Virus record (IMG/VR): IMGVR_UViG_3300032236_001191
Coordinates: 1 to 64,000 of that record
Length of the DNA stretch: 64,000 nt
Origin: a virus
Reading direction: 5' to 3' (one strand)
This document shows, one piece after another, positions 1-64,000 of the stretch. Under the pieces are notes generated by a model, which was not told where the DNA came from, searched no databases, and was given only the letters and a program-made list of their open reading frames with translations. Each line of letters starts with the position of its first letter. Positions within the stretch are counted from its first letter, which is position 1. The position numbers and the translations under genes are program-made.

Positions 1-4
1 AAGG

Positions 5-32
5 GCGGGGGAAGGGAGAAGCCTCCCCCCGC
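5..32 (-). terminator. GC-rich hairpin downstream of the 45-599 gene
   Basis: GCGGGGGAGG-CTTCTC-CCTTCCCCCGC on the minus strand just past the stop codon. Confidence 0.55.
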
Positions 33-44
33 TTGCTTCATCAA

Positions 45-599
45 CTATGCGTTAACGAGAGCCTTTTCTTGATTTGGTGTCGCTACTACCGCACCCTGCG
101 GTAGAAGGGCTTCCAACTCTTTGATAGCGGTGATAACGCTATCCACCATACGAGGTGTAGGGTTGGACATAGCCGCAAAAGCAACTGTCAACTGAGAGAT
201 ACGGGCGTTGATGGACTTACCCAACGCTTCGCCAGTATCACCTAGCATAAGTTTCTTAGCGGCTGATTCCTCGTTCTCAGCAGACAACGCATCATCTAGA
301 GATGTGAGTTGTGCCTTGATTGAGTTAGTGTCTGCTTTGAGGTTAATCTTGTCAGACTTCGCATAAATAGCATCTGCGAAGCCATAGACATAGTCAGCAG
401 ACAAGCCCTTATGTGCGACTAGATAACCGCCAAACTGAACTACCATCTGACGGCGATTTAGGTCAGTGAAATCAAGCGGGGAGATAGATGAGTCAGACTT
501 ATAGTAGACTGAAGCATCGTTCATACCCGCAATATAACCATCTTTACCTGAACCTAGAATAGCGTTCAGACGAGTTAGGTTTTCTTTCGCTGTGGACAT
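45..599 (-). CDS. hypothetical protein (184 aa), divergently transcribed
   Basis: ORF with SD AGAAAGGTAG upstream; no recognisable motif. Confidence 0.75.
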   Translation of the reverse strand: MSTAKENLTRLNAILGSGKDGYIAGMNDASVYYKSDSSISPLDFTDLNRRQMVVQFGGYLVAHKGLSADYVYGFADAIYAKSDKINLKADTNSIKAQLTSLDDALSAENEESAAKKLMLGDTGEALGKSINARISQLTVAFAAMSNPTPRMVDSVITAIKELEALLPQGAVVATPNQEKALVNA

Positions 600-634
600 A
601 GAACTACCTTTCTTGTAAGTGGCAGAGATTGCCG

Positions 635-666
635 TGCCCCTGAAAGGAGTTGAACCTCACAGGGGC
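635..666 (-). ncRNA. tRNA minihelix-like element (acceptor stem plus T-arm) in the 5' leader
   Basis: GCCCCTG-TGAGG-TTCAACT-CCTTT-CAGGGGC-A: 7-bp stem, 5-position stem, canonical T-loop. Confidence 0.5.
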
Positions 667-972
667 GACAAGATAGGCTCTAATGCTCGCTCTAACATTT
701 CGGATTTGTTCCGTTTCCCTATTGTACTTTTCCGATTTGTTTGCTTAAGTCCCCCCCGTACCCTTAAGTCCGTTTTGTCCGGTTTGTCCACCAGGTGAGA
801 CTGATTGTTGGCATCTATGATCATAGACAGTAGCCTTTTGTGTTACAAGTCGGGGGGAGTGTGATCGTCACCACATGGAGTTTATTCCCAAGGAGGTAAA
901 TTTTTTTCAAGGTCGGGGGAACTAAGGCAGTAGCTTTGGTGTAGACTAGCGTCATTACGAGAGGGAATACTA

Positions 973-1458
973 ATGACTAAAGACATTTATGGTAGTCGTG
1001 TAACTGGTGGGCTAGGTCCTGCAGCTGATAACCTCTTTGATCCTGCAGCAAGAGAGGCAGCAGTAGAGCGTTCCATCCAACACTCCATTAATGAGGAGAA
1101 CGCAGGCCGTAGACCACTGATTCCTAGTGGTAGATTATTCTCATCTATATGTGGACCAGGTTACGAAGAGATTGATGCTCCTACTACTGACCCCTCTAGA
1201 CCACGAGCCCACAAGTGCTGCTACAACCCTAATGCAGGTTCGGCGGACAACTCAGGCTACTTGGCTATTATGATGCGTGATATGAGCCTTATTGGGTACG
1301 ACAACGTCACTCAGGACATGTGGGACGAGCTAAAGTCGATTGACTCTACCCATACCTTCATCAATACCACTCTAGGTGGCTGGCAGTGGGAGAAGACTTC
1401 CTATGGTCAGCTCCCCCGAACCCGTCCACAATCTTTCAATCTAGGGACACAAGAGTAG
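973..1458 (+). CDS. KTSC-domain-like protein
   Basis: C-half YNP..GYLAIMMRD..IGYDNVTQDMWDELKSIDSTHTFIN matches the KTSC pattern; SD GAGGGA. Confidence 0.55.
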   Translation: MTKDIYGSRVTGGLGPAADNLFDPAAREAAVERSIQHSINEENAGRRPLIPSGRLFSSICGPGYEEIDAPTTDPSRPRAHKCCYNPNAGSADNSGYLAIMMRDMSLIGYDNVTQDMWDELKSIDSTHTFINTTLGGWQWEKTSYGQLPRTRPQSFNLGTQE

Positions 1459-1512
1459 CTTCTAGCCCTCCGGTCTGCTATGATTGACTCCTACACACCG
1501 GAGGGAACTGTA

Positions 1513-2088
1513 ATGACAACTATTGCTGCTATCCAAGGAGATGGATGGGTAGTTATGGGTTCAGATACTCAAGGAACTTATAACGACTCTAAGAATCTTT
1601 ACATGGTAGGACATAAAGTTTACGATAACAATGGCATTCTAATTGCTGGTTGTGGTATGGGTCGTGGTTTAGATCTCATGCACAAGGCATGGAAGGCACC
1701 GAAGCCAACTAAGAAGTTGTCCATAGACCAGTTAGAACTCTGGATGGCACGTACATTCATCCCTAAGATGCGTCAGATGTTCATTGACTCTGGCTATGAC
1801 ATGAAAGATGACGGAGACTACGCCCAGCACGAATCCGTCTTCCTAGTTGCAGTCCAAGGAACTTTATTTATTATTGATGACGACTACTCTTTCGACCGTG
1901 ATGCCCGTGGTGTGATCACATCTGGCTCCGGCGGTGACTATGCAGCTGGAGCACTCTATGCTCTTGACTCTAAAAAAGCTAACACCGTTGAAAAAGCTAA
2001 AACGGTCCTCCGGAAAGCTGTGGATGCTGCAAAGGAGTACGACATCTATTCTGGGGGAGAAACCCGTATTTACGTACAAGAAGCGTAA
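1513..2088 (+). CDS. proteasome-beta/HslV-like Ntn hydrolase (Thr protease)
   Basis: M-TTIAAIQGDGWVVMGSDTQ N-terminal Thr, conserved K, SGSGG..A.GAL and D.YSGG motifs; SD GAGGGA favours ATG 1513. Confidence 0.85.
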   Translation: MTTIAAIQGDGWVVMGSDTQGTYNDSKNLYMVGHKVYDNNGILIAGCGMGRGLDLMHKAWKAPKPTKKLSIDQLELWMARTFIPKMRQMFIDSGYDMKDDGDYAQHESVFLVAVQGTLFIIDDDYSFDRDARGVITSGSGGDYAAGALYALDSKKANTVEKAKTVLRKAVDAAKEYDIYSGGETRIYVQEA

Positions 2089-2128
2089 AGTGTGGCATTA
2101 TTAACCCATCTTCCCGAAAGGTGTGTAC

Positions 2129-2740
2129 ATGGCAACCGATGATTTAGGCAATCAAGCCGTAGCTTTTGAGTGGGGCAACCTACCAATGCAACCTAACAAT
2201 GAACGAACAGACAACTTTTATAATCAAAATAAGATTATTGGGCCTGCTCTAGGTACTGGTGACAGCCACAATATCCACGCAACTGATTGGGATAGTTTTC
2301 CCGACAGTCCTTCTGATGCTGGAAACACTCGTGTAGATGGCTCACCACTTTTTAGATGGCCTTCATACGGTACTTGCTACACAACACCTCTATCCCCTGG
2401 TGGACGTTACAACAATATGTTTGAATACCTACGCTCTGTAGGTGTAGATCCTGCTACTCTTAAGGAAGCAACCTTTACTGGAGGATCTGACCAATACGAT
2501 TGGCAAAATGGTGAGTGGGATTCAGGCATTCTTTTCTGGGCTTATATTGCAAAAGATGAAATTATTTCGATTGACTGGGGTACAGGTACTGTCTACACCG
2601 GAAAAGACTTTGATGGTCTTGTAATTGGCTCTGGCCATAGTGCGGGACAAGATGTTGCGACTGATGCTCCTGAATGGTATCACTGGTTTACTGCATTTAC
2701 AAATGACCCTGCTAAAAATAACACAGCGAATTGGTTGTAA
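2129..2740 (+). CDS. paralog 1 of the GNxxVxFxWGxxPxQPN family
   Basis: N-terminal motif shared with 2891 and 3780 ORFs; SD GAAAGG. Confidence 0.75.
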   Translation: MATDDLGNQAVAFEWGNLPMQPNNERTDNFYNQNKIIGPALGTGDSHNIHATDWDSFPDSPSDAGNTRVDGSPLFRWPSYGTCYTTPLSPGGRYNNMFEYLRSVGVDPATLKEATFTGGSDQYDWQNGEWDSGILFWAYIAKDEIISIDWGTGTVYTGKDFDGLVIGSGHSAGQDVATDAPEWYHWFTAFTNDPAKNNTANWL

Positions 2741-2741
2741 T

Positions 2742-2891
2742 ATGAAACTAGAAATTAAATGCAAGTGCGGAACTGAACAATCTACTGATTTTGTTTCAGG
2801 TTTAAAAGACTTTTATAACCCATGTGAAGACTGCGGTTCTAAGCATGAAGTTAAATGGATCGAATTCACACAGAAGACAGGTGAAAAGTAA
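2742..2891 (+). CDS. small Zn-ribbon protein
   Basis: MKLEIKCKCG...CEDCG; fills the gap between neighbours. Confidence 0.55.
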   Translation: MKLEIKCKCGTEQSTDFVSGLKDFYNPCEDCGSKHEVKWIEFTQKTGEK

Positions 2892-3730
2892 TGACTAATC
2901 CAGTAGATGATGCAGGAAATCCAAGAGTTGACTTTGTATGGGGACCATTTCCTATTCAGCCTAATGATCAAAGAACTAGCTATGGTCAGGACATTGTAAC
3001 TAACCAAGATCAAAATATGGGTTGGACAACCATTCGCCCAATCGATAGTGCTAACTTAGCTACTGGCTGGGATATTATTACTCGTAACTCTGGTGATGGC
3101 TTCTACGAAGAAATTACAAATGGCCGCCAAGAAATTACAATCTACGACAGCCACGCAGAATTTGTTATCGATGGCTACGAAGGCTACCCAGGATTCCAAA
3201 CTGGTGGGGTATTTGATGACATTATTCCTAACGTAACTATCCCTAATATTGTTGGGCTGTCAGTCTCTGAAGCTGCTAATGCTTTGGATGCTGCTAATGT
3301 GCCTTACAACAATGACGGAATTACCACAGTAGGAGCAACTAGCGGAAATAACAACTCTGTTGCTAATCAGTCTGTTGATGCAGGGCTAATATTTAATGCG
3401 GGAGATGTTCCTACAGTTCACTTCCAAACTTACCACTACGTAGTAGTAGTACCTATTAACCACAACCTTGCAGGAATTCGCCCAGATTCAGGAGATGGTG
3501 ACAATTACCGATTCCTTTATCTTATGGGACGTAATTCAGGTATCCAAGTTGGAGATCAAATTACACTCCATGACACCGGTGTAGATAACTACAATCGCCC
3601 ATTTGACGTTACCGCAGTAGCAAATGATGACTCATTTAATACAGGTGGTCAGAAGATTACTATTCGCAACGGCCTCATGGATGGCACTGGCGGAAACGTA
3701 ACTAACACAGGTACATACACAAAGCCTTAA
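2891..3730 (+). CDS. paralog 2 with PASTA domain
   Basis: Shared N-terminal motif; VTIPNIVGLSVSEAANAL...VANQSVDAG is a PASTA signature. Confidence 0.75.
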   Translation: MTNPVDDAGNPRVDFVWGPFPIQPNDQRTSYGQDIVTNQDQNMGWTTIRPIDSANLATGWDIITRNSGDGFYEEITNGRQEITIYDSHAEFVIDGYEGYPGFQTGGVFDDIIPNVTIPNIVGLSVSEAANALDAANVPYNNDGITTVGATSGNNNSVANQSVDAGLIFNAGDVPTVHFQTYHYVVVVPINHNLAGIRPDSGDGDNYRFLYLMGRNSGIQVGDQITLHDTGVDNYNRPFDVTAVANDDSFNTGGQKITIRNGLMDGTGGNVTNTGTYTKP

Positions 3731-3779
3731 TATTCCCTTAGACGTAAGGGTCTTAACCAATCTATAGATAGGAAACACA

Positions 3780-4079
3780 ATGGCAGTAGATAGCTCAGGC
3801 AACCAAGCGGTTGACTTTGTATGGGGTAACATGCCTCTACAACCAAATGCAGCTCGTACAGGTTCTGGACCATCAGTTGTTGTCGGTGCAAACACGGCAC
3901 AAAATCATGGTATGTCTGGATATTCTGTATACCCTTCAACCCACCTTACTATTGGGTCTTATACAGTAAATAAAAATAATGGCATCACTGAAGAAGTTAA
4001 AGCAGATAGCCATGATATTGCAGATGGATTGTGGTCTAACTACCCAGCATTCATTCCAAACGTTGGATACCAAGACTAA
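3780..4079 (+). CDS. paralog 3 (shared domain only)
   Basis: MAVDSSGNQAVDFVWGNMPLQPN...DSHDIADGLWSNYP. Confidence 0.75.
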   Translation: MAVDSSGNQAVDFVWGNMPLQPNAARTGSGPSVVVGANTAQNHGMSGYSVYPSTHLTIGSYTVNKNNGITEEVKADSHDIADGLWSNYPAFIPNVGYQD

Positions 4080-4100
4080 TCTTTAAAACTAAATAGCGCA

Positions 4101-4124
4101 GAGGCCAGGAGAAATCCTGGCCTT
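4101..4124 (+). terminator. intrinsic terminator-like hairpin
   Basis: GAGGCCAGGA-GAAA-TCCTGGCCTT. Confidence 0.65.
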
Positions 4125-4163
4125 TGGCATATATTCATAGTTTAATAGTGGGAGAATACGTAC

Positions 4164-4424
4164 ATGTTTGGTGACATCCAGGGCTTCAAAGCTCCTAAGA
4201 AGAAACACTACCGCCATATTGGCCGTGGTGGTATTACTGTGGGCGGGATCCCGTATTGGGAACTCTGGAATGGTATAAGCTTTCCTAATGGTAGTGGAAA
4301 TTCGGAACAGTCCGAGAATCACTCAGGCGAGGAGACAAATGAGCCAGGAGAATCAGGTACAGGATCAAACACTGTGGGCAGCACCGGAACCCCTGACGGA
4401 GGAACTAGCCCGGGTACAGTGTGA
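4164..4424 (+). CDS. hypothetical protein, probably leaderless
   Basis: -10-like GAGAAT 6 nt before ATG; basic N-terminus, G/S/E-rich tail. Confidence 0.55.
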   Translation: MFGDIQGFKAPKKKHYRHIGRGGITVGGIPYWELWNGISFPNGSGNSEQSENHSGEETNEPGESGTGSNTVGSTGTPDGGTSPGTV

Positions 4425-4566
4425 CGGGTGCTCTGCTAGAGCCCAAGTCATAGTAACTTTACCCTATGGCGATCTTAGCTTCTGCCTGCACCACTACAAT
4501 AAAAACGCTAATGTGCTTACAGAACAAGGCGGAATTGCTAGACTTATTAACATAGAGAAGGCTTAG
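4339..4566 (+). CDS. actinobacterial-type small Zn-finger protein (CDxC...FCxHH)
   Basis: CDGCSARAQVIV.LP.GDLSFCLHH; SD GAGGAG before ATG 4339. Confidence 0.7.
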   Translation: MSQENQVQDQTLWAAPEPLTEELARVQCDGCSARAQVIVTLPYGDLSFCLHHYNKNANVLTEQGGIARLINIEKA

Positions 4567-4580
4567 GAGATACTCCACAA

Positions 4581-5186
4581 ATGTTTAATAGAAATATAGT
4601 TCAAGCTGGAAATAGAGCCCCAGGTATGGGTCTTGCAGGTGGCCTTATGGGTTTAGTCAATACAGCAAATGCCCTTCGTTTTCACCAACTACGTGAACAG
4701 ATTACAACTTCTGAAGTTGGTAAGCGTCAGATGAGTGGAGAACTAGCTCGTACAGTTGGAGATGTTGCTCGCACACATATGGGTAACGCAGAGTATAAGC
4801 AACTTCAAGAACAATTCCACGGCGTATATCATATGCCACTTGCAGCAGATCACCCATTACGTGCGCCAGGAGTTCAATGGCGTGAAGGTGAAAGCGCTGA
4901 TGCTTTTCCACATCGCATGAATCCTGAAAGTGGAAAGATGGAACCTTACTTCCCAGGACAGACAATTGTTAACATGGGTGGTGGACGTGTAGCATCATCT
5001 AAGGGTGAAGCTTTTGTTGGTGCTAGAGAAGGTAGTAATAAGAAAAATACTGTTGGTGATGATGATGATAATAATGGTGGCGGCGGAGGCGGCGGAGGAA
5101 AGCCAAAAAAAACTAAAACTACTCCAACACCACCACCAGGTAGCAAAGGTGGAAAAGTACCTTTCAGAGCACGAGGTAGATACTAA
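4581..5186 (+). CDS. hypothetical protein with low-complexity D/G/K tail
   Basis: ORF with SD AGGAG. Confidence 0.7.
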   Translation: MFNRNIVQAGNRAPGMGLAGGLMGLVNTANALRFHQLREQITTSEVGKRQMSGELARTVGDVARTHMGNAEYKQLQEQFHGVYHMPLAADHPLRAPGVQWREGESADAFPHRMNPESGKMEPYFPGQTIVNMGGGRVASSKGEAFVGAREGSNKKNTVGDDDDNNGGGGGGGGKPKKTKTTPTPPPGSKGGKVPFRARGRY

Positions 5187-7867
5187 TGGCTAGAAAGAAA
5201 AAAGTAGTCGATCCACGCAAAGCACGCTTACAAGCAGAAAGCGAAGCACGTCGCCCTGTTAAGAAGGCTGCCGTTAAAAAAGCTGCTGTTAAGAAGGTTG
5301 CTCCTGCAAAGAAAGCCGCTGCAGTTAAGAAAGCTGCACCTGCAAAGAAAGCATCGCCTAAAAAAGGTGGTTTAGGACCAAGCGCAAAAGATTTAGAAAG
5401 TGCATTAACTCGCTTAAATAGCGGTGGTTCTTCTGCATCTGCAGAAGCAGGCGCTACATCTGACTCAAGCGCAGCATTTGCTGCAAGTCAAGCTGCCCGT
5501 GCCAATGCAGAAATTGGTACAGAACAAGATTTAACTACACCACAACGTTTAACAGCTAATGCTTTCCGTGGCGTTGGCGAAGTAACCGCTACACCTGCCC
5601 CTGAAGATATTAAAGAACCTCCTTTAGAGGCAGACCCCCTTAGACCTAAAGTAACTCCTCTACCACTTCCTACACACGGCCAAGAAGCTCGTGCAGATCG
5701 TGCAGATATTATTCCAAGAACAGGTACTGGCGTTCCTGCTACTGTAGATGCTGAAGAAGCAAAAAGAAAAGCTGCTAAACGCAATAAGAAGGGTATGGGA
5801 ATACCTGGAAGTGAAAATGGCGTAAATGATCTTGCTATGACTCTTCACGAACGTGATCGTAAAGCAGCACAGGAATCTGGAAAAGCTGTTAACGGTGTTG
5901 AACCAGATGATCCTGAAGTAACGTCAGTAAAGCCTGAACACCAGGATTTCTATCTTGGTTACCATCGTCGTTTAGCAAAAGTATTAACACACTTTGGTGT
6001 TGATGAAGATAAGATTGATAAAATTAGCCAAGGCAGTGGAAAGACTAGAGTAGATAAGGTTAACTATCTGCACTCAGTTTTACAACGTCATTTGGATTCA
6101 CAATCCCCACAACAGGTCGATCATGAAGGTCAGGGTATTACACACTGGATTCATCCAACAACTGGTGTAGCCCACCCTATTTCTGCAAACCACCCAGAAA
6201 TGCCTAAGCGTGTAGATGATAAGGGAAATATAGTTCCTACATTTATTCGTAATAAGGGAATAAGTGAATATGTACGTAGAAATGCTGATACAGGTGAGTG
6301 GGGTCTTGATCGTAAGACAGGTAATGCTGCCTATGATAAAACTCTTGGTTGGGAACCTGATAAGCCAGAAGGTTGGAATACTGTTCAACTTAAAGGGGGA
6401 ATTAAAGCTCTTAAGTTAAATAAAGCCCCATCCGGTGGAAGCATGAAATCTTTAGTAGCACTTCATCGTGATGAGATGATGGGTGATTTTGCCCCTGCTA
6501 TTGAGGGAGAGTCACGTAGACGCCATGCAACTATTGCAACAGGACTTGTTGTAGATAGTGCTGGTGTAGATGCGCCAACCCGTAACCGCAATAAGGTAGA
6601 GACTTCCGGTAAATTAGGAGGAAAGTCAGGACAGTTTAAGATCTTACGTGCTACCGGCAGAACACAAAAGCGTTTTGTTGTTGGAAGCCCAAACACAGCT
6701 GGTGAAGGTGCCGAAGGTCCTACACAACCAGCTCAAGCAGAGATTACTACTGTACCTAAAGTTGATTTAGTTGGCCGTAACCCAGTAAGAAATCCTCGAC
6801 GTAAGAAGTCAGTTTATAACCGTAAAACTGGGATTACTATGGTTCGTCCTCCTGAGCGTGGTTTACACATTCAGCAAGGAACACCTGGTGTAAGCACTAG
6901 ACTACCACGCAATGGTGGGGTAGTAGGTGCAGGTTCTGTTACCACTGCAAGTGGAAATGAAATCAGCACATTTGATACAACTCCAACAACACCTCAAATT
7001 GAGCGTATGAAGAGGCTAACTGCTCTTCAACCTGAACACCCTACTGTAGGTGCTGTTTCAGAACCCCCTGTTGCTCTTGAGGGTGTTATCAGCCGTACGC
7101 ATCAGCATATCGGCAGAACCAACAAAGATGGCGCAATTGTTAGCGCACACACCATCACAACTGAAGTTAAGCCGGTTCTTAGTAAAAAGGGTAAGCCATC
7201 ACTTGATAAAAGTGGTAAGCCAAAAACTGTTAAGAAGATTACCTCTAAGCCTGGTATGGTAGACCAAATGCTTCCAGGAATGGAAGAGGCTGGTAAGCCT
7301 GAACAAATTCAGGGACCAGATAGAGAAGTTAGTGAATCGCAAGTAGTACAGGGCCCAGTTACAGCTGGACACTATGAAGCTAATAAGGCAGAAATTGAAC
7401 GCCTTGCTAAACCAGGTGAGAAGCGTTCTTCTAAGATCAGTAAGAAATTTGCTGGTTTAGTAACCGTCCCTGTAAAGAAAATTGTAAAGGGTGAGTTAGT
7501 AGACAAGCCTAAGGAAGAACAGCCTGAACCTATTGGTGATTTTACTGGTATGAGTGGAATTCAAATCCACCGTGCTACTAGACACCTTACCCCTGCAGGA
7601 AAGCAAGTTGCTGTAGTTCCAAAGACTAGAGAACAAGCTTTATCTTACAAGACAGGTAGGATGGAACCTGTGGGCACAGTTGCACCAAGACCTACACCTA
7701 ATCCGCCAGAGCAGATGGAATTTGAAGGTATGGAAACTGCAGGCTCAGCCCATGCTGCTGGACAGCAGTGGCTAAAGCCTAGAGACCTAAGTTCAGAGAC
7801 CCTTAACCTACAAGGAAAAGCAGGAACAGGTTTCCAGCCTCGTAGCCGAGGAAAGCAACGTAAGTAA
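5186..7867 (+). CDS. large basic, largely disordered protein with histone H1-like N-terminus
   Basis: KKAAVKKAAVKKVAPAKK repeats; K/P/E/G-rich; TAATG-coupled. Confidence 0.75.
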   Translation: MARKKKVVDPRKARLQAESEARRPVKKAAVKKAAVKKVAPAKKAAAVKKAAPAKKASPKKGGLGPSAKDLESALTRLNSGGSSASAEAGATSDSSAAFAASQAARANAEIGTEQDLTTPQRLTANAFRGVGEVTATPAPEDIKEPPLEADPLRPKVTPLPLPTHGQEARADRADIIPRTGTGVPATVDAEEAKRKAAKRNKKGMGIPGSENGVNDLAMTLHERDRKAAQESGKAVNGVEPDDPEVTSVKPEHQDFYLGYHRRLAKVLTHFGVDEDKIDKISQGSGKTRVDKVNYLHSVLQRHLDSQSPQQVDHEGQGITHWIHPTTGVAHPISANHPEMPKRVDDKGNIVPTFIRNKGISEYVRRNADTGEWGLDRKTGNAAYDKTLGWEPDKPEGWNTVQLKGGIKALKLNKAPSGGSMKSLVALHRDEMMGDFAPAIEGESRRRHATIATGLVVDSAGVDAPTRNRNKVETSGKLGGKSGQFKILRATGRTQKRFVVGSPNTAGEGAEGPTQPAQAEITTVPKVDLVGRNPVRNPRRKKSVYNRKTGITMVRPPERGLHIQQGTPGVSTRLPRNGGVVGAGSVTTASGNEISTFDTTPTTPQIERMKRLTALQPEHPTVGAVSEPPVALEGVISRTHQHIGRTNKDGAIVSAHTITTEVKPVLSKKGKPSLDKSGKPKTVKKITSKPGMVDQMLPGMEEAGKPEQIQGPDREVSESQVVQGPVTAGHYEANKAEIERLAKPGEKRSSKISKKFAGLVTVPVKKIVKGELVDKPKEEQPEPIGDFTGMSGIQIHRATRHLTPAGKQVAVVPKTREQALSYKTGRMEPVGTVAPRPTPNPPEQMEFEGMETAGSAHAAGQQWLKPRDLSSETLNLQGKAGTGFQPRSRGKQRK

Positions 7868-8043
7868 TGCCTAGGAACGACTCATTTTGGGTAAACCCAG
7901 ATAATCAGGTAAAGGACAAATCCTTGCGTACACACGCACGTGAAGCGGCTGAATACCTTACTGGGTTACCTTACCTCCCTAAGCCTCTTAAAGAGGCTCC
8001 TAGACACCCTGGAAGGGGTGTTAGTGGGGAGTCTGGTAACTAA
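7867..8043 (+). CDS. 58-aa hypothetical protein (not in ORF track)
   Basis: MPRNDSFWVNP...; TAATG overlaps at both ends. Confidence 0.6.
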   Translation: MPRNDSFWVNPDNQVKDKSLRTHAREAAEYLTGLPYLPKPLKEAPRHPGRGVSGESGN

Positions 8044-8333
8044 TGGGACGTTCACGCAAAGAGCTTCATTACGGCACTAGAAGCGGTAATGGGGCACCTC
8101 GTATTCGATTAGCCATATCAGATCGTACATCGCCTAGAGCTAGGCCCTGGAACCATCCAGAAGCGGTAAAGGCATCTCAGGCATATGGTGTAAACTTAAA
8201 CAGCCACAAAGAAGTTGCAAATCATGAGGATAAGTTAGAAATTGCAGGAAGTTTAAAGCCTAGCGAGCGCATGACTTGTATTCAATGTGGTAATTATAAC
8301 AAAGAGTGCGGTTGCACGGAGGAGTGGAAATGA
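8043..8333 (+). CDS. hypothetical protein with C-terminal Cys cluster
   Basis: CIQC...ECGC; coupled start. Confidence 0.65.
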   Translation: MGRSRKELHYGTRSGNGAPRIRLAISDRTSPRARPWNHPEAVKASQAYGVNLNSHKEVANHEDKLEIAGSLKPSERMTCIQCGNYNKECGCTEEWK

Positions 8334-8635
8334 CATCACCAGCATGGCAGCGTAAAGAAGGTAAGAACCCTAAAGGCGGATTAAACGCTGCCGGTCGTGC
8401 CTCAGCTAAAAAAGAAGGTCATAATCTTAAAGCACCAGTTAAGTCTGGTGACAATCCACGACGTGCATCATTTCTAGCACGTATGGGAAATGCTAAGGGC
8501 CCAGAGCATAAGCCAAATGGTGAGCCAACTCGCCTATTGCTTTCACTACAAGCTTGGGGTGCATCATCTAAAGCCGATGCTAAAAAGAAAGCTGCGGCTA
8601 TCTCAAAGCGTAATAAGGGCAAAGGTAAGAAGTAA
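8330..8635 (+). CDS. conserved basic phage protein (AWQRKEGKNPKGGLN family)
   Basis: WQRKEGKNPKGGLN..GR...RRASFLARM motif common near head genes; SD GGAG. Confidence 0.75.
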   Translation: MTSPAWQRKEGKNPKGGLNAAGRASAKKEGHNLKAPVKSGDNPRRASFLARMGNAKGPEHKPNGEPTRLLLSLQAWGASSKADAKKKAAAISKRNKGKGKK

Positions 8636-8796
8636 TGGCTACTAAAAAAGTATGGGATACCCCAGACCCAAAGAAGAAAAGCAAAGGTCTTACCCCAAAG
8701 AAGAAAGCTGCTGCTAAAGCACGTGCTAAAGCTGCAGGACGCCCATACCCTAACCTTATTGATAACATGGCGGTATCTAAGAAAAAGAGTAAGTGA
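8635..8796 (+). CDS. 53-aa Lys/Ala-rich protein (not in ORF track)
   Basis: MATKKVWDTP...KARAKAAGRPYPNLIDNM; coupled overlaps. Confidence 0.65.
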   Translation: MATKKVWDTPDPKKKSKGLTPKKKAAAKARAKAAGRPYPNLIDNMAVSKKKSK

Positions 8797-9464
8797 TGAC
8801 TTCCAGAGAAAAAGGTAAGTCTGATGAACGTCGTAATTCATTTTTAAATGCACTTAAAAATGTTAAAGTAACCTCAAATGCAACTCCTGGTGAATTTGAC
8901 GATAGCTCTGATATTATAGGGGATCTACACCAAAAACAACTCTACAATCGAGCAGATGCGCTTGATATGTTCAGCAATTCTATTTCTAATCCTGAACATT
9001 TAAAAGCATTAAATAAAGTACATATTGATCGAAGTCCTGCTGATCCTACGGATCCTTCAGGATTATACAGATCTGTCAATAACTCTTTAATTATTAAAGT
9101 AAATAATCATAGATCAGAAGATGAATTGCACGAAACCGTAGCTCATGAACTAGGGCACCATTTGTATGAGCACGGTGTAGATGAACAGCCTGGAGATCGT
9201 ATTCCTCTTGCTAAAATAGGAAAAGAAGAGGCAGAAGCAGATTCATATGCAAATCCCCACAAACCTGTTTCTAACCTATACACACACGCTGTTGTCGGCC
9301 ATCTTTTAGGCGGCTGCTCAAAAGATCACGGACCAGAACATCCTCACGAAGCATTAGTAAATCTTGGAAAAGGATACCTGGAATCTATGAAAAATATCAA
9401 CCCTCATATAGGACGTCAGTTAGAAAATTTAGCATTTTCCAGAGGAAACAATAATGGCAACTAA
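8796..9464 (+). CDS. zinc metallopeptidase (ImmA/IrrE-like)
   Basis: TVAHELGHHL plus downstream EAEADSYA. Confidence 0.7.
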   Translation: MTSREKGKSDERRNSFLNALKNVKVTSNATPGEFDDSSDIIGDLHQKQLYNRADALDMFSNSISNPEHLKALNKVHIDRSPADPTDPSGLYRSVNNSLIIKVNNHRSEDELHETVAHELGHHLYEHGVDEQPGDRIPLAKIGKEEAEADSYANPHKPVSNLYTHAVVGHLLGGCSKDHGPEHPHEALVNLGKGYLESMKNINPHIGRQLENLAFSRGNNNGN

Positions 9465-9747
9465 GAAAAAAGAAGTAGCTAAGGGTAAAGAATACAAGGG
9501 ATCTGCCGCTAATGGTGGTCGTAAGATTATTGTAGAGCACTATAAAGACTCTAATGGTAAATGGCACACTACTTCAAAAAACGCTGCCAAGGCTAAGTAC
9601 GAAAAAAAGCATGGCAAGTTACCTAAGGGCACAGATGTTGATCATAAAGACAACAATCATGATAATGACAAGGCTAGTAACCTACGTCCATTAAAGCATG
9701 ATAAAAATACTGCTAAAGAAAACAAGCGTAGAGCCGGTAAAAAATAG
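9454..9747 (+). CDS. small HNH-motif protein
   Basis: DVDHKDNNHDND..SNLR.L.H.KN. Confidence 0.75.
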   Translation: MATKKKEVAKGKEYKGSAANGGRKIIVEHYKDSNGKWHTTSKNAAKAKYEKKHGKLPKGTDVDHKDNNHDNDKASNLRPLKHDKNTAKENKRRAGKK

Positions 9748-10235
9748 TGGGTCGTAATAACAATGACTTTTATGAGTCAACTGGCATGCCACACCGAGAT
9801 GTTGATTTAGACTCTTTTATGGCTAGATCAGCTGCTAGAGCAAAAATGACGCCAGAAGAACGAGAAAATCAAGAAATTCAAGAGTATTCGGAGTCTTCTA
9901 AAACTTATTTAGGACATTTAAATAATCTTGCTGACAAGTTTAAAAAATCAGGTACTTACGGGCAAATTAAAGATTTTCATGACGAACACATAAAGCTTGC
10001 CTCGGTACCTTGGCCAAAACCAGAAGCCTTAAATTTATCTGAAACTAGAGGTATATTAAGACCTTTTAATAAACGCCTTGGGGCCTCTTTAAATAAAAGT
10101 GATTTTAAGTACGTATCTTTAAACCATAATTCTTGTCCATTTTGCGATTATGTAGAAAACGGATATAACGATATATATGAGACTTCAGAAGCTAAAGAAA
10201 CTATGTCTAAAAGAATTGATCCACCTAAAAAGTAA
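9747..10235 (+). CDS. hypothetical protein
   Basis: ORF, GTG start overlapping the upstream TAG; H..CPFC motif. Confidence 0.65.
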   Translation: MGRNNNDFYESTGMPHRDVDLDSFMARSAARAKMTPEERENQEIQEYSESSKTYLGHLNNLADKFKKSGTYGQIKDFHDEHIKLASVPWPKPEALNLSETRGILRPFNKRLGASLNKSDFKYVSLNHNSCPFCDYVENGYNDIYETSEAKETMSKRIDPPKK

Positions 10236-10237
10236 AG

Positions 10238-10309
10238 CTCTCCCCCAAGGACTCGAACCTCGATAGGCGGAACCAGAATCCGCAGTCTTGCCAATTAGAC
10301 GAAGGGAGA
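10238..10309 (-). tRNA. trnQ: tRNA-Gln(CTG), CCA not encoded
   Basis: Cloverleaf TCTCCCT/GGGGAGA, anticodon arm GCGGA-TTCTGGT-TCCGC, T-loop TTCGAGT, U1-A72, G73. Confidence 0.93.
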
Positions 10310-10432
10310 AAGAATGCTGGTGGGTCTACGAGCAGACTAACCCACCAGCTTGATACATGAGGCTTTACATAAGCTCGTTGGCCTCCAGATGTCCCCACAG
10401 TCGACAAGGCAACCATGGCATCCTTAGTATCG

Positions 10433-10505
10433 CTGGACAACCTGGGCTCGAACCAGGGACCTGGCGATTAACAGTCGCCTGCTCTGCCAACTGAGCTATT
10501 GTCCA
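10433..10505 (-). tRNA. trnN: tRNA-Asn(GTT), CCA not encoded
   Basis: TGGACAA/TTGTCCA acceptor, GGCGA-CTGTTAA-TCGCC anticodon arm, T-loop TTCGAGC. Confidence 0.95.
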
Positions 10506-10547
10506 ATGTGAGCCTTTTTTGTTTGGGGCTTGCTCAGGCCCCTTGCA

Positions 10548-11078
10548 CTATTTAGGAAAACTATCCAACCAGGCCGTTACAGCCGGTTCGCTAGATGATC
10601 CATCGTATGCGTTGGGGCCTACGCCCCATGATCCAAAGTCAGTTCCGTGTGCACTCATATAGTAGGCTATCTTAGCATTTGTTACTGGGTCCAGTAACTC
10701 CGCTTTAGTTTTTAGATCAAACTTAGCTAGACGGTCTATTCCTAGACTTCCTACCATGTTGATTTGAAATAGCCCGTAGGAGTCATCTCCTGTTGAGGCA
10801 TTCTTGTTGTGTGATAGAGGGTGTCCATTTGACTCCTTCATCGCTATGGCCCAAGCGATCTTCAAGGATTTACCTTGAAAACCAACTAAGCTGAGAAGGT
10901 CCTTGAGCTCTAGAGCTGTAAGCTCTGTTGCCCCGACATATTGATCAAGCCCAGTTTTTACCTGAGATGAGGTTACTGTCGAACCATCTGTTTGGGAGGC
11001 TGTAGCTGAGGCGGCTGTCAAACACGCACCTATCAAAATTGCTATGCCGAATATACTTTTTGTTTCACTAATATTCAC
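10548..11078 (-). CDS. secreted lytic transglycosylase / lysozyme-like protein
   Basis: Signal-peptide-like N-terminus; AIAMKES (catalytic Glu), SYGLFQIN, LLDPVTNA. Confidence 0.85.
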   Translation of the reverse strand: MNISETKSIFGIAILIGACLTAASATASQTDGSTVTSSQVKTGLDQYVGATELTALELKDLLSLVGFQGKSLKIAWAIAMKESNGHPLSHNKNASTGDDSYGLFQINMVGSLGIDRLAKFDLKTKAELLDPVTNAKIAYYMSAHGTDFGSWGVGPNAYDGSSSEPAVTAWLDSFPK

Positions 11079-11286
11079 ATCTTCCCCTAGGATAGAAGGC
11101 CAAACCTAACTGTTCTCTAACTGTCACTTAGAGTCTAGCAACCTGGCCTCTGTCTGCCAAGTTGGCTTGCAACCTTTGTACTTCGTGGTAATGCGTGGTC
11201 TAATCTTATCAGTAGTTACACGGTGCAGAACACCTAGAATGCACGATAGACTATTCTTTTAATTAGGAATAATTTAGGGGGTATTT

Positions 11287-11559
11287 ATGCGGATTGAACG
11301 TATAATCACAAAGCAAGGCCATCCTGTGCCTAAACAAGCGACAAGTCCAAAAGGTCCGTTTCCTCCCGAATTGTTCCGTAGTGCTCCTGTAGTGTCTGAT
11401 TATATACCACAACCTGATAGTGGAGACATAGATATACCAATTGGGGCCACAGCACAAAATAATTTTCAACCTATTCAATGGTACTCATGCAATGTATGCA
11501 ATGCAACTATTAACGAGCGTGAACTTGAAAGACACGGGTGTTTACTAGAAGATGGCTAA
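11287..11559 (+). CDS. hypothetical protein with C-terminal Zn finger
   Basis: CNVC...ERHGC. Confidence 0.65.
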   Translation: MRIERIITKQGHPVPKQATSPKGPFPPELFRSAPVVSDYIPQPDSGDIDIPIGATAQNNFQPIQWYSCNVCNATINERELERHGCLLEDG

Positions 11560-11845
11560 GACAAGAGATATAGGGCCTCTCTACTGGCATTTTATGGTTT
11601 ATCCAGTTAAACCCCCAGTTCTGTGGGAAAAAGCAGAGACTCAAGAGATTGATGGTCAATTTAGATTTGGATCCGGGTTTGCCTTACGCCTACCATTTAC
11701 TAGACTATCTATAATCATTGGGAGATGGGTTAGGCAATTAAGTGAAAGTCAAGCACTAACAAATGCCATAAAAGGCCGTGCTATGACCGAGGATGAAGTA
11801 AACTGGGACCATGTAAGATTCGGTGCAATGGAAGTGGATTCATAA
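11552..11845 (+). CDS. hypothetical protein
   Basis: ORF in the coupled operon upstream of terminase. Confidence 0.65.
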   Translation: MAKTRDIGPLYWHFMVYPVKPPVLWEKAETQEIDGQFRFGSGFALRLPFTRLSIIIGRWVRQLSESQALTNAIKGRAMTEDEVNWDHVRFGAMEVDS

Positions 11846-12081
11846 TGTGGAGATCTAAAGAAAAGAAGCAAGAACGACAAAGAACTCGTATTGAAAAGCG
11901 AGTAGACTCTTTGCCTTCAGCAGAACTTTTTCCATGGGCAGAGCAGTCTATCTATGCATTGGGTAGAAATCTATCCGGGTGGCAAAAGACTGGAGATGCT
12001 TTTTACCTTGAAGAAGCCCGTGTTGCTTCTGAGGTTGTCAATACAATTGTTACAACGCTAAATAAAAGGATTGCTCCGTGA
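11845..12081 (+). CDS. hypothetical protein adjacent to terminase
   Basis: Coupled to TerL by GTGA overlap. Confidence 0.65.
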   Translation: MWRSKEKKQERQRTRIEKRVDSLPSAELFPWAEQSIYALGRNLSGWQKTGDAFYLEEARVASEVVNTIVTTLNKRIAP

Positions 12082-13667
12082 ACGAATTTGAAGATGAAGA
12101 GCTATTCGACGAGGATGAGCCCTTAATCGAAGAAGATGATGAGGCGCTGTTTCCTGATGACACTCAGGTAGAGCTTGATGAGTTATCAAAAGAATTTGTA
12201 AACCAGCTCATCGATAAGATCATGGCTTTTATGGAGTTGCTTGTAGGACACAAGCTTCACCCGTATCAGGCGCCTTTGGCACGTCGAATCATTGAATCTA
12301 TCATCATCAACGATGGCGAAGAAGTTACCGCCCTGGCTGCTCGTCAGTCTGGTAAATCAGAGACTATCGCTAATACCGTAGCTACTCTTATGGTTATTCT
12401 ACCCCGCCTAGCTAAGATGTTCCCAGAGCTACTTGGTAAATTTGGTGATGGCATTTGGGTAGGAATGTTTGCCCCTATTCAATCACAGGTAGAAACCCTG
12501 TATGCTCGTACGGTTTCCCGCCTAACTAGCGAACATGCCCTTTCTATTTTGGGCGATGCTGAAATTGACGATAGCGTAGGTAAGAGTCCTGGAGTTACCC
12601 GTAACATCCGACTAAAAAACTCAGGGTCATCCCTTATGATGATGACAGCTAACCCACGAGCTAAGATTGAATCTAAGTCTTTCCATTTGATCATTATCGA
12701 CGAATGTCAAGAAGCAGACGACTTTGTGGTTGCAAAGTCAATCTCACCTATGGGTGCGTACTACAACGCCACCATGGTCAAGACAGGAACACCTACAACC
12801 TCTAAGAATAATTTTTATAAAGCTATTCAGCTAAACAAACGTCGTCAGACTTCTAGATCCGCCCGACAAAACCATTTTCAATGGGACTGGCGAGATGTGG
12901 CTAAGTTCAACGAAAACTACCAAAAGTTTATTAAAAAGGAAATGCTCCGTATTGGGGAGGACTCAGATGAATTTCAAATGTCGTACAACTGTAAGTGGCT
13001 GTTGGAAAGAGGAATGTTCGTTACATCCAACATCATGGATGAGCTTGGGGACACCTCAGCAGAAACGGTTAAGTCTCATTTCGGTTCTCCGGTTGTGGTC
13101 GGCATCGACCCAGCCCGCAAGATGGACTCAACGGTCGTCACGGTCGTTTGGGTAGACTGGGATCGACCAGATGAGTTTGGGTACTACGACCACCGTGTCT
13201 TAAACTGGCTAGAGCTTCAGGGAGATGACTGGGAGGAACAGTACTTCCAGATTGTTAACTTCCTATCAAGCTATGACGTTTTAGCTATTGGCGTAGATGC
13301 TAACGGTGTTGGAGATGCTGTTGCAGGCCGTCTAAAGATCCTTATGCCTAGAGTTGAGGTAGTGTCGGTATCTTCTAGCCCATCCGAGCAATCACGTCGT
13401 TGGAAGCACCTACAAGCCTTAATTCAACGTCGTATGGTTTCTTGGCCAGCGCACGCAAAAACACGTCGTTTACGTATTTGGAAGAAGTTTTACCAGCAAA
13501 TGACTGACGCCGAAGTAAAGTACAAAGGCCCTAACTTCTCAGTGGCGGCCCCAGAGGAAGCTCATGCCCACGACGACTTTGTTGACTCGTTAGCTTTAGC
13601 CTGTTCTCTAACCCAGGAAATGGTTATGCCAACTATTGAAGTAAGCGCCTCACCATTTTTTTCCTAG
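12078..13667 (+). CDS. terL: terminase large subunit
   Basis: Walker A ARQSGKS, Walker B IIIDECQ, coupling motif TGT, nuclease GIDPA and HDDFVDS. Confidence 0.95.
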   Translation: MNEFEDEELFDEDEPLIEEDDEALFPDDTQVELDELSKEFVNQLIDKIMAFMELLVGHKLHPYQAPLARRIIESIIINDGEEVTALAARQSGKSETIANTVATLMVILPRLAKMFPELLGKFGDGIWVGMFAPIQSQVETLYARTVSRLTSEHALSILGDAEIDDSVGKSPGVTRNIRLKNSGSSLMMMTANPRAKIESKSFHLIIIDECQEADDFVVAKSISPMGAYYNATMVKTGTPTTSKNNFYKAIQLNKRRQTSRSARQNHFQWDWRDVAKFNENYQKFIKKEMLRIGEDSDEFQMSYNCKWLLERGMFVTSNIMDELGDTSAETVKSHFGSPVVVGIDPARKMDSTVVTVVWVDWDRPDEFGYYDHRVLNWLELQGDDWEEQYFQIVNFLSSYDVLAIGVDANGVGDAVAGRLKILMPRVEVVSVSSSPSEQSRRWKHLQALIQRRMVSWPAHAKTRRLRIWKKFYQQMTDAEVKYKGPNFSVAAPEEAHAHDDFVDSLALACSLTQEMVMPTIEVSASPFFS

Positions 13668-13749
13668 TTTAAGGGCACAAATACCGAAATAAACGGCAGA
13701 CTTATACCTGAGGACCTCAATCCCAAACCTATGCATAGGAGAAAAAACA

Positions 13750-14157
13750 ATGGCAGTAGAAAATATCGCCCCAACACCAGGATTCCCTGAAAAAGTTGGC
13801 GCAACTTACGAGCGTAAAATGTCCCCAGCGACACCAGGACTTCGTGGTCCACTACGCTTTGAAGAAGGAATTGCAACAGACACAGATGTCCCTTCAGACT
13901 TCCAGCTTGGACTTGACCAGGGTTACGACACCCCAGCAGGTCGCCCAAACCACAACGTTAACGTTATGGAAAAGTACGCTGATGAAACAATGCAGCAGCG
14001 TGCTCACGTTGGTTCAGCAGCTTGGGTAGAAGCTCCAACATACCTTGGTGAATTTGCTCAGGGTAATTTCGGAGATCACTCACAGGTTGTTATTGAAGAA
14101 GTAATTCGCAATGGTGCTCACCAGTACCGTGTGAATCCAGCACAAGTTAACGACTAA
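13750..14157 (+). CDS. conserved hypothetical protein (possible virion component)
   Basis: SD AGGAG; GPLRFEEGIATDTDVP; between TerL and portal. Confidence 0.7.
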   Translation: MAVENIAPTPGFPEKVGATYERKMSPATPGLRGPLRFEEGIATDTDVPSDFQLGLDQGYDTPAGRPNHNVNVMEKYADETMQQRAHVGSAAWVEAPTYLGEFAQGNFGDHSQVVIEEVIRNGAHQYRVNPAQVND

Positions 14158-14232
14158 GTAGTATATACTTAAGAGGCTGGTAAACCCCGTTCCCCCTTCG
14201 ACGGGGTTTCCAGTCCTTATGAGGGGATAGCA

Positions 14233-14505
14233 ATGGCTCAAGGTGTACCAGAGAATCAAAAACTGTACGATCAGATTTTGAATCAAGCCAAAGCAAAATA
14301 TCCCTCTCATAGAAGAGTTGGCGCTACTACACCAGCAGCTAACAGTTACGTAACACAACAGTATGCTGCAGCTGGTGGAAAGTATGTGGATTCCAAAAAG
14401 CAAGTGCCGCCTCAGTTTGTAGACGTAAAGAAAAACGAAGAGGATGCTGAAAAACGCAAGACACAACAAGATAAGCGTAAAAGACAGCAACAAGGTTTCA
14501 TCTAA
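14233..14505 (+). CDS. basic hypothetical protein
   Basis: P.NQKLY...AKAKYP...A....QQY...GG.Y pattern; SD GAGGGG. Confidence 0.65.
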   Translation: MAQGVPENQKLYDQILNQAKAKYPSHRRVGATTPAANSYVTQQYAAAGGKYVDSKKQVPPQFVDVKKNEEDAEKRKTQQDKRKRQQQGFI

Positions 14506-14543
14506 TATATGTTGGGGGCAAATATGAAGTCAGGGAGTAACCT

Positions 14544-16265
14544 GTGAGTGGTGGTATGGATTTTAGTCCTCCGTCGTATAGAGCGGCGTCGAGTGACTTA
14601 ACAATCTCGATTTCTCCACTAGGTCTTGTAGAACTAGCGGACGAAGAGTTTGAAGTTCATGGACCACGCCTAAACCGTTATTCACTTAACTGGGCTATGT
14701 ATCTTGGACACCACTGGTCTTATCGCCGTGAAATTGGCGAATCACAGATGGTATACAACTATTACCGTGCTTTTACTGACTACATCATTAACTTTACATT
14801 TGGCCGTGGCGTTTCGTTCCGTAGCCCAAATGAAACAGAAGCTATCGTTCCAGACATCCTACAGCGTGCTTGGGAAGTAGATAACGATAAGCATGGCGTT
14901 CTATGGGAGATGGGCCAGCAAGGCGGAGTTTCAGGAGACTGCTTTGTTAAGGTAGCCTATGAAGAAGCGTATCAAGATAGCGTTGGCCGTATGCATGCAG
15001 GACGTGTACGTATCCTACCCCTTAACTCTTCTTTCTGTTTTCCAGAGTTTCACCCGCACGATCGTTCTCGCCTAATTCGTTTTAAGCTTAAGTATCGTTT
15101 CTGGGGTACATCCACAGAAGGTACACGTCAGGTTTATACCTACACTGAAATTCTTACCGATGATCGTATTGAAGAATACATCAACGATGAGCTTATTGAC
15201 TCACGACCTAACCCAATTGGTGTAGTTCCAATTGTTCACATCCCTAACGTACGAGTTTCTGGATCCCCATGGGGTCTTGCAGATTGCCACGACGTTATTG
15301 TTTTGAACAGAAACTATAATGAAGTTGCTACAGATGTTGCAGATATCATTAACTACCATGCGGCGCCCGTAACAGTAATCACCGGCGCTAAGGCCTCGTC
15401 CCTAGAAAAGGGACCTAAAAAGGTCTGGGGCGGTCTACCAAAAGACGCCCAAGTCTTTAACCTCGAAGGAGGCGGTCAAGGTCTACAAGGTGCTATGGAG
15501 TACCTTAAGATCATTAAGACTGCTATGCATGAGATGGTTGGAGTTCCAGAGTCAGCTCTAGGACAAGTCCAAGCAATCTCTAACACTTCAGGTGTAGCAC
15601 TTGCGATTCAGTTCCAGCCTTTGATGAACCGTTACCAGCAGAAGCTTGTAACATACAGCGAAGGTATTCGTAGAATTAATGAGCTCGTGCTTTCTACGCT
15701 AGCGTTTAAAGAACCAGAGCTATTTACTTACAACCCAGTTTTCAACGGTCCTATTAAGCCTACGCAGTTGCCTCAGCTTAATCTAGCCGACCCTATTACT
15801 TACCAGTCTCAAACTCACTTCCCACCTCCACTACCTTTGGATAAGCTTATTGTGCTTAATGAAATACAAACTAAAATGGGTATGGGTCTTGAAAGCCGTG
15901 AAGGTGCTCTACGTCAGCTGGGCGAGGAGTTCCCAGATGAGAAGCTTGAAGAAATTCGTGCAGAGCTCATTAATGACGCCAAGGCTGACGGAGCTCTACA
16001 GCTCATTAAGAATCAAATTAACGCATCTATTGCATCCCTTACCGGCATGCTTCCAGATGGTACCCCGCCTCCAGGTGCACAACCTGGCGCAGGTGTTGGA
16101 CCTGGTCCATTCGGTCAGCCTGGCGTAATCAGTCCTCTCGAGAAGGACGTCATCGAACAGCTTCAGCAAGTACAGGTAGATCTAGTTTCAGAAGCCTACA
16201 GTGCAAAGGTTCCTTTGCTAAAGACTCCTGAATCAGATACACCTAACTCTGAAGAAAATAAGTAG
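14544..16265 (+). CDS. portal protein (SPP1 gp6-like)
   Basis: Position, size, PNPIGVVPIVHIPN, SNTSGVAL motifs. Confidence 0.9.
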   Translation: MSGGMDFSPPSYRAASSDLTISISPLGLVELADEEFEVHGPRLNRYSLNWAMYLGHHWSYRREIGESQMVYNYYRAFTDYIINFTFGRGVSFRSPNETEAIVPDILQRAWEVDNDKHGVLWEMGQQGGVSGDCFVKVAYEEAYQDSVGRMHAGRVRILPLNSSFCFPEFHPHDRSRLIRFKLKYRFWGTSTEGTRQVYTYTEILTDDRIEEYINDELIDSRPNPIGVVPIVHIPNVRVSGSPWGLADCHDVIVLNRNYNEVATDVADIINYHAAPVTVITGAKASSLEKGPKKVWGGLPKDAQVFNLEGGGQGLQGAMEYLKIIKTAMHEMVGVPESALGQVQAISNTSGVALAIQFQPLMNRYQQKLVTYSEGIRRINELVLSTLAFKEPELFTYNPVFNGPIKPTQLPQLNLADPITYQSQTHFPPPLPLDKLIVLNEIQTKMGMGLESREGALRQLGEEFPDEKLEEIRAELINDAKADGALQLIKNQINASIASLTGMLPDGTPPPGAQPGAGVGPGPFGQPGVISPLEKDVIEQLQQVQVDLVSEAYSAKVPLLKTPESDTPNSEENK

Positions 16266-16373
16266 CTTTAGCCTGACAAATCACTCAATATTTGAAAGGC
16301 TAAGACCACACAAATCCGCAGGTCATCGTGGCATTAAATCGGACAACGACCTCTTACACCTAAGGACTCAACC

Positions 16374-17138
16374 ATGTCAGAAACGACTAACATTGTTGAT
16401 ACTCCGGAAGCACAGCAAGCATTCCTTACTGACTTCCCAGTAGCAACAGAATCAAAAGTAACTCCAGTAGCTGCACCAGATGCACCAAAAGGCTACACAG
16501 AAGAAGATCTTAAAAAAGTTCGTGAACAAGAAAAGTCAAAACTGTACCCACAGATTGATTCTCTTAAGGAAGAACTTACTCTTCTTAAGAAGGAACGTGA
16601 AGAACGTCTAGCAGAAGCAACAGCTCGTGAAGCTGCAGCTCAAGAAGAAGCTCGTAAGAAGGCTGAATCTGAAATGGATGTTCGACAACTTCTTGAAACA
16701 AAAGAAAAAGAGTGGGCAGAAAAGCTAGATGCAGAGCGTCTAGAACGTGAAAAAGCTTTTACACTCCTAGAGCGTGAGCGTCAGTATTCAGAGTTATCTG
16801 AGTATCGTAATCGCCGCCTAGAAGATGAACGGGATAATATTATCCCTGAGCTCGTAGATCTCATTTCGGGTAACACCCCAGACGAGATTGAGAATAGTAT
16901 TACAGGACTTAGAGAGCGTAGCTCCCGAATCTTGGAATCGGCGCAGGCTGCAATGCAGAATGCCCGCAAAGAAATGACAGGTACGAGAGTAACATCTCCG
17001 GCCCCAATGGAAAACAATTCGGATCAACAACAGTTCACAGCGGAGCAAATCGCTTCCATGTCGGTTACCGAATACGCAAAATACCGTGATCGTTTGCTTC
17101 CTCGAGCAAATGTTCGCAATAAAGGAATCTTGGGATAA
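16374..17138 (+). CDS. capsid scaffolding protein
   Basis: E/K coiled coil, C-terminal MSVTEYAKYR, immediately upstream of MCP. Confidence 0.8.
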   Translation: MSETTNIVDTPEAQQAFLTDFPVATESKVTPVAAPDAPKGYTEEDLKKVREQEKSKLYPQIDSLKEELTLLKKEREERLAEATAREAAAQEEARKKAESEMDVRQLLETKEKEWAEKLDAERLEREKAFTLLERERQYSELSEYRNRRLEDERDNIIPELVDLISGNTPDEIENSITGLRERSSRILESAQAAMQNARKEMTGTRVTSPAPMENNSDQQQFTAEQIASMSVTEYAKYRDRLLPRANVRNKGILG

Positions 17139-17179
17139 ACCCCAAACAACCCAATTACTAACTAAGGAGTAAGACCGAC

Positions 17180-18256
17180 ATGGCATCAGCCGTAACAGGT
17201 ACCGGCAATCTCGCCGCAGCCCCAACAGCGTATTCTGGCGCTAACAGCCAGCTTACACAAGCAATCCAGACCATCTGGTCTAAGGAAATTCTTTTCCAGT
17301 CAATGCCAATTCTACGCTTCGAACAGTTCGCTGTTAAGAAGACAGAACTAGGAGTTGCACCTGGTCTCCAGATCAACTTCATGCGTTACAACAACCTCGG
17401 CTTCGCATCAGCGCTTGTTGAAGGTGTTCGTATGTCAACAAACGCATTGACAGCACAGCAGTTCTCAATCACTGTTGCTGAGCACGGATACGCAATCGCA
17501 GTATCAGAGCTCCTACTTAACGCATCATTCGATGACGTTATGGCATCAGCTTCACGTCTTCTCGGACGTAACATGGCTCTCTACCTTGATGGCCAGGCTC
17601 GTGACACACTTATGGCAGCATCTTCTGTCATCTACGGTTACGACCGCACATCTGCTAACGCAGTTAACAACTGGTATGACTACGGTACAAAGGGCACAAA
17701 CCGTGCTTCAATGACCGGTAACTTCGCTCTCACAACTGCAACCGTTAAGGACGCAGTCGAGACACTTGCAACCAAGAACATCCCTCGCTTGGGTGAGACA
17801 TACGTTGCATTCGTTCACCCACACCAGAGCCGTAAGCTTCGTGACAACCCAGAGTTCATCGAAGTAACAAAGTACGCAGCTCCAGGTAACTTCATGCTCG
17901 GTGAAATCGGTCGTCTATACGACACAGTATTCATCGAAACTACACAGATCCAGAAGGTCCCAGGCGGAGCAGGAGCTGGCTATTCAGCTGACTCAACTGT
18001 TGCACCAGGATCAATCGTTTACCCAACTGGTGGAGGATACACATCTCCAACAACAAAGACAGGTAACGGAGCAGCAGATCGCTACTCAGCTATCTTCATT
18101 GGTGACAACGCATTCGGACACGCAATTTCACTTCCTGTGGAACTTCGTGATGGTGGTATTCTTGACTTCGGTCGTGAGCACGCACTTGCTTGGTATGCAA
18201 TCTACGGTCTTGGTCTTATTACAGATCAGTCTGTTGTTATCGCAGAAACCAACTAA
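17180..18256 (+). CDS. major capsid protein (N4-gp56-like, HK97 fold)
   Basis: LRFEQFA, INFMRY, EHGYA, YVAFVHPHQ, GEIGRLY, DFGRE..LAWY; strongly biased codons. Confidence 0.92.
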   Translation: MASAVTGTGNLAAAPTAYSGANSQLTQAIQTIWSKEILFQSMPILRFEQFAVKKTELGVAPGLQINFMRYNNLGFASALVEGVRMSTNALTAQQFSITVAEHGYAIAVSELLLNASFDDVMASASRLLGRNMALYLDGQARDTLMAASSVIYGYDRTSANAVNNWYDYGTKGTNRASMTGNFALTTATVKDAVETLATKNIPRLGETYVAFVHPHQSRKLRDNPEFIEVTKYAAPGNFMLGEIGRLYDTVFIETTQIQKVPGGAGAGYSADSTVAPGSIVYPTGGGYTSPTTKTGNGAADRYSAIFIGDNAFGHAISLPVELRDGGILDFGREHALAWYAIYGLGLITDQSVVIAETN

Positions 18257-18266
18257 TTTAAATAGA

Positions 18267-18292
18267 TTGGGGGCAGGGAAACCTGCCCCCAA
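18267..18292 (+). terminator. hairpin after MCP
   Basis: TTGGGGGCAGG-GAAA-CCTGCCCCCAA. Confidence 0.7.
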
Positions 18293-18319
18293 CACAAACA
18301 TTACAGGAGAATAATAATC

Positions 18320-18685
18320 GTGGCAAAAGCAAAAGTAACAGACGTCACAGGACGTCAGCGTGAAGAAATGATCAAGGCTAATGCGGAAGCACTAGCTGAT
18401 CGGGCAAACGAAATGTCAATGGCTACTATGGAGGCCCAGTCTCGTCTTGAGACAGAAATCATTGACCTTTCATCACCGGCTCAACCTACTGTCATTGACG
18501 AGGTTGAAGTTCTCGGAGTTGACCTAGCAGACGATATGCAAGTCATTCGTGTTGCTGAGGATCTAGATTTTGTAACAATTGGCGCTGGAAACCATTTCTC
18601 GTTTAAAGCAGGCCAAAAGTATAAGGTCGCTAAGTATGTAGCTCAACACCTTCAGGAAAAGGGTTACCTCTACGACCGTATGTAA
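18320..18685 (+). CDS. hypothetical head-associated protein
   Basis: SD AGGAG; C-terminal FKAGQKYKV...HLQEKG. Confidence 0.7.
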   Translation: MAKAKVTDVTGRQREEMIKANAEALADRANEMSMATMEAQSRLETEIIDLSSPAQPTVIDEVEVLGVDLADDMQVIRVAEDLDFVTIGAGNHFSFKAGQKYKVAKYVAQHLQEKGYLYDRM

Positions 18686-18698
18686 CAACATAGAGATT

Positions 18699-18747
18699 GC
18701 TCACTCCGACAACTGCCCTCCTGTCGGAGTGGGCCCTTTCTTTGTTT
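18699..18747 (+). terminator. intrinsic terminator
   Basis: 13-bp stem GCTCACTCCGACA/TGTCGGAGTGGGC followed by T-rich tract. Confidence 0.8.
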
Positions 18748-18805
18748 AGCCTGACTATTGGACTAATATATAAGATTATTAGCCTATAGCTTAGTTGGAG
18801 GATTA

Positions 18806-19900
18806 GTGGCAAATATTCAAACCCTAGCCAATAGGCTTAGAGCTGAGATTGGCGATGTTGGCCGCTCTTTTGAGGAGACCTTCACAGGAGACGGAACCAC
18901 TAAACGTTTCCAGCTCGCCTTTGCCCCTCTAAAGGGATACACACTTAGAATTTACGTAGACGGTGTCGATGTATCATCCACCGCAGCTATTGAAGAAGTC
19001 AGTGGATTATTTCAACTTCACAACACCCCAGCTAATAACTCAATTATTAAAGTCTCTGGCGTAACCTATAAATACTTTACAGACACAGAGATTCAGTACT
19101 ATGTTAGTACAGCCTTCTTTGAGCACTCCCACACAGCTACAACCACAGCGGGTGCCACAGTAACTCTACAAACTCTTCCCTTAGTTGAAGAGTACCCACT
19201 TGTTATCCTTGCATCTACCATGGCCCTATATACCCTGGCTACAGATGCCTCATTTGATATTGACATTCTTTCTCCAGACGGTGTGAACATCCCACGTTCT
19301 GAACGTTATCGTCAGCTATCACAGGTTATTCAGGAACGTAAAGAGCAGTATCGTGAACTATGTTCATTGTTAGGTATTGGACTATACCGCATTGAAGTTC
19401 AGACGCTACGTCGCATTAGCCGTGGAACAAATCGCTATGTTCCTATTTATCGTCCACAAGAAGTCGACGATGGTTCTATTCCACAGCGTGTTTACCTTTC
19501 CCTACCTTCTTATTGGGATCAGACTCCTCCAGGACCTGCTATGCCTAAAGATCTTGAATTTATGGCTGGCGATGATTTCATGGAGAAGTTTTACTTTGAC
19601 CATGATTTAACTGACTGGACTCCTCTTGCTCAGATTCGCCTATACCCACAGCTACCTGCAGATCAAGTTGGCCCACTTCTACTAGGAACCTTTAATATTA
19701 CTAAGGCTTCCTCTAAGAATAATGGGACTTTAGATACTTTGGTACTTACCCTACCAGGATCAGTAACTAAAGAACTTCCACGCACTTCTTATTGGGATCT
19801 ACAATTAACTTCTACCGCAGGCATTACAAAAACATATTTAACTGGTAAAATCTTTACGAAAGCCCAGATAACAACAACAAACGGGGATTACCATGTCTAA
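18806..19900 (+). CDS. head-tail connector fused to an Ig-like insert and a C-terminal fibre-anchor-like domain
   Basis: LRAEIGD...FTDTEIQYY adaptor pattern; [10 protein letters not shown] insert; AGDDF..DLTDWTP.AQIR..YWDLQLT C-domain. Confidence 0.6.
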
Positions 19901-21551
19901 TTACGATGCACCAAATTTAATTGGTATGCCATCTGATGATAACAATGACCCTAGTGTTTATCTATTAGGTGCTCAAGGTTCTCTCCCAGCTGCAGGTCCA
20001 ACTGGCCCAACAGGTCCTAATGGCGCAACAGGCCCAACAGGTTCTCGTGGAGCAACAGGACCTACAGGTGCTGGTGTAACCGGTGCTACAGGCGCCACAG
20101 GCGCAGCTGGAGCTACTGGAACAACTGGTCCTAAAGGTGACATGGGTCTTACTGGTGACATTGGTCCCACAGGTGCACAAGGAAACATTGGACCTACAGG
20201 TGCAACTGGAGCAGACTCTACAGTCCCTGGACCACAAGGAGATACCGGACCACAAGGTCCTACAGGTTCTCGTGGACCTAAAGGTGATACAGGTATTCAA
20301 GGCCCTAAGGGCGATCAAGGTGTAACAGGCCCAACTGGTGCTACAGGCGTTGGCGTAACTGGACCAACTGGTTCACAAGGTATTCAAGGTGCAACTGGAA
20401 ATACTGGAGCAACCGGTGCTACCGGTGCTAAGGGCGCAACTGGTGCGGATAGTACAGTAGCCGGCCCACAAGGTCCACAAGGACCAACAGGTTTAACTGG
20501 TGTTAAAGGTGATAAAGGCGACACTGGTGCAAAAGGTGATACCGGAGCAACTGGTAACACAGGTGCGACAGGTGCTACAGGTTATGGCGCACAAGGTAAT
20601 ACTGGTGCTACAGGACCTAAGGGCGATGCTGGTGCAACAGGACCACAAGGTAATACAGGTCCACAAGGTTTGCCAGGTCCAGTAGGTGCTACTGGTGCAA
20701 CTGGTATTGAAGGACCTGCGTCTACAGTTCAAGGACCAACTGGTCCACAAGGACCTACAGGTCCACAAGGTGTTTCTATTAAATACCAGGGAATGCTTGC
20801 AAATACTGCAGCATTGCAAGCGATTACCGGACAAAAGATTAATGATGCATACATCATTGGTAAAGATCTTTGGGTTTGGGAAGGCAGTACTTGGGATAAT
20901 GTTGGTGCAATTGTCGGACCTACAGGTCCACAAGGACAAGTTGGACCTACTGGAGCAACAGGCGCAACTGGTGCACAAGGAAATAGTATTACTGGTCCTA
21001 CCGGTGCAACAGGTGCTGACAGCACAGTAGCCGGACCAACTGGAGCGACTGGTGCAACTGGAGCTCAAGGACCTACTGGAGCAACTGGAACAGCTGGATT
21101 AAATGGAGCAACTGGAGCGACAGGTTTAACTGGCGCTACTGGAGCTACAGGTCCAACTGGAGCAACAGGTGCTGCATCTACAGTAGCTGGACCTCAAGGT
21201 CCAACAGGTGCAACTGGCGCAACAGGAGCTTCTGTAACTGGAGCTACTGGAGCGACTGGCGCTACAGGATCAACTGGTGCTACCGGTTCAACTGGGGCCA
21301 CAGGTTCAACTGGGGCAACTGGTCCAACAGGAGCCGCTGGAACTAATGGATTAAATGGAGCTACCGGTGCAACTGGAGCAACTGGATCCACTGGTGCCAC
21401 TGGTGCTACAGGAGCTGCGGGCGTATCAAATATTCCGGGTCCACAAGGACCAACAGGCCCTCAAGGTGCTAGTATTATCAACATTGATGGTGGAACACCA
21501 ACAACTAATTATGGTGGAATTTCGAACGTGGATCTCGGAGGAGTTAACTGA
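19893..21551 (+). CDS. collagen-like fibre protein (GPT/GAT repeats)
   Basis: Long G-X-Y runs, [13 protein letters not shown] interruption, C-terminal IDGG. Confidence 0.9.
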
Positions 21552-21958
21552 TGTCAGTTCAATTTCAATTTAGACGTGGTCTAGCGTCCGAATGGTCTAC
21601 TGCAAACACTATACTTGCTGATGGTGAACTTGGTTTAGAAACCGATAGCCGTAAGTTTAAGATTGGTAATGGCGTCCTTGGTTGGAATGCGTTACCTTAT
21701 GCTTCAGGAGCTGCTGGTGCAACCGGCGCTACTGGTGCAGCTGGTACTGCTGGTGCAGCAGGAGCTACAGGACCTACCGGATCAGCAGGAGCTACAGGAG
21801 CTACTGGTGCAGCAGGTCCAGCAGGAACTCCTGGAGATACCGGCTTAAATAGAAAAGTAATTGATGATGCATTTCTTGGAACTAGCTTTTACTTCAACAA
21901 GCAGTTCTTAACTTCAACAGTTGCTCAAACCACTATCGCACCAATTACGTTAATTTAG
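21551..21958 (+). CDS. Mtd-N/hyaluronidase-N-like domain plus short collagen
   Basis: QFRRG..EW...N.ILADGELGLETD..KFKIGNG...W..LPY. Confidence 0.8.
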   Translation: MSVQFQFRRGLASEWSTANTILADGELGLETDSRKFKIGNGVLGWNALPYASGAAGATGATGAAGTAGAAGATGPTGSAGATGATGAAGPAGTPGDTGLNRKVIDDAFLGTSFYFNKQFLTSTVAQTTIAPITLI

Positions 21959-21970
21959 GAAGGACGTTAA

Positions 21971-24900
21971 GTGTCAAGAAACGTATTACTGGAGTCTGAT
22001 TACACATTTAATCCGTCTACCTACACCCTAACACTTCGCAATAAGTGGATCCCACAAGAGCGTATTATGCTCATTACCAACGTAACTCGTAACGTTGTTT
22101 ACTATAACTTTTCAGATTCAACAAAGTCACTTACTTCTGTAACTAAGCTTGATACTGGTGATGGACTTCTCCACACAGTTATCGTTCTTAACTCAGCTTT
22201 GTTCTCAGGAACAACCCAGCTTTCTACAGATAAGATTCAAATTTACATTGATGAATATGCTCAGACATTTATTCCTGAAGAAACCTTTACAGATGCGGCT
22301 CAAAAGCAGCGTGTAACAACCCCACAGTCTCTTATTGATACTGACTTTGAATACTCAATTCAGCCATCTAAGTGGGAAACTATCTTCCTAACAAATAACT
22401 ATCCTTCATACTTCCCTAAGCCTAACGGTGGTAACGCCATCACAGCTACCTCCATCTCAGGTGATGGTGCTTCTCCACGTTCATTGATCACAGTAACCTC
22501 AACATTGCCTCATGGTTTTGTAACCGGTAACATTATAAACGTTCAGGAAACTCTTAATGCTCGTGTAGAAGGAACTTTTCTTATTACATCAGTTCCTTCA
22601 ATATATTCCTTTACCTACCGTGCTCGTGGTGTAGTATCTGGCGAACAGATTTACCAGGGTCTTACTACAGTATACGGTGGAGACGTTTATGACGGAGCAC
22701 ACATTCCTGGAGGTAACTACCCAGGTCTTGGAGCTATCCCAGGCGCACCAAACACTCTAGATAACTCTTGGTTAGTTTCTACAGACGCTGCGTCACCTTC
22801 TAACATCACTCTTACTTTTAAGTACCCACACGGAATGCTTCCAGGGCAGTCGCTTACTATTGCTGGAACAAACAGCTTTGATGGTGACTTTATCATCCAT
22901 ACTGTTCCTAGCATGACTCAGCTTATATTCCAGGCAACAACTTACCTACCGTCTGTAAACAACGCAGGTGGTACTGGCCGTGTTATTGCTAAGTCTGATG
23001 GTTATGTAATTCACCGTCCTTATGACGCTGGTGTTGCAATCACAACATACAATAACGTTCCAGGACTTCAGACTATTCGTCAGACTCGCCGTTACTTCCG
23101 CTATCAAGCTGGTAAGGGTATGCAGTTCTCAACAGGTGCAAAGCTAACACCTACATTCAATATTGATAGCATTTCTTCTAGCACAGGCGTTTCTGGTCAG
23201 ACAGCTTTAGTTACTGTTACAACCATGGAAGATCATGGTATGCAGGCAGGAGCCACAGTATACGTAGAAAACGTTCAGGTTACAAACGTTCCGCAGTATA
23301 ACCCTTACAATGGTTCTTTTGTTGTAGCAAGCGTACTTAACTCAAACGTATTCACATACCAGGTAACTCTTACACAGAACCTACCTACAACAGATCTTAC
23401 ACCTAACGGCCAGAGCTCTTATGCTCACTGTACTGCTTGGGTTGGAGCTGAAACTCGTGCAGGAATGTACGACGAGCAGAATGGTTTTTATTTCTCATTT
23501 AACGGTACCAACCTTGCAGTTAACCGTCGTCACTCCGAAAAGGTTCTTTCTGGACGTATCAACCTTACACAGAACAGCCCATTAGTAACTGGTACTGGAA
23601 CACAGTTCCGTAAACAGCTTGTAGTTGGTAACAAAATTGTTATTAAGGGTTCTTCTTACCTTATTACCGCAATCTCATCTGATACCCAGCTTTATGTTGC
23701 CCCAGCCTATAAGGGCCTAAACGCTACAGGTCAGCGTGCAACTATTACACAAAACATCCAGTATCCACAATCTTCTTGGAACATGGATAAGTGCGATGGT
23801 ACAGGCCCTTCAGGCTACACAATTGATACTAAGCGTATGCAGATGATCTACATCGATTACTCATGGTACGGTGCAGGAACTATCCGCTTTGGTGTTCGTG
23901 GCCCTCGTGGTAATATCATTTACGTACACCGTATTGTTAACTCTAATACTAACCAGCTTGCTTATCAGAAGTCTGGTAACTTGCCTGCTCGTTACGAAGT
24001 AGATAACGCACCTATTACTTTCAGCCGTTTAACCTCAGGTGGAGCGGGTGTAGAAGGCGCACAGCTTAATGCCACAGATTCAGTTCTTTATGTAGATAAC
24101 GTAACAAACTGGGCAACCTCAGGTTACCTACTAGTTAAAGATGATACAAATATTGAAATCATGACCTATAACGGAATTGGCGCATACAACACAGCTGCGT
24201 TTGGTTACCCAGTAACCCTTACAGGACGTCGTCAATCAATTAGCTTGATCTATCCAGATCAGCCATTTACATTCAAAGCCACTACTCAGAATCAGCTCTT
24301 TACACCAGATTCATCAATTACTGGTGTCGGTGGATCTGCTCAAGTAGCCGTACAGCCAATCAACCAAACTTGTGCCCCGATCATTCAGCACTGGGGATCT
24401 TCTGTGGTTATGGACGGAGGCTACCAGCAAGACTTGCTCGCAGTCTTTACCGGTGGTATGACTAAGTACCAGACTATCGCTGCAGGTATTACACGTCCGC
24501 TTCTTGCAATTCGTCCAGCACCTTCTGTGGATAACGCAATTGCACGTAACTACGGTATCCGTGAACTTATTAACCGCATGGCTCTGAACCTTCAGTCTAT
24601 CGGAGTTCAGACTAATGGTTCTTACCGTATCGACGTTATCTTGAACCCTTCATACCTTGGATACACCAACTGGACAACAGCCCAGCTTACAGTAACCCGT
24701 TCTTCAGTATCTGGTACCTCAGGTAACAACTTCTTCCTAGTTAACGATACCGGTACTATCAACATCGCTGGTGTAACAGGTCTTGGTGTTGGTATGTTTG
24801 TTACTGGTTCTGGTGTTCAGGCTAATACCTACATCACTAACATCCAGGGTAACATCGTAACCCTAAGCACCAACTTGACAGGTAACACTACCGGTTCATA

Positions 24901-25291
24901 TACCTTTACCCCAACCACACCATTCACTGGACTTCCTAACGACTGGGCCCGTGACTCTGTTGGCCAGTCTTCCCTAGCTCAGGTACTATACTTTGACAAC
25001 GCTGGTTCAGGTCAGGGTAACATTCAGACCGCCTCAGGCATTATTACCGGTGGTGATTCGATCTTCTCCTTCTATACCGAAAACGGTGGAGGTGCTTCGA
25101 ACTACAACTCCTCAATCTACTCCCTCGTAGGTGCAAAGGATATCGGAAACTCCTATATGTCCGGAAACGGTAACGTTTCTACCCCAGGATTCCCTAATGG
25201 CCCTGACGTAATCGTTATTCAGGCAACCAATATCGGTATCGCCTCATCCCAGATCTCAGCTCGTATCTCTTGGACAGAGGCTCAGGCTTAA
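21971..25291 (+). CDS. large virion fibre/structural protein (1106 aa)
   Basis: YTFNP..ITNVT N-terminus, repeated T...HG..G..I.V beta modules, RQTRRYFRYQ.GK and YSWYGAG motifs. Confidence 0.75.
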   Translation: MSRNVLLESDYTFNPSTYTLTLRNKWIPQERIMLITNVTRNVVYYNFSDSTKSLTSVTKLDTGDGLLHTVIVLNSALFSGTTQLSTDKIQIYIDEYAQTFIPEETFTDAAQKQRVTTPQSLIDTDFEYSIQPSKWETIFLTNNYPSYFPKPNGGNAITATSISGDGASPRSLITVTSTLPHGFVTGNIINVQETLNARVEGTFLITSVPSIYSFTYRARGVVSGEQIYQGLTTVYGGDVYDGAHIPGGNYPGLGAIPGAPNTLDNSWLVSTDAASPSNITLTFKYPHGMLPGQSLTIAGTNSFDGDFIIHTVPSMTQLIFQATTYLPSVNNAGGTGRVIAKSDGYVIHRPYDAGVAITTYNNVPGLQTIRQTRRYFRYQAGKGMQFSTGAKLTPTFNIDSISSSTGVSGQTALVTVTTMEDHGMQAGATVYVENVQVTNVPQYNPYNGSFVVASVLNSNVFTYQVTLTQNLPTTDLTPNGQSSYAHCTAWVGAETRAGMYDEQNGFYFSFNGTNLAVNRRHSEKVLSGRINLTQNSPLVTGTGTQFRKQLVVGNKIVIKGSSYLITAISSDTQLYVAPAYKGLNATGQRATITQNIQYPQSSWNMDKCDGTGPSGYTIDTKRMQMIYIDYSWYGAGTIRFGVRGPRGNIIYVHRIVNSNTNQLAYQKSGNLPARYEVDNAPITFSRLTSGGAGVEGAQLNATDSVLYVDNVTNWATSGYLLVKDDTNIEIMTYNGIGAYNTAAFGYPVTLTGRRQSISLIYPDQPFTFKATTQNQLFTPDSSITGVGGSAQVAVQPINQTCAPIIQHWGSSVVMDGGYQQDLLAVFTGGMTKYQTIAAGITRPLLAIRPAPSVDNAIARNYGIRELINRMALNLQSIGVQTNGSYRIDVILNPSYLGYTNWTTAQLTVTRSSVSGTSGNNFFLVNDTGTINIAGVTGLGVGMFVTGSGVQANTYITNIQGNIVTLSTNLTGNTTGSYTFTPTTPFTGLPNDWARDSVGQSSLAQVLYFDNAGSGQGNIQTASGIITGGDSIFSFYTENGGGASNYNSSIYSLVGAKDIGNSYMSGNGNVSTPGFPNGPDVIVIQATNIGIASSQISARISWTEAQA

Positions 25292-25362
25292 TTATGGTTA
25301 GGGAATTCAATAGTTCTAAATCTGCTATACTTCGAGAAACCTTGGAAAGTAGGTAACCCACA

Positions 25363-25701
25363 ATGGCTAACTATGCCGCTCTGAGTAGCCAAATCACTCA
25401 GTTAACAAACGATATGACCACCAGCCTTACAGGTGGAACATATACTTCTCAGGACTATGCGTACTATGCAAATGCGCTTAATACCTTGGGAACAATGCTT
25501 GGTGTCAACGACATTGTGGCTGCCACATCTAACCAAGTAACACTTATCACCACAGCAGGAACCACTCAGACTGGTCTTGTAAACACAGCAGGATCAACGC
25601 AGGTTGGTCTAGTAAACTCTGCGGGAAGCACACAGCTTTCAGCAATCAACTCAACAGCAACTAACCTACAGATTCTAGCTTACATGGGAGTTCTAGCATA
25701 A
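25363..25701 (+). CDS. fibre linker protein
   Basis: 11-residue TAG.TQ.GLVN repeats; hydrophobic C-terminal tail LAYMGVLA. Confidence 0.7.
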   Translation: MANYAALSSQITQLTNDMTTSLTGGTYTSQDYAYYANALNTLGTMLGVNDIVAATSNQVTLITTAGTTQTGLVNTAGSTQVGLVNSAGSTQLSAINSTATNLQILAYMGVLA

Positions 25702-26003
25702 TGGCAACTACAGTAACACTTATTCGCCGTGGTACCGCAGGCACCACAGATGCAGGTTATACTATCACCGGTGTAACTAACGCAATCATCACTAACGTAA
25801 TTTTGTCTAACAAGACATCAAACACACGCTACGCAACAGTAACTGTTGGTGGCTACTCATTCTGCACGAACCTTCAGATTCCTGCAAATGGTACAGTTAA
25901 CTTTGACGCTCGTCTAGTAGCTAACAACAATGACGTTGTCGTTGTTACAGCTGATCAGGCAGCAGCAGTTGACTTCTTCATCTCTGGCGTTTATAACTCC
26001 TAA
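25701..26003 (+). CDS. small beta-sandwich fibre adaptor
   Basis: AIITNVILSNKT..IPANGT; resembles 32894 ORF. Confidence 0.7.
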   Translation: MATTVTLIRRGTAGTTDAGYTITGVTNAIITNVILSNKTSNTRYATVTVGGYSFCTNLQIPANGTVNFDARLVANNNDVVVVTADQAAAVDFFISGVYNS

Positions 26004-26026
26004 TAACTAAGGACAGGTAACTACTT

Positions 26027-29000
26027 ATGGCAATCTCCGCATATAAAGACGTAATCGTCTTCCCGAATGATAACTCGGGTCGTGTTAACATTAAAGAGCA
26101 GGCGTTTACTGCCAGTGGTACCTGGACAGCACCATCCGGCGTTACAGCTGCACAAGTTATTCTTGTTGGTGCAGGCGGCGGTGGAGGTGGAGGATCTACC
26201 TCAGTAGCCGGCGGTGGTGGCGGTGGAGGCCAGGTTGTTGTACAGAATCTTTCTGTCACACCAGGAACTTCATACCAGATTAACATCGGTGCTGGTGGAC
26301 AAGGTGGACAGACTTCCCTTATCTCAGCAACTGATACAACCTCAACACTTCCAGGCGCAAACGGTGGAACTACTACATTTGGTGCTACAACTGTTTGGAA
26401 CTACCTAACAAACCCAGACTTTGATTACAACATTCTTGGTTGGGATCCTGAAGTTCAATACCGCTTTGTAACAGGTGTGAGTGCTCAGACATCAGTTCAA
26501 GTATTTCCTAACTCAGCTGGTCTTGTTGTTGGTATGTATCTTCTTGGTACAAGCCTTGGTTCGCTTACCCAAATCACAGCGATTACAGGTAACGTTCTAA
26601 CCCTTTCTGTAGCTAACTCTGGAGCGGTTAACACACTTGCTCGTTTTGATATGAACAACTCTCAGCTTGTTCCAGCTAATACAACTATTAACGTAATTAG
26701 CTCAGCTGGTGTGGATGCAATCACAGGTACTAACACATTCGCTGTTAACACCCCAGGATCTCCTTACACCAACACATTGACTGGTACAACACAGCCACAG
26801 ATTCTTTCAAACAACTTGATGCCAGCACGTTTGGCTCAGCTTGAAGATCCTACGCTTGTATCAGGTTCATATATTATTACCCAGGGTGTTAACGCACCTA
26901 CACTATCTGTTACTAACGCTGGTATGCCTGCAAAGATCACCCCAGAAATGACTGGTGCGGTCACAACTACAGCTACAGCTGCTAACGGTGCTACAACAAT
27001 TACAGTAGCCAACGCTTTTGGTATCTATGCAAATATGTTTATCTTTGCATCATCAGGTATTGCTACAGGTACCTATGTACTCTCAGTAAGCGGTACATCT
27101 GTAACTCTCAGCGCTGGTGTAACAGGTACACTTTCAGCATCAACTGTTTACTTCTCATATAACTCAACAGTTGGTAACAATGCTCTTCTAGCTGTAACAG
27201 GTGCTGCAGTTTCAGCTGCTAACCCAGGTTGGATTAACTTCTCAACTGTTAACAACACCTCTAACAACTCAGGCTCTTCATCCTACGTCGGTGGTTACCA
27301 GGGTATCCCATGGATCCCAGGCGCAACATACACAGTATCTGCGTATGTTTCAACTAACTCTAACGTATCAACTTCAACACCAATCATCTTCCAGCTTCGT
27401 TCTGCTGGTTGGTCTTACATGGCACAGTCCAACATCAACTACCTTGGTGGTACAGGTACTTATACACCTAACACTAACACAATTGATTCTGGTACAGCTA
27501 ACGGATTCTTCGTCCGTCAGGCTACTGCAGCTGCTATGACTAACTACGGTGCTTCAGTAACTTCAACTGCTACTGGTTCAAGCGGATCTACACAGTTCGT
27601 AGTTGCTAACGCAGCCGGTGTTTATGTCGGTATGACAATCACAGCAGTTGGTGTGACTGTTGGTACAACTGTTACATCTATTACAGGTTCAACAGGTTCA
27701 CAGACAGTAACAATGTCTGCAGTATCTACAGCCCCACTATCTAATACCTCAGTAACATTTGCAATGCCTTCAGGTGTTCAGATCCTAGGATCTACTGTTA
27801 CAACAGGTCAGACCGGATGGCGCCGTATTTACGCAACAATCACAACACCTTCGATCTCAGCTGTTTCAGCAACTGCTACAAACAACATCTACGGTCTAGG
27901 TTCTACACCACAGTTTATCTACCCAACTATCGTTCTAGAACAGCCTAATACATCGTTCTGGTTTGATAATATCCAGGTAGAACTTGGCTCAATCCCTACA
28001 ACATGGCAGCCACCTGTTTACCAGCAAATCTCATCAGTTTCTGTACAGTCAGTTTCTAATACCACAGGTAACCTTGAAACTGCACACCGTCCAGTTCGTG
28101 TAAACGCTGGTTCACCTTACTCAGGCTCTATGTACGTAACAGCTCTTGGTACAAACCCACTTTACTACCCAATTGCAGCATTCCTTGAGTGGATGGATTC
28201 AGACTTTAACGTGATCTCACGTACAGTCGGTTCAAACAACTTCCTACCACTTCTTGCTCAGCAGACCGCAACAGTGCAGATGCCAAATACAACTTACCCA
28301 GTTCGTATTGGTGTTACTGGTTCAGCTCCTGCTACAGCTTCTTGGGTACGTCTCGGATTCTCTGTATACCAGGGTGCTCGTGGTGCTGCAACAGCAATTC
28401 AGTACAACATGTTCTACCCAGTACTCGAAGCTGGTTCAAACAGCTTTACACAGCCAAAGCGTCCAGACGGTATTAACTACTTCTGGTCAGGTCAGCCTGG
28501 TGCATCAGCCCTCATTAGCGGTTGGACACTAGCTGCTGAAGGAGGCGGTGGAGGTGGAACTTACAACTCTAACAACCTACATTGGCAGTATGGCCTTGAA
28601 GGCGGAAACAACGGCGGACACTCTGCTGTAAACGCTTACAACGCACTTACACTTGCCGGTGGCGGTGGAGGTTCATTCTCTGCTGGTATGCCTGGTCAAG
28701 CTTGGGGTACTTCAGGTACTAACAACACAACTAACAACCCAGGCTCTTCTACAGCTCGTACAGCCGGTCTTTACAGCCACACATTCCCACTTCGTGGAAA
28801 TCTTGGCGGTTTTGCTCACTGGGATGGTGGAGCTAACTCACCTTACATCGTTGGACAAGGTGGAGACGGTGGACTTGGTCAGCAGATTTCAGGTCTTACC
28901 TCAGGTTCAGCTCTTGGCCTCACCCTTGGCGGTGGCGGTGGCGGAGCTGGTTGGGGATCAACCGGTTCAAACCAGACTTACCCAGGCCGTGGAAACGGTG

Positions 29001-29773
29001 GCGGTGGTAAGGGTGGCGGAACATTTATTGTTGACGAATTCAACAACCAGATGTACTTTGCTCGTGGCCTAGATGCTACACCTAACACCGGTGGCGGTGG
29101 AGGTGGTGGTGGTTCACTTCAGAACAACCTTCCATATACCCCTGTTACACATACTTCTGCAACAAACGCAGCAACATTTGAAAACTGGAACTCTGATTAC
29201 TACAAGTGGACAGGTTTGTATAACGCAACACCTATCCAGTCTTCTTCAGCAGCTATCGTTGCTGGTACATACGGAATGCAGGTTACCATCGGTGACGCTG
29301 GTGCAGCTAAGGTAGTATCTAACTGGCAGGAATTCCCAATTCTTCCTCGCACAATTCTTTACTTCCCAGCTGTAGGTTTCTACCTTGCAACTGCTCCATC
29401 AGGTGTAACAAGCCCATTGTTCCCAGGATTGTCAAAGCGCTGCCGTCCAACAGTACGTTGGAAGGATGCAACTAACACAATCATCCGTGAAGATCGCCCA
29501 GCATATGATGCGACATTCACATCACTATCACAGACCACTTACCTTGGACCTACAGCAGGTTACACACAGTCTGGTGGTTGGGCAACATTGCAGGCTCCTG
29601 CAAATGCTTACTTCTTTGATATGACTTACGAATTTGATTACTTTGACGGTGGTGACGTTGTCTACGTAGATAACGCAACAGCTGCTGTACAGTATCTTGG
29701 ATACGTAGGCGTCGGTGGTAACGGTGCTGATGGTTACGCTGTTGTTCGTTACTTCGACAAGACTTCACTCTAA
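26027..29773 (+). CDS. glycine-rich fibre/adhesin protein with inserted CBM-like and beta modules (1248 aa)
   Basis: FTASGTWTAPSGVT..LVGAGGGG N-terminus, GGNGADG..VVRY C-terminus, NPDF/GATYTVSAYV/WFDNIQVE CBM-like motifs. Confidence 0.8.
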   Translation: MAISAYKDVIVFPNDNSGRVNIKEQAFTASGTWTAPSGVTAAQVILVGAGGGGGGGSTSVAGGGGGGGQVVVQNLSVTPGTSYQINIGAGGQGGQTSLISATDTTSTLPGANGGTTTFGATTVWNYLTNPDFDYNILGWDPEVQYRFVTGVSAQTSVQVFPNSAGLVVGMYLLGTSLGSLTQITAITGNVLTLSVANSGAVNTLARFDMNNSQLVPANTTINVISSAGVDAITGTNTFAVNTPGSPYTNTLTGTTQPQILSNNLMPARLAQLEDPTLVSGSYIITQGVNAPTLSVTNAGMPAKITPEMTGAVTTTATAANGATTITVANAFGIYANMFIFASSGIATGTYVLSVSGTSVTLSAGVTGTLSASTVYFSYNSTVGNNALLAVTGAAVSAANPGWINFSTVNNTSNNSGSSSYVGGYQGIPWIPGATYTVSAYVSTNSNVSTSTPIIFQLRSAGWSYMAQSNINYLGGTGTYTPNTNTIDSGTANGFFVRQATAAAMTNYGASVTSTATGSSGSTQFVVANAAGVYVGMTITAVGVTVGTTVTSITGSTGSQTVTMSAVSTAPLSNTSVTFAMPSGVQILGSTVTTGQTGWRRIYATITTPSISAVSATATNNIYGLGSTPQFIYPTIVLEQPNTSFWFDNIQVELGSIPTTWQPPVYQQISSVSVQSVSNTTGNLETAHRPVRVNAGSPYSGSMYVTALGTNPLYYPIAAFLEWMDSDFNVISRTVGSNNFLPLLAQQTATVQMPNTTYPVRIGVTGSAPATASWVRLGFSVYQGARGAATAIQYNMFYPVLEAGSNSFTQPKRPDGINYFWSGQPGASALISGWTLAAEGGGGGGTYNSNNLHWQYGLEGGNNGGHSAVNAYNALTLAGGGGGSFSAGMPGQAWGTSGTNNTTNNPGSSTARTAGLYSHTFPLRGNLGGFAHWDGGANSPYIVGQGGDGGLGQQISGLTSGSALGLTLGGGGGGAGWGSTGSNQTYPGRGNGGGGKGGGTFIVDEFNNQMYFARGLDATPNTGGGGGGGGSLQNNLPYTPVTHTSATNAATFENWNSDYYKWTGLYNATPIQSSSAAIVAGTYGMQVTIGDAGAAKVVSNWQEFPILPRTILYFPAVGFYLATAPSGVTSPLFPGLSKRCRPTVRWKDATNTIIREDRPAYDATFTSLSQTTYLGPTAGYTQSGGWATLQAPANAYFFDMTYEFDYFDGGDVVYVDNATAAVQYLGYVGVGGNGADGYAVVRYFDKTSL

Positions 29774-29786
29774 GGAGAACATATAA

Positions 29787-30086
29787 ATGGCTAACTACGC
29801 TCTACTATCAAACAATAAGGTGGTACACCACCACATTGCAGCATCACTAGCTGATCTTGGAAACGATGCCCTAATCTACGAAGTTGTAGATGTATCAGGT
29901 ATTTATCCACAGCCTTCAGTTGGTTGGACACGTGAAGACGGCGTTTGGTTCCCACCACGCACCGTTGACAAGACTGACCTAATTGACGCTGAAGATATCT
30001 TCTCTAACCCAGCAGCTATCGCAGCAGCAGTTGCTTCAATCGAAGCCCCAAAGTCAGAATCATCAGAAGAAAAGAAGACTAAGTAA
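29787..30086 (+). CDS. fibre-associated small protein/chaperone
   Basis: MANYALL.NNKVV...P.VGWT..DG.WFPP pattern typical downstream of Gly-rich fibres. Confidence 0.65.
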   Translation: MANYALLSNNKVVHHHIAASLADLGNDALIYEVVDVSGIYPQPSVGWTREDGVWFPPRTVDKTDLIDAEDIFSNPAAIAAAVASIEAPKSESSEEKKTK

Positions 30087-30087
30087 A

Positions 30088-30498
30088 ATGTCAGTTACGT
30101 CTGTACCCGGTACGCTTGTTCAAAGCCAAGACACGGTCATTAGTAGTGCCCAGTCATCCCGGGTACAGACGTTCCCAAATTGCTCAGGAACCTTTAATAT
30201 TAACCCAACTGATGGTTCGTTTATTCAGCTGAACTCAATTGCAGCTAATACAACAATCAACTTTATCGGACTTCCTGGACAGTATACAAACTCTTCTGGA
30301 GTAACTTCCTACCGACCAACTGTTTGGTACGTAGAAGTTACAAACCGTGGTTCTAATACCGTAACGTTTAACGGTGTAACATGGGATGGTGGCTCAGCCC
30401 CAACTATCGTAACCACAGGACGTACAACACTAGTATTTACTTCGTTCTTTGGTAACACCATTAACGGAGCTGCGCTTTATAATAACCTAGCTTCTTAA
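30088..30498 (+). CDS. fibre domain protein (WDGGSAP paralog 1)
   Basis: VTWDGGSAPT...F.S; ATG 30088 follows the upstream stop. Confidence 0.7.
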   Translation: MSVTSVPGTLVQSQDTVISSAQSSRVQTFPNCSGTFNINPTDGSFIQLNSIAANTTINFIGLPGQYTNSSGVTSYRPTVWYVEVTNRGSNTVTFNGVTWDGGSAPTIVTTGRTTLVFTSFFGNTINGAALYNNLAS

Positions 30499-30506
30499 GG
30501 AGTACC

Positions 30507-30962
30507 GTGCCTTTTTCATCATATCCTGATCTTTACGTTGCAGGCACCCTTGCGTACAATACCTCGGCAGCTTCAGCTCAAAAGACTACATTTACAAATC
30601 CAAGTGCAAACCAGACTGTAAATCCTTTGGCTACCCCCTATGTCAAGGTCTTTAAGCCAACCACAGCTATTACTCTTAACTACGATATTGCATCTAACTT
30701 TGTTGGGCCACAGGCGTATATCCCACTAAGAAACGTAACTTACACAACTAGCTCAACAGCTACTGGTTACTCTTGGACAGTTGAATACGTACCTAATACT
30801 TCAGGTCAAACACTAAGCTTTGGCGTAACACTTCCTGCTTCAGGAACATCTATCGTATGGGATGGCGGTTCTGCACCTTCTGGACCAACAACATACGCTG
30901 TATATCAGTTCTACACTCTTGATGGCCTTAACATTAAAGCAAAGGTATTGGTGAACTACTAA
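30507..30962 (+). CDS. fibre domain protein (WDGGSAP paralog 2)
   Basis: IVWDGGSAPS...YQFYTLDG; SD AAGGAG. Confidence 0.7.
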   Translation: MPFSSYPDLYVAGTLAYNTSAASAQKTTFTNPSANQTVNPLATPYVKVFKPTTAITLNYDIASNFVGPQAYIPLRNVTYTTSSTATGYSWTVEYVPNTSGQTLSFGVTLPASGTSIVWDGGSAPSGPTTYAVYQFYTLDGLNIKAKVLVNY

Positions 30963-31807
30963 TGGGTCTTACCTCATATCCACAGCCAGTACAAAAGAGT
31001 ACCCAGGCTTACATTAACGCTGGAACTACCTACACAGGTCAGTATTCAGTAAACAGCTCTCCTGTAGGCTCATCTATTACTTTGTCTAACCCTGCTTCAG
31101 GTTACGGATACTACTCAATCCCAACAAGCATAACAACAACCTTGTCTTGGGGTACACAGCTTAACCAGACTTACGGCTCAACTTGGTATGCAGAAATCTA
31201 TGTGCCTACATTGACTGTATCCACTACTGTTGCTACTTCAGTAACAGCCACTGTTAACGCAACTGTAAACTCAGGAGCTACAACTTTTACGGTAGCTAAC
31301 GCAACAGGTATTGCCTCAGGCTTAGTTGTAACTGGCCCGGGTATTGCTAACGCTACTACTGTTTCCTCTGTTGTTGGTACAACAGTTACAATTAATAATG
31401 CTACAACTGTAACCCTATTTCCAGGAGCTCAGCTTAACTTTACCCCTTCAGGTACAACTTGGCCAATTGGAACTACAGCCCTTCCCCTAACAAGCACATC
31501 TAACATCGTTACTGCTGCTACATACGGAACTCAGCCAACCTGTACAGGTCTTGCTACAAACAGCTATGTTACAAGCACAGGTAATAACGCTGTTGCATTG
31601 TCAGCTGCTACAACAGGTACCGTTACAATCGGAGCTACCTTTACAGCTACCCCAAGCATTACTTGGACTGGCGTTCTATGGCACAACAACGTTGTTCCAA
31701 CTCAAGCTCTTGGAGCACGTAGCCTTTACGAATTTTTCTCACCAGATAACGGCACAACTATCTACGGTCGCCAGATTATGGCTAACCTAGCTGGAGCTGG
31801 TCTCTAA
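30962..31807 (+). CDS. fibre domain protein (paralog 3, with insert)
   Basis: VLWHNNVVPT...YEFFSPDNGTTIYG. Confidence 0.7.
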   Translation: MGLTSYPQPVQKSTQAYINAGTTYTGQYSVNSSPVGSSITLSNPASGYGYYSIPTSITTTLSWGTQLNQTYGSTWYAEIYVPTLTVSTTVATSVTATVNATVNSGATTFTVANATGIASGLVVTGPGIANATTVSSVVGTTVTINNATTVTLFPGAQLNFTPSGTTWPIGTTALPLTSTSNIVTAATYGTQPTCTGLATNSYVTSTGNNAVALSAATTGTVTIGATFTATPSITWTGVLWHNNVVPTQALGARSLYEFFSPDNGTTIYGRQIMANLAGAGL

Positions 31808-31825
31808 CATATTAAGCGGGGGCGC

Positions 31826-32884
31826 ATGAAAGTAGCAGTATACTCGATTGCTCTAAACGAAGAAAAGTTCGTTGAGCGTTGGTATGAAACAGCCAAAGAA
31901 GCAGACTACCTATTGATAGCAGATACGGGGTCTACTGACCGTACCGTAGAGCTGGCACGTGAGCTTGGAATTGTTTGTGTTGAGATCTCTGTTAAACCAT
32001 GGAGATTTGATGACGCACGTAACGCTAGCCTAGCTTTACTACCTGCTGATATAGATTACTGCATAGCTTTAGACCTAGATGAGACCATACAACCAGGCTG
32101 GAGAGCAGAGCTTGAGGACGCCCACAGAAGGGGTCTTACAAGGCCTAGGTACATGTTTACAACGACTTTTAACGCCGATGGTAGTCCAGGCCTACAGTTC
32201 AGCGGAATACGCATCCACGCCCGTCATGGGTACCGTTGGGTCTATCCTATCCATGAGCTTCCTGAGGCCTACCGTATAGATGAAAAGTCCGGTTGGACTA
32301 ACATTAATATCGAGCATCATCCGGATCCTAGTAAATCTCGGAGCCAGTATCTCCCATTACTCTTAGAAGCTGCACAAGAAAATCCTGAAGATGATCGCTG
32401 TGCTTTTTACCTTGGGCGTGAACTTTACTTTGCGGGTTTATACGAGCAAGCTACGTCAGAGTTTAAACGGCATCTAGGATTAGAAAAAGCTACCTGGGCA
32501 CCAGAGCGATCAGCTAGCTGCAGGTATCTTGCAATGACGGATATAGAAAACGCAGAACAATGGTTATTAAGAGCTCACCATGAGGATCCTAGCCGCAGAG
32601 AACCTCTTGTAAAGCTAGCTCAGTACTACTATGATCATAAAGACTTTGGAGCAGTAAAGCATTGGGCACAACTAGCGCTAGAGATCTTGGAAAAAAGCTT
32701 AGATTATTTTTGTGAGGCTTGGGCGTGGGATGCTACCCCGCATGACCTGCTAGCTTTGGGGGCATACTACACCGAAGATTACAAATTAGCCTATAAACAC
32801 GGTGAAATTGCTCTGGGGTTAGACCCGTCAAACGAGCGTTTTAAAGTTAATATGGGATACTATCTGAGCAAGATTTCTTCATAA
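31826..32884 (+). CDS. GT2 glycosyltransferase with TPR repeats
   Basis: IALNEE, DTGSTDRT, FDDARN, LDLDE, IHE motifs; C-terminal TPRs (FYLGREL). Confidence 0.92.
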   Translation: MKVAVYSIALNEEKFVERWYETAKEADYLLIADTGSTDRTVELARELGIVCVEISVKPWRFDDARNASLALLPADIDYCIALDLDETIQPGWRAELEDAHRRGLTRPRYMFTTTFNADGSPGLQFSGIRIHARHGYRWVYPIHELPEAYRIDEKSGWTNINIEHHPDPSKSRSQYLPLLLEAAQENPEDDRCAFYLGRELYFAGLYEQATSEFKRHLGLEKATWAPERSASCRYLAMTDIENAEQWLLRAHHEDPSRREPLVKLAQYYYDHKDFGAVKHWAQLALEILEKSLDYFCEAWAWDATPHDLLALGAYYTEDYKLAYKHGEIALGLDPSNERFKVNMGYYLSKISS

Positions 32885-32893
32885 GGAGCTTCA

Positions 32894-33238
32894 ATGGCTA
32901 CCAGCTATCTAATTCTTGGGCAAGCAGCCCCAACATCAGGAAACACAGATCTTTACTCTAGCCCAGCGGCTACTCAGACTGTAGTTTCTACTATTACTAT
33001 CACAAACGTAACAGGTACCTCTGCTAACGCAAGCATCTATGTTCGTAAAGCTACCGGAACTACCCCAGCAACAGCCTCAGCAGCTAATGCCATAGCCCTT
33101 GCGATGCCAGTCCCAGCTAACTCACTTCAGACTATTACTATCGGTTTAACTCTTGGCGCATATGACACCATCTCAGTTGGATCAGGAACATCAAGTGCGC
33201 TTACATTCCAAGCATTTGGAAGCCAGGTAACTGCATAA
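32894..33238 (+). CDS. small beta-sandwich fibre adaptor
   Basis: MATSY.ILGQ..P...LY..P...VVSTI...F.AFGSQ. Confidence 0.7.
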   Translation: MATSYLILGQAAPTSGNTDLYSSPAATQTVVSTITITNVTGTSANASIYVRKATGTTPATASAANAIALAMPVPANSLQTITIGLTLGAYDTISVGSGTSSALTFQAFGSQVTA

Positions 33239-33444
33239 TGTCACGCCGTCAATTTCCTGAAAGTGAAGAGCGCCTGGTAGTTGATCAAACAACCAGTAAC
33301 GTTATTGCTGATCCTACAGCTACAAAGGTAGTATCACCAGCAACACCTACAACCGGTGCCCTTCGCAATATTTATGCATCTACCTCTGCACCCTCAGACT
33401 CTACCGATGGAGCAGATGGGGATATCTGGATTCAGTACGCCTAA
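33238..33444 (+). CDS. short fibre linker
   Basis: C-terminal LRNI..STSAP...GADGDIWIQY motif. Confidence 0.7.
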   Translation: MSRRQFPESEERLVVDQTTSNVIADPTATKVVSPATPTTGALRNIYASTSAPSDSTDGADGDIWIQYA

Positions 33445-34569
33445 ATGCCAGCAAAAATAAAGGTAAACGGTACCTGGAAAACCTTCGGCATTGCCGACGT
33501 TAAAGTTAACGGTCAATGGAAGGTCACTAGCGCTGCCTTTATAAAAGTAGGCGGTAAGTGGAAAAAGTTTCTTCAAGGAAGCCTTAGAGATTTATTTGCT
33601 CGTACAGCCTCATCTTTAGGTACAAGTGACTCTGGAGCAGTCTGGACAGCAGTAAATGGAACTTGGTTTACAAATGGTTCTGCTGCACAATCAGACGATT
33701 CAGCCTCAAACTACTCTCTTGCAACTCTTCCCCTAGGATCTACTAGCGGCACCGTAGCTGCAAATGTTAGCCCGGGTACAGGAGTATCTTGGTGGGTAAG
33801 CTCTGCAGGATCTTGGTGGGCTAGTTACGCAACCGTAACAACTACCAGTACTGGTGGCTCAACTTGTAATAATGGTGCATGTTCAGGTAGCGAAAACTAC
33901 GCCTGTTATCAGGGCTATTCTACTTGCGATAATGGTGCTTGCTCAGGAACATACACTGTACCTACTCAGTATGGAACTTGTCAGTCTAGTCAAACTCCAA
34001 CTACAACGGGTGCGGGTAGTTATTCAGATTCTAACTTTAATGGTAATAGTGCTGCCTGTGCAGCACTTCAATCAAGCGTAGGAACTAACTGCACGTATTA
34101 TTTTAATGGTTTTGCAGGAAGATGCTCAATTAACTGTGCAGGAACAACAACTAACGTAACTACTTGGAACTATAATGGGTGTAGTTATAATGGGCAAGTA
34201 GTGGCTATTGGGGGTGGAGGAGTTCAAAACTGTTCTTGTGGTTCATACGCAACAACCTGCTCTAGAAGCTGTTCTTGTAGCTATTCTTCTTCTAGCACTT
34301 ATGCACTAAACATTGTAAGCTCAGTAAGCGGTAGCGTAACCTCTCAGGCTAGCGTAGCTCTTAGCGCACAGGCCGCAGCTCTTAGCGCCGTAGTTACCCC
34401 AAGCTCGATTACAGTTACGGCATACTCAGATTCTGTTGGAGGAACCTCTGTGGGTACTGCAACAACTACCCCATCATTCCCCATAACAACCGGAAGCTAT
34501 GGTATTATTAAGGCACCAAGTACTTCATCTCAAGGATCAACAGTTTCTAACTTTTCGGCACACCCATAG
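33445..34569 (+). CDS. putative adhesin tip with Cys-rich insert
   Basis: 3x KVxGxWK N-terminal repeats; 16 Cys in a central ~140-aa segment. Confidence 0.7.
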   Translation: MPAKIKVNGTWKTFGIADVKVNGQWKVTSAAFIKVGGKWKKFLQGSLRDLFARTASSLGTSDSGAVWTAVNGTWFTNGSAAQSDDSASNYSLATLPLGSTSGTVAANVSPGTGVSWWVSSAGSWWASYATVTTTSTGGSTCNNGACSGSENYACYQGYSTCDNGACSGTYTVPTQYGTCQSSQTPTTTGAGSYSDSNFNGNSAACAALQSSVGTNCTYYFNGFAGRCSINCAGTTTNVTTWNYNGCSYNGQVVAIGGGGVQNCSCGSYATTCSRSCSCSYSSSSTYALNIVSSVSGSVTSQASVALSAQAAALSAVVTPSSITVTAYSDSVGGTSVGTATTTPSFPITTGSYGIIKAPSTSSQGSTVSNFSAHP

Positions 34570-34578
34570 GAGAACTAA

Positions 34579-34824
34579 ATGGATAATCAAAGACCCGCAC
34601 GTCCGTGGGACTTATTCAATAAAAATATTGGAAGAGTTCAAACTGAAGTGGCAGCAGAAAGATTTGAGATCTGCAAGGCCTGCCCAGAGTATATTAAGAC
34701 AACGCACCAATGCAAAGAATGCGGCTGTATTATGAATGCAAAGGTAAAGTTACCAAATGCTTTTTGCCCACTAGGTAAGTGGGATGCAGTAACAGGACTC
34801 TACAAGGAGGAAACAAATGGCTGA
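34579..34824 (+). CDS. small Cys-rich protein (CxxC...CxxCGC...CPxxKW)
   Basis: RFEICKAC..QCKECGC..CPLGKW; SD AGGAG. Confidence 0.75.
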   Translation: MDNQRPARPWDLFNKNIGRVQTEVAAERFEICKACPEYIKTTHQCKECGCIMNAKVKLPNAFCPLGKWDAVTGLYKEETNG

Positions 34825-35089
34825 TGCACCTCAGTTGCCACCTATGCCGCCAATCAAGCTTGCCCTTATTTTAGATAATACAGTGGTAGATGTTCTGCAT
34901 GTTGATGAGCGTCTTGCTGCTATCTTTTTAAGCGACCCTATCATTAAGGACGTAACAACTACAGATGGCGTTTTAATTGCAGACGTTTACTGGAAGTATG
35001 ATCCAGAAACTAACTCATATATCCGCCCAGAAGTAGAAGACCTTAATTCCCATCCGGATATAGATTTACTTATAACAAATAAGGATTAA
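34817..35089 (+). CDS. fibre-associated small protein
   Basis: ALILDNTVVDV...WKYD, resembles 29787 ORF; SD AAGGAGG. Confidence 0.65.
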   Translation: MADAPQLPPMPPIKLALILDNTVVDVLHVDERLAAIFLSDPIIKDVTTTDGVLIADVYWKYDPETNSYIRPEVEDLNSHPDIDLLITNKD

Positions 35090-35091
35090 AG

Positions 35092-35748
35092 ATGCGTGGT
35101 GAACAGCGTGAGGGGCGTTTTGACATTATGAGCGAACGTGCCTCAATCATTAAAGGCACCACTGTAGAGCTCGTACGTACCGTTGGAAACACTGTTGAAT
35201 GGTGGATCTACGATGCCGAGGGTAGCCATATTGACCATATCTACGATGTTGGTTCTTCTATGCCCAATAGCGGTGGACGTCGTTGGATGGGACCCCTTAT
35301 CCTTCCGGTTATTAACTCTACCCTTACACAGGGCGCTACTATGCAAAACGACCGTGGTTTTTACAACACTGACGTTTTGAGCCTTACTATCAATATGGAT
35401 ATTATTGAAAAGGGAACTGACCTAGTTGGCTCTAATGCAGCTACTATGCCACATTTTCAAGATCTCCCAGATAATCCTGATGAGTTCTTGCGTGATCGAA
35501 TTGTATTTAAGGGTGAAGTATTTAGCCCTATTAAAATGAAACCTATGGGTATCTTGACTAATCAGTACACAGTATGGGGCGTAGATTGTGCCCAGGTTAA
35601 TGCTGAAGAAATGGTTAATGATATTCAGTTTCAAAAATATGCGGGATATATTGCTTTTGCTGACAATGTACTATCCACTGTTGATGAAGACCCAATAGTG
35701 CCTATAACTACGCCGGTAAATAATCAACGTTCCGAACTAAACCCTTAG
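35092..35748 (+). CDS. putative head-closure/neck protein
   Basis: G..V.WW..D...IYD.G, RGFY..D.L, DRIVFKG pattern; position. Confidence 0.55.
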   Translation: MRGEQREGRFDIMSERASIIKGTTVELVRTVGNTVEWWIYDAEGSHIDHIYDVGSSMPNSGGRRWMGPLILPVINSTLTQGATMQNDRGFYNTDVLSLTINMDIIEKGTDLVGSNAATMPHFQDLPDNPDEFLRDRIVFKGEVFSPIKMKPMGILTNQYTVWGVDCAQVNAEEMVNDIQFQKYAGYIAFADNVLSTVDEDPIVPITTPVNNQRSELNP

Positions 35749-35756
35749 GAGAATAT

Positions 35757-36035
35757 ATGTCCATATCGCATTTACGAGTACTGGTTGATACAGCTACTCC
35801 AACTATCTTGTCACTACCAGGTGATGAAGGTGGCCTTAACCTAACACTTCAAATTCAAAATCTTGGAACAGATGTTTTATACATAGGCGGTGCTGATTTA
35901 AGCCCAACAAGTTATGGCGTAAGTATTGTTCCTGGCGGAGCGGTTACCATCGATAACTTATCTCCAACAGATGAGGTATACGCACTAGCAAAGATTTCTG
36001 GTACATATGCTGCAGTGTTGAAGGTTCATCGCTAA
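35757..36035 (+). CDS. small beta-sandwich virion protein
   Basis: IQNLG...LYIGG....YG....G pattern; SD AGGAG. Confidence 0.65.
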
Positions 36036-37336
36036 TGGCAAATATTCACTATTCAAATTCAGGCGGAGTAGGTCCACAAGGACCAGTAGGAGCTAAAGGT
36101 GACCAAGGAAATACTGGACCTCAAGGTGCTACAGGAAGCGTGGGACCAACGGGAGCGACTGGACCTAATGGGGCTACGGGAAATGTGGGAGCGACTGGAC
36201 CAACTGGTGCCACCGGATCCCCAGGAACAATAGGTGTTACTGGACCAACTGGTTCGCAAGGACTTTCCATCACAGGACCGACTGGTCCTACGGGAGCTAC
36301 GGGTCCAATCGGATACACAGGACAAACATCAACTGTTCCGGGACCAACTGGTCCAACTGGACCTACAGGTCCTGCGGGCGTAACCAATGTTCACGCTGCG
36401 GTTGTTGCTGCCACCACTGCACCCCTTAGCGGTGTTTGGACTTACCATGCAGGTAGTGGAGGCGCTGATGGTGGAACCGGTGTTGGTGCAAACTTTACAT
36501 CCACGACTGCAGGAACTATCGGCCTTGACGGACAAAATATTGCACAAAATGATCGAGTACTTATTAAGAACCAGGCAGATGCTAAGCAAAATGGTATTTA
36601 TGTAGCAACCCGTATGGGCGCTGGAGTAACTCCCATCCTTACCCGTGCTACAGATTATGACAACAGCACTGAAGGTCAAGTAGCTCAAGGTGATCAAATA
36701 CTTGTTCTTAATGGAACGCTAAACGGAAACAAAACTTTCTTTGAAAGTCTGACCGGAACTATGTCCGATTACAGCATTAAGATTGGCACCGACAATATTG
36801 TTTTTGCTCAAGCAGCCAGCCTTAATAACATCTCTACGGACGTACTTCCTGCCCTAGATAACACCTACAATTTAGGTTCAGATGCCCTTCGTTGGAAGTC
36901 TGTACACATTGGACCTGGAACACTATTTATTACAGATCAAACTACAAATACCCCAGCTAGTTTGACGGTTAATAACTCCATTCTTAATATCAACGGTATC
37001 TCTAACCTTAGCGCTCAATCAATTACTACAGGCGTTAGAACCACAACATCTAACACTGTACAGATTGACTACCTAGTTGACTCTATTGTCTTTGTTAGCG
37101 TAGCTGGGGGAGCCGTTACCTTTACCCATACTAACTACACTGCGGGTAAGGTAGTTAAGGTTATTGTTAACCGATATGCCTACACATCTGGGGCTCAAGA
37201 TAACCACGGAGTTGGCAGTACTCACGCCACCTCTGGAAACTCGTTCTTCTTGCCTACCCATAACACAGCAGAGTATGAGTTCACTTGCCTAGACGGTTCT
37301 AATGCAAACGTCTTTGTATCGGGAAAAATTAGCTAA
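36035..37336 (+). CDS. collagen-containing fibre protein
   Basis: GPT/GAT repeats, [22 protein letters not shown] tail-fibre motif, P..DNTYNLGS...RW. Confidence 0.8.
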
Positions 37337-37476
37337 TGCCTTTTAAGTCCCAGTCTCAGCGTAAATGGATGTATGCTAACGATCCCAAGATGGCAGAAAA
37401 GTGGGAAGAACATACCCCCAAGGGTAAGAAGCTTCCTAAGAAGGTGAAGAAGAAGAGTGGCAAAAGTAAAGGTTAG
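37336..37476 (+). CDS. 46-aa Lys-rich microprotein (not in ORF track)
   Basis: [22 protein letters not shown]; TAATG coupling. Confidence 0.7.
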   Translation: MPFKSQSQRKWMYANDPKMAEKWEEHTPKGKKLPKKVKKKSGKSKG

Positions 37477-37666
37477 TGGCAAGGTCCACGTAGTAAAGAA
37501 GAATAAAAAAGGCGATGTTATCGTAGACCATGCGGGTAAAAATGATCCTAAATGGGATAAGATTAACCTCACTAAAGTAGCTGGGTCTAAGACTATTAAG
37601 GCTGGGGTTAAAGCAACCAAGGCCTACCATAAGACCCATCCCCACAAGAAGACAGGAACAAAATGA
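37457..37666 (+). CDS. Lys-rich microprotein
   Basis: ORF in coupled cluster. Confidence 0.6.
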   Translation: MAKVKVSGKVHVVKKNKKGDVIVDHAGKNDPKWDKINLTKVAGSKTIKAGVKATKAYHKTHPHKKTGTK

Positions 37667-37854
37667 CAGAAGAATTTACACCTATTGAAGGTGAGACAGT
37701 ATCTGAGGACGGTTTAGCTCATTTTGATATTACAGCTGGCCCAGATGTAGAACTTGATACTAACGCTAAGCTAGAGGATGTTGAAGCCGCTGAGGAATCT
37801 GCAGAAGCTCTAGAGGAAGAAGATATCGATGGAGAAGAAGAAGAAGTCGAGTAA
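37663..37854 (+). CDS. highly acidic microprotein
   Basis: D/E-rich; SD AGGA. Confidence 0.6.
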   Translation: MTEEFTPIEGETVSEDGLAHFDITAGPDVELDTNAKLEDVEAAEESAEALEEEDIDGEEEEVE

Positions 37855-38002
37855 GAAGCATCCTGGATTTGAAAAGGTCCAGGATAAGATTGCCGATAAA
37901 GAGGGCGTCTCTAAGAAGGCTGCTGGGGCTATCCTAGCCGCTTCTTCCCGTGGGGCGTCTAAAGCAGCTAAACGTAAAAACCCAGCCCTAAAGAAAGTAT
38001 AA
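37829..38002 (+). CDS. 57-aa Lys-rich microprotein (not in ORF track)
   Basis: KHPGFEKVQDKIA..EGVS..AAGAILAASSR.AS..AKRKNP.LKKV. Confidence 0.65.
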   Translation: MEKKKKSSKKHPGFEKVQDKIADKEGVSKKAAGAILAASSRGASKAAKRKNPALKKV

Positions 38003-38010
38003 GGTATACT

Positions 38011-38091
38011 ATGTGCAAATCATGTGGATGCGGATGCTCCAAGCCAAACTGCAAGGGTGCTTGCAAGAAGAAAAAAGGCGGTAAGAAATAA
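38011..38091 (+). CDS. 26-aa metallothionein-like Cys/Lys peptide (not in ORF track)
   Basis: MCKSCGCGCSKPNCKGACKKKKGGKK; SD AAGG, TAATG coupling to next gene. Confidence 0.55.
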   Translation: MCKSCGCGCSKPNCKGACKKKKGGKK

Positions 38092-38285
38092 TGTCACATC
38101 ACAAGGAATCTGCTAAGGAAAAGAAGGCAGATAAGAAGCAAGATAAGAAGCTTGAAAAGGGTATGACCCCGGCTCAAAAGAAGAAGTTTGAAGCTGCAGA
38201 TAAGAAGATGGATAAGAAGAAACCATCTCGTAAGGCAGATGAAAAGATGGACAAGGCTTTGGCCAAGAAGGTCAAAAAGAAGTAA
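38091..38285 (+). CDS. Lys/Asp-rich microprotein
   Basis: KKADKKQDKK-type repeats. Confidence 0.65.
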   Translation: MSHHKESAKEKKADKKQDKKLEKGMTPAQKKKFEAADKKMDKKKPSRKADEKMDKALAKKVKKK

Positions 38286-38289
38286 GCTT

Positions 38290-38312
38290 AGGGCCCCGAA
38301 AGGGGCCCTTTT
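38290..38312 (+). terminator. intrinsic terminator
   Basis: AGGGCCCC-GAAA-GGGGCCCT-TTT. Confidence 0.85.
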
Positions 38313-38389
38313 GCTTTAGTATTGTCTATGACGCCGGAGTAATCCGGAACCCTGCAGCTGTACCCAATGCGCCTTCATTTGGAGGAATT

Positions 38390-38551
38390 ATGATCTTTTT
38401 AGCCCAGCGGCTAAACCGTCTAGAGACGGATGCCGATAAACAAGAGTTCATTCGAGGTGCCGTCGGTCTTAAGACTGGTGGCGAAAAGAAAGCTGCAGCA
38501 GTATTCATCGCCAGCTACTTGCTCTCGAAGGCTCTAAGAAAAAATGGCTAA
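38390..38551 (+). CDS. 53-aa hypothetical protein (not in ORF track)
   Basis: Strong SD GGAGG; MIFLAQRLNR... Confidence 0.6.
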   Translation: MIFLAQRLNRLETDADKQEFIRGAVGLKTGGEKKAAAVFIASYLLSKALRKNG

Positions 38552-38816
38552 GACTTTAAAACAGATCATTCATAGTCATATTGGTGCAGACGCAGATCGA
38601 CACACTGCAACTATTCGCAGACATGCTCTTGAAGCCGGTTGGCCTAAGCATTTAGCAAATTCTATTTCCGTAGCGGTTACCCATAAGGGTACTTACCGAA
38701 TGGATTATCCCCCACATTTAGAAGACGATATTCTACGTCTTGAGTACGGTACGCAAGATGTACCCCCATCACCAATCATGCGAAATTACTTCTCACATAT
38801 TGGGGTGGCAATCTAA
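38544..38816 (+). CDS. tail completion/neck protein (HK97 gp10-like)
   Basis: LEYGT...PP.P.MR motif. Confidence 0.6.
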   Translation: MAKTLKQIIHSHIGADADRHTATIRRHALEAGWPKHLANSISVAVTHKGTYRMDYPPHLEDDILRLEYGTQDVPPSPIMRNYFSHIGVAI

Positions 38817-39412
38817 TGCCCTTTATTACTAACGAAGACGAAGCCCTTAAGACTCTTTTAAAGGGTATTACAGTATCCGATTCAGGAAACCCTAAGCGTT
38901 CTGTAGGCGTATGGTTTGGGCAACCTGACAAGGAAATTCGTCAGCAGTCCTACCCATATATCACCATAGATTTGATTGGCATGTCTGAAGCCGGGGAGCG
39001 TGTGCAATCCGGAGTTGTAGATCTGCAGTACACCCCTGAAGGATATGATGGTACTATTGACTATCAGACTTACTACCCTATGCCTGTTAATCTTGATTAT
39101 CAGGTAGCTACATACTCACGTCAGCCTAACCATGATCGACAGATTATGGGAGCACTATTCCAAATAGGCAGACTGCCAGTTAGATTTGGATCCCTGTACG
39201 TTCCTCAAGACAATACATTGCGTCGTTTGGATGTGCTAGGTTTTTCAAAAAGAGATACGACTGAAGCAGACAAGCGTCTCTTCGTGAATATCTATACCAT
39301 TCGAGTTAGTTCGGAAATCTTCCGTACAAGCTTGTTTGAAAAAGATACGGCCCCTGTTTCAGGTACCAGTATCTCTGTTAATAATACGAACCTTAATACG
39401 TCACACAATTAG
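38816..39412 (+). CDS. tail terminator/sheath-capping protein
   Basis: DEALK.LL, YP.ITIDL, P.PVNLDYQV; directly upstream of sheath. Confidence 0.65.
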   Translation: MPFITNEDEALKTLLKGITVSDSGNPKRSVGVWFGQPDKEIRQQSYPYITIDLIGMSEAGERVQSGVVDLQYTPEGYDGTIDYQTYYPMPVNLDYQVATYSRQPNHDRQIMGALFQIGRLPVRFGSLYVPQDNTLRRLDVLGFSKRDTTEADKRLFVNIYTIRVSSEIFRTSLFEKDTAPVSGTSISVNNTNLNTSHN

Positions 39413-39465
39413 CCTAAAACTTCGACCCCCCAGTAAATAATACTATAGATCAAGGAGAAAACCTA

Positions 39466-41043
39466 ATGGCTACATTCAGTAGACCAGGCGTCTTTATCCA
39501 GGAAGTGGAACTTCCACAGACCATTGAATTGGCAGAAGGCGGCGCAGCTATTGGTGCGTTCGTTGGAGCTCTTGCAAAGGGTCCTACTAACGTTCCAGTA
39601 CTTCTTAGCACTTGGGCTCAATTTACCAAGACTTTTGGAAACCTACAAGACGCATACCCAACAACTTGGGCTGCTTACAACTTTTTTGCTAACGGTGGAC
39701 GCCAGCTTTATGTTAAGCGTGTTACAGGTGCAAATGCTGCAGCAGCTTCAGTAATGCTTACAGATCGTTCAAGCTCACACCTAAACACAATCCTAGTTCA
39801 AGCAGCTAATGCTGGAACATGGGGAAACAACCTAGCTGTTCAAATTCGTGCAGCAGGAAGCGCAAGCCGTTTTGGTATTGCTGTTTACGGATCACCAATT
39901 AATGTTGGAAACCCAACATCTAATTACCTTGAAGGATACACAGACCTTAGCATGGACAAAACAGATCCTCGCTACTTTGCATCTGTTATCAACTCAAGCT
40001 CACCGTATATTCACGTATTTGATCAAAACTCAGCATCAACTCCAAATGACAACATGCCTGTAGTAGGCTCTTTGCTTTATGCTTTGGGTTCAACTACGGC
40101 TGGTGCAGACGGAGATGCTCCTACACGTTCTAACTACGCTGCAGGACTTAGTAGCTTTGATCCAATTCAAACACCACTAGTGTTTAATATTCCAGCTCTT
40201 GGATATCTATACACACCTACTGGAAGCAATAACGATCGTACTAACGTACTTGATATTACTTCAGACCTAGTTGCATACTGCGCTAGCCGTGGAGATGCAT
40301 TTGCTGTTTTGGATACTCCATCAGGACTTGCAGTCTCAGAAGCACAAGCTTTTGCAGCGGATCTTTCCTCTGAATTTGCTGCATCTTCAACAGGTGACGT
40401 AGCAGCTATCTACTACCCATGGTACTTAATCCCAGATACACTTCGTGCATCTCGTGGAGCTACACGTCTTCAGGCACCTGGTGCTGGCGTTGTAGGACAG
40501 TTCCTAGCTACTGATGCATCTCGTGGAGTTCAAAAGACTCCAGCTGGTTTGCAGAACCGCATTGCTCTTGCCGTAGACACAGAACACCAGTTCACAAATG
40601 CTGAACTTGATGCTCTTAACACAGGCGTTGACCCAATCAACCCTATCCGTAACGTTCCTGGTGCAGGAATTGTTATCATGGGTGGACGTACATTGGACAA
40701 CTCTGCAGGCAAGCGCTATATCAATATCCGTCGTTCATTGACCTATATTGAAAAAGAACTAAAGGATAGAATTGCATTTGCTGTATTTGAAAACAATGAC
40801 TCACGTCTTTGGGATCAAATTCGTACAGTATGTAGCTCATTCCTTGGTGCATACTGGCAGCAGGGTGGTCTCCGTGGAGCAACCCCAATCCAGGCCTACT
40901 TCGTAAAATGTGACTCAACAACAACTACAGATGCTGACATTCTTAATGGTCAGATCAACATTGAAATTGGCGTCGCTCTAGAATACCCTGCAGAGTTTAT
41001 TGTGATCAAGCTTGGTCAAATAACCGGCAGCGCTACAGCCTAA
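39466..41043 (+). CDS. tail sheath protein
   Basis: RPGVFIQE, FFANGG, AIYYPW, GGRTL, YINIRR, VFENND, YPAEFIVI. Confidence 0.95.
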   Translation: MATFSRPGVFIQEVELPQTIELAEGGAAIGAFVGALAKGPTNVPVLLSTWAQFTKTFGNLQDAYPTTWAAYNFFANGGRQLYVKRVTGANAAAASVMLTDRSSSHLNTILVQAANAGTWGNNLAVQIRAAGSASRFGIAVYGSPINVGNPTSNYLEGYTDLSMDKTDPRYFASVINSSSPYIHVFDQNSASTPNDNMPVVGSLLYALGSTTAGADGDAPTRSNYAAGLSSFDPIQTPLVFNIPALGYLYTPTGSNNDRTNVLDITSDLVAYCASRGDAFAVLDTPSGLAVSEAQAFAADLSSEFAASSTGDVAAIYYPWYLIPDTLRASRGATRLQAPGAGVVGQFLATDASRGVQKTPAGLQNRIALAVDTEHQFTNAELDALNTGVDPINPIRNVPGAGIVIMGGRTLDNSAGKRYINIRRSLTYIEKELKDRIAFAVFENNDSRLWDQIRTVCSSFLGAYWQQGGLRGATPIQAYFVKCDSTTTTDADILNGQINIEIGVALEYPAEFIVIKLGQITGSATA

Positions 41044-41058
41044 GGAGATATATAAATC

Positions 41059-41682
41059 ATGGCACTTTCAATTGACAATGTATCAAGAACTTTGGCTACG
41101 GATCCAGTCCGTACCTTTAAGTTCCTTGTTTCTTTCAAACCACAGACTAATGATCAGAATTGGGGCGGACTAACAGGATCTATGGGTTTTGTGTCTGTAT
41201 CAGGACTTAGTGTTTCTACTGAGCCGATCGCTTATCGTGAAGGTGGATACAATACTAACGTCCATCAGATCCCTGGTCAGTCTTCATTTACACCACTTAC
41301 TCTTTCTCGTGGCGTAATGATCTCTTCCGGAAATGATGCAAACGCACTATGGATGAAGCGTTTGTTCTCACTCCTAACACCAACAGCTACTTCAGGCGTA
41401 GGCGCAAACTTTCGCTGCACAGTAGACATCGCAGTACTTAGCCATCCAAATCCAAAGGGTTTGACTGCTGAAGGCGGAAAGACTTCTGACAGCGATGCTG
41501 GCCAGCACGTCTCAATGCGCTTCCGTGTGTACAACGCTTGGATCGCAAACCTTGCATACAGCAACTTGGATGCAGGACAGAGCACACTAATGGTTGAAGA
41601 ATTGACACTTGTACACGAGGGATTTGACGTCTCTTATGCTACAAACTACAAGGCTTCAGCAGGCGCTCTTCTAGACAACTAA
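41059..41682 (+). CDS. tail tube protein (T4 gp19-like)
   Basis: GF.SVSGL....I.YREGG, LTLSRG, YNAW, EELTLVHEG. Confidence 0.92.
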   Translation: MALSIDNVSRTLATDPVRTFKFLVSFKPQTNDQNWGGLTGSMGFVSVSGLSVSTEPIAYREGGYNTNVHQIPGQSSFTPLTLSRGVMISSGNDANALWMKRLFSLLTPTATSGVGANFRCTVDIAVLSHPNPKGLTAEGGKTSDSDAGQHVSMRFRVYNAWIANLAYSNLDAGQSTLMVEELTLVHEGFDVSYATNYKASAGALLDN

Positions 41683-41708
41683 ACTTCTAAACGTAAAAGG
41701 TAAACAAT

Positions 41709-42533
41709 ATGACTAATGATATCGAGACAATCAGTGCGATGGATAATCCCGTCGCTGCCAACCAACTAATAGAAGCTGCTCTTTCTGATCAGGAGGTAAA
41801 GGCGCCGAAGGTTAAAACCTCGATTCCTTTGCCTCCTGATACAGAGATCAAACTTCCAGGAGGCTTGTATGACCCATTTGATGGCGTCATTAAGACTGCA
41901 GAAGTTAGGGAGCTAACTGGCGCAGATGAAGAGGCTATTGCCCGAATCTCTGATCCAGCTAAAGCTTTGTTAACTATCTTGGAACGAGCCGTAGTAAAGA
42001 TTGGCGATAAGCCAGCCTCTAAAGAACTACTAGACGTTATGCTAGCTGGAGATCGTGAAATGCTACTCCTAGCTATTCGTCGCTTTACCTTCGGAGATAA
42101 GACCGAAGTAGGTCCAGGAATCTGTAACGAATGTGAGTTCGAACAGACCTTTGAAATTGACCTTGATACAGATGTAAACATTAAAGAATTAAATGAGGAT
42201 GATCGAGTATTTACCCTAGACTGCAAGGTTGGGCAGGTAGTTGTATCACTTCCAAATGGAGCTGTTCAAAAAGCTCTAGTAAACGCTACAAATAAGAACT
42301 CAGCTGAGCTAGATACAATCTTGCTTAAGGGCTGCATTTCTTCTATCAATGAGATCCCAATTATGAATGTTCAACAGGTCAAAGACCTGAGCATCAAGGA
42401 TCGTCGTGATATCCTAACAGCTATAACATCTCGCAACCCTGGCCCACTACTCAGCGAAATCAAGAAACCATGCGCTTCTTGCGGCGTGGAGGTACCGCTT
42501 CCGCTTACTCTAGCGGAATTGTTTCAAGGCTGA
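41709..42533 (+). CDS. tail assembly chaperone
   Basis: VRELTGADEE, GDRE.LL..IR, two CxxC pairs; between tube and tape measure. Confidence 0.8.
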   Translation: MTNDIETISAMDNPVAANQLIEAALSDQEVKAPKVKTSIPLPPDTEIKLPGGLYDPFDGVIKTAEVRELTGADEEAIARISDPAKALLTILERAVVKIGDKPASKELLDVMLAGDREMLLLAIRRFTFGDKTEVGPGICNECEFEQTFEIDLDTDVNIKELNEDDRVFTLDCKVGQVVVSLPNGAVQKALVNATNKNSAELDTILLKGCISSINEIPIMNVQQVKDLSIKDRRDILTAITSRNPGPLLSEIKKPCASCGVEVPLPLTLAELFQG

Positions 42534-42666
42534 ACTAAGCTACGAAATGCTTATTGAGACGTACGATGTACTCTCAATGTTGTACCCCGGATGGAGCTTG
42601 GAAGAAATACGATCGTTTTCTTTTAGAGAACGAACTATGTGGTTAATACAAAACCGTAATCGTTAA
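42523..42666 (+). CDS. tail chaperone C-terminal (T-like) segment, probable frameshift extension
   Basis: +1 frame encodes ...YPGWSLEEIRSFSFRERTMWL. Confidence 0.6.
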   Translation, partial: FKAELSYEMLIETYDVLSMLYPGWSLEEIRSFSFRERTMWLIQNRNR

Positions 42667-42679
42667 GGTGGTGAGTTAA

Positions 42680-45616
42680 GTGGCAGCAACGCAAAATATG
42701 ATGACTCCTGGTCAAAACCCTGATGCAAATGAGCAGGGTATGATTGAGGTGCTTGAAAAGAAGCTGCCTGGAATCTTAAAGATCTTTGAAAAGATTACGG
42801 AACAAACTAAAAAACAGTTTAACTATACCCAAAAGACCATGGGTAACTTTAATGGTGGGGATGCTGGTGGGGGCAAACTTGGCTTAGGTTCATTTGGTTT
42901 AAGCAGAGGCCAAGTTGCTCTTGGTATGGGTGTGATGGCTGGTGCCTCATACATGAGTATGGCACCTAATACTATGTCTGCGGTAACTCAGCGCATGAGT
43001 GCAGACTCTATGTCTGGACGCATGAATAGTGCAGGCATGACTTCAAGAAGTATTATTGCCCAGTCTAATAAATTAGTTGCAGGTGGCGCTACAAGCGCTA
43101 TGGGCCCTACGATGGCCGCTATGAACCTTTCTTACCAGGGTGGTTACTCAGTAAGCTCCCTTAGCTCTAAGAACGTTATGGCAAGCCTAGGAGGCCTTAG
43201 CGCCCTTACTGGTGGGTCTAACGAGCAGGTAGCTTCTACCATGGCCGGTATGAACGGTATGGGATTTTTACGTGCCGGAATTAACATCCGTGACTCAAAG
43301 GGACAACTTCTTCCAATCCCTCAAATTGTAAACCAAGTTTATAAAGTTTTGTACGGTGGTCGTACACCTACAGCTGATCAAGCTAATATGCTTCTTAACC
43401 CTAACTCAAAGGGTTGGAAGACACTTATGATGATTACTGGCGGAGATGCAAATCTTAGCCAGACTATTGCTATGGCCGTTCGTGATCGTGCTGCTAATGG
43501 TAAAGACCTTGCTAACAACGCATACTCAAGCGCCCAGGGTACTTTAGACCGTATGGGTGTAAGTAAAGACGCACCTACTAGAGCTAACTTTAGATTTAAT
43601 AGCAGTGAGAATAAAGTATTACAGGCTACTGAAAAAGGATTAGTAGGCGGATATAACGCATCTCTTAACACAGCAGCTGGACTAAACAATGGTTTTGCAC
43701 AGCTAGCAAGTCTTCTTGGACCGGTTAACGATGGGTTGATGACTCTTAAAGGCATACTCCAAACATTTCCTAATGCAGGTAATATGGGCGGAACTGTTTC
43801 TGGACTTACTGCTATGGGATCAAACTTAGCTGGTAGCGCACTTCAATACGGAATGATGAGTAAAGCATTTGGTGGAGGAGCTGCTGGTTCTGGAGCGTTA
43901 GCTGCTACAGAAGAAGCCGCTGTAGTAGGCGGGTCTATGATGAGTCGTCTTAAAGGTGGATTTGGAAAAGTAGGGTCTAACTTATTTAAGGGTGGACTTG
44001 GAAAACTTTTTAAAGGTGGTTTAATTTCTTTAGGCGGAAACCTTGTTGGAGATGTTGTTAAAGGACATTCTGCAAAAGGTAGTGGACGCTCAAGAGCAGG
44101 TAATGCTCTTAAGACTGGCGCTTCTTGGGCTGCAATGGCAAGTTTATTTGCCCCTGAAACTTTTGGTTTATCTACAGCAATTGCAGGAATTGCAGGCGGT
44201 ATTTATGGAGCATTTCAGGGTGGTCCTAATGATGGCATGACCTTAAGTAACCCATCAGATTCTAAGAGCCAAGCTTCAGGATCTGCAACTATGGCATTAC
44301 CAGTTCCTAAAGGAACTCCTATTACATCTCCTTTTGGACACCGTAAAGGTGGGCAAGGCATTTCAAGTAACCACCAAGGTATTGACTATGGCGTTGCCGA
44401 GAATACAAATATTACCGCTGCAGCAGATGGTGTTGTTACTGAAGTAGGTAACGGTGGTGGTTACGGTAACTATATTATTATTAAGCACGGAAATAAATCA
44501 ACTCTTTATGCTCACTTAAATACAGCTTTAGTTAGCAAAGGTCAGTCCGTAAAAAAGGGAACTGTAATTGCTAAGTCTGGTGGTAAAAAGGGTGCGCCTG
44601 GTGCAGGCCACTCTACTGGTCCACACCTTCACTTTGAGTTGCGTGATAATGGTGGTCGTGGTGCAGGTGGCCGTGTTAACCCTTCAAACTGGTTTGGAAA
44701 AACTGCCGGTTGGATTGGTAACCTAGCAAGTAAAGCTTTTGGGTTTGTAAAGAGTGTATTAACTGGGCATGACCCATTTGCTTCCCATAGTGGAAGCGTA
44801 TTGTCACACAATAACAACCCACAATTTAAAGGTCTTTCTGATTTAAGTAGTCCTGGAATTTCTGGATTACTTTCACAAAATGTTTCTCGTGGTAGACCTA
44901 TTGGGTGGGAAGATATTGTCAACAAAGTTGGCGCTAAAAATATTGCAAAGCTAAAGGGCAATCCAAACTCTGTGGGCGATGTATATACCCCTGCAGATGG
45001 AGATGCGGGCCATATGGTTGGTGGCAGCCGTAAGGGTCTTATGAAAATGCTCTATGCCCAAGGCTTCAGAGGGGCTGGTTTAGAGACTGCGTTTGCTGTA
45101 GCACTTGCTGAGTCTGGTGGAGTAAGCCGAAGAAACTATAGCCTTAAAACTGGTGATGATTCTTATGGCGCATTTCAGATTAATATGCTTGGGTCATTAG
45201 GTCCTGCACGTAGAAAGAAATTTGGTCTTAGTAAAGACTCTGACCTTCTTGACGGTAAAACCAACTTAAGAGTTGCGTATACAATGTCCCATGAAGGAAA
45301 TAATTTTAAAGCTTGGTCCACATACAAGAACGGTAAATTTGCTTCCTACCTAGACGATGCCTATAAAACTGAAAAAGCTGCAGGTATCGGTGGCGGCACA
45401 CAAGCTGTCGGTGTGGGTAGTATGCCAGAGCACAACATGTCTCATGGCAGGTCTGGTGGGGGAGCCCACCTCAGTGCCAACACAAACATAGAGGTTAAAG
45501 TTAATATGCAAGTGCATATTGAACGCTCTAGTTTCCAAGAAGCGGATAAGATGTTTAAGCAATTTGCCCACCGTATTGAGACAGATTTACGACACCACAT
45601 TGGAGGAACTTACTAA
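42680..45616 (+). CDS. tape measure protein with M23 peptidase and lytic transglycosylase domains
   Basis: A/G/M-rich helical region; HQGIDY, YAHL, STGPHLHFE (M23); AESGG..SYGAFQIN (SLT). Confidence 0.9.
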   Translation: MAATQNMMTPGQNPDANEQGMIEVLEKKLPGILKIFEKITEQTKKQFNYTQKTMGNFNGGDAGGGKLGLGSFGLSRGQVALGMGVMAGASYMSMAPNTMSAVTQRMSADSMSGRMNSAGMTSRSIIAQSNKLVAGGATSAMGPTMAAMNLSYQGGYSVSSLSSKNVMASLGGLSALTGGSNEQVASTMAGMNGMGFLRAGINIRDSKGQLLPIPQIVNQVYKVLYGGRTPTADQANMLLNPNSKGWKTLMMITGGDANLSQTIAMAVRDRAANGKDLANNAYSSAQGTLDRMGVSKDAPTRANFRFNSSENKVLQATEKGLVGGYNASLNTAAGLNNGFAQLASLLGPVNDGLMTLKGILQTFPNAGNMGGTVSGLTAMGSNLAGSALQYGMMSKAFGGGAAGSGALAATEEAAVVGGSMMSRLKGGFGKVGSNLFKGGLGKLFKGGLISLGGNLVGDVVKGHSAKGSGRSRAGNALKTGASWAAMASLFAPETFGLSTAIAGIAGGIYGAFQGGPNDGMTLSNPSDSKSQASGSATMALPVPKGTPITSPFGHRKGGQGISSNHQGIDYGVAENTNITAAADGVVTEVGNGGGYGNYIIIKHGNKSTLYAHLNTALVSKGQSVKKGTVIAKSGGKKGAPGAGHSTGPHLHFELRDNGGRGAGGRVNPSNWFGKTAGWIGNLASKAFGFVKSVLTGHDPFASHSGSVLSHNNNPQFKGLSDLSSPGISGLLSQNVSRGRPIGWEDIVNKVGAKNIAKLKGNPNSVGDVYTPADGDAGHMVGGSRKGLMKMLYAQGFRGAGLETAFAVALAESGGVSRRNYSLKTGDDSYGAFQINMLGSLGPARRKKFGLSKDSDLLDGKTNLRVAYTMSHEGNNFKAWSTYKNGKFASYLDDAYKTEKAAGIGGGTQAVGVGSMPEHNMSHGRSGGGAHLSANTNIEVKVNMQVHIERSSFQEADKMFKQFAHRIETDLRHHIGGTY

Positions 45617-47370
45617 TGGCCGTAGATTACTACTACACTCAATATCTTCAGCAGGCAGTAAATCAAACATATGAGAGTATTGATATTCCCAATGTTTCTG
45701 TATCTTGGTCTGACTTTTTAGTTAATACAGGCGGAGTGGCTGGCACAAATCAAGCAGGAAGCTATACTGGAAATTACAACCTTTTAGGTTGGGTTATAAA
45801 GGTATACAAAAAAGAAAGCCCTAGTTCTCCTGCTGTTTTAATGACCTCAGATGATGTTACCGTACGCTTTGGTGCTCCAGACGGTCCTTTAGCCCAATAC
45901 TACAAAGGCGTTAAGATTACTAATGGGGGTAAAGCTTTTTATATTGAAGTTAACTATGACAATGTACTAGCTGCAAAAAAACCTTTAGTACTTAAGCCTG
46001 TAATGGCAGTAACTCTAAAGTCTAACGGTAACCACGTATCTTATAGCAAATCCGCTTCTGGTATAGATCTGCAAAGCGTTACTTTTACCCAAAGTCAAAC
46101 TTATCCACCTATACCTACAGCGTTAATTGCTGCTGTAAGCCCGGGTTATGACCCAGGATTAAATAATGGAAACACATCTAATATTCATTATAATTTTGCT
46201 ACCAAGCAGTATGTAGGCATTCAAATGGTTACAGACAGCAAAACAAATACAACGTCTTATTATGCACTTTATTACGACCCAAAAACTAAAAAACAAGTTG
46301 GGGATAAAGTATACCTTGGAAAAGAAAAAGCAAACTCTAGGGGTAAAGTTTGGGCAAAAGGACAAGCTCTTTTAATTGATGCTATTGATAGCCAAAATAA
46401 GACAAGTGCTGTTGGAGACTCTACAAAACGCTATCATGATAGTGTAGTCCCAGATCAACCTGCAGCTACCTCTCCTGCCCCACCGTACCCTACAGACTCA
46501 AATAGATGGAATCCTCCTACCCACCTATACACTAAAAACTTTTCAACAGGGTTGTTTTTAAATAGTTTAATTAAAAATGATAAACAACTTTTAGATAGTA
46601 CCCTTAATAATAGCGAGATTCTTCCAGGTATGGAATTTCTTTCTACAAACTATAGCGTTCCTAGCACCCTATACAGCATTAATACTAATCTTTTTGAACC
46701 TAGTTTAGGTCATATTGGTAATATGTACCAAGATGCTGCTACTGCAAAAGCTATTAACCAAGACCACCCAGATAAACAATGGGGATTTAGGTTTATGTAT
46801 AATCCTAATCAAATTGGGTATAGCAATACTGCGGATAATAGTGTTGACTATACACTTGGTCAGGCAGATCCAGCTAACCTATTAGCTGGCAATATGACGG
46901 TTAATTTTCAACTGTATATTAATAGAATTATCGATATGTCATATCTTCGGGGTACTCAAGCCCCTGGACAAATGGGGTATGCAAGACAGCTTACCCAAGA
47001 TGAAAAAGACGGGTTAACGTACCGTGGTACTGAATATGACCTAGAATTTTTATACCGAGTTCTTGGTGGAGATCCAATTAAAAATAACGCAACAATTGGT
47101 GCCGCAGGAAACTTAGGAGTAAGCGCAGATATTGGGCTTATTAAAGCTGTTCCTATATGGTTGTCTATTAACCCTGTGTATAAACTTTTTGGTGCTGTAG
47201 CTAGTATGTCCGTAAACCATGTTTTATTTACTATGGATATGGTACCTATGTTAACTACTGTAGACATTACCTTTAACCGTTTTCCTGCCTTATTTAACCT
47301 TGCGGATAGCGATCCAAAGTCTGATTCACGTCAAGCCTTTAAAAAGTTTATTACCGGAAAGGCGCAGTAG
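45616..47370 (+). CDS. tail tube initiator/baseplate hub protein
   Basis: GFRFMYNP, GTEYDLEFLYR, V.H..FT..MVP in C-half; position. Confidence 0.6.
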   Translation: MAVDYYYTQYLQQAVNQTYESIDIPNVSVSWSDFLVNTGGVAGTNQAGSYTGNYNLLGWVIKVYKKESPSSPAVLMTSDDVTVRFGAPDGPLAQYYKGVKITNGGKAFYIEVNYDNVLAAKKPLVLKPVMAVTLKSNGNHVSYSKSASGIDLQSVTFTQSQTYPPIPTALIAAVSPGYDPGLNNGNTSNIHYNFATKQYVGIQMVTDSKTNTTSYYALYYDPKTKKQVGDKVYLGKEKANSRGKVWAKGQALLIDAIDSQNKTSAVGDSTKRYHDSVVPDQPAATSPAPPYPTDSNRWNPPTHLYTKNFSTGLFLNSLIKNDKQLLDSTLNNSEILPGMEFLSTNYSVPSTLYSINTNLFEPSLGHIGNMYQDAATAKAINQDHPDKQWGFRFMYNPNQIGYSNTADNSVDYTLGQADPANLLAGNMTVNFQLYINRIIDMSYLRGTQAPGQMGYARQLTQDEKDGLTYRGTEYDLEFLYRVLGGDPIKNNATIGAAGNLGVSADIGLIKAVPIWLSINPVYKLFGAVASMSVNHVLFTMDMVPMLTTVDITFNRFPALFNLADSDPKSDSRQAFKKFITGKAQ

Positions 47371-47373
47371 TAA

Positions 47374-47667
47374 ATGGCTAAAACTAATATCGAAAGAGTT
47401 TCTAGGTATAACGATGGACCACTACTTCAGCTGCCGTATGAGCATACCAACACCTATGCAATCAGCGTATACCGCAATTGGGTTAAATCTAAGACAGTAA
47501 GCTATAAAGAGTATACCTGGGTATCAGGAGATACTTTGGCCAGCCTTGCAGTTAAGTACTGTGGCGGCGCTAAATACTGGTGGGAAATTATGGATATCAA
47601 CCCTGAAATTACAGACCCTTTTTATATCGATCCTGGCACAATTATAAGAGTTCCATATGGCAACTAA
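47374..47667 (+). CDS. LysM-like baseplate protein (gpX/gp53-like)
   Basis: GDTL..LA.KY.G...WW.I.D.NP.I.DP....G..IRVP. Confidence 0.85.
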   Translation: MAKTNIERVSRYNDGPLLQLPYEHTNTYAISVYRNWVKSKTVSYKEYTWVSGDTLASLAVKYCGGAKYWWEIMDINPEITDPFYIDPGTIIRVPYGN

Positions 47668-48514
47668 TTTTTCTAATGTACCGGTTTACCTGCCATATCC
47701 TTGGCGAGATCAAACTCTTAATTCTGATTTTAAGGTTAGATTCCCAGACTTTGCAGAACAGCCTAAGATTATCTTTACCGGAGCAGATCTTACACAAACT
47801 CAAGCTGAACATGATAGATTAGTTCTTTATGTTAAAGGTAAACCGTTTAGACTTGAGGACACCGTTAAATCGGAAGATCTTGTTGTTTTTACCTATACAA
47901 CAGATAAAAATGTAGTTGAGTGGCATGGGTATGTAACTAGCATTGAACAAAACTCTGATATTCAAGGCGTAGCGCAAACCTTTATTAATTGTATTGGTGC
48001 ATCCTATGTATTTAAAGATACTGATCAAAAGATTTATAGGGATGTTACGGCAGACCAGGTTGTTGCTAGGGTATGCCAAAAGCATTCTTTTTCTGCCAAT
48101 ACTCAACGGCATCCTCGTGTAAAATCTTCTATCTCTCAAACTGGTCAATCAGATTGGCAGTTTCTTAGGTCTTTGGCTATGCAAACAGGGTACGCTTTAC
48201 GGGCAGATAATACTACCATTACCTTTTGCTCTAAAAATAAAATTACTGATGCTAAAAAAACATCTGCCCCATACTTTTACTATATAGACTCACCTACTGG
48301 TGGAAACGTACCTACTACTCTTAGAACTCTTGGAAGCATAGTTGCCTTTAAACCTATTATCTCTGATTACTCCCCTGAAATGGGTGTTACTGTAGATAGG
48401 GTAGTAAGTGGATTTAACATAGCTGCACAGACCACTGTAAAAACTACACACCCACATTTTGTTAATACTTCAGGTAAAGGTGCTGTAACTCCAAGTCAGG
48501 ATTACTTCTCATGA
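47657..48514 (+). CDS. baseplate hub (gpD/gp27-like), N-terminal part
   Basis: W.GYV, CIGASY, QTGQSDWQFL..LA. Confidence 0.75.
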   Translation: MATNFSNVPVYLPYPWRDQTLNSDFKVRFPDFAEQPKIIFTGADLTQTQAEHDRLVLYVKGKPFRLEDTVKSEDLVVFTYTTDKNVVEWHGYVTSIEQNSDIQGVAQTFINCIGASYVFKDTDQKIYRDVTADQVVARVCQKHSFSANTQRHPRVKSSISQTGQSDWQFLRSLAMQTGYALRADNTTITFCSKNKITDAKKTSAPYFYYIDSPTGGNVPTTLRTLGSIVAFKPIISDYSPEMGVTVDRVVSGFNIAAQTTVKTTHPHFVNTSGKGAVTPSQDYFS

Positions 48515-49110
48515 CAAGTGCGTTTTCTAATCCTAATCCTAAAGCTAAATTTAAAAAGCATTATGTTCATGAGGTAGTTGCAAATGCTAATGACTCTAAG
48601 CTTCTTGCCCTTGACATGGCAAATACGCATAGATATCAGTATAGAGCTACTGTTACAGTTGCCGGTAATTCTTTAGTTAAACCTTATGATCCAATATACC
48701 TGGATGGCTTGCCAAATGGTATGTCTGGTTACTGGACAGTAATATCAGTAACCCATGGTTTTGGTGGTATGGATGGATACTACATAATGACTCTTACTGT
48801 TGGAACTGATGTGCTGGGGGATGTAAATCCAGACGCTGCTACCGCTATTCCAAAAAGAGATGTTGAAGGAGAGTTGGCTGGAACCTCTTTAGAAACTTAT
48901 GACACGATGATTTCTAAATACTCTACTTCGCCAAACTCTTCAGACTTTCCAGCAATATACACCGATGCGGTAAGCCCAAAGGTAACCCCACCCCATACAA
49001 CCATTCCTAACCCAACTCAGGATATTTATGCAGTAACCCCACCCACGTTTAAATCTGGTAAACGTGCTGTAAAATGGACCTCTACAAGTTCTGGGAGGGT
49101 TATTCGATGA
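48511..49110 (+). CDS. baseplate hub, C-terminal part
   Basis: A.V...GN..VKP...I.LDGL...SGYW.V.SVTH. Confidence 0.7.
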   Translation: MTSAFSNPNPKAKFKKHYVHEVVANANDSKLLALDMANTHRYQYRATVTVAGNSLVKPYDPIYLDGLPNGMSGYWTVISVTHGFGGMDGYYIMTLTVGTDVLGDVNPDAATAIPKRDVEGELAGTSLETYDTMISKYSTSPNSSDFPAIYTDAVSPKVTPPHTTIPNPTQDIYAVTPPTFKSGKRAVKWTSTSSGRVIR

Positions 49111-49634
49111 ATGCCGATTTACAACAAAATTTGCAGTACTCTATGGATCCTTTAGGCAGAGTACGTTTTTATGGTATCTATCCTGGGGTAGTGACTGATA
49201 ATAATGATCCCCTAAAAAAGAATCGATTAAAGATTCAGGTGCTTCAACCTACAGGTGGTGAGGTTAGTAATTGGGCTGAAGCCTGCATGCCAGTTACAAG
49301 CATCTCAAACCATCCCGATCATCAAGAGCATACCGCCTCACAAATCGCAGCTTTGCTAACCACTTCATCAGTATCTGCCTCTGATCCTCAGGGAGGATCC
49401 ATTACTATCCCTGCGTTAACGGTGGTAGCAAAAGCTGGAGCAGGTACACTTAAGCATACCCATAAGTCAGATGCCAACTCTGCCCAGAAATGGAATGATA
49501 AGGCTGAGCTAGCTTTGGCCTCTACAGCGGAGCATACGCCCCACCGTTTAGTGCCAAATATTGGACAGACTGTGTGGGTTATGTTTATTGCCGGAGACCC
49601 TGATTACCCTGTATGGATGGGAGTAAAACTATGA
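49107..49634 (+). CDS. baseplate spike OB-fold protein (gp5/gpV/VgrG-N)
   Basis: YPGVVTDNNDPL...RLKIQV, WA, VPNIGQTVWVMFIAGDPDYPVW. Confidence 0.85.
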   Translation: MNADLQQNLQYSMDPLGRVRFYGIYPGVVTDNNDPLKKNRLKIQVLQPTGGEVSNWAEACMPVTSISNHPDHQEHTASQIAALLTTSSVSASDPQGGSITIPALTVVAKAGAGTLKHTHKSDANSAQKWNDKAELALASTAEHTPHRLVPNIGQTVWVMFIAGDPDYPVWMGVKL

Positions 49635-50044
49635 GTGCTATTTCGTATCCATTTACCTTGGATTCTATCGGTGTACTTACAGCTACTAACAATCCTGCAA
49701 AAATTTATTTGGATAGGCTTCTTACGCTACTTTCTACTGAAATTGGTTCTAGACCTATGTCCCCTACATACGGCATAGATCTTCAAAGATTTTTGTTTGA
49801 AAATGATAGCATTCATATTGGCGGTCTTAATAACTCTTTAGGAAAATCTATAGACGCAGCTATCAGGTCTGCGGTAAACATTTGGATGCCTGACATTAGC
49901 GTTGAGGCTATTAACTATGGAGCACCAAATTTTGATGGTATAGCCACTGTGTCTATCCTAATAAGGCTCCCTAATGATTTGACTACAAGTTTAGATATAA
50001 CTACGGCAGTATTTCTTAATACAGGAACGGTGACAAAACTATAA
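49631..50044 (+). CDS. baseplate wedge gp25-like
   Basis: LL.T..GSRPM.PTYG....LFE, W.P.I.V. Confidence 0.85.
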   Translation: MSAISYPFTLDSIGVLTATNNPAKIYLDRLLTLLSTEIGSRPMSPTYGIDLQRFLFENDSIHIGGLNNSLGKSIDAAIRSAVNIWMPDISVEAINYGAPNFDGIATVSILIRLPNDLTTSLDITTAVFLNTGTVTKL

Positions 50045-51597
50045 TGAGCGAAATTCAAATTGACTATACCTCTAGAGATTATGCTGCTCTTAAGTCGGAC
50101 CTTATTAATCTTATCAGTACTAATACCGGTAAAGCTTGGACTCCCACAGATAGCTCTGACCTAGGCAACGTATTAGTAGAAAGCTTTGCATATATGGGCG
50201 ACATTATGTCGTACTATATTGACCGAGTTGCTAATGAAACCACCGTTGCTTCTGCCGTTAAAACAGATACCCTACTTGGGTTTGCATCTCTTTACGGATT
50301 TAAACCTTCTGGCCCAACTCCAGCTACAGTTACCCTAAACTTTACAAATAATGCAGCCTATTCTGTTGACCTACCTATCGGCACTCAAGTAATGGCCCCA
50401 CTTACTTACGGACCATTTGCTCAAGCCTACTTTGAAACTACCCAAGCCTATACAGCTGTTCAACCTGGCCAATCAGTTAATATAACAGCTGTAGAAGGTA
50501 AAACAGTAAATACCGATAAAGAAGACTTTATTGATGCCGTATTCCACAAGCCGCTGCCAGCTAATATTGGTACATCCGATGGTTCAGCCAACCAAGAGTT
50601 TGTAATCTTAGATAAGTATATTGTAGATAGCTCTTTAACTGTGTATGTTGGACAAGGTATTGCGTTTTCTCCATGGAAGTATGTGGATACATTAGTGGAG
50701 TATGGCCCAAATGATCTTGTCTTTACAACACAACAAAATGCTGACAATACGCTTACAGTAATGTTTGGTGACGGAGTAAATGGTTCTATACCACCTTCAA
50801 ACCAGTTAATCAGCGCTTTGTATAAAGTTAGCGTAGGAAAGTATGGCAATATTGTTTCTGGTGCTGTTACTGAACTTACCTTTGTACCTGGAAATGTTGA
50901 TCCTCAAGTTATTACTTACTTTACCGTAACTAACAGCGCTGCAGCTATCGGGGGTTCAGATTCTGATGATACCACCCAACTAAGAAAGAAGATTAAAGCT
51001 GCTGTCGTAGCTCGTCGTAGAGCGGTAACGCTTTCAGACTATGAGTACTTGGCATCTCAAGTTAGCCTTGTAGGTAGAGCTAAAGCATCTGCTTCAGTCT
51101 ATAGCTCTGTTAATATTTATATTCAATCTCAAAATGATGGGTCTGTTACTCCAGGCCTTGTTTCAGGTATTCCTACACCTGCTTGGACTAATCTTCAAAC
51201 GGCTGTTCAAAATTATATGGCTGATAAGGTACCGGTAGGAACTACAGTTACTGTACTACAGCCTACATATGTTCCTATTTATTTAACTGTAAACGTATCT
51301 ATTCAGGCAGCTCAAAAACAAAGCACTATGAAACTTGCTGTATATAAAGCTCTTCTTACAGCAGACACTGGTCTTTTCTCATATGCTAAGAATGAGTTTG
51401 GTCGTTCTATTGTTAAGTCCTCTATTATTTCTACTATCCTTGGAATAACCGGCGGTAGCGTATTAGATGCTACGGTGACCCAGTTAAACATCGATAACGG
51501 AAGTAGCGCAAACTCAATCGTACTCAGTCCTAACCAAATTCCGTACCTTACACCGGCAAACCTCACAATTAACATCACCGGCGGAATCGCCCTCTAA
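50044..51597 (+). CDS. baseplate J-like wedge protein
   Basis: DYTSRDY, GDIMSYYIDRVANE, FGDGVNG, RAVTLSDY. Confidence 0.9.
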   Translation: MSEIQIDYTSRDYAALKSDLINLISTNTGKAWTPTDSSDLGNVLVESFAYMGDIMSYYIDRVANETTVASAVKTDTLLGFASLYGFKPSGPTPATVTLNFTNNAAYSVDLPIGTQVMAPLTYGPFAQAYFETTQAYTAVQPGQSVNITAVEGKTVNTDKEDFIDAVFHKPLPANIGTSDGSANQEFVILDKYIVDSSLTVYVGQGIAFSPWKYVDTLVEYGPNDLVFTTQQNADNTLTVMFGDGVNGSIPPSNQLISALYKVSVGKYGNIVSGAVTELTFVPGNVDPQVITYFTVTNSAAAIGGSDSDDTTQLRKKIKAAVVARRRAVTLSDYEYLASQVSLVGRAKASASVYSSVNIYIQSQNDGSVTPGLVSGIPTPAWTNLQTAVQNYMADKVPVGTTVTVLQPTYVPIYLTVNVSIQAAQKQSTMKLAVYKALLTADTGLFSYAKNEFGRSIVKSSIISTILGITGGSVLDATVTQLNIDNGSSANSIVLSPNQIPYLTPANLTINITGGIAL

Positions 51598-51611
51598 GAT
51601 AGGTAGGTAAA

Positions 51612-52160
51612 ATGGCAGCCTCATACCCAACGCAACCGGCAAACTTTATTGCCAAAGTTGACGTACAAGATACGGTTTATGCAGACCATATCAACACTCT
51701 TCAAAATGAAGTGTATGCAATTGAAACTATTGTTGGAAGCAACCCAAATGTTTCTAATTATACGGGTTCATTTTCTTTAACAAATACATGGACTAGCCTT
51801 ACTGATCGCATTACCAATATTGAACGTGGTTTGGTAAACGGCGTTGGCGGTACCAGCCCTTATTTTGTTAAGACTGGCGATTCAATTACCAGCTCTGTGG
51901 GACAAGTTGGAATTACCGTACGCCCAGTTACAAACAACACTTCAGACCTCATTCAAACCCAAGCTACAGACGGAACAGTAGGGTTTAAAGTAGACTATAC
52001 TGGTAAACCTAAAGTGGGAACATATAACGTGCTGTATGTAAACAGTACAGACTATGCGTCTTTATTAGCGGCAATTGCTAACGCTAATGCGGCGGCAGCT
52101 GCTGCTGCTACCGCTGCGGCTGCAAACCCATTTAATCCATTCCTACTCGGAGGGCTTTAA
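51612..52160 (+). CDS. tail fibre base/linker protein
   Basis: V.ADHIN.LQ.EV.AIE; C-terminal NPFLLGGL. Confidence 0.6.
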   Translation: MAASYPTQPANFIAKVDVQDTVYADHINTLQNEVYAIETIVGSNPNVSNYTGSFSLTNTWTSLTDRITNIERGLVNGVGGTSPYFVKTGDSITSSVGQVGITVRPVTNNTSDLIQTQATDGTVGFKVDYTGKPKVGTYNVLYVNSTDYASLLAAIANANAAAAAAATAAAANPFNPFLLGGL

Positions 52161-52169
52161 TACTAGATT

Positions 52170-55100
52170 ATGTCAAAATATGGTATTGGTATATATGGTG
52201 TAGACACCACTAGGTACGGCGATAAAGAAGCCGGCCGTACTTACTATGCGTCTAATATCAAAGCTTTATCATATGGATATAATAGTGTTTCCTTGGTTTG
52301 GAACTCAATCATTCCAGACCCTGCAGATGTAGACCGTGGGTATTCGCCAACCCACTGGAGATTGATCAAAAGCTTTTCTGGTACTCCAGATAACCCCATT
52401 GATGGAACCTTGGTTTACGGAAGTACTTTTGTTCCGGTAAACAACGTAGGTGGATTTAAAAACTCTTGGGTAGATGAAAACGTATCAGTTTTGGATACTC
52501 AGGTAGTTTATTCTATTTGGGTTTATAACGGTGAATCTTGGATTAATTGTGGTGAAGTATCTACAATCATAGTTCAAGAAACTGAAACAACCTCCTTGAT
52601 TGCTAAATGGCTACCTAAAGCTTGGCTTAACTACTCTAACGGTTTTGGTGATGCAACCGGAGAAATAGAAGACAATGATCTATACAAAGTTCTTAAAGCC
52701 TATAGTTTAATCTATGACCGTCTTCGTGCTGAGGCAAATATTCTACAGCAGTCCTCTTCCCAAAAGCAAATTCACAATAGCTTGTTACGAGCAAGTCTTG
52801 ATCAGCTAGGTTTTGGTTACGAGCCTTCTCTTGGTGACTCTTATCATAGATCTCTTTACAAAGCTGGAAATACTATTAATGCTCTTAAAGGAACTGCAAA
52901 ATCTATTAGCGCCTATGTAACCGGCTTGACACATTTGGGTAATGATATAGTAATCGGCCATAATGAGCTACTTGACTATAATGATTCTTCTTTTGAAGAA
53001 AGCACGGGCCATTGGGGTCTTGACGTAGGAACTTTGGTACAACATACTTATGCAGGTACCGGTACTGGTACAGCCTACGGTGATTTAGGTGTGACAGTGG
53101 CTACGCCTGTAGTTCCTCTATACGATCCTTTAAGCCCACCACGTATGGCTGGATTTGCATCTGTTGCTATGCCTGCTGCACCAAGTGTTGCTAATCCCAC
53201 CCCACAAACTTCTACGCTATCCCTTCCCGCAGTAGGATTGAGCGTTACTAATTACGGAGTTCCAGTAAAGCCAAAAACTCGCTATCTATTTTCTGGCTGG
53301 GCAAAGCATTTAGATAACCCAGCAACAGTTTCAGCATACATAACTTGGTACGCATACAATGGAAATGTTATCTCAACTACTGCTGCCCCAACTACTTTGA
53401 CCACAACTACATCATGGGCTGAGTTTACCTCTAAAAATGATGTCGGACGAAATGGGGTTTTATCTCCAGACACTGCAGTTTATGCAACCATCAGGGTAGT
53501 GGTAGTGCCAACAACTTTGCTAGCTAGTACATGCTTGTTTGATCTGTTTCAATTATCAGATGCAAGTAAGAGCTTAGAGTTTGAAGATGCTAGAAAAGTT
53601 AGAGTGTATCTTCGTGGAGAACGTGAGAACTTCCTTCACAACCCAGATTTTGAAGAAGGTTCTGGCGGATGGATTGCCTCTGATAACGGGTCGTTTGCAC
53701 AAGACCCTACGGTGTACAACACCTCAATCTATCATGGCTCATGTCTTGGAGAACTGACAGTTGTTACCCCAGGCCTAGCGTACGTATCTTCTGACTGGTT
53801 TGTTGTAGAGCCTGGACAAAACTATACGTTTAGCGGTTGGATTAGTAGCCACTATCCAAATATTGGCCATGTCAAGGCACGTATTGAATTTTCTAACCGT
53901 GAGTCAATCGATAAACAAACTCAAATCTTAAATGATTCAGATGGGTACTATTACGAAAACCAAGCCTACTATGTAGACTCTGATCCTTACCTACTATCTG
54001 CTCACACAGTTTTAGATGATAACGGCAACGTAATCGTAGATGCTTTTGAACCAGGAACTCCTCCGCAGTATGTGCCTACAAAGGTACAAGTTTCTGTAAC
54101 GGGTATCGCACCCCAGTATACACGTGATTCCGGAATGCCTATGGCTAAGGTATCTATTGTGCTATTAGATGCAGCAAACGCTGAACCTAGCTGGACTGTA
54201 TACATGGATGGTTTTTCCGTTCAAGCAGCTACCACAGCAGTTCCTTTCTTTTCAGGAAATGGTGCACCACTTCCTGTTGATCCTGTAAATGATTTGTTCT
54301 TTCCTGCTGGAGATACTTTCTGGGAAACTAAGAACATTATTAATTTAATCCAGAACCCTTCATTTGAAACTACTAGTAACTGGACAACAGCTACTGGAAC
54401 AACTTTGACTACTGATACAGGTGGAATGGCAGCGGTTAGAGCTGTGCTTCCTAACGGTACTCTTGAAAATGCTATCGGACCAGAGCCGTATGGACCAAAG
54501 TTTGGTACCAAGATTGGCAAGGTTGCCTATTCTCCAACTGTTGGTGGATCCATCAGCACTACCGTTTATCTTCCATCTCCGGCAGTTGGTGGAGAAGACT
54601 TTGTGGTATCAGCATCTGTTCGTGCTGCAGAAGGAGTTTATGTAATCTCTACTTCTGGTAACGGTGCCACCTCACAAAACAGTATCGAAGTTTATCAGCA
54701 TGACCAGTATCAGTGGATTCGTATTGCTGCTGTTCGTCAGCTAGTGCCTGGTGAAACTTCATTTACAGTAACTTTAGGCATTACCCCACCACCACCATTC
54801 TTTCCAGGTGGACCGGCTGGATATACTATTGGACCTACAAGTTTTTTCCATGTTGATGGTTTTCAAGCAGAGTATGGCCGAATTCCTAATGGTTTCTTAG
54901 ACCCAGCCCTTACATCTACCCACACTGTTTCTAACCCGGGTAACCCTTCTACGTTAATGTACGTGGGACAAACTCAAAGTAAAAATGGTGGTAAGAGTAG
55001 CTTTATATATAACTATGGGGTTAAAACAGCTAGACTAAGAGAATCCCTAGGATTAATTATGCCTAGCGGAAGTTCTTGGTGCATTAAGTCAGGAATTCCT

Positions 55101-55661
55101 ACAGAGGAATACCCAGAGTTAATTGAGTCGTTAATTCCATCTGCATCTTTTGAAAAAGACCTTGGTTCTTGGACGGGTACTAACTCAACTCTTGCTAGAG
55201 TTATCTCTAGAGGATCTTTGTTTAATGAGTTTGTAACTCATGGAGCTGCCTATGCTTTGGTAAAAACTTCTGGAACAAACAATGCCACAAAGTCATTTGG
55301 TATTTCTACTGGACATGTAACCGTCTTGCCAGGTCGTGGATACTACGCATCTGTAGCTATACGACCAGCTAACTCTGATTCTTTGGGTTCTTATACTCTG
55401 AGAGTTGACTTCTATAATGCTAGCGGAGGACTAATCCCAGTATATAAGACAGTCAATAACGCACAAGTTTTGGCTACTGATGAATATCGTTCAGTAACTA
55501 TTAACGTTACGCATACAGACCGTTGGGCATATATTGCCAAAGTCTTGCCAGCCTTTACGACTTTGACAGCCTCATATGCTATACTTACCGTTACATATAA
55601 CCCAACAAGTTATGTGGCAGGTCAAGCTTTCCATATTGACAGGGCTGTATTTAGAGAGTAG
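52170..55661 (+). CDS. baseplate gpI-like protein with CBM-like repeats
   Basis: KGTAKSI motif; repeated NPxFE/SFE...W domains. Confidence 0.7.
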   Translation: MSKYGIGIYGVDTTRYGDKEAGRTYYASNIKALSYGYNSVSLVWNSIIPDPADVDRGYSPTHWRLIKSFSGTPDNPIDGTLVYGSTFVPVNNVGGFKNSWVDENVSVLDTQVVYSIWVYNGESWINCGEVSTIIVQETETTSLIAKWLPKAWLNYSNGFGDATGEIEDNDLYKVLKAYSLIYDRLRAEANILQQSSSQKQIHNSLLRASLDQLGFGYEPSLGDSYHRSLYKAGNTINALKGTAKSISAYVTGLTHLGNDIVIGHNELLDYNDSSFEESTGHWGLDVGTLVQHTYAGTGTGTAYGDLGVTVATPVVPLYDPLSPPRMAGFASVAMPAAPSVANPTPQTSTLSLPAVGLSVTNYGVPVKPKTRYLFSGWAKHLDNPATVSAYITWYAYNGNVISTTAAPTTLTTTTSWAEFTSKNDVGRNGVLSPDTAVYATIRVVVVPTTLLASTCLFDLFQLSDASKSLEFEDARKVRVYLRGERENFLHNPDFEEGSGGWIASDNGSFAQDPTVYNTSIYHGSCLGELTVVTPGLAYVSSDWFVVEPGQNYTFSGWISSHYPNIGHVKARIEFSNRESIDKQTQILNDSDGYYYENQAYYVDSDPYLLSAHTVLDDNGNVIVDAFEPGTPPQYVPTKVQVSVTGIAPQYTRDSGMPMAKVSIVLLDAANAEPSWTVYMDGFSVQAATTAVPFFSGNGAPLPVDPVNDLFFPAGDTFWETKNIINLIQNPSFETTSNWTTATGTTLTTDTGGMAAVRAVLPNGTLENAIGPEPYGPKFGTKIGKVAYSPTVGGSISTTVYLPSPAVGGEDFVVSASVRAAEGVYVISTSGNGATSQNSIEVYQHDQYQWIRIAAVRQLVPGETSFTVTLGITPPPPFFPGGPAGYTIGPTSFFHVDGFQAEYGRIPNGFLDPALTSTHTVSNPGNPSTLMYVGQTQSKNGGKSSFIYNYGVKTARLRESLGLIMPSGSSWCIKSGIPTEEYPELIESLIPSASFEKDLGSWTGTNSTLARVISRGSLFNEFVTHGAAYALVKTSGTNNATKSFGISTGHVTVLPGRGYYASVAIRPANSDSLGSYTLRVDFYNASGGLIPVYKTVNNAQVLATDEYRSVTINVTHTDRWAYIAKVLPAFTTLTASYAILTVTYNPTSYVAGQAFHIDRAVFRE

Positions 55662-55666
55662 GCAAA

Positions 55667-55933
55667 ATGACCAACGTTATACTTGCGGGAATGGCAACTG
55701 CGCTTATCCTAAACGTAGTTGAGACATTTATATACTCATTGGGCAAATGGCGGGGTCTATTGGCCCTAGGAGCCGCTTTTGGTGGTTTGGGTACCTTGGG
55801 TATCAAATTGTCTTATTTGCCCGTCTATGGCCTTGCTACGACCTTTTTAGGGCTAGTTCTGTCCCTATCCGTAGAACAAATTTTTTCCGGGGTTGATGCA
55901 AAGCAGCTTCCTAAAAGGATCCCAGTACGATAA
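55667..55933 (+). CDS. small membrane protein (holin candidate)
   Basis: 2-3 hydrophobic segments, basic C-terminus, end of structural operon. Confidence 0.5.
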   Translation: MTNVILAGMATALILNVVETFIYSLGKWRGLLALGAAFGGLGTLGIKLSYLPVYGLATTFLGLVLSLSVEQIFSGVDAKQLPKRIPVR

Positions 55934-55961
55934 TCTTTACCTCCTGAGACAGGAGGGTCTT

Positions 55962-56873
55962 ATGAAACAACCACCATCGTGGGATGACAAACGCTTTTCG
56001 CTAAGAGCAAAAGCAATCTACAACATCTACATCCAATACGGACGTGTGCTATCTGCAGATGAACTTGTGTCACAGCTCAAAGAAGGCCGTGACGCTATTC
56101 AGACTGCCATAAATGAACTTAAAGCTTATAACTACATTCGTGTAACCCGACGACAAATTAACGGCCAGTACATTAGTCACCTTAAGTTTGTGGAAAGTCA
56201 GGCCCTGGAAACCAGGACCGGAAACTCAGGGCACCTATACATAGATAGCTTACAAGCTAATAGCTTAAGTAATAGTATAGATATAGATACTAACGTATCT
56301 ATATCTATAGGGGCTGCGCCCCTTGAGAAGAAGGAGTCTGAAATGGCATGGCCAGGTTTTGAAGAAGAAGTTGTTACGCCTAAGAAGAACCTTCGTGCGA
56401 AGCTGGACTCAGACGATGACTCAGGCGCCGTAGGCAAGGTTGTAGACAAAGCTGCTTTACGCAGACTGAAATACAAAAAGACAACTTTTGAATCCACACC
56501 ACGCTCAGCCAAGCGCCACGACCTTCCAGAAGAAGAGTGGGCTAGTCCTGAGCTTGTAGGTGAGTTCTACGACTTGATGCGTGAGAAAGCTACAGGTGCC
56601 CCAAACCAAGTTAACGGTTCAGACCTTGGAAGTTGGATCAACAAGCAAAAAGGTTCCGGCACAGAGTACGTATCAATTCTCAAAGCCATACGAATGTTCT
56701 TTGCTGATCCAAGAAACTTGCACGATGTTGGCACAGGTCCTTCATTAATGCACCGCTTTATGGCATACTATGGAACTGTATGGGGAATTGTCACAAAGGA
56801 CGTGAAGTCTAAGTACGAAGACGACGAGCTACTTGCAAGTCAGGAACGTATGCTTAAACTATTGGAGGGGTAA
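55962..56873 (+). CDS. replication initiator-like HTH protein
   Basis: LRAKAIY...EGRDAIQTAINELKAYNYI; internal palindrome; upstream of DnaC-like gene; SD AGGAGG. Confidence 0.7.
   Translation: MKQPPSWDDKRFSLRAKAIYNIYIQYGRVLSADELVSQLKEGRDAIQTAINELKAYNYIRVTRRQINGQYISHLKFVESQALETRTGNSGHLYIDSLQANSLSNSIDIDTNVSISIGAAPLEKKESEMAWPGFEEEVVTPKKNLRAKLDSDDDSGAVGKVVDKAALRRLKYKKTTFESTPRSAKRHDLPEEEWASPELVGEFYDLMREKATGAPNQVNGSDLGSWINKQKGSGTEYVSILKAIRMFFADPRNLHDVGTGPSLMHRFMAYYGTVWGIVTKDVKSKYEDDELLASQERMLKLLEG
56276..56309. repeat. perfect 15-bp AT-rich inverted repeat, putative origin element
   Basis: TATAGATATAGATAC-TAAC-GTATCTATATCTATA. Confidence 0.75.
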
Positions 56874-57553
56874 TGTATAAACTCGATGAATTGCCAGGAT
56901 CCATCAAGTCACAGATTCGCCGTTCCAATGTCCCAATGAAAAGCATCGGTTTAGAATTTTCAGATTTAGATCCCAGCCCTACTCTGGACGCCGTACAACT
57001 ATGGGTAGAGCAAGTGAAAGCAGGGAAGATCATCCAGGCATCAGGAGAGCCAAGCTGTGGACTCGGCTTACTTCTGATTGGTGAACCCGGTCATGGGAAG
57101 ACAACAATCGCATCAACAACGCTACAGACTCTGGTTCGGACTGTACCAAGGTTGATGTGGGGTAATCCGGAGGGCACAGTAAGGCGTCAAACTTACTTTT
57201 CGGATTATCCAAAACTTTTACGTCTACAGAAATATCTGTGGAATGCTGAAGACGATGACGACTCAAACTTGCTTATGCAGGGTCTTCATGGAGACGCAGG
57301 TAAAGAAAACAATGTACCAGTATTTGTCTTAGATGATATTGGTAAAGAGTACCGAACTGCAAACGGTTGGGCAGAAAATACGTTTGATTCAATTTTGAGA
57401 TCACGATTTAATGCTGGACTTCCAACCATCGTTACGACAAATGTCCCCCTAAAAGACTGGGGTACAGTGTATGGTGAACCAATGGGCAGTTTTGCTCATG
57501 AAGCTTTTATACCACTTGTGGTAAAATCTAGTCGAGGGGATCGTAGAAAATGA
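56873..57553 (+). CDS. DnaC/IstB-like helicase loader ATPase
   Basis: GEPGHGKT, VLDDIGKE, PTIVTTN, DRR. Confidence 0.88.
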   Translation: MYKLDELPGSIKSQIRRSNVPMKSIGLEFSDLDPSPTLDAVQLWVEQVKAGKIIQASGEPSCGLGLLLIGEPGHGKTTIASTTLQTLVRTVPRLMWGNPEGTVRRQTYFSDYPKLLRLQKYLWNAEDDDDSNLLMQGLHGDAGKENNVPVFVLDDIGKEYRTANGWAENTFDSILRSRFNAGLPTIVTTNVPLKDWGTVYGEPMGSFAHEAFIPLVVKSSRGDRRK

Positions 57554-57846
57554 GGACGTCAATGAATCAGTGGCAAGCCACGCAGTTATTCTTGTCTGAT
57601 ACAGGTGTGCACGAGGTTGAGGTAAACCTTGGCAGCCACCGTCTACGATGCAACTGTAATGGCTACAGTGCCAGATCAAACTGTAAGCACACTAGGTTTG
57701 TAAAAGAGAAGATGGATAACAACGGTGGAGTTTATCCAACCGAAGTTTCAACACGTATCTCTAAGATCGAAACTATGGTTGCTAGCCAAGATCCAGAAGC
57801 TTTTAGAAAGATGCTGATTAACTACGGCAAAATAGAAGTGGTTTAA
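57550..57846 (+). CDS. SWIM zinc-finger protein
   Basis: CNC......CKH. Confidence 0.75.
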   Translation: MRTSMNQWQATQLFLSDTGVHEVEVNLGSHRLRCNCNGYSARSNCKHTRFVKEKMDNNGGVYPTEVSTRISKIETMVASQDPEAFRKMLINYGKIEVV

Positions 57847-57848
57847 TC

Positions 57849-58250
57849 GTGCGAGGGGGCGACATTTCAAATGAAGTTCCTCTTCGTGTTCTAGTAACGC
57901 TAGATTGCATCATAGACCGAAAACCAACTTTTAAACGAGTACTGGGTATTCCGGTTATGGGTGAAGAGACTACTTATAACAGACAAGCACTTGCACACTT
58001 TTGGCGTTTCAGCGAAAAGCATGACTATACTTTTGAGTTAGTTGGTTTTGAGTACACGCAAAAAGAAATGGAACGAGTACTAGAAGATCTTGACAATCTA
58101 GGTACCAATCCATTTAATTATGCAAAGGCATATAACGTAGTTGCAGATTTGGTTGGAGAACTTCCTTATCGTCCTGAGGTAAAAGGGGTAGTAGATATAC
58201 CCTCTCGTGCGCTAAGATACGGCAGTAAATATATGGAGACGGGGGCATAA
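57849..58250 (+). CDS. hypothetical protein
   Basis: M.GGDISNE N-terminus; coupled operon. Confidence 0.65.
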   Translation: MRGGDISNEVPLRVLVTLDCIIDRKPTFKRVLGIPVMGEETTYNRQALAHFWRFSEKHDYTFELVGFEYTQKEMERVLEDLDNLGTNPFNYAKAYNVVADLVGELPYRPEVKGVVDIPSRALRYGSKYMETGA

Positions 58251-59485
58251 TGGCAGCAGATAATGAGGTTAGACTATTATCTAGAGCTATTCGTACTAGA
58301 GATATTTCAGCGTTACTAGAAGCCGGTATAGATAGCGATTGGTTCTTTGTTGAGGACAATCGCCAAGTTTGGCGTTTCTTAAAACAGCACTGGACTAAGT
58401 ACCAGGAAGTTCCTACAGCCGTTACGGTTAAGGATAACTTCCCCACATACAATCTTCTTGCCGTAGACGACTCTATTGAATACCTAGTTGATCAGCTAGT
58501 TGAGTACCGTAGACGTCAAAGTGCAATCACTGTAATTCAGACTGCTTCTGATCTTATCGCTACCGGAGATCATGACGCAGCTATTGCATCTATGAACCAA
58601 GGCATCGCAAAGATTGCTGATGAGGGTGTTCGTCAAAGTACAGATATTGATCTTACTCATGACGCTATGGCTCGTTTTGAAGAGTACCGAGAAATCAAGA
58701 CTCGTCCAAACGGTTTGCTTGGCATGGCTACAGGGTTTCCAACAATTGATAAAGCTACCGCTGGACTACAGGGCGGTCAGCTTGTAACAATCATTGCTCC
58801 TCCAAAGACAGGTAAATCTGTACTTGCTTTGCAGATGGCAGTTAACATTCACAACGACGGTTTTGTTCCTATGTTTCAGTCTTTTGAAATGAACAATATT
58901 GAGCAACAACATCGTCATGACTCTATGAGAGCTAAGATTGCACACTCACGTCTTGTGCGTGGAAGTCTTAACCCAGATGAAGAACGCCGATACAAAGCTA
59001 CCCTGGCGCATATGGAAACTATGCACAAGTTTTATCTTAGCGATTCCGTAACTGCTTTGACGGTCAGCGGATTGGGTGCAAAGATCGACAAGCTTCGTCC
59101 TGACGTAGTGTTTGTTGACGGTGTTTATCTTATGGTTGACGAGGTTAGTGGTGAGCAGAATAGCCCACAGGCATTGACCAACATTACCCGTTCCCTAAAA
59201 CAACTTGCTCAGGCAAAGAATATCCCAGTCGTTATCAGTACCCAGGTTTTGCTATGGAAGATGAAGGGCAAGAAAGTATCTGCGGATGCTATCGGTTATT
59301 CTTCGTCTTTCTATCAAGACTCTGACGTAATCTTTGGTTTGCAACGCCAGGATGAAGAAGATGACACTACTCGTGAATTAAAGATTGTTGCTAGTCGTAA
59401 CAGCGGACCTGCCGCTACCGATCTCCTTTGGGATTGGGAAGAGGGAAAGTTTGAGGAATATGGTACCTTCGGCATCACCATTTGA
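58250..59485 (+). CDS. dnaB: replicative DnaB-like helicase
   Basis: TGFPTID..T.G, APPKTGKS, FEM, VDGVYL, LKQLA, QDSD. Confidence 0.92.
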   Translation: MAADNEVRLLSRAIRTRDISALLEAGIDSDWFFVEDNRQVWRFLKQHWTKYQEVPTAVTVKDNFPTYNLLAVDDSIEYLVDQLVEYRRRQSAITVIQTASDLIATGDHDAAIASMNQGIAKIADEGVRQSTDIDLTHDAMARFEEYREIKTRPNGLLGMATGFPTIDKATAGLQGGQLVTIIAPPKTGKSVLALQMAVNIHNDGFVPMFQSFEMNNIEQQHRHDSMRAKIAHSRLVRGSLNPDEERRYKATLAHMETMHKFYLSDSVTALTVSGLGAKIDKLRPDVVFVDGVYLMVDEVSGEQNSPQALTNITRSLKQLAQAKNIPVVISTQVLLWKMKGKKVSADAIGYSSSFYQDSDVIFGLQRQDEEDDTTRELKIVASRNSGPAATDLLWDWEEGKFEEYGTFGITI

Positions 59486-59741
59486 TGGCAGCCAGCTATG
59501 TGCTCAAGTAGACAAAGACTGGTTTTTTCCAGACGAAGTTGACGATGAGGTAGAAGTGTTTAGTCTTAAAGAACTAAATGCCAAAGCCGTATGTCTTATG
59601 TGTCCTCTGAGTAAAGCTTGCCTGGACTATGCTCTTAAGACTCCATCACTAGAGGGAATCTGGGGAGGAACTACAAAGCATGAGAGAAAGCTTATGCGAC
59701 GTAGATTACGTGCAAGGGAGCTAAAGCTTGCTAGATCTTAG
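59460..59741 (+). CDS. whiB: WhiB-family transcriptional regulator
   Basis: C...D..FFP, AKAVC..CP....C..YAL, GIWGGT...ER. Confidence 0.92.
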   Translation: MVPSASPFDGSQLCAQVDKDWFFPDEVDDEVEVFSLKELNAKAVCLMCPLSKACLDYALKTPSLEGIWGGTTKHERKLMRRRLRARELKLARS

Positions 59742-59904
59742 AGATAAAGAAAATCCTTTAGAGGTTTGTATATGCGGATCCACTTTGTGGAAAGTGCAGG
59801 CAATGTTTGAAGAAGGTGAGATAAGCCTTTATATGCTAGATATGGAGTGTGCGTTATGCGGAGCTTTAGCTACCGCACCAACGCCAATTGATTATAGGAG
59901 TTGA
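59728..59904 (+). CDS. small Zn-binding protein (not in ORF track)
   Basis: TTG start; VCICGS...ECALCGALATAPTP. Confidence 0.65.
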   Translation: MLDLRDKENPLEVCICGSTLWKVQAMFEEGEISLYMLDMECALCGALATAPTPIDYRS

Positions 59905-59906
59905 AT

Positions 59907-60089
59907 ATGGTAACATTTTTAATGGGTTTAATTATGGGGGCTTACTTTACGTGGGCAATTTTAACTAGAGATATTGACCCAAGAGACAAAGCTGACGGGG
60001 TAGATGTTATATGCTACGGCTGTGGTAGAAAGTATTGGATCAGTTATGAAAACTTTAGAACGTCTAACTACTGTACACAGTGTAAATAA
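59907..60089 (+). CDS. membrane-anchored Zn-ribbon microprotein
   Basis: N-terminal TM segment, CYGC...CTQC; SD AGGAG. Confidence 0.55.
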   Translation: MVTFLMGLIMGAYFTWAILTRDIDPRDKADGVDVICYGCGRKYWISYENFRTSNYCTQCK

Positions 60090-60099
60090 AGGAGTCACC

Positions 60100-60201
60100 A
60101 TGTGTCATCTATGCGGATCAACAGAAAAGACTGAACTATTTGGTGTGACTCAGATCTATCTTTGCAAGAACTGCTGGTCAAATAACTCTAAGGGAGAATA
60201 A
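60100..60201 (+). CDS. 33-aa Zn-ribbon peptide
   Basis: MCHLCG...LCKNC; SD AAGGAG. Confidence 0.5.
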   Translation: MCHLCGSTEKTELFGVTQIYLCKNCWSNNSKGE

Positions 60202-61166
60202 TGTACAAAGAGGGTGACGTAGAACAAGTACTTCTACGTTTGGGTATTGATGCCAATCAGCGCAATTCAGAGCTGACTGGCTATTGCCCTATGCACCTAG
60301 AACGTGTAGGCCGGGAAGATAGCAATCCTTCCTGGTCTATCAACGTTGAGACCGGTGTACACCATTGCTTCTCCTGTGGCTATAAAGGTAGCCTATTAAG
60401 CCTTGTAGCGGACATTAACGAGTTTTTAACCCAGTGGGGACGTTACGACTACGACGCAGCTAAAGACTGGCTTAGAAGCCAGATTGAGGTTGATTTTGAG
60501 GCACTCAAGAAACATTTAGAAGAGCTTAGAAATTCTTACGTAGCTCCTACCAAGCCTCTAGAAATGAGTGAAGCTCGTCTTGCGGTATTTACTGAACCTA
60601 TTCAAGAAGCTTTAGATGCTCGTGCGTTGACTGCAGAAGCTTGCGAGCTTTATGGGGTTAAATGGGAGCTTAAGAATAACCTTTGGATTACTCCTATTCG
60701 TGAGCCTAAAACATTTAAGTTACTTGGGTGGCAAGAAAAAGGGCAGAAAAGCCGTACCTTTAGAAACCGTCCTATGGGCGTTGTGAAGTCCAGCACACTC
60801 TTTGGAATTGACACCTGGAAAGGTGGCACAATGATCATTGTAGAGTCGCCTTTAGATGCCGTGCATCTAGCTAGTTGTGGGTATACCGGTGGACTTGCAA
60901 CCTTTGGGGCTTCTATCTCAGAGGCACAGATTGACCTAATGCGAATGGCTGATAGACTTATCATTGCATTTGATAATCCTAAGATTGATGCTGCTGGGGA
61001 AAAAGCCTCAAAAGCTATTCTTAGTACCCCAGGACTAGAACCTATCTTCTTTAGCTATGGTGACCTAGGGGTAAAAGATATTGGGGATATGACTGCTGAA
61101 ATGATTGGTGCTGGCCTTGAAAATGCCAAGCATTGTGTCTACGGAGAGAAAGCTATCTACTCATGA
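60201..61166 (+). CDS. dnaG: DNA primase (CHC2 Zn finger plus TOPRIM)
   Basis: CPMH...PSWSIN..HCFSC; IVESPLD; FDN..D.AG; KDIGD. Confidence 0.88.
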   Translation: MYKEGDVEQVLLRLGIDANQRNSELTGYCPMHLERVGREDSNPSWSINVETGVHHCFSCGYKGSLLSLVADINEFLTQWGRYDYDAAKDWLRSQIEVDFEALKKHLEELRNSYVAPTKPLEMSEARLAVFTEPIQEALDARALTAEACELYGVKWELKNNLWITPIREPKTFKLLGWQEKGQKSRTFRNRPMGVVKSSTLFGIDTWKGGTMIIVESPLDAVHLASCGYTGGLATFGASISEAQIDLMRMADRLIIAFDNPKIDAAGEKASKAILSTPGLEPIFFSYGDLGVKDIGDMTAEMIGAGLENAKHCVYGEKAIYS

Positions 61167-62716
61167 CCTTTACAGGCACTCTTTTACCTTATCAGGTTGA
61201 CGCCGTAGAAGCTATGGTTGAGAAGAAAAAGATGCTTGTAGCCTACGATTTAGGTTTAGGTAAAACAGTATTAACAATCGCAGCAATTGAGGCTTTAAAG
61301 GACCAAGAAAAGATCGTTGGGCCTGGTATAGTTATCTGCTTATCAAGCCTCAAGTATCAGTGGGCAGAACAAATCAGAAAGTTTACAAATGGATCTTCAA
61401 ACCCTTTGGTCATTGACGGAACGCCAAAACAAAGGCAAGCACAATATATCGAAGCGCTCGACTGGGGCCATTCGCTTGTTGACTACGTCATTATTAACTA
61501 CGAGCAAGTTGTTAACGACTGGGACTACATACAACAACTCTCAACAGAGTTCATCATCTGTGACGAAGCCACAGCAATCAAATCTTTCAAATCAAAACGA
61601 TCCAAAGCTGTAAAGAAACTTAAGAGTCCGGTACGCTTTGCACTAACCGGTACGCCTGTAGAAAATGGTAAGCCAGAAGAGCTTTACTCAATCATGCAGT
61701 TTGTAGACTCTAAAGTCTTAGGGCGCTTTGATCTATTTGACCAAACATTTATTGTACGCAATCGTTTTGGTGGTGTAGAAAAGTATCGCAACCTTTCCAC
61801 ACTGAACAAAGCTCTCTCCGGTTCATGCGTCAGAAAGAAGCAGTCGGATCCGGATGTAGCCCCATATCTTCCGGATTCAATCTTTGCGGAGCCCATTTTG
61901 GTTCAATTTGACAGAGCCGGTGCCGTACTGTATAAGAGTATTGTTAATGATCTTTTAACTGACCTTGATGAGGCCCTAGAATCTTACGGCGCATCCTTTA
62001 ACATCTTTAGCCACTATGGGCAGCAAGAAGACGAGGGTGCACAGGCTGTCAAGGGTAAGATCATGTCTAAGCTAACTACACTGCGTATGCTCTGCGATCA
62101 TCCGGATCTGGTAAAGATGTCGGTAAATACCTCTGGGTATGCTGAGAGTCTTGACAATGATAATAGATTGGACAAGCTTTCTGCGTCTCCAAAACTCTCT
62201 GCTCTTAAAGAGTTTGTCTCTAACTTTCTTTCTGAATACGATGGTAACAAAGTTGTTATCTTCACAAGCTATGTAAACATGGTTGATCTTATCCGTGAGG
62301 AAATCAGCTATGAAAGTCGTCCGTACACTGGAGCCATGAATGCTAAAGATAAAGAGGCGGCTAAAGTCGCTTTCCAAACCGATCCAAGTATTCGTATACT
62401 TGTTAGTAGTGACGCCGGTGGGTATGGCGTTGATCTTCCTCAAGCTAATCTTCTTATTAACTATGATCTCCCGTGGAACGCAGGCCTCGCACTTCAACGT
62501 AATGGACGAATCAGAAGAGCATCCAGCACATGGCCCTCAATCGTAATCCAGGACTTTCTTATGGAGGGCTCCGTCGAAGAACGTCAGCATGCTATGCTCC
62601 AACAAAAGATGGCTATTGCTAACGCTATCGTGGATGGGGAAGGCATAAATCTTGAGGGTGGAATTGATTTAACTGTTGGGACACTTCGCTCCTTTTTGGG
62701 CAACTTTACGGTGTAG
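61163..62716 (+). CDS. SNF2-family helicase
   Basis: DLGLGKT, CDEA, LTGTP.EN, GVDL, DLPWN, QR.GRI.R. Confidence 0.9.
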   Translation: MTFTGTLLPYQVDAVEAMVEKKKMLVAYDLGLGKTVLTIAAIEALKDQEKIVGPGIVICLSSLKYQWAEQIRKFTNGSSNPLVIDGTPKQRQAQYIEALDWGHSLVDYVIINYEQVVNDWDYIQQLSTEFIICDEATAIKSFKSKRSKAVKKLKSPVRFALTGTPVENGKPEELYSIMQFVDSKVLGRFDLFDQTFIVRNRFGGVEKYRNLSTLNKALSGSCVRKKQSDPDVAPYLPDSIFAEPILVQFDRAGAVLYKSIVNDLLTDLDEALESYGASFNIFSHYGQQEDEGAQAVKGKIMSKLTTLRMLCDHPDLVKMSVNTSGYAESLDNDNRLDKLSASPKLSALKEFVSNFLSEYDGNKVVIFTSYVNMVDLIREEISYESRPYTGAMNAKDKEAAKVAFQTDPSIRILVSSDAGGYGVDLPQANLLINYDLPWNAGLALQRNGRIRRASSTWPSIVIQDFLMEGSVEERQHAMLQQKMAIANAIVDGEGINLEGGIDLTVGTLRSFLGNFTV

Positions 62717-62725
62717 AATATTCCT

Positions 62726-62878
62726 ATGCCCAATTCACCTAAGACTCCGACACGTACTATCCGTGTGGCCACTGAATTGTGGACTTCCGTAAAAGAAAAG
62801 GCCGCTTCCGAGGGCCGCACAGTGACGGACGTTATTATTGAGGCATTGAAAAAGTATGTGGAGGAACAGGTCCTCTAA
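62726..62878 (+). CDS. ribbon-helix-helix DNA-binding protein, leaderless (not in ORF track)
   Basis: TPTRTIRV..ELW......A..EGRTVTDVI..AL..Y; TAGAAT 6 nt before ATG. Confidence 0.8.
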   Translation: MPNSPKTPTRTIRVATELWTSVKEKAASEGRTVTDVIIEALKKYVEEQVL

Positions 62879-62946
62879 GTACAGCAACACCAGACCTGCC
62901 CAAATGGGAGGTCTTTAACTAGTTATCGTCTAAGGAGATAATTATT

Positions 62947-63447
62947 ATGGCAACACCATTTTCAAATCCAAAGGGCTATCCAGATCACGACTGGACTACA
63001 AAACGACCAGCCCCAGTAACACCCCCAGATCCATTTGCACTACTACGTCCATTTCTACAATCGTGGACAGTAGGCTTTGATCATCAATTTGAGTTGTTAG
63101 AAGACTTGCGTAAAAATGCAAAGACTACAACTTATCCTCCGTACAATATCAAGGAAATCGAAGAAGGCTCCTGCTATGAAATTGAGATGGCAGTTGCAGG
63201 CTTTGCTAAAGAAGATGTAACCATCAGCGTACAGGACAGCACCCTTACAGTATCCGGTGGCTCAAAAGAGTCTAAGGCAGATACTTATGTACACAAGGGT
63301 ATTGCAGCACGAACCTTCGAACAAAAGTTTGGTCTAGCTGAATACGTTGAGGTTTCAAATGCAACTCTTGAAAACGGAATCCTAACTATTACCTTAAAGC
63401 GAGAACTCCCTGAGGAGAAGAAGCCAAAGGTTATCGAGATCAAGTAA
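62947..63447 (+). CDS. hsp20: small heat-shock protein (Hsp20/IbpA-like)
   Basis: GFD, YPPYNI, AVAGF, HKGIA.R.F, A.LENGIL. Confidence 0.93.
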   Translation: MATPFSNPKGYPDHDWTTKRPAPVTPPDPFALLRPFLQSWTVGFDHQFELLEDLRKNAKTTTYPPYNIKEIEEGSCYEIEMAVAGFAKEDVTISVQDSTLTVSGGSKESKADTYVHKGIAARTFEQKFGLAEYVEVSNATLENGILTITLKRELPEEKKPKVIEIK

Positions 63448-63452
63448 AAATC

Positions 63453-63489
63453 TGTGGGGATCCCTGGCATAAGTCCGGGGATCCCCATA
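63453..63489 (+). terminator. hairpin after hsp20
   Basis: TGTGGGGATCCCTGG-CATAAGT-CCGGGGATCCCCATA. Confidence 0.65.
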
Positions 63490-63529
63490 GTAAATCGACT
63501 ATAATTCATACATAACTAGGGGGTATAAA

Positions 63530-63973
63530 ATGGATATTATCGAATCAACACGTAATTTTGGAAAGCCTGAAGAGGATACTACTCTTAACAAGGTTAAGCG
63601 TTTCCTTATGCTTAAGCGTCAAATTGATGACCTTAGCAAAGAACAGGGCGTACTTAAAACCTACCTATCTGAATTGGTAGATGTAGAGGGTGAACCAGAT
63701 GAAAAGGGTCACTTGTTCTACCCACTGCCAGAAGAGGTAGACGGTTACAAATCTTTACAGCGTCAACGACGTGTATCACAAAAGCTTGATGAAGCTGCAG
63801 CTGAACGCATCCTTAAGGAAAAAGGTCTGGAGACCAAGTGCTACCAGATGCTTCCGGTATTGGATGAGGCTGCTGTTATGGCTGCTCTCTACGAGGGTTT
63901 GCTTACAGAAGAAGAAGTTGATACAATGTTCCCTAAGACAGAAACTTGGGCATTCCTACCAGTAAAGGCATAG
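63530..63973 (+). CDS. hypothetical protein (Gp157/Gam-like coiled-coil architecture)
   Basis: N-terminal coiled coil, G..DEKGH, LDE repeats. Confidence 0.6.
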   Translation: MDIIESTRNFGKPEEDTTLNKVKRFLMLKRQIDDLSKEQGVLKTYLSELVDVEGEPDEKGHLFYPLPEEVDGYKSLQRQRRVSQKLDEAAAERILKEKGLETKCYQMLPVLDEAAVMAALYEGLLTEEEVDTMFPKTETWAFLPVKA

Positions 63974-64000
63974 CATGGACGACGCAGTTGACAAGATGTT

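Follow-up and report, generated by a model that had tools for sequence, protein, structure and literature searches.

An acceptor stem stacked on a T arm, without the rest of the tRNA, is the classic minimal laboratory substrate of RNase P, RNase Z and the CCA-adding enzyme. Cutting of message leaders is known from a different type of signal. At the RNase III sites of T7 early mRNAs, in the lambda N leader and in E. coli adhE, a cut in the structured leader reportedly exposes the ribosome-binding site by taking away an occluding element, or provides the message with a stabilising hairpin. For tRNA-type signals, hairpins composed of an acceptor stem, a T-stem and a T-loop are cut correctly and efficiently by bacterial RNase P, and replacement of the T-loop impairs the reaction (reviewed in PMC11143913). 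The model substrates of McClain, Altman and Kirsebom combine a 12-bp helix with a T-loop and a discriminator, and RNase P cuts them at the canonical site whether or not its protein subunit is present (PMC11143913). The t-elements of plant mitochondria, identified in a screen for GGTTCRANYCC, lie in mRNA leaders and trailers and set the 5' and 3' ends of the messages via RNase P and RNase Z; like the tRNA-like elements of Haloferax, they keep the acceptor stem and the GGTTCRANYCC T arm within a non-canonical fold (PMC1920247). MALAT1/mascRNA and YrlA, the latter of which occurs in mycobacteriophages (PMC4201824), are likewise tRNA-like modules that are located inside or beside other RNAs and recognised by tRNA enzymes.

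Here, we describe an acceptor/T-arm minihelix in the leader of a phage gene. In function, it would be closest to the t-elements and the laboratory minihelix substrates. As in the t-elements and their Haloferax counterparts, the acceptor stem and the GGTTCRANYCC T arm are retained, and the position ahead of an open reading frame is common to the minihelix and the t-elements. Unlike the t-elements, it belongs to a bacterial phage, is bare, lacking a D arm or anticodon-like arm, and is set within a junction that masks the Shine-Dalgarno sequence, where it would be cut. It has the same 12-position helix, T-loop and discriminator as the RNase P model substrates, but whereas those were designed with an RCCA end, the minihelix is natural, embedded in a longer transcript and followed by C-G. 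It also differs from MALAT1/mascRNA and YrlA, in which both D and T arms remain as part of a cloverleaf-like core. No report of a minihelix in a phage mRNA leader was found in the literature searched, in which such a role is described for plant mitochondria and Haloferax.

Genome setting and host

The window, that is, the whole stretch of DNA analysed (64,000 nt), corresponds to the first 64 kb of the 100,557-bp IMG/VR record IMGVR_UViG_3300032236_001191, which is rated complete by CheckV. Searches against the GenBank phage collection yielded no match at either the DNA or the protein level. Nearly all genes between position 973 and about 89 kb are oriented rightward, and a leftward block occupies 89.7-100.1 kb. 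The minihelix sits in a 373-nt gap between divergent genes (600-972), flanked on one side by the leftward open reading frame P184 and on the other by a rightward block that opens with a 161-aa open reading frame and a gene for an HslV-like peptidase (Table 1).

The phage encodes three WhiB-type regulators, indicating that its host is almost certainly an actinobacterium and not a member of the Saccharibacteria. The relatives of the phage come from lake metagenomes. Together, the HslV-like peptidase and the three WhiB genes are host-range clues that point toward freshwater Actinobacteria.

Table 1. Features of the P184 locus, with the minihelices of three related loci
Feature	Position	Strand	Sequence or basis
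Acceptor/T-arm minihelix	635..666	-	GCCCCTG-TGAGG-TTCAACT-CCTTT-CAGGGGC-A
Acceptor-like stem, 7 bp	666-660/642-636	-	sequence, fold
T-stem, 5 positions	659-655/647-643	-	sequence, fold
T-loop TTCAACT	654-648	-	sequence
Unpaired discriminator A	635	-	sequence
C at tRNA position 74, then G	634	-	C invariant in the four minihelices and in the larger tRNA-like elements of G001 and G004
-10-like hexamer TACAAT	721..726	-	TAAAAT, TATAAT and TAAAAT in relatives; TAnAAT in four leaders
Hairpin hp0, CGGA-acaaa-TCCG	701..713	-	predicted transcript 5' end
Anti-Shine-Dalgarno strand GCCTATCTTGT, 5' strand of P1	668..678	-	pairs with 616..606
3' strand of P1, ACAAGAAAGGT	606..616	-	contains Shine-Dalgarno GAAAGG (612..607)
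Hairpin hp2, GGCA-atctc-TGCC	621..633	-	starts one base after C74
P184, 184-aa all-helical protein	45..599	-	open reading frame list; gene of the leader
GC-rich hairpin just past the P184 stop	1..40	-	terminator-like, without U tract; absent from terminator-scan output
HslV-like peptidase gene	1480-2088	+	adjoins the control region
tRNA genes (n = 2)	10237-10309, 10432-10505	-	ARAGORN: tRNA-Gln, tRNA-Asn
WhiB-family genes (n = 3)	genome 59493-59690, 69460-69681, 96685-96891		
Minihelix of L027			GTGCTCA AAGGG TTCAACT CCCAA TGAGCAC G
Minihelix of L031 (duplicate L098)			GTATGGG TTGGG TTCAACT CCCAG CCCATAC A
Minihelix of L100			GGGTGGA GTCCG TTCGATT CGGGC TTCACTC A

Anatomy of the minihelix

The original prediction described a minus-strand minihelix without D or anticodon arm, about 35 nt ahead of a start codon, and proposed that host tRNA-processing enzymes might cut or stabilise the message. 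Reading of that strand from 666 to 635 returned exactly the sequence given there, and the start codon, ATG at 599..597, lies 35 nt downstream of A635. The 5' strand of the acceptor stem directly abuts the T-stem, as had been claimed, so that no tRNA cloverleaf is formed. The description as a 7-bp stem on a five-position T-stem stands for the overall anatomy, the TTCRANY loop and the discriminator, and needs qualification for the T-stem, which comprises two G-C pairs, an A-T pair, a G.T pair and a T.T mismatch, 11 of the 12 helix positions thus being paired.

The predicted folding energy is -23.6 kcal/mol (z = -6.2 relative to shuffled sequences). By chance, 0.26 matches to GGTTCRANYCC are expected in the window; the 100.6-kb genome contains three, namely, the minihelix and two real tRNA genes. 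Hairpins with a TTCRANY loop and at least 11 of 12 stem positions paired occurred at an average of 0.04 per simulated genome and were present in 8 of the 200 genomes simulated. An origin of the minihelix by chance or decay is unlikely, the conservation described below being the stronger evidence. The locus displays structural features of a tRNA-like processing element, namely, a helix of 12 positions, a 7-nt UUCRANY loop, the G53:C61 pair, a discriminator and a tRNA-type 3' flank. ARAGORN called neither a tRNA nor a tmRNA at the minihelix, and no Rfam family, YrlA included, was assigned to it; the Rfam tRNA model had no match at E<=10 within 400-1000 and none at gathering score across the window.

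Conservation in related phages

Related loci were fetched via the neighbouring HslV-like gene and via P184, the P184-based searches contributing three foreign contigs, and four independent leaders were compared: that of the phage itself and those of L027, L031 and L100 (L098 duplicates L031 and was counted once). The P184 homologues are 36-46% identical to P184 in L027 and L031 and about 40% identical in L100. All three foreign loci contain an equivalent minihelix on the same strand, and in each it precedes the homologous gene's start codon by 35-41 nt.

The original prediction had proposed covariation, and recurrence in this genome and in related phages, as checks on the element. The stems do covary among the four leaders: 93.8% of the cells in the four-sequence alignment are paired, and 10 of the 12 pairs have changed on both sides. 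None of 500 shuffles matched the observed paired fraction or the covariation score, only one of 500 matched the count of doubly changed pairs, and the signal was lost when the partner strand was slid. Invariant features are G1:C72, G53:C61, a helix length of 12 bp, a loop of 7 nt and the presence of a purine at position 73. The T-loop is TTCAACT in three leaders and TTCGATT, another canonical loop, in L100, and one or two non-pairs are found at the junction of the acceptor and T-stems in the phage itself and in L027.

Recurrence held for the relatives, where the minihelix occupies one syntenic slot, but not within the genome, which has no second copy. A covariance model (R1), built from the four minihelices and used to scan the genome, 82 loci and ten related records, yielded no further copies; besides the known minihelices, its matches were limited to true tRNAs and a pair of larger tRNA-like elements. 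With one copy per genome, the minihelix does not constitute a general punctuation system in this phage. No exact copy of the 32-mer is present in IMG/VR, a metagenome scan with leader motifs that excluded the minihelix recovered only the relatives already known, and matches to the pattern ACGGGGGG...GGTTCAACTCC were mostly true tRNA arrays. Five complete or near-complete relatives lack P184. A shared sequence, ACGGGGGGGACTTAAG, was dismissed as a coincidence; it is the anticodon arm of tRNA-Leu(UAA) in other phages.

Public gene calls of some P184 homologues begin upstream and read '...GSTP...', which is translated GGTTCAACTCC, suggesting that the motif may also be present in a further clade (P0018-P0020). 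The N-terminal extensions with '..GSTP..' in P0001 and P0018-P0020 are probably gene-call artefacts.

The provenance of the element was assessed in light of a match outside the phage group. In one Saccharibacteria MAG, a tRNA-Arg(CCT) (L110:1250-1322, plus strand) ends in exactly the 22 nt that form the 3' half of the minihelix. Acceptor stem (GCCCCTG/CAGGGGC-A), T-loop and 3' strand of the T-stem are common to the tRNA and the minihelix, 30 of the 32 minihelix positions being identical (counted by eye). Such a match is what one would expect if the element had decayed from a tRNA-Arg through loss of the middle part, or if it were an attP core (the phage half of a tRNA integration site), perhaps with a function at the DNA level; these are the two origins named by the original prediction as evidence against itself. 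Both are argued against by the covarying stems, the kept tRNA features and the lack of a recombinase. The 5' strand is retained directly next to the T-stem and covaries with the 3' strand, and the stems of the relatives differ. PF00589 and PF00239 had no match in the 100.6-kb, CheckV-complete record and did match control genomes; given that a co-evolving 5' strand is present and that neither a tyrosine nor a serine recombinase is encoded, an attP site is unlikely. Furthermore, the host signal is actinobacterial rather than saccharibacterial, and one exact match of a tRNA-like 22-mer among about 186,000 genomes is, by our estimate, within the reach of chance. We regard the Saccharibacteria match as either a chance event or a trace of a distant origin from a tRNA that had its middle removed; conversion would be a third way to account for it. 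As an account of the present element, a remnant or an attP core is extremely unlikely, being largely refuted by the covariation of the stems.

The tRNA-type 3' flank

To the features inside the helix, the four loci add a common flank. The minihelices of the phage, L027, L031 and L100 are followed by A-CG, G-CG, A-CG and A-CT, respectively, the first letter being the discriminator. For comparison, position 73 was located through acceptor pairing in the true tRNA genes of the phage group (28 distinct genes, from the related loci scanned). C74 is present in 27 of the 28, and the base that follows is G in 13 genes, T in 9 and C in only 4. The shared C74 with a following G or T suggests that minihelices and true tRNA genes may undergo the same 3' processing. 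There is a second possible cause for the conservation of C74, since in the minimum free energy folds of L027 and L031 this base pairs with a G located a few nucleotides upstream. CCA is encoded neither after this minihelix nor in the other minihelices or the tRNA genes of the phage group, and no CCA-adding enzyme was found in the phage.

Larger tRNA-like RNAs are encoded by G004 (L103:1457-1537, plus strand) and G001 (L104:1464-1536, plus strand), two complete relatives without P184, with a WhiB-like gene about 200 nt downstream. Both lack a D arm and consist of an acceptor stem of 7 bp, a canonical T arm followed by A-CG, and a central hairpin of 7-9 bp with a CU-rich loop of 17-19 nt that resembles an anti-Shine-Dalgarno sequence. 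The stems covary between G004 and G001, and ARAGORN calls no tRNA at these sites. Another relative without P184 carries, at about 564-614 of L023 (minus strand), a hairpin of 22 positions, 21 of which are paired, with a ttcaacg loop.

Architecture of the leader

The leader shows about 74% nucleotide identity among the three closest sequences, which exceeds the identity of the proteins. The TAnAAT hexamer, conserved in all four leaders, is likely to be the leader promoter, with a start predicted near 714; the sole report of a consensus promoter scan was another, non-conserved site at 848..820. Hairpin hp0 is predicted in all four leaders with differing stems (GCCG/CGGC, GGTC/GACC and GGAT/ATCC in the relatives) and is separated from the minihelix by a conserved single-stranded stretch.

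Two elements of the leader go beyond the original prediction, namely, a helix that masks the Shine-Dalgarno sequence (P1) and a second hairpin (hp2), and they make the idea of a cut that activates or stabilises the mRNA more concrete. Immediately 5' of the minihelix, 8-11 nt are complementary to the Shine-Dalgarno region in all four leaders, the core of this strand being CCTAYC (CCTTTC in L100). As MAFFT aligns the Shine-Dalgarno strands inconsistently across leaders, P1 was assessed through duplexes predicted for each sequence separately. The four duplex energies are -13.3, -11.1, -8.7 and -8.1 kcal/mol, and the four p-values from shuffling are 0.0025, 0.0125, 0.0185 and 0.12; pairing is much weaker for other windows of these leaders. 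Close to the junction, P1 displays compensatory differences between leaders (TCTTGT/ACAAGA, CTG/CAG and CCG/CGG). Hairpin hp2 begins 1-5 nt past the discriminator in all four leaders and has a covarying stem of 4-5 bp (GCGG/CCGC twice and GGAGC/GCTCC in the relatives) and a 5-nt loop. In the minimum free energy folds of the phage, L027 and L031, P1 closes a three-way junction with the minihelix and hp2. In L100, the complementarity of the two strands exists, but the minimum free energy fold pairs both of them otherwise.

Two further pairings were considered and rejected. Pairing of the Shine-Dalgarno sequence with the 3' strand of the T-stem (CUCCUUUC in the phage's own element) is not conserved in the relatives, and neither is a pseudoknot between the T-loop and a conserved AAAUGUUA box.

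The masking of the Shine-Dalgarno sequence by P1 in four of four leaders, in which all helices covary, could by itself account for the arrangement. The junction would then govern access to the Shine-Dalgarno sequence through co-transcriptional folding, temperature or ribosome standby, as purely structural translational control in which no tRNA enzyme takes part. The T-loop would serve as a module for tertiary contacts, and T-loop modules do occur outside tRNA. What has been kept, namely, GG-UUCRANY-CC, 7+5 bp, G1:C72, a purine at 73 and C74, nevertheless exceeds the needs of a 5-nt T-loop module, and no conserved partner of the loop was found within the leader. We consider purely structural control unlikely.

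A terminator is a further way to explain a strong, GC-rich hairpin at this site: the minihelix would be the factor-independent 3' end of a short RNA from the A-rich GGACAAA-repeat region upstream, and its likeness to tRNA would be incidental. The hairpin is followed by CGGCAATCTC rather than by a U tract, which actinobacterial terminators often lack, and the terminator scan is silent at this site. However, the conserved -10-like box is only about 48 nt upstream, and a terminator would not need a T-loop, a fixed length of 12 bp or an adjacent strand pairing with the Shine-Dalgarno sequence. Termination is thus a very unlikely function of this hairpin.

Upstream of the -10-like box, GGACAAA / CGGACAAAN repeats recur with a period of about 9-10 nt (window 745-800, minus strand). 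The same repeats are found in L031 (about 1090-1150, minus strand) and L100 (2214-2368, plus strand); there are about three copies in the phage's own genome, and the array of L100 spans about 150 nt. The divergent control region may use them as operator or iteron-like sites, and two conserved motifs, GGCYACTGT and ACGGGGGGG, are found nearby.

The P184 gene

No function could be assigned to the product of the downstream gene. P184 belongs to no Pfam or PHROG family, and none of the 24 clusters of its homologues has a functional name. The AF2 model (pLDDT 83) found no Foldseek match in PDB or BFVD and nothing in the protein atlas, and VIA-align gave Z <=6, on helical repeats, with no convincing fold match. 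At the other end of the contig (genome 100370-100440), there is a GGGGGGAC-AAAGGCTACT..TGATAG motif pair resembling the 856..820 region, which hints that, if the genome is circularly permuted, related control sites lie on both sides of P184.

The identity of P184 bears on the possibility that the minihelix is a tRNA mimic that is bound and not cut. It could be an operator, with P184 or another phage protein repressing translation by locking the masking junction, or a decoy that titrates a host enzyme or toxin acting on acceptor ends. The conserved tRNA features also fit binding, and the minihelix forms an arm of the junction that hides the Shine-Dalgarno sequence, a layout typical of translational operators. 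As for the decoy, toxins that target acceptor stems, such as MenT, exist in Actinobacteria (PMC7450476). Against the operator, searches with P184 detected neither a family nor a fold linked to RNA binding or to tRNA; against the decoy, a single copy in cis per genome would make a poor one. Moreover, the tRNA-type 3' flank and the strict 12-bp length are features that processing enzymes read. Overall, a mimic that is bound and not cut appears rather unlikely.

A putative processing signal

The simplest explanation of the conserved features is a factor that reads the top half of tRNA. We favour, at a probability of roughly 0.5, the interpretation of the minihelix as a t-element-like signal, through which the P184 mRNA would be activated and stabilised by processing. 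The observations behind this interpretation include the following: the geometry of the tRNA top half is kept in four leaders while 10 of 12 pairs change on both sides; the 3' flank is of the tRNA type; the element stays in a fixed slot, 35-41 nt before the same gene and on the same strand; and in all four leaders the 5' flank can form P1 with the Shine-Dalgarno sequence, a helix that appears in the minimum free energy fold of three. Compared with leaders processed by RNase III, the proposed signal mimics tRNA instead of forming a long duplex, so that the enzymes involved would be RNase P or RNase Z, and not RNase III.

Starting from the folds, the conservation and covariation, and the tRNA-type flank, we infer the following path from transcription start through cleavage to activation and stabilisation of the message. 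The leader would be transcribed from the conserved TAnAAT promoter, about 48 nt upstream of the minihelix, and would fold into the 5' hairpin hp0 and the three-way junction of P1, minihelix and hp2. In this state, P1 would hold the Shine-Dalgarno sequence paired to the anti-Shine-Dalgarno stretch just 5' of the minihelix. Host RNase P might cut between C667 and G666, an RNase Z-type tRNA 3' endonuclease might cut next to A635/C634, or both might act. Either cut would separate the anti-Shine-Dalgarno strand from the message and, hence, free the ribosome-binding site, and both cuts would release a 32-nt minihelix RNA. Following a 3' cut, after position 73 or 74, hp2 would become the 5' end of the mRNA. 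A stem-loop at the 5' terminus guards mRNA against decay that depends on the 5' end.

Several observations stand against this processing model. Between P1 and the RNase P site, the predicted folds have just 1-6 unpaired nucleotides, and a double-stranded 5' leader within a closed junction could hinder RNase P. CCA is not encoded, C74 is paired in the predicted folds of L027 and L031, the helix has non-pairs in the phage and in L027, and the two strands of P1 pair otherwise in the L100 fold. Each genome has one copy, and the comparison covers four independent sequences.

An extended version of the processing model adds a role for the released RNA. The leader would act as a one-shot translational switch, in which the cut by a tRNA enzyme turns P184 on, and the excised 32-nt minihelix, provided with CCA, persists and occupies or titrates factors that act on acceptor ends, such as MenT-type toxins or tRNA-modifying enzymes of Actinobacteria. 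We consider this extension unlikely.

Implications

The distinctive feature is a bare, 32-nt, single-copy minihelix in a structured leader, linked to a helix that masks the Shine-Dalgarno sequence and to a trailing hairpin. The combination of minihelix and masking helix suggests a simple way to tie translation to tRNA-type processing, and the minihelix leader would provide a small, naturally occurring module for programming RNA processing in Actinobacteria. If the bare minihelix is indeed a selected element of the phage leader, phages would be using the tRNA-maturation machinery of their hosts for the processing of their own mRNAs.
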